Below, piece by piece: positions 1 through 8,247 of a stretch of 8,247 nucleotides of DNA; the stretch's first letter is position 1, and each line of letters opens with the position of its first letter. Both the position numbers and the translations under genes were made by a program. The DNA lies in assembly GCA_048939465.1 (NCBI GenBank), contig JBHLPL010000086.1, positions 1 to 8,247 on the forward strand, in the 5' to 3' direction. A model generated the notes under the pieces. The model saw nothing but the letters and a program-made list of their open reading frames with translations. It did no database searches and had not been told where the DNA came from. Origin of the DNA: Promethearchaeota archaeon. Lineage in GTDB: Archaea; Asgardarchaeota; Odinarchaeia; Odinarchaeales; JBHLKK01.

Positions 1-299
1 ATGTTTACGACCACACAATCCAAATTATTGATGTAATAGAGACATACCGGGACATGCTTTCTGGAATGCTTGACATATATCTTTCAAGTGTGAGCAACAG
101 AATGAATGAAGTCATGAAAGTATTAACGATTATTGCCACAATATTCATCCCTCTTACGTTCATAGTAGGCCTCTACGGTATGAATTTCATATATATGCCA
201 GAACTCGAATGGTTTTGGGGCTATCCTATGGTTTTGCTTACGATGCTTATCGTTGGTATTCTGATGTTGATTTATTTCCGGATCAAGAAGTGGTTGTAG
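1..299 (+). CDS. corA: Magnesium/cobalt transporter CorA, C-terminal part (5'-truncated by window edge)
   Basis: The frame is open from nt 3 (VYDHTIQIIDVIETYRDMLSGMLDIYLSSVSNRMNEVMKVLTIIATIFIPLTFIVGLYGMNF..MPEL..WGYP...). It has the CorA signature GMN and MPEL motifs, two C-terminal TM helices and a basic KKW tail. The ATG at 54 in the ORF track is internal. Confidence 0.97.
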   Translation, partial: VYDHTIQIIDVIETYRDMLSGMLDIYLSSVSNRMNEVMKVLTIIATIFIPLTFIVGLYGMNFIYMPELEWFWGYPMVLLTMLIVGILMLIYFRIKKWL

Positions 300-469
300 G
301 AAAAATTCATCATAGTGTTCTTCACCGCGAAATTATGTTTTCTCAAGGAAGGTCAAAAATAGATGATATAGTACCAAAACCTTGCAAGCTGATAGCTAAA
401 TAGATGGATCTCAGTATCTGCCCCTCGATCAGTCAGTCCTTGGTCGGTCCGTCATCTGCCAGAAGCCCC

Positions 470-571
470 CTACGATCGGGAACCTAAGTAATCCTTTCTT
501 TTGTCAGTCTCCTCAATCACGGACTTAGATCTGATCTTGTGTTTCGCTCGATTGAGTGTTTGAGAATTCAA
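470..571 (-). CDS. Possible 33-aa micro-ORF (MNSQTLNRAKHKIRSKSVIEETDKRKDYLGSRS), TTG start
   Basis: Translated by hand; it is below the ORF-track cutoff. It lies divergent from the 641 ORF across a symmetric TTATAA, and its stop is followed by the same GGGGCTTC seen after the 931..1134 gene. No recognisable homology. Confidence 0.25.
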   Translation of the reverse strand: MNSQTLNRAKHKIRSKSVIEETDKRKDYLGSRS

Positions 572-609
572 CTGCGTCCAGAATTTTCTGGTGGAACGTT
601 TCGAGGTAA

Positions 610-615
610 TTATAA
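610..615. promoter_or_regulatory. Candidate archaeal TATA box (TTATAA), potentially bidirectional
   Basis: The palindromic TTATAA ends 25 nt before ATG 641, typical spacing for a leaderless archaeal transcript, and lies 38 nt from TTG 571 on the other strand. Confidence 0.4.
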
Positions 616-640
616 GAGTTCATCAGAAAGATATAAGATT

Positions 641-817
641 ATGAGGCAGAAGAATCACGATATTCACTATCTTGATCAGGACCTAAGAAGGCGATTTGAT
701 GAGGCCGAGAATGCTCTGGAAAAGAGGAGAAGAAGGTACGAGGAATTGAAACGAAAGTTGGAAGAGTCCCCTGGTGAGTATGAGAGCTTTGGTATACAGG
801 AGATGTTACGTGATTAG
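641..817 (+). CDS. Small charged coiled-coil hypothetical protein, 58 aa (MRQKNHDIHYLDQDLRRRFDEAENALEKRRRRYEELKRKLEESPGEYESFGIQEMLRD)
   Basis: This is the C-terminal part of the tracked ORF 539..817. ATG 641 is preferred because the TATA-like box sits directly upstream and the protein-like helical composition (E/K/R/L) starts here. Confidence 0.6.
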   Translation: MRQKNHDIHYLDQDLRRRFDEAENALEKRRRRYEELKRKLEESPGEYESFGIQEMLRD

Positions 818-826
818 CAAATTCTG

Positions 827-849
827 TTTTTGAGGAATGGTCCCCAAAA
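827..849 (+). terminator. T-tract plus small hairpin downstream of ORF 641..817
   Basis: TTTTGAGGA-ATGG-TCCCCAAAA forms a 9-bp stem with 1 mismatch, about 10 nt after the TAG, and starts within a T5 run. Confidence 0.3.
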
Positions 850-855
850 GCGTAG

Positions 856-901
856 ATTTTTGTATTAAAGGGATTCTCCACCCGGTTTACTAGCTTTTTT
901 T
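856..901 (-). repeat. Dyad element copy A (degenerate, reverse orientation)
   Basis: The minus strand reads AAAAAAA-GCTAGTAAA-N16-TTTAATACA-AAAAT, matching the architecture of copies B-D. Confidence 0.55.
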
Positions 902-930
902 GGGGCTATCCGACTATCCACGAAGCCCCT

Positions 931-1134
931 CTACCTCTCCAGGCTGAAGAGTTTATGAAACACAGAAAAGGAGATCAATGCTGTAACGACAAAAGATACG
1001 ACGTAGACCCTGATCGCCAATCCAGGTACACCCAGTAGAACCAATATTACGAACGGTACAGCCCCGATGGCCGCTGCGTTGACCAGGGAAACAATTAAGA
1101 AGAGCGCTATTTCGAGAATCTGGGTGAGGTTCAT
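931..1134 (-). CDS. Small membrane protein, 67 aa, two predicted TM helices
   Basis: ATG start with GGGGT 6 nt upstream. Two long hydrophobic stretches (ILEIALFLIVSLVNAAAIGAVPFVILVLLGV; VYVVSFVVTALISFSVF) are separated by a PG-containing turn. Confidence 0.65.
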   Translation of the reverse strand: MNLTQILEIALFLIVSLVNAAAIGAVPFVILVLLGVPGLAIRVYVVSFVVTALISFSVFHKLFSLER

Positions 1135-1178
1135 CAGCCGACCCCGTAACGGTTTTTTTTAATCTTGAATCAAATATC

Positions 1179-1514
1179 TTAGGATCCCCGTGGAGAGAAA
1201 GAACCACGGGAAGAATTCGCCGGTAAAGACGCGCATCCTTGGCTTGCTAACTTTTCTCCAGCATGCTGGACAGGGGACGCTCCTGTCGGAACACCGCTTG
1301 CCCCTGGCTCTGTCAGTAAACGAGCTTTCCTTGTCTCCACTAGCTCTTTCCACCTTTCTTGGACCCGGTTCTCCTTTGCAGTCGAGTTGAGAGACCGAGA
1401 AGACAGTCCGACGGCTGACTTCAAGCTCTTGAGGGAGATAACGCCGTAAGGGTCTACAAGTGAAAAAGGATCTCTGCGGAGGACTGGGGCTTCTTTCTCA
1501 TTGGAAATATCCAC
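1179..1514 (-). CDS. Hypothetical protein, 111 aa (GTG start); C-terminal half doubtful
   Basis: Longest ORF in this interval and co-oriented with 931..1134. The first ~68 aa look protein-like (..ENRVQERWKELVETRKARLLTE), whereas the tail is Ser/Gly/Pro-rich low complexity. No family recognised. Confidence 0.4.
   Translation of the reverse strand: MDISNEKEAPVLRRDPFSLVDPYGVISLKSLKSAVGLSSRSLNSTAKENRVQERWKELVETRKARLLTEPGASGVPTGASPVQHAGEKLASQGCASLPANSSRGSFSPRGS
1250..1270. repeat. Palindrome TCCAGCATGCTGGA with ACTTTT(C) flank, copy 1
   Basis: Perfect 14-bp palindrome at 1257-1270. ACTTTTCTCCAGCATGCTGG matches 1861-1879 apart from one extra base. Confidence 0.75.
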
Positions 1515-1635
1515 CCATCAGCTACATAAGCGTTTGTACTGGATGAGTATTCTGAAAGTACTGTCTCCGTACGAAAGACTTAATAATGCATCGTTCGTAG
1601 GGTAACTCTTCGTTTCCTGCGAACGAAAAGGGGGT

Positions 1636-1661
1636 TCACAAAGTCACAAAGGAGATCACAA
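1636..1661 (+). promoter_or_regulatory. Tandem TCACAA(AG) direct repeats and GGAGA ribosome-binding site upstream of the RHH gene
   Basis: TCACAAAG at 1636-1643 and 1644-1651, TCACAA at 1656-1661 and GGAGA at 1651-1655. The repeats are seen directly; the operator role is inferred. Confidence 0.45.
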
Positions 1662-1861
1662 TGCCGAAGAAATACACAACAATCGCGCTGCCATCCAAGA
1701 TGGTCGAATATATCGATGAGCTCGTTAAAGACCCGAAGGTCACCACCTATTTCGGTTACTCATCAAGAGCCGAACTGATCCGCACAGCCGTAGCGAAGCA
1801 TCTCAGGGAGATAGAGGAAAAGACCGAATCTAGTAAAGACAAGGATTTCCGAATTTACTGA
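1661..1861 (+). CDS. Ribbon-helix-helix (CopG/Arc/MetJ, NikR-N-terminal-like) DNA-binding protein, 66 aa
   Basis: N-terminal alternating beta-strand (YTTIALP), helix A (SKMVEYIDELVK), then the G-Y-S-S-R-A-E-L-I-R-x-A-V pattern typical of archaeal RHH proteins. Good SD sequence. No C-terminal metal-binding domain. Confidence 0.88.
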   Translation: MPKKYTTIALPSKMVEYIDELVKDPKVTTYFGYSSRAELIRTAVAKHLREIEEKTESSKDKDFRIY

Positions 1862-1889
1862 CTTTTTCCAGCATGCTGGTGAAAAAAGT
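1861..1889 (+). terminator. Hairpin immediately after RHH stop, containing palindrome CCAGCATGCTGG (copy 2)
   Basis: ACTTTTT-CCAGCATGCTGG-TG-AAAAAAGT: an extended inverted repeat with a T5 run directly after TGA. Its right end overlaps dyad element copy B. Confidence 0.5.
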
Positions 1890-1926
1890 TGGTGAATCAG
1901 GTACTCAAGCGATTTACTAACAAAAT
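1882..1926 (+). repeat. Dyad element copy B
   Basis: AAAAAA-GTTGGTGAA(1888-1896)-N16-TTTACTAAC(1913-1921)-AAAAT. Confidence 0.75.
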
Positions 1927-2034
1927 GCAACATGCAGCACACCCCTTGCAGGACCTAGGCCTGCAATCCCCAAGACCCCACCCAAGATTCAGAGTCTGGC
2001 TCAGAGCTCTATAGGAAATAGGGAGACAGATTAT

Positions 2035-2078
2035 AAAAAAGTTCGTAAAAACACGGAGAGCTCATTTACTAACAAAAT
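2035..2078 (+). repeat. Dyad element copy C
   Basis: AAAAAA-GTTCGTAAA(2041-2049)-N15-TTTACTAAC(2065-2073)-AAAAT. Confidence 0.85.
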
Positions 2079-2384
2079 CAAAGGGACAGTGATGTTCCTG
2101 CAGGCGTATCCCTTACCCTAAGAAGCGTTGAATCTGATTTTTTCATATTGAAGTTAGAAATCGGGACAGACTAGATAATCTAGCGTAGGGATTATTTTGG
2201 GGAAACTGTTGGACTTCTGCCCTATTCTTAAATAATCTCTTGAAAAATCAATTAGATTTTAAAAGCAGGTAATTCGCTTGTCATTACCCTCGAGTTTGAC
2301 TTCATTCAACCTGCTTTCAGAGCTGATAAGGCTAATATGAATTGCAGGTGTTAGCAGACTTCAGGATAATACGGGGGATAACAC

Positions 2385-2459
2385 ATGTTCAAACAAGAGG
2401 AAGAGGAAGAAGAGGAAGACTGGGAAGAAGAGGAAGAGGAAGAAGAGGAAGACTGGTGA
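2385..2459 (+). CDS. Highly acidic micro-protein, 24 aa: MFKQEEEEEEEDWEEEEEEEEEDW
   Basis: Translated by hand. ATG start with GGGGG at 2373-2377, 7 nt upstream. GAA and GAG codons alternate in one frame only, and an internal 33-bp duplication preserves the frame and ends in TGG-TGA. Confidence 0.7.
   Translation: MFKQEEEEEEEDWEEEEEEEEEDW
2391..2456 (+). repeat. 33-bp tandem duplication within the acidic micro-ORF
   Basis: GAGGAAGAGGAAGAAGAGGAAGACTGG is identical at 2397-2423 and 2430-2456. Confidence 0.9.
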
Positions 2460-2505
2460 TCTTCAGGAAGCTTACCAGAAATAAGTAGAAATAGGGGGTA
2501 AAAAG

Positions 2506-2556
2506 GTGAAGAAGGAAAAGAAGGAGAAAAAGAAAAAAGAAAAGGAAAAGCGATAA
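2506..2556 (+). CDS. Highly basic micro-protein, 16 aa: MKKEKKEKKKKEKEKR (GTG start)
   Basis: Translated by hand. GGGGG at 2494-2498 is again 7 nt before the start. The frame reads only Lys/Glu/Arg with mixed AAA/AAG and GAA/GAG codons, and there is an in-frame stop upstream at 2482. Confidence 0.55.
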   Translation: MKKEKKEKKKKEKEKR

Positions 2557-2585
2557 CTAACTAATCAGATAGTAGTTCCCTCTAT

Positions 2586-2607
2586 CTTTCTCTTTTTTGC
2601 TTTTTTG
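2586..2607 (+). terminator. Oligo-T terminator-like tract after the micro-ORF pair
   Basis: CTTTCTCTTTTTTGCTTTTTT contains two T6 runs about 30-50 nt after TAA 2556, consistent with archaeal U-tract termination. Confidence 0.55.
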
Positions 2608-2682
2608 AGGAGCCGTTTACGGAACCTCTAGAAAAGATTACACTCACAATAATACTTCAGCGATTATTTATCTACTAAGAAG

Positions 2683-2723
2683 AAGTTAGTAAAGACGTGC
2701 AGAGTTCATTTACTAACAAAAAT
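2683..2723 (+). repeat. Dyad element copy D (perfect arms)
   Basis: AA-GTTAGTAAA(2685-2693)-N15-TTTACTAAC(2709-2717)-AAAAAT. The arms are exact reverse complements, and 33/39 nt are identical to copy C, including much of the spacer. Confidence 0.85.
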
Positions 2724-2741
2724 GCATTCTTATGTCTCAAT

Positions 2742-2975
2742 TCAAACCTTCTGGTGGAAATCGTCGTTCCTGCATTCAAAGGTATACATTACAAACCCAT
2801 CAAAGGCAAAGAAGTGCATCCTTCTTACATGGTAAATTATCTTTGGATCTGCCATATCCACAAGTTCTAAGAACTGTCTTCTTTTGAATTTTACGCGATA
2901 CGAGCTTGTGTGCATTGCTGCCGCCATTGTCGCCGCCATTGTTGCCGCAACAGCTGCATTTGTTCCTCCAACCAT
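2742..2975 (-). CDS. Hypothetical protein, 77 aa, Ala-rich N-terminus
   Basis: ATG with AGGAG 10 nt upstream (2986-2990). An N-terminal (M/V)AA(T/A) repeat is followed by a compact alpha/beta-like domain (YRVKFKRRQFLELVDMADPKIIYHVRRMHFFAFDGFVMYTF). This resembles uncharacterised small prokaryotic proteins with Ala-rich N-termini (recollection, not searched). Confidence 0.7.
   Translation of the reverse strand: MVGGTNAAVAATMAATMAAAMHTSSYRVKFKRRQFLELVDMADPKIIYHVRRMHFFAFDGFVMYTFECRNDDFHQKV
2913..2948 (-). repeat. 3 x 12-bp in-frame tandem repeat
   Basis: Plus strand CATTGCTGCCGC / CATTGTCGCCGC / CATTGTTGCCGC, encoding AATM-AATM-AAAM. Confidence 0.85.
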
Positions 2976-3056
2976 TTCCCATCAACTCCTAGCAAACGAG
3001 AATAGGATATTCACATTATGGATCGTCTGCTTTTGGCAAGAACTGCAAAATTAGAG

Positions 3057-3155
3057 CTTATAAGGTTGTCTGGGTCCGGTGAAGCCTTCAGAATCCATCA
3101 GCAGACCTTAAATAGGCACGTAAAAAATCACTAGTAGCATTAACTACAATTTAAT
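3057..3155. promoter_or_regulatory. Divergent promoter region with TATA-like boxes
   Basis: CTTATAAG (3057-3064), CTTAAATA (3107-3114) and TTTAAT (3150-3155) lie between divergent starts at 2975 and 3224. The actual boxes used cannot be assigned. Confidence 0.3.
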
Positions 3156-3223
3156 CAGTAAGTTGATGCGCTTTTCTCTTCGGAGTCTCTTCAAAATTAA
3201 GGTGATGGAAGACTGAGCGGAAG

Positions 3224-3970
3224 ATGAAGGATCGTGATGCGCTCCGCCCTCAGATTCGGGTTAGTACAGGTATCGATAATGTAGACAGAATGCTTCGAGG
3301 GGGCTTTGAGTCAGGACTGTTCAACCTGATTTACGGGGGAGCAAATGCGTACATAACCTCATTGTTACTCTCAGTCTCTGTACTTTCTCAGCTTCCAAGA
3401 TCCAATAAAGGTGCAGGAAGCAAAGTCGTTTTTGTTGATGCGCAGAATAGTTTTAACCCCTATGCCGTAAGTTGTATGGCGGCCAGTGCGGGTTTAGATC
3501 CAGAAGAAGTGCTAAAAGGAATATTTGTGTCACGAGCTTTTACAAGCGGACAGGTAGAAGAACTCATCCTTAGGAAGACCGAAGAGGAGATAGACAGGGT
3601 TGGTGCGCAGGTTCTGATAGTTTCAGGACTTACCACCTTGCATCTTATGGATGGTCTTGTAAAACCGAGTCAGGAGACACTTACTAAGCTTGTAGAGATT
3701 TATGGTCAACTTCGTCGTCTTGGCTTCCAGAAGAATCTCGTTGTAATAGCTTCCTCAAGGCTAGCTGAAAATTCTGAGTATAGACCAGCCGGAGGTAGAG
3801 CTTTAGCCCATTATGCTCAAATTCTTTTGCTAGTAAGAAACGGGTTCAAGTTTGTAGAATACGTTTTGATGAAACATCCATCTATTCCTGAACGTAGAAC
3901 GCTAATCTGGAAAGGGCGGCGGAAAAGATACACTCCGACCCTAGATGCGTATTTTCTAAACATGTCATAG
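3224..3970 (+). CDS. RadA/Rad51-fold (RecA family) protein with degenerate ATPase motifs, PolB2-associated
   Basis: RadA-like segments: STGIDNVDRMLRGG, VVFVDAQNSF, IFVSRAF, LIVSGL and PAGGRALAHYA. Walker A reads GGANAYIT (no GKT/S). There is no N-terminal HhH domain. First gene of the polB2 operon. Confidence 0.88.
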   Translation: MKDRDALRPQIRVSTGIDNVDRMLRGGFESGLFNLIYGGANAYITSLLLSVSVLSQLPRSNKGAGSKVVFVDAQNSFNPYAVSCMAASAGLDPEEVLKGIFVSRAFTSGQVEELILRKTEEEIDRVGAQVLIVSGLTTLHLMDGLVKPSQETLTKLVEIYGQLRRLGFQKNLVVIASSRLAENSEYRPAGGRALAHYAQILLLVRNGFKFVEYVLMKHPSIPERRTLIWKGRRKRYTPTLDAYFLNMS

Positions 3971-4002
3971 AATTTGAGCGGGAAAACAGGAGATGTGGGA
4001 CC

Positions 4003-4266
4003 TTGGGTAGGACTGTTCCCAGCTTCAGAATGGTGCTCGAAAAAGAGCTACAAAAGTGGAATGAGTTTCGTAGAGGATTGAGAATCGAGGAGCAAAATGT
4101 TCTGGATGAACTATTAAACTCTGCACGAAAACATGCAGATGCAGGTTCTCTCGTCTGTTCACCCAATGTTTCAGAGATAGTCTTCATGGCTATTCTAACA
4201 GAATTGAAAAAACAGCTCAAAAAGCTTGAGAAAACGGTCGCGGCCCTTGACATCCAGGAGGACTAG
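4003..4266 (+). CDS. Small alpha-helical PolB2-associated conserved protein (arCOG07300-like), 87 aa
   Basis: The N-terminus MGRTVPSFR, plus the W..F...L and ARKHADA motifs, match the small protein I recognise as typically encoded directly upstream of archaeal polB2. TTG start with AGGAG at 3988-3992. The family label is from recall, not from a search. Confidence 0.8.
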   Translation: MGRTVPSFRMVLEKELQKWNEFRRGLRIEEQNVLDELLNSARKHADAGSLVCSPNVSEIVFMAILTELKKQLKKLEKTVAALDIQED

Positions 4267-4268
4267 GG

Positions 4269-6596
4269 TTGAGCACCATCGAAGGTTGGATTATAGATGC
4301 CAACGTCGACAACAGCGCAGATGGAATTTCAATCTGGATTAAGCAGAGATCTGATGGAAAAGTTATAAACTCATCAAGTGACTGGAAACCGTTCTTTTAC
4401 GTCTATCCTAAGAATTCTTGTTGGGATGTTGAAAGGCTGGTTTATGTTATATCTCAACACCCTCATGTGAGTGAAGTTGAAACTGCTGGCAAATATGTAA
4501 ATCTAGGAGATCGTAAGAAAAGGAATGTGATTCGGGTCAAAACCAATGGAGTAAATTCGTTTCAAAGAGTCAGAAAAGATATTGAGAAACTGGGCAGTTT
4601 AGAACTATATAATGTCGATATTCCTTTAGAACAGATGTTTTTCTTTTCAACCCAACTCTTCCCATTCGCCTACGTCTCTTTGACTGCCGACGATAAAGGG
4701 CAGCTTAAGAGCTACAAGCTCCTAGATTCAAGAATGGAAGTGGACTATGAGGTCCCCATACTAAGAAGGCTTGTAATAATACCACAAGGAAAAGAGAAGC
4801 ACGTACTTTCACCCATCAAACCGATGAAACGAATCATCTTGAAGATTGAAAATGGTGATGCATCCGAGGATCATATTATAGAAAATGGATGTGAAAATGA
4901 ACTACTCATGGACTTATCGCAAAGAGTAAGTAGTTTAGATCCCGATGTGATATTAAGCTACGAGGGGGATGCCAAAGTCTTCCCTTACCTTCAAGCCAGA
5001 GTATCTGCAAACCAGCTTGAGAAAGAATTCTCTTTATCAAGGGATGGGGCACCCCTTTACCCGAACAACCATAGGTTCGGAGGGGGAACTTCGTATTTCA
5101 GTTACGGCAGAATGTATTACAAACCATCTTCCAAGCTAATACTTCACGGTAGACTCCACATAGACAAGACCACAGCCTTCCTATTTGAGGAGGGTGGACT
5201 TGACGGTTTGATCGAGGCCTCTAGACTCTCATTAATGCCCATCCAGCAGGCCTCAAGAATGACGGTCGGCCACATGGTTACTTCCATGCAGAACTATCAA
5301 GCTTGGATCGATGATGTGTTAATACCGGCAGTTAAAAGGCGTACTGAAGAATTTAAGACTGGAGTTGAGTTAATTCGACAGGACAGAGGCGGACTCGTTT
5401 TTGAGCCAAAGATGGGTTTTCATGAGGATGTTGCCGAGTGCGATTTCTTTATGATGTATCCGAGCATAATGCACCACTTCAACGTATCCCCAGAAACCGT
5501 GAACTGCAAATGTTGTAAGGGTGTTGGCATCAAGGTTCCTGGAATCGACCTTCATGTTTGCAGGAAACGAACAGGTTTAGTTTCAAAAGTGGTCAAAATA
5601 CTTCTTGAAAAGAGAAGAGCTTACAAGAAGCTCCTGAAGGAGGCGGAAGGCGAGAGAAAAGAGAGATTTATGGGACTTCAAGCGACAGCAAAATGGGGGG
5701 GAGTTGTGAGTTTCGGTTACCTGGGATTTAAGGGTTATCGGTTTGGTAAAATCGATGCGCACATAGCTGTTACAGCTTTTGCCCGAGAAATACTCCTAAA
5801 AAGCTCAGAAATAGCCCAAAAGAATGGCTTCGATGTGATCCATGGAATAGTCGATTCGCTTTGGCTTAAGAAGAAAACCCCAAATGCAAATCTCGAAGAC
5901 TATGAAAAACTGTCTGAAGAAATTTCAAAAGTCACAGGATTACAGTTGAAGTTCAAAGGTATCTATAAGTGGATTGTATTTCTTCACTCAACTACTAATC
6001 CGGATTTAGGCGTCCTTAATCGATATTACGGAGTGTTTAGGAACGGTAAAATAAGAGTGCGCGGTTTGGAAGTTCGGAAACACGATACTCCGCGGCTGAT
6101 CTACGATGCACAGATGGATATGATTAAGGCCCTTTCAGACGCTTCGAATCTTGAGCAATTTGTTAAGGTGATTCCTAAAGCACGACAAATACTTCAAGAT
6201 TACATTAACAGAGTTCGCAAAGGAAACGTAGACCTTGAGGATTTAATCATATGTAGACGCTTATCAAGGGATCCTTCAGAATATACTGTAGTTACAAGAC
6301 AAGCTGCCGCCGCCCAACAACTCAAATCCATAGGGATTAGGCTTCAAGCTGGGCAGAAGGCCAAATTCGTAATCTTGAATTCCAGCGCAAGGAATCCTGC
6401 AAGAAGGGTGCTTGCAGCCGAGTTGTTAGAGCGGGACCCAAATACTCTTTATGATAAAGAAGAGTACACCAAACTGCTACAGAGAGCCTTCGACAACATG
6501 TTTCCGCCATACATACAAGGAATAGACAGGAAGTCACACATTTCAAGGGAAAATCCAGGTCTAAAAGGCTTTCCTGTTAGTCATAGCAATCTATAA
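4269..6596 (+). CDS. polB2: Family B DNA polymerase, archaeal PolB2 (Dpo2-like) clade, 775 aa
   Basis: Motif A variant ECDFFMMYPSIM (D at 5442), motif B variant QATAKWGGVVSFGYLG (5679-5726) and motif C variant HGIVDS (5841-5858; the GIVDS form is characteristic of PolB2). Thumb motif RGLEVRKHD. Exo motifs lack catalytic acidic residues (SYEGDAKVFPYL). TTG start 2 nt after the upstream TAG. Confidence 0.95.
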   Translation: MSTIEGWIIDANVDNSADGISIWIKQRSDGKVINSSSDWKPFFYVYPKNSCWDVERLVYVISQHPHVSEVETAGKYVNLGDRKKRNVIRVKTNGVNSFQRVRKDIEKLGSLELYNVDIPLEQMFFFSTQLFPFAYVSLTADDKGQLKSYKLLDSRMEVDYEVPILRRLVIIPQGKEKHVLSPIKPMKRIILKIENGDASEDHIIENGCENELLMDLSQRVSSLDPDVILSYEGDAKVFPYLQARVSANQLEKEFSLSRDGAPLYPNNHRFGGGTSYFSYGRMYYKPSSKLILHGRLHIDKTTAFLFEEGGLDGLIEASRLSLMPIQQASRMTVGHMVTSMQNYQAWIDDVLIPAVKRRTEEFKTGVELIRQDRGGLVFEPKMGFHEDVAECDFFMMYPSIMHHFNVSPETVNCKCCKGVGIKVPGIDLHVCRKRTGLVSKVVKILLEKRRAYKKLLKEAEGERKERFMGLQATAKWGGVVSFGYLGFKGYRFGKIDAHIAVTAFAREILLKSSEIAQKNGFDVIHGIVDSLWLKKKTPNANLEDYEKLSEEISKVTGLQLKFKGIYKWIVFLHSTTNPDLGVLNRYYGVFRNGKIRVRGLEVRKHDTPRLIYDAQMDMIKALSDASNLEQFVKVIPKARQILQDYINRVRKGNVDLEDLIICRRLSRDPSEYTVVTRQAAAAQQLKSIGIRLQAGQKAKFVILNSSARNPARRVLAAELLERDPNTLYDKEEYTKLLQRAFDNMFPPYIQGIDRKSHISRENPGLKGFPVSHSNL

Positions 6597-6691
6597 ATAA
6601 CATGCAAGCAGATGTATTATCAATTAGTTCTGCAGATCAACCTACAGAGCTAATAGTACCGTAAAAAATACTGAGCCCGAGAGGAACTAGA

Positions 6692-7123
6692 ATGGTTGAT
6701 TTTGGTCGAGGACTAAAAGCAGGAGTCATAGCTGGAATAATCTATGGTGTAATATGGGGAGTAATAATCTTTACCATCCCCGCTATTATCTTCGCATCAC
6801 TCTGGAATCTACCAGGCTTTCAAGCAGCATGGGCATTGGTTGCAACAATTGTACTAGCCATCACAGTTGTAGCAGGTATAATCGGAGGATTAATTTGGGG
6901 CCTAATATTCGCCCTTGCCTATGATTATCTTCCAACCCAGTCTTCATACCCCAAAGCCTACATATTGTCAATAATATTCTGGCTCGTATTCGACGTGCTA
7001 TTGAACCTTGGCTACATAGGAGATCCGATATATCTTGGTATCAGCTTTGTCTTTGGTGTCATAGTATTCGGAAGTCTAATGGCTTTCTTATGGGATTCCT
7101 TTGCACCACCAAAGACTGCATAA
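6692..7123 (+). CDS. Hypothetical integral membrane protein, 143 aa (~4 TM helices)
   Basis: ATG with GAGG upstream. Gly-rich hydrophobic helices with a G.IWGLIFA.AYDYLP....PKA..LSIIFWL pattern. No function assignable. Confidence 0.85.
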   Translation: MVDFGRGLKAGVIAGIIYGVIWGVIIFTIPAIIFASLWNLPGFQAAWALVATIVLAITVVAGIIGGLIWGLIFALAYDYLPTQSSYPKAYILSIIFWLVFDVLLNLGYIGDPIYLGISFVFGVIVFGSLMAFLWDSFAPPKTA

Positions 7124-7132
7124 TTCATCCCC

Positions 7133-7140
7133 TTTTTTTT
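7133..7140 (+). terminator. T8 archaeal terminator
   Basis: Eight consecutive T starting 9 nt after the TAA of 6692..7123. Confidence 0.6.
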
Positions 7141-7268
7141 GTTACTCGAACCAGTCCTACCTCGGGTATTACACTCTCGAAGAAGAAAATGAAGCGGGCT
7201 TTGGCAAATGGACTCCCTAAGTCTACTCTGCCATCCAAAAGGGTTGTTTTGGGCACGGCAAATCTCGG

Positions 7269-7562
7269 TTATTTAGCTTCTCTGACACGACCAGCATACA
7301 TCATATAGATTCCAACAACTGCAAAGACCACTCCGCCGGCGACCGAGGGAACCATAAGTAACAGTAGTGAACCGGCCACAATAGGAATTCCTAGTATATA
7401 TGGCCACACAATACTTACGTATAGAGAGCTAAACAGGGCAAGGATGGAAATTGCAGTTATAACTAGACCGACCCAGAACACCCAAGTCTTTTTAACACTC
7501 TGAGTCAAGTTCCTCCCCCTCCTCAGGTTTGCTACCGTATAATCTATTGCAAAGCGCACCAT
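7269..7562 (-). CDS. Hypothetical small membrane protein, 97 aa (2-3 TM helices)
   Basis: A basic N-terminal region is followed by long hydrophobic segments. Co-oriented with and downstream of the PhzF-family gene. The start is uncertain. Confidence 0.7.
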   Translation of the reverse strand: MVRFAIDYTVANLRRGRNLTQSVKKTWVFWVGLVITAISILALFSSLYVSIVWPYILGIPIVAGSLLLLMVPSVAGGVVFAVVGIYMMYAGRVREAK

Positions 7563-7702
7563 AAAAGCCTTATCGGACTTCTTTGCCTTTTCAAGTGCTG
7601 TATGACGTCTGTCGGTCTTTCATGTTCCTTTTCCATTGTTCCTTCCAGTTCGGAAACTTCCAGCAAGTTGCTGGTTATTCTGCAGAATTCGTTTGTTGAT
7701 GA

Positions 7703-8247
7703 CTAGTACAGCTCTCCTTTGGCAACCATAATTACCTTGCCACCAACGTATACATTTATTCTTTCTTTATCTTCCTCAGCTCTCAAAAGCAGTAAAGAAG
7801 GTCTCCCTATCTCATACCCCTGTTCAACTCTAATATCAATACTGTCCTTCCCAAAATAACGATGTTTAATCAAGTACCCAGCAAGACAGCCATTTGCACT
7901 CCCCGTGGCGGGATCTTCAGGAATACCGTAGTAGTCTGCAAAGAACCTTACACTCAAATCATTTCCTTTCTTATGAGTTTCTGGGCAAAAGATCAGTATT
8001 GTTTTGGCCTGAATATCGCCAACCAGATCGAACAGCTTGTCTCTGACTGTTCTAGCACGCTTCAATGCATCTAGGCTCTTTAGAGGGACGATGAGAGTGG
8101 GGACTCCTGTAGAGACATCCTGAATCGGAAATCTTTCATCAATATCCTCTGCATCAAGACTCAAGACATTCGAGAGCACTCTCAGATCAAAGGTTCGACC
8201 AAAGATGGGATTTATTTGCTTCATCCACAAAGTCTCAGCGTTCTCAT
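7703..8247 (-). CDS. phzF: PhzF-family (phenazine biosynthesis-like / DAP-epimerase fold) isomerase, C-terminal part (5'-truncated by window edge)
   Basis: Motifs VSTGVPTLIVPL, RFFA...GIPEDPATGSANG.LAGYL and EQGYEIGRPS, ending in VGGKV..VAKG. The frame stays open to the window end (..ENAETLWMKQ), so TTG 8230 is internal. The symbol denotes the family, not proven phenazine synthesis. Confidence 0.95.
   Translation of the reverse strand, partial: ENAETLWMKQINPIFGRTFDLRVLSNVLSLDAEDIDERFPIQDVSTGVPTLIVPLKSLDALKRARTVRDKLFDLVGDIQAKTILIFCPETHKKGNDLSVRFFADYYGIPEDPATGSANGCLAGYLIKHRYFGKDSIDIRVEQGYEIGRPSLLLLRAEEDKERINVYVGGKVIMVAKGELY

Follow-up and report, generated by a model that had tools for sequence, protein, structure and literature searches.

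We analysed a stretch of DNA of 8,247 nucleotides (hereafter, the window), in which positions 597–2748 are inserted DNA with an 11-bp target duplication, splitting a conserved gene. This insertion of 2,152 bp has the appearance of a mobile element without a recombinase gene, and contains the seven dyads of the window described below, a ribbon-helix-helix (RHH) gene, two small open reading frames (ORFs) and a pair of micro-ORFs. It is flanked by two copies of the 11-bp direct repeat TTCTGGTGGAA, at 586–596 on the left and at 2749–2759 on the right. The empty site is found in three related contigs (L075, L077 and L080), in which the 11-mer is single-copy and whose alignments to positions 1–596 and from 2749 onward overlap by exactly 11 bases; lacking the insertion, these contigs keep the gene order CorA, 86-aa gene, RadB-like, DUF8156 and PolB. 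The same empty joint, from 585 to 2749 with the 11 letters in common, is also present in the metagenome runs X2 and X7.

The interrupted gene belongs to a conserved archaeal family of about 86 aa with more than 700 homologues, typically 83–88 aa long, and a C-terminus of the form ...DFxQK(I/V)LxAIEFSNxxWSE. Its truncated version lies at 2742–2975 on the minus strand and encodes 77 aa, the insertion having swapped the last ~10–19 residues of the protein for V-stop. The orphaned 3' end of the gene, also on the minus strand, occupies 525–596 and reads FHQK-ILDAVEFSNTQSSETQDQI-stop. When the insert is removed, 525–596 is in frame with 2760–2975, and the restored open frame of 96 aa ends in a tail that agrees with the C-terminus of the family, including P0019 and P0020. 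The insertion is polymorphic; the small protein that it shortens or inactivates has been conserved in several archaeal phyla.

At its two ends (597–623 on the plus strand and 2722–2748 on the minus strand) the insertion carries a possible imperfect terminal inverted repeat: 16 of 27 positions are identical between 597–623 and the reverse complement of 2722–2748 against ~7.6 expected, an end-anchored comparison that is suggestive only. The ends are not found a second time in the genome, and neither the insertion nor the contig holds a transposase or recombinase gene. L066 carries the inner part in a diverged form. Relatives of the island genes were not found in IMG/VR or in the phage collection, and matches to PHROG were to generic RHH proteins only. 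The inserted DNA is probably mobile; site-specific integration, with the 11-bp repeat as its core, would explain the repeat equally well.

The RHH gene (CopG/NikR-N-type) lies near the centre of the insertion, at 1661–1861 on the plus strand, and encodes a protein of 66 aa. The protein matches Pfam RHH_1 at 8.8e-6, with weak matches to CdrS and to the N-terminus of NikR; the similarity to NikR is limited to the N-terminal 40–50 residues, and the NikR-type C-terminal tetramerisation domain is absent. Its relatives include a 48%-identical paralogue on contig C19 and an 88%-identical homologue in L066. Beside the gene, the strongest non-coding conservation is found at 1505–1556 (93–97% against a background of ~75%). 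The sequence of this block is different from that of the dyads, and no dyad lies in the RHH promoter region (1500–1660).

The dyad family and its distribution

The dyads are modules of about 45 bp, each composed of an A-tract, a half-site GYYAGYAAA, 15–16 bp, the inverted half-site and A3–5. The spacer is constant at 15–16 bp across all 11 aligned copies, the distance from half-site to half-site is 24–25 bp, and a near-palindrome TTA(G/C)TAA is found inside every arm. Substitutions in the half-sites are mostly transitions. We denote the seven copies in the window A to G, and two good copies on other contigs C10 (C10:25859-25892) and C61 (C61:17563-17595). Only A, B, C, G and C10 have T-runs.

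An earlier note on this DNA had described four copies, of which B, C and D are solid and A is weak; E, F and G had been missed. The three solid copies are on the plus strand, with cores at 1888–1921 (B; arms GTTGGTGAA / TTTACTAAC), 2041–2073 (C; GTTCGTAAA / TTTACTAAC) and 2685–2717 (D; perfect arms GTTAGTAAA / TTTACTAAC). As described there, they have 9-bp inverted arms, spacers of 16, 15 and 15 bp, respectively, an A-run on the left and AAAAT or AAAAA on the right, and their right arm is invariant. D starts 31 nt inside the right end of the insertion; the truncated host gene, on the opposite strand, reaches its stop 24 nt before D. The weak copy, A (core 861–894, minus strand; GCTAGTAAA / TTTAATACA, spacer 16), lies between the convergent ORFs 641–817 (plus) and 931–1134 (minus). 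Its right arm matches at 6 of 9 positions and its left arm at 8 of 9. With a position weight matrix (PWM) it scores 25.7 bits, where good copies reach 38–44 and controls at most 23.5, and the 41 bits it attains with a covariance model (CM) are those of a member of the training set. Its spacer contains GGGTGGAG, a common 8-mer with 74 occurrences.

Of the additional copies, E (1219–1251; GTTAGCAAG / TTTACCGGC) and F (1312–1344; GCTAGTGGA / TTTACTGAC) are degenerate, on the minus strand, and have spacers of 15 bp. G (1829–1862, plus strand; TCTAGTAAA / TTTACTGAC, spacer 16, then T5) scores 34 bits with the CM on the plus strand against 20 on the minus strand. It overlaps the RHH gene at its final codons, stop included, so that the dyads are not strictly all intergenic, as had been proposed. 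A GC palindrome, CCAGCATGCTGG, lies between F and E at 1257–1268 and again between G and B at 1868–1879, where it is flanked by T5 and A6. In L066 the first copy keeps its 5-bp stem and has a changed and longer centre. The arrangement F-palindrome-E mirrors G-palindrome-B, an inverted segmental duplication.

The repeated palindromic motif is real, rare and confined to one lineage. The 13-mer formed by the right arm and AAAA occurs three times in the 1.96-Mb genome, each time in the window, against ~0.2 expected, and the exact dyad pattern has no match in 200 shuffles. Scanned with the CM, the genome yields only the nine known copies (34–55 bits), the next match reaching 17–20 bits; nine is also the number obtained with the PWM. 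The nine copies are spread over three unlinked contigs, with seven of them within 1.9 kb, and the absence of copies from 3.2–8.2 kb of the window is borne out by both PWM and CM. Across 40 relatives, two of them of the same genus, the CM found nothing better than E=0.05; pattern scans of public genome, viral and metagenome collections returned chance matches only, in unrelated AT-rich DNA. Dyads are likewise absent from the RHH paralogue locus on C19, from its same-genus orthologues and from the RadB-like/PolB loci of relatives. The C61 copy lies within ~700 bp that are absent from the same-genus genome G001.

These counts dispose of a REP-like 3'-end element in the sense of a genome-wide repeat, since REP/REPIN families have tens to hundreds of copies per genome and here there are nine, seven of which are packed into 1.9 kb, while the 40 relatives have none. 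A relation to IS200/IS605 was also rejected: the sole PF01797 gene of the genome (C105, with TnpB) has GC-rich end hairpins unlike the dyad.

RNA structure, promoters and strain variation

In the alignment of copies, 84.8% of cells pair, a level equalled in 443 of 500 shuffles, and there are 0 double (compensatory) changes. Of 18 folds, 14 have z above -2, and the energies lie between -1.5 and -11.4 kcal/mol. On the T-rich strand, energies are -1.5 to -7.7 kcal/mol, z is above -2 except for D, and pairing is poorer (80% against 85%). Because the half-sites keep to a consensus without mutual compensation and fold weakly, recognition would take place at the level of DNA rather than of an RNA hairpin. 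Rfam and tRNA scans of the window gave nothing relevant, a scan of 300–3300 for bacterial-type terminators gave 0 sites, and the weak stems and 0 compensatory pairs do not fit a hairpin-type terminator. Taken together with the copy number, this removes a false lead: the dyad is neither a genome-wide REP-like element nor an RNA structure.

Promoters were sought with a BRE/TATA matrix built from 14 tRNA promoters of the same genome. Matches were obtained at 626, 946, 1088 and 1573 on the plus strand and at 2605 on the minus strand, never at a dyad, in agreement with the earlier view that the copies do not sit in promoter positions. A core-promoter reading was rejected, the A-run and left arm scoring at most 3.2 bits in either direction and the T-run side at most 1.5. 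At C10, T6AT stands beside two left-half copies, and an ATG that has a Shine-Dalgarno sequence follows it after 51 nt; the idea of a leftward promoter drawn from this copy does not generalise to the others. A replication origin (ORB) was dismissed because no dyad is near the Orc1/Cdc6 genes (on C139, C15 and C116) and the region is absent from relatives.

Variation between lineages and strains often falls at or near the dyads. The window and L066 lose homology at ~1839, inside the first arm of G. Dyads E and F are 79% and 67% identical to their orthologous copies in L066, against a background of ~75–79%, which places F below background. Among metagenome contigs, one from X3 has 6 nt in place of 1890–1934 (dyad B), one from X4 aligns only from 1882 onward, one from X2 diverges left of 2035 (dyad C) and, beyond 2690 (dyad D), one from X2 passes into another dyad whose spacer differs. 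A contig from X7 lacks 1024–1980, and with it the RHH gene, E, F, G and B, and retains C. The Logan contigs that define these strain breakpoints are short and were aligned at ≥85%, so that the breakpoints may be no more than the points from which divergent alleles can be aligned. No clean empty site was seen for a single dyad; the X3 variant without B also differs in the adjoining bases.

Between copies, homology can be limited to the unit. C and D are alike over 42 nt (83%), and B and C10 over 43 nt (79%); both similarities stop at the unit edges, and the flanks are unrelated. Homology extends further in two comparisons, by 25 nt to the right between C and C61, and by 45 nt between C and F', a copy in L066. 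C10 is composed of the left half of C and a B-type spacer, with a solo left half 450 bp away. Among paralogues the arms are more alike than the spacers, a comparison biased by the fact that copies were found by their arms and therefore not used as evidence.

Readings of the dyads

One reading, unlikely if plausible, takes the dyads as operators or iterons for the RHH protein that the element encodes, with putative binding of two RHH dimers, or a dimer of dimers, to both half-sites to repress or organise transcription of the insertion. The position of the RHH gene near the insertion centre, the constant 15–16 bp spacing in 11 aligned copies, the near-palindrome TTA(G/C)TAA within each arm and half-sites kept as sequence without covariation, as protein sites would be, are consistent with it; the A-tract by the left arm agrees with AAAAG, the BRE part of the genome's tRNA promoters, and the precedents SvtR, AvtR and F55 bind several sites per genome (PMC5569661). 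The arms, however, reach no more than 3.2 bits with the BRE/TATA matrix in either direction, most copies come after stop codons, none is found in the RHH promoter, whose conserved block at 1505–1556 differs from them, E and F are not conserved between lineages, and the 66-aa protein lacks a NikR-type tetramerisation domain. Moreover, the C10 and C61 copies are far from any RHH gene, and C persists in the X7 contig, from which the RHH gene and four other dyads are missing. Nothing speaks specifically for an array operated by the local RHH protein, as the earlier note had considered. Another reading, which we hold to be doubtful, is that of polar transcription stops, in which the T-rich strand (T4–5, dyad, T5–7) would end small-gene transcripts, including host transcription entering from the split gene. 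Termination at oligo-T is known in archaea, and the T4–5 runs that follow this genome's tRNA genes are consistent with it. On the T-rich strand, the distance from the preceding stop codon is 43 nt for A (ORF 641–817) and 24 nt for D (the truncated host gene); C61 comes 26 nt after a zinc-ribbon ORF, and G spans the RHH stop, with T5 behind it. Against this, hairpins on the T-rich strand are weak (z above -2 for all but D) and pair more poorly, with no covariation, a 15–16-nt loop on an AU stem is a poor fit, and B, C, E and F have no ORF upstream on the right strand. T-tracts alone would also suffice, leaving the conserved arms unexplained.

It is improbable that the dyads are functionless relics, that is, one regulatory or terminator ancestor multiplied by segmental duplication in a decaying insertion. 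The inverted duplication of F-palindrome-E and G-palindrome-B, the 45 nt of flank that C has in common with F' of L066, the identity of E and F at or below background and the prevalence of transitions in the half-sites would all follow; but neutral decay of longer duplications would not give pairs such as C/D and B/C10 that are alike in the unit only (~80%), and the copies stand on three unlinked contigs. Integrons, mostly clusters of cassettes without an integrase (CALINs), have been reported to be enriched in Asgard archaea (PMC9668308), and arms that start with GTT and end with AAC, small ORFs and a region variable between strains recall their attC sites. We nevertheless rejected this reading as highly improbable, as core-site order, length, bulges and uniform orientation are all missing. 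By inspection, the core-site order is reversed (GTT...AAC instead of RYYYAAC...GTTRRRY); the core of 33–34 bp has no bulged bases, against ~55–140 bp in known attC sites; orientation switches mid-array, between F and G; several intervals hold no ORF; and the breakpoints are not at G|TT. The contig has no integrase; two tyrosine recombinase genes lie elsewhere, on C43 and C80.

We tentatively favour, at somewhat less than an even chance, a discrete repeat module of the mobile insertion that is recognised by a protein at the level of DNA and has been copied and recombined. Such a small, lineage-restricted family would belong to accessory DNA, and the module would be copied and recognised as DNA and not as an RNA hairpin. 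The absence of flanks common to the copies, the mosaic and halved copies and the differences at the unit edges point to a recombination-prone, copy-and-paste repeat of a mobile element, which would behave like a MITE or REP at low copy number. A dimeric protein supplied in trans would presumably bind the inverted half-sites, and we infer that this recognition drives copying or recombination; E and F, and probably A and G, may be old copies, decaying as fossils. Nine copies with seven of them in 1.9 kb are unusual for transposition, which counts against this reading. One inverted segmental duplication explains part of the cluster. Of the earlier proposals, recombination sites delimiting small gene cassettes come closest to the evidence, given an inserted element and breakpoints at dyad edges; the attC type fails, and no recombinase is linked to the sites.

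There is a slim chance that the insert is the first representative to be seen of a recombinase-less mobile element of Asgard archaea and that its dyads are joints at which segments carrying small genes, micro-ORFs or sRNAs are exchanged. Exchange would take place between copies of the element and other accessory loci, by a trans-acting enzyme, and would represent a miniature cassette-shuffling system unrelated to integron attC. Asgard archaea are the closest prokaryotic relatives of eukaryotes and their mobile DNA is poorly known; this insertion brings with it micro-ORFs, a regulator-like RHH gene and a repeat family of its own. Were the dyads to prove recombination joints or enzyme recognition sites, they would define a new small mobile system; if only operators or fossils, the insertion would be an ordinary accessory island.

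Comparison with known systems

The operator of NikR consists of two 6-bp half-sites with 16 bp between them, a gap bridged by the C-terminal tetramerisation domain. The dyads likewise have inverted half-sites at 15–16 bp, whereas the protein encoded here is 66 aa with the RHH fold only. Multi-site operators are also known for the small RHH regulators of archaeal viruses, namely SvtR of SIRV1, AvtR of AFV6 and F55 of SSV1 (PMC5569661), with which the insertion has in common an RHH protein of ~6–7 kDa on a mobile element and several imperfect, scattered repeats. Their sites, however, lie in or beside promoters (BRE, TATA and transcription start), including the regulator's own, whereas the dyads mostly follow stops. 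The attC sites and CALINs of Asgard archaea (PMC9668308) are also imperfect inverted repeats between small ORFs in variable DNA.

REP/REPIN and MITE families differ in that the dyads are confined to one lineage and mostly to one 2-kb insert, that no RAYT or matching transposase was found, that a 15–16 bp spacer takes the place of a tight hairpin and that no clean target duplication or empty site was seen for a single unit. They are nonetheless alike in being short, palindromic, discrete modules of mixed ages in extragenic 3' positions by A/T-tracts. For the insertion as a whole, the counterpart is the non-autonomous DNA transposon. The insert is single-copy, its terminal inverted repeat is only 16/27 identical and it has no family assignment; as in such transposons, it lies in a target duplication with a corresponding empty site, has no transposase of its own and possibly ends in imperfect terminal inverted repeats.

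An insertion that splits a conserved host gene

The window is the complete 8,247-bp contig C8 of a 1.96-Mb genome (152 contigs, 43% G+C). It encodes the C-terminus of CorA (3-299), a ribbon-helix-helix (RHH) protein of 66 aa (1661-1861), a RadB-like ATPase (3224-3970), a small DUF8156 protein, a family-B DNA polymerase (PolB, 4269-6596) and PhzF (7703-8245, minus strand). Three related contigs, two from NCBI MAGs (L075, L077) and one from ENA (L080), are 84-88% identical to the window and carry the order CorA / 86-aa gene / RadB-like / DUF8156 / PolB. They match window 1-596 and 2749 onward. The 11-mer TTCTGGTGGAA is single in these contigs. Window 597-2748 is therefore an insertion of 2,152 bp that has duplicated an 11-bp target. 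When contigs from four public runs were aligned on the window, the joint 585 to 2749, with 11 letters in common, was found in two runs of different studies.

The insertion has split a gene. ORF 2742-2975 (minus strand, 77 aa) belongs to an archaeal family of more than 700 proteins of 83-88 aa, whose C-terminus reads ...DFxQK(I/V)LxAIEFSNxxWSE; the window protein terminates at ...FHQKV. The lost tail, ILDAVEFSNTQSSE..., is coded 2.1 kb off at 525-596 (minus strand), and is in frame once 597-2759 is removed. No second copy of the host gene was found in this genome; the insertion may therefore have crippled its only copy. The host family (P0019-P0136; more than 700 matches, ~84-88 aa) is very conserved, at about 70-88% identity, with matches from Bathyarchaeia and Thor-, Hermod-, Hod- and Promethearchaeota; no Pfam family covers it, and DUF7505 matches it only faintly.

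The two ends of the insertion agree at 16 of 27 positions, and the genome holds no second copy of them. The insertion contains no recombinase gene, its ORFs have no paralogues except the RHH gene, and its G+C content equals that of the flanks. The sequence TAACTAACTAA (2554-2564), right after the second micro-ORF and ahead of a double T6 tract, places stops in all three frames. Downstream, the RadB-like / DUF8156 / PolB operon (3224-6596) is a third PolB locus of the genome; searches of the two same-genus genomes gave no close counterpart, and its gene order is kept in other relatives (L045-L049, L075-L078) at 70-93% amino-acid identity.

A family of dyads within the insertion

The earlier note had described four copies (A to D) of a ~45-bp dyad. 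That observation was largely correct, and its description of B, C and D matches exactly, but the family is larger and more degenerate. The right arm followed by AAAA has three occurrences genome-wide, all in the window, against 0.2 expected. Copy A is weak, with a right arm of 6/9 and a score of 25.7 bits against 23.5 reached by a reversed-genome control. Position-weight-matrix and covariance-model scans added three degenerate copies, E (1219-1251, minus), F (1312-1344, minus) and G (1829-1862, plus, spanning the RHH stop codon), and good copies lie on two other contigs (C10:25859-25892 and C61:17563-17595).

All seven window dyads are inside the insertion, and the C61 copy sits within ~700 bp that are absent from a same-genus genome. 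The left half of the insertion carries A, E and F on the minus strand and the right half G, B, C and D on the plus strand, so that all point outward. Minus-strand F, the GC palindrome CCAGCATGCTGG and E are mirrored by plus-strand G, an identical palindrome and B, which is an inverted duplication; the orientations therefore represent about five independent events and are only marginally significant.

By their spacers the copies divide into two subfamilies, one of B and C10 and one of C, D, C61 and the copy F' of L066, a related locus from another sample; they therefore have a common ancestry and did not arise as convergent sites. Over 42 nt, C matches D at 83% identity, and over 43 nt B matches C10 at 79%; in each pair the flanks are unrelated. 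The C10 copy is mosaic, combining the left half of C with a spacer of the B type; 450 bp away there is a solo left half. A 20-nt exact match, of a length far beyond chance, joins C10:25851-25870 (right half and flank of the dyad) to C88:6349-6368, where it encodes the conserved FDLFVND motif of a phosphoglycerate-kinase-like gene.

Several breakpoints fall at dyads. Homology between window and L066 is lost at 1839, inside an arm; variant contigs start at 1882 and 2035, the starts of B and C; one departs from D after 2690 and runs on into a dyad whose spacer differs, and another has six bases in place of 1890-1934 (copy B). These contigs are short and were aligned at ≥85%, and some breakpoints may mark only where divergent alleles become alignable. 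In one contig of run X7, 1023 is connected to 1981 through 10 filler bases; since 1024-1980 is missing, this strain variant is without part of the 67-aa ORF, E, F, G, B and the RHH gene.

What the dyads might do

In the 11-copy alignment, 84.8% of cells are pairable, a level equalled in 443 of 500 column shuffles, and no pair has changed on both sides. Pairing is 85% on the strand with the A-run at left and 80% when the T-rich strand is read, with Watson-Crick pairs making up only 70%, and fold energies (-1.5 to -11.4 kcal/mol) mostly do not differ from shuffles. The 22 pooled half-sites give GYYAGYAAA, with G1, G5 and A7-9 almost invariant. Given the absence of double changes, the weak folds and this consensus, the arms are preserved as sequence and not as a helix, which points to arms read as double-stranded DNA, or merely to common descent.

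An operator array for the RHH protein, one of the earlier proposals, would suit arms read as DNA. L066 is a diverged version of the island centre (79% identity over 1115-1839); there, an A-like dyad and a second gene of the 67-aa type come after the RHH gene, whose protein is 88% identical. The identity of the E and F counterparts in L066 (79% and 67%) does not exceed the non-coding background, which means that selection is not acting on the old copies. A block upstream of the RHH promoter that is not a dyad (1505-1556) retains 93-97% identity versus about 75% in the surrounding non-coding DNA. The best operator candidate thus lies elsewhere than in the dyads, and we consider the array unlikely. 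This block holds an imperfect 13-bp inverted repeat, its arms 8 bp apart, and could serve as an operator for the RHH itself, or be a small RNA or a promoter.

As to transcription, tRNA promoters of this genome read RAAAAG-YTTAAAWA, with which the A-run and left arm have only the BRE part in common; a matrix from these promoters scores the dyads at ≤3.2 bits in either direction and recovers the promoter of the RHH gene (1573). A, D, C61 and G bear T-tracts and, on the T-rich strand, sit 0-43 nt past stop codons, so a role of these tracts in termination is possible; as the explanation of the dyads it would leave the arms unaccounted for, and we rate it somewhat lower than the operator. That the copies are pure relics we find less probable still: the lack of selection on old copies would fit, yet the good copies have only the unit in common, which rules out neutral decay of longer duplicated segments. 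We tentatively favour a discrete DNA-level repeat module of the insertion, copied and recombined, whose inverted half-sites would presumably be bound by a putative dimeric protein.

Distribution and comparison with known repeats

A covariance model built from 11 copies (R2) recovered from the genome nothing beyond the nine known copies; the match after these scored 17-20 bits. Across 40 relatives, two of the same genus included, it gave no match better than E=0.05, and exact and 3-mismatch pattern searches of relatives returned nothing relevant. Searches of 596 Gb of genomes, IMG/VR and JGI metagenomes gave chance matches only, in unrelated AT-rich DNA or coding sequence. With nine genomic copies and none in the 40 relatives by R2, the suggestion of a genome-wide REP-like element is excluded.

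Other repeats adjoin the off-window copies. Beside the C10 copy is a dispersed ~310-nt repeat (C10:25343-25656; also on C144, C62, C138, C139, C146, C77 and C69 and in genome G002), and beside the C61 dyad a ~285-nt repeat (C61:18117-18399) that this genome carries in more than 20 copies and that both same-genus genomes also contain; both families are probably MITEs or non-coding RNA genes. GC-rich hairpins (...CCATCCGAAAGGGTGGAG...) of the type found in an IS200/IS605 element on C105 are dispersed over at least 8 contigs (element and hairpins: C105 and about 10 others), and are likely element ends or guide-RNA regions. That element, complete with TnpA plus TnpB (C105:1000-2850), is the only one of its kind in the genome.

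Set against known systems, the module fails on the defining features of both REP and attC elements, and the GC-rich end hairpins of the IS200/IS605 element are unrelated to the dyad. The family is restricted to a single lineage and sits within a mobile-type insertion.

Follow-up and report, generated by a model that had tools for sequence, protein, structure and literature searches.

The window, an 8,247-nucleotide stretch of DNA that forms the start of contig C8 of an Asgard MAG (1.96 Mb in 152 contigs), contains two consecutive micro-ORFs with products of opposite charge. ORF-A extends from an ATG codon at 2385 to a TGA codon at 2457–2459 and encodes the 24-residue peptide MFKQEEEEEEEDWEEEEEEEEEDW, which contains 16 glutamates, two aspartates, and one lysine. 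The peptide has the layout MFKQ-E7-DW-E9-DW, with 18 of its 24 residues acidic, two tryptophans, and a net charge of about −17. Its aromatic residues are Phe2, Trp13, and the C-terminal Trp24. ORF-B extends from a GTG codon at 2506 to a TAA codon at 2554–2556 and encodes the 16-residue peptide MKKEKKEKKKKEKEKR, which contains ten lysines, one arginine, and four glutamates, and has a net charge of +7. The reading frame of ORF-B is interrupted upstream by a stop codon at 2482–2484, and the GTG at 2506 is the earliest start codon past that stop. The coordinates and residue counts of the pair reported in the initial annotation of this DNA are correct to the base, and so is the placement of a GGGGG motif in front of each start with seven intervening nucleotides (Table 1).

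Table 1. Positions of the ORF-A/ORF-B unit, its putative expression signals, and the flanking repeats in the window.
Feature	Position	Strand	Relation or basis
42-nt direct repeat, left copy	2036–2077	+	83% identical to 2680–2721
Promoter-like AT-rich motif TAATATGAATT	2333–2343	+	42–52 nt upstream of ORF-A; alignments of paralogues and orthologues
Shine–Dalgarno-like GGGGG	2373–2377	+	7 nt to the start of ORF-A
ORF-A, acidic-tryptophan micro-protein	2385–2459	+	sequence, paralogues, orthologues
Spacer of 46 nt, contains the second Shine–Dalgarno-like motif	2460–2505	+	sequence
Shine–Dalgarno-like GGGGG	2494–2498	+	7 nt to the start of ORF-B
ORF-B, lysine-rich micro-protein, GTG start	2506–2556	+	sequence, paralogues, Asgard relatives
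Two T6 tracts, putative archaeal oligo-T terminator	2593–2598 and 2601–2606	+	T-runs also follow the other copies
42-nt direct repeat, right copy	2680–2721	+	brackets the unit together with the left copy

The AT-rich motif upstream of ORF-A may correspond to a BRE/TATA region, and the double T6 tract resembles an archaeal oligo-T terminator. The segment 2333–2606 is best explained as a small independent transcription unit that would consist of a promoter-like motif, two micro-ORFs led by Shine–Dalgarno-like sequences, and an oligo-T stop. The next gene on the plus strand starts 617 nt farther downstream. The earlier proposal of a complete bicistronic unit coding for oppositely charged peptides is supported; the unit is free-standing, and T-runs close it. 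A scan of the window for hairpin-type terminators and sigma-70 promoters gave no informative result, which is unsurprising in archaeal DNA. The predicted folding of the transcript region is no better than that of shuffled sequences (z = −0.21), and Rfam and tRNA scans of the window identified no RNA gene. Among the sequencing runs listed for this DNA, no RNA run was found. The DNA of the unit is a tandem repeat of GAA, GAG, and AAG triplets. The 42-nt direct repeat that flanks the unit has a third, partial copy at 1882–1926; however, it probably does not belong to the module, because the other three pairs of the genome, described below, lack such repeats. The idea of a mobile cassette was rejected, since the flanking direct repeats occur at the C8 copy only.

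The genome contains four pairs of one design, designated C8 (the pair in the window), C3, C38, and C146. The acidic and lysine-rich ORFs are MFRIEEDWNEEEDWNEEEEEDW and MSKKKKEGKKKGKKK in the C38 pair, MFKMEEDWDEEEEDEDWDEEEEDWDEEEEEEDD and MGKKKGKAKQKGKEKPKGQQKK in the C146 pair, and MEEEWDEDAEFDDDWEDDW and MGKKKAKPEGTEKAKKKCK in the C3 pair. The acidic ORF precedes the lysine-rich one in all four pairs, and the gap between the acidic stop and the lysine-rich start is 42–52 nt. In a six-frame translation of the whole genome, the motif [DE]2-W-[DE]2 is confined to the acidic ORFs of the four pairs. Lysine-rich micro-ORFs number 32 genome-wide, which corresponds to 0.008 per kb-strand. A lysine-rich neighbor within 100 nt is expected approximately 0.001 times per acidic ORF and was observed for all four of them. 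Shine–Dalgarno-like motifs are present at positions −16 to −3 of all eight micro-ORF starts, compared to 14% of random ATG or GTG codons and 44% of the first starts of long ORFs in the same genome. The two starts in the window share the same G5 motif, which agrees with the earlier description of identical translation signals; however, G5 is specific to this copy, whereas the paralogues have sites of the GGTGA type. When the upstream regions of the four paralogues and of three orthologues were aligned, an AT-rich motif, TAAT[CA]TGAAT, emerged approximately 45 nt upstream in every copy; it is also present in the orthologues from the same genus (consensus aATAATgaTAATaTGAATaa). T-runs are located 3′ of ORF-B in each of the four copies, and the orthologues have them too. 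ORF-A and ORF-B are real genes, and their occurrence is far above chance expectation.

Orthologues of the C38 pair are present in both other genomes of the genus. Compared to G000, they show indels of 3, 6, and 9 nt together with the codon changes AAG/AAA for lysine and TCC/TCA for serine, and they retain the Shine–Dalgarno sites and the promoter-like motif. Frame-disrupting indels in orthologous loci had been named as possible evidence against the genes; within the genus, only in-frame indels were found. Eight genomes of another genus have the reverse order, with the acidic ORF located 140–145 nt downstream of the lysine-rich one. Pairwise differences among these genomes at the first, second, and third codon positions number 98, 136, and 291 in the lysine-rich ORF and 138, 118, and 320 in the acidic ORF, and the spacer between the two is only 45% identical. 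The excess of third-position differences together with the diverged spacer therefore indicates that both ORFs evolve as protein-coding sequences.

The distribution of the acidic ORF was determined with a two-tryptophan pattern, GANGANTGGGANGAN-N(0–21)-GANGANTGG, which codes for two [DE]2-W units. The pattern has matches in 205 of 400 Asgard genomes, compared to two matches of a reversed control pattern; none was found in the four genomes of the sister family from the same order. Ninety Asgard loci were fetched, and 66 of the matches are small ORFs that encode 25–84 residues (median 44.5) with a median net charge of −21. Shine–Dalgarno-like motifs precede 60 of these 66 ORFs. A separate lysine-rich ORF is located on the same strand within 200 nt of 26 acidic ORFs, upstream of 20 and downstream of six, and the density of lysine-rich ORFs beside the acidic ones is approximately 17 times that elsewhere in these loci. 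The Asgard lysine-rich ORFs are 19–27 residues long, have the consensus MAKKKK[GAS]TKKKT..K..KKK, and mostly carry their own GGTGA site. A basic N-terminal patch (GPKKK or MAKKKK) is part of 38 of the 66 acidic ORFs; 16 have both the patch and a separate lysine-rich ORF, and 18 have neither. The C-terminal residue is tryptophan, tyrosine, or phenylalanine in 34. In a single-chain relative, both charges are combined in one product that reads MAKKPKKKGKK…EEDW (MAKKPKKKGKKREEEE…DWEDEEW).

The acidic-tryptophan element is thus the constant part of the system, whereas the basic partner may be encoded by an adjacent gene on either side, be fused to the acidic chain, or be missing. The two charges are genetically linked across Asgard archaea, either as neighbors or in one chain. 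The pair is not obligate. The idea of a strict pair does not hold, because acidic-tryptophan ORFs occur fused to a basic segment, with the lysine-rich ORF upstream, or without a partner, and the existence of acidic homologues lacking an adjacent lysine-rich ORF had been put forward as the observation that would speak against it.

The motif is also present on large proteins. In some Asgard lineages, PCNA has a C-terminal tail of the acidic-tryptophan type (…LLAPMQPE…EDWDEEDEEFEDWDDDDE; PCNA_N Pfam match 1e-15), and the Spt5 protein of some Asgard archaea, which contains NGN and KOW domains (TIGR00405, 2e-28), ends in …EDWEEEEEEEDEWSKFEF. The acidic-tryptophan motif therefore also serves as a part of complete proteins with functions on DNA and RNA. 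A three-tryptophan pattern was scanned against one genome per prokaryotic species, and the figures below apply to the matches listed. Many of the bacterial matches listed lie within long proteins, and many of the archaeal matches listed are ORFs of 20–36 residues with the form M-[VIF]-F-EEE…W…EEEEW-stop. The listed short acidic ORFs belong to Bathyarchaeia, Acidianus, other Thermoproteota, Nitrososphaerales, Nanoarchaeia, Thermococcus, and Thor-, Hod-, and Promethearchaeota. Judged from their sequences, they look strikingly like ORF-A; homology across phyla is beyond proof by alignment statistics, because the sequences are of low complexity.

Among the matches listed, at least seven loci as judged by pattern, or approximately 13 as judged by eye, have the acidic ORF on the ABCE1 strand, 49–169 nt upstream of this gene; one more locus has a spacing of 495 nt. 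Of the genes downstream of acidic ORFs, four were confirmed as ABCE1 by the presence of a Fer4_RLI domain and two ABC_tran domains. The ABCE1 gene of the Asgard genome studied here has no acidic-tryptophan ORF upstream. The Thermoproteota acidic ORFs examined beside ABCE1 are without a detectable lysine-rich partner. The partner is dispensable in many lineages, since both 18 of the 66 Asgard ORFs and the Thermoproteota ORFs examined lack it.

Comparison of the C8, C38, C146, and C3 copies identified no neighbor gene common to all four. The C8 pair has CorA upstream and RadA-like and PolB genes downstream. The C38 pair is near GDT1, FTR1, and an Mrr-like nuclease; the C146 pair is near a CitMHS/ArsB-type transporter, located downstream, and a HAD hydrolase; and the C3 pair is near a proteasome subunit and a basic 258-residue orphan protein. 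The corA gene ends 2 kb upstream of the C8 pair, and the functional link to it suggested in the initial annotation looks incidental given this distance and the absence of a common neighbor of the four copies. Across 70 loci, the recurring neighbors track genus-level synteny. They include a basic protein of 258–315 residues (in three families), a methyltransferase–ATP-grasp fusion (in one family), TFIIB, and a SAVED protein. There is no trace of the basic 258–315-residue protein upstream of the C8 copy, though it is found beside the C3 copy and in three families. Two ideas suggested by gene context or composition were rejected. Modification of the peptides by an ATP-grasp enzyme of the graspetide, RimK, or LysX-like kind was discarded, because the fusion is confined to one Asgard family and only its methyltransferase part has matches in this genome. 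The lysine-rich peptide looks like a free histone tail, and both histones encoded in the genome are untailed; however, nothing links them to the peptide.

Neither peptide nor its relatives have a match in Pfam, NCBIfam, or PADLOC. Searches of PDB sequences with a profile and with a single peptide returned no match, and the search of a large protein database yielded no scored match. Look-alikes in the ESM Atlas belong to unnamed clusters, with a best score of 0.78. The blank library searches are probably due to composition-bias filters. No characterized system of this form was found in Pfam, NCBIfam, PADLOC, PDB sequences, or the literature searched, as had been presumed when the locus was first described. 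As far as sequence comparison goes, ORF-A and ORF-B belong to a widespread archaeal micro-protein family for which no description was found in the libraries or literature searched. Genes this short escape standard annotation; the pair is nevertheless conserved across an archaeal phylum in several copies per genome and is related to peptides of other archaeal phyla.

The whole of the evidence may be best explained by a co-expressed pair of oppositely charged, disordered peptides in which the acidic-tryptophan peptide is the effector; we give this reading a probability of about one half. One mRNA would provide a 24-residue polyanion with hydrophobic anchors and a 16-residue polycation, both of them disordered. 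The acidic-tryptophan peptide would be the core effector, a free-standing docking motif with carboxylates that could bind lysine- and arginine-rich surfaces and with tryptophan and phenylalanine side chains that could insert into hydrophobic pockets or form cation–π contacts. A precedent for this mode of docking is eIF3j, in which the conserved tryptophan at the center of the acidic motif occupies a hydrophobic pocket on the RRM of eIF3b (PMC2824034). The lysine-rich peptide would serve as a co-expressed counter-ion partner that neutralizes or chaperones the acidic peptide, or the reverse. The putative association of the two peptides through charge and tryptophan–lysine cation–π contacts would result in a charge-neutralized fuzzy complex. 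Such a complex could control the availability of the free polycation, which may bind nucleic acids or ribosomes, or that of the free polyanion. Runs of aspartate and glutamate near the start of a nascent chain are reported to make bacterial and eukaryotic translation abort (PMC9718836), which may limit the yield of the full-length ORF-A peptide.

It is more speculative that the cellular target of the peptides is nucleic-acid or translation machinery. Machinery of this kind is suggested because of the acidic-tryptophan tails of PCNA and Spt5 and the ABCE1 neighborhood in Thermoproteota, which offer a lead to replication, transcription, or translation in the closest archaeal relatives of eukaryotes. 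A role directed at ABCE1 or the ribosome is a concrete, if hypothetical, possibility, because a patch near NBD1 of ABCE1 accepts the N-terminal region of eIF3j as well as the C-terminal peptide of aP1, an archaeal stalk protein (PMC7780240). In a narrower and improbable version, the acidic-tryptophan peptide, with or without its lysine-rich partner, would be an unrecognized archaeal translation accessory. It could correspond, as a separate peptide, to the acidic-tryptophan and lysine-rich N-terminal module of eIF3j/Hcr1, or it could imitate the tail of the ribosomal stalk; by docking onto ABCE1 or the small subunit, it would adjust the recycling of ribosomes or re-initiation. If this were the case, the N-terminus of eIF3j could descend from, or converge on, the archaeal pair.

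Three other functional readings, in which the locus is a leader-peptide device, a toxin–antitoxin-like module, or a cation buffer, are less likely than the disordered pair. In the first, the peptides would be by-products of a cis-acting translational sensor, and the translation of the destabilizing poly-Asp/Glu ORF and the stalling poly-Lys ORF would report on Mg2+ or on the rescue or recycling of ribosomes. Acidic runs in short nascent chains are reported to destabilize the ribosome in bacteria and eukaryotes, an effect counteracted by ABC-type factors (PMC9718836, PMC11162784). The acidic-tryptophan ORFs of Bathyarchaeia and other Thermoproteota that, among the matches listed, precede ABCE1 by 49–169 nt in the same orientation would suit such a device. 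However, the unit ends in T-runs, the four copies are followed by unrelated or opposite-strand genes, and the ABCE1 gene of the same genome lacks an upstream acidic ORF. The DNA that separates the acidic ORF from ABCE1 in Acidianus includes an AT-rich stretch, which may be a promoter in its own right. The inverted order of the ORFs in most Asgard genera is hard to fit to a leader and its effector. Furthermore, the positions of phenylalanine and tryptophan and the aromatic C-terminus are conserved, and the motif also forms the C-terminal tail of full-length PCNA and Spt5. The sensor is therefore judged unlikely, though it is the best of the three.

A toxin–antitoxin-like or defense module, in which a lysine-rich polycation harmful to the nucleoid, ribosome, or membrane is neutralized by the polyanion, is slightly less plausible still. 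The pair has the appearance of such a system in that two small co-transcribed genes of opposite charge are present in several copies per genome; a SAVED-domain protein is encoded upstream in some Asgard genomes (L111 cluster), and an Mrr-like nuclease lies near the C38 copy. However, approximately half of the Asgard genomes searched carry the acidic ORF, in loci that are syntenic within genera, a distribution that looks like vertical inheritance and not like sporadic spread. A toxin and its antidote are also difficult to reconcile with forms that carry both charges in one chain and with acidic ORFs that have no lysine-rich partner. No PADLOC model matches, and there is no general mobile-element signature, with the 42-nt repeats limited to the C8 copy.

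It is very doubtful that the polycarboxylate peptide binds cations as a buffer of Mg2+ or Ca2+ or as a metallochaperone. CorA 2 kb upstream of the C8 pair, GDT1 and FTR1 near the C38 pair, and the CitMHS/ArsB-type transporter downstream of the C146 pair would be the natural companions of such a peptide; however, four transporters among approximately 24 neighbor genes are not clearly above expectation, and no transporter family recurs beside the 70 loci. A buffer also leaves the conserved tryptophan and phenylalanine residues and the lysine-rich partner unexplained. Finally, that the ORFs are no genes at all, products of chance in polypurine low-complexity DNA, is barely credible: the region is a GAA/GAG/AAG tandem repeat and HMMER-based searches were blank, but there are four paralogous pairs in the genome, Shine–Dalgarno-like motifs at eight of eight starts, exclusively in-frame indels in orthologues, dominant third-codon-position variation next to a diverged spacer, and matches in 205 genomes against two for the reversed pattern.

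Several known systems share individual properties with the pair of disordered peptides proposed here. The amino-group carriers LysW and ArgW are acidic proteins with a zinc-ribbon core and a C-terminal EDWGE, and they work with the ATP-grasp enzyme LysX. ORF-A is likewise small and acidic with an Asp-Trp near its C-terminus, and a methyltransferase–ATP-grasp fusion adjoins the acidic ORF in one Asgard family. By contrast, ORF-A contains no cysteine or histidine, has no zinc ribbon, and ends in EDW-stop, and none of the four copies has an ATP-grasp gene beside it.

Leader peptides of the MgtL type, which are acidic and proline-containing, sense Mg2+ via intrinsic ribosome destabilization (PMC9718836, PMC8092293). 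ORF-A resembles them in being very short and rich in acidic residues, and a Mg2+ transporter gene is found in its broader surroundings. However, ORF-A and ORF-B have their own putative terminator, variable neighbors, conserved aromatic residues, and a second ORF. A leader peptide is encoded in the 5′ leader of the gene it regulates, whereas the T-runs, the 617-nt gap, and the four different genes downstream of the four copies place ORF-A outside such a leader.

DSS1/Sem1 (PF05160) is a small, acidic, tryptophan-containing disordered protein of eukaryotes that functions as a DNA mimic and complex-assembly factor. It is similar to ORF-A in size class, extreme acidity, putative disorder, and conserved tryptophan anchors, and many Asgard versions have, like DSS1, a short basic N-terminus. 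With 18 of 24 residues acidic and two tryptophans, ORF-A shares the small size, strong acidity, and tryptophan content of DSS1. However, its repeat architecture is different, and to our knowledge DSS1 has no lysine-rich partner gene. The PF05160 model found no sequence over its cut-off in six-frame translations of 400 Asgard genomes, including the C8 genome; the lone weak match (E 0.003) is in an unrelated frame of 220 residues.

In eIF3j/Hcr1, a lysine-rich stretch follows the acidic motif, and the arrangement of an acidic stretch with tryptophan anchors beside a lysine-rich stretch is shared with the archaeal system. Acidic composition of the eIF3j type and tryptophan anchors are evident in the sequences of ORF-A and its relatives. 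ABCE1 is a further common element, through physical contact in the case of eIF3j and through conserved gene neighborhood in the case of the Thermoproteota relatives of ORF-A. By contrast, the archaeal peptides, of 16–80 residues, contain neither the helical bundle nor the KERR motif, and the pairs of the C8 genome are not near ABCE1. We know of no eIF3b RRM partner in Archaea. The eIF3j model PF08597 found nothing over its cut-off in the 400 Asgard genomes, with weak matches in unrelated long ORFs; the domain cannot fit, because the peptides are too short for it.

Prothymosin-α and linker histone H1, eukaryotic proteins of approximately 110 and 200 residues that are not genetically linked, form a disordered polyelectrolyte complex. 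They are not homologous to ORF-A and ORF-B, and the archaeal complex is putative; however, the binding of a polyanion to a polycation while both remain disordered is the physical model proposed for the two archaeal peptides. If the products of ORF-A and ORF-B form a polyanion–polycation couple, they would represent a prokaryotic example of a disordered polyelectrolyte complex that is genetically hard-wired.

The acidic-tryptophan motif of the 24-residue micro-protein ORF-A also occurs as the tail of larger proteins. In one Asgard genus, proliferating-cell nuclear antigen (PCNA) carries a C-terminal acidic extension of 40–50 residues with Asp-Trp repeats that form the same motif as in ORF-A (loci L032, L034, L036, L039, L043, L103, L104, L108, and L110; L-numbers denote loci from other genomes that contain the motif). 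The Spt5 protein (NGN+KOW) of another Asgard family is lengthened by long acidic extensions at both its N- and C-termini, ending in ...EDWEEEEEEEDEWSKFEF (L065–L068 and L071).

Among the matches listed from a scan of one genome per prokaryotic species, the ABCE1 gene of Bathyarchaeia, Acidianus, and other Thermoproteota is directly preceded on the same strand by a micro-ORF encoding 20–36 residues of the form M-x-F-EEE...EEEEW (L120, L140, L143, L145, L157, L180, L182, L183, L185, L193, L201, L216, and L222). In two Thermoprotei MAGs (L123 and L195), the gene located 3' of such a micro-ORF encodes not ABCE1 but a TFS/RpoM-like zinc-ribbon protein.

The spacer between the Lys-rich and acidic ORFs has a constant length of 140–145 nt in L046–L059 from one Asgard genus, with a sequence identity of only 45%, and may contain a structured or positional element. 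In one Asgard family, 13 loci (within L072–L082 and L087–L100) encode, adjacent to the acidic micro-ORF and in two different arrangements, a 540–690-residue protein in which a SAM methyltransferase is fused to an ATP-grasp domain of the D-Ala-D-Ala-ligase type; G000, the genome containing the window, lacks a counterpart of the ATP-grasp part. Three Asgard families (L021, L046–L061, and the copy on contig C3 of G000) encode, just 5' of the micro-protein module, a very basic protein of 258–315 residues that has no Pfam match.

Features of the window and of other contigs of G000
Feature	Location	Strand	Remarks
~42-nt element, three copies	window 1882-1926, 2036-2077, 2680-2721		core ATTTACTAACAAAA
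77-aa ORF	window 2742-2975	-	12-nt tandem repeat at 2920-2948; Ala/Thr/Met-rich
87-aa ORF	window 4003-4266	+	stops 2 nt ahead of polB ORF, other frame
Family-B DNA polymerase ORF (polB), 775 aa	window 4269-6596	+	TTG start
Very basic protein, 258–315-aa group	C3:7538-8314	+	just upstream of C3 micro-protein module
ORF with long Lys/Glu-rich end	C69:23103-23216	+	...KKAAEKKKEKKKEKKKGTEKA
ORF with long Lys/Glu-rich end	C148:2420-2527	-	...SKEKKQKKETKEKKGKKK

Each of the two Lys/Glu-rich ORFs may form the tail of a longer protein or encode another Lys-rich micro-protein. At the 5' end of polB, the 87-residue ORF could point to a frameshift, a small intron, or a gene that is split.

Positions 300–3200 of the window, approximately 2.9 kb, contain almost no long ORF, whereas the remainder of the archaeal genome is gene-dense; this stretch could conceal non-coding RNAs or split genes. 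No Pfam match was found for the 77-residue ORF; metagenome contigs of 80–95% identity pile up on positions 2749–2913 within it, and therefore the element is conserved or present in multiple copies. The micro-ORF pair is flanked by two copies of the ~42-nt element, which form direct repeats with 83% identity spaced 644 nt from each other. Two copies encode ..FTNK.. at the start of small ORFs (1889–2014 and 2697–2870, both on the plus strand). The core of the element is scarce in the rest of G000, where it has three looser matches.
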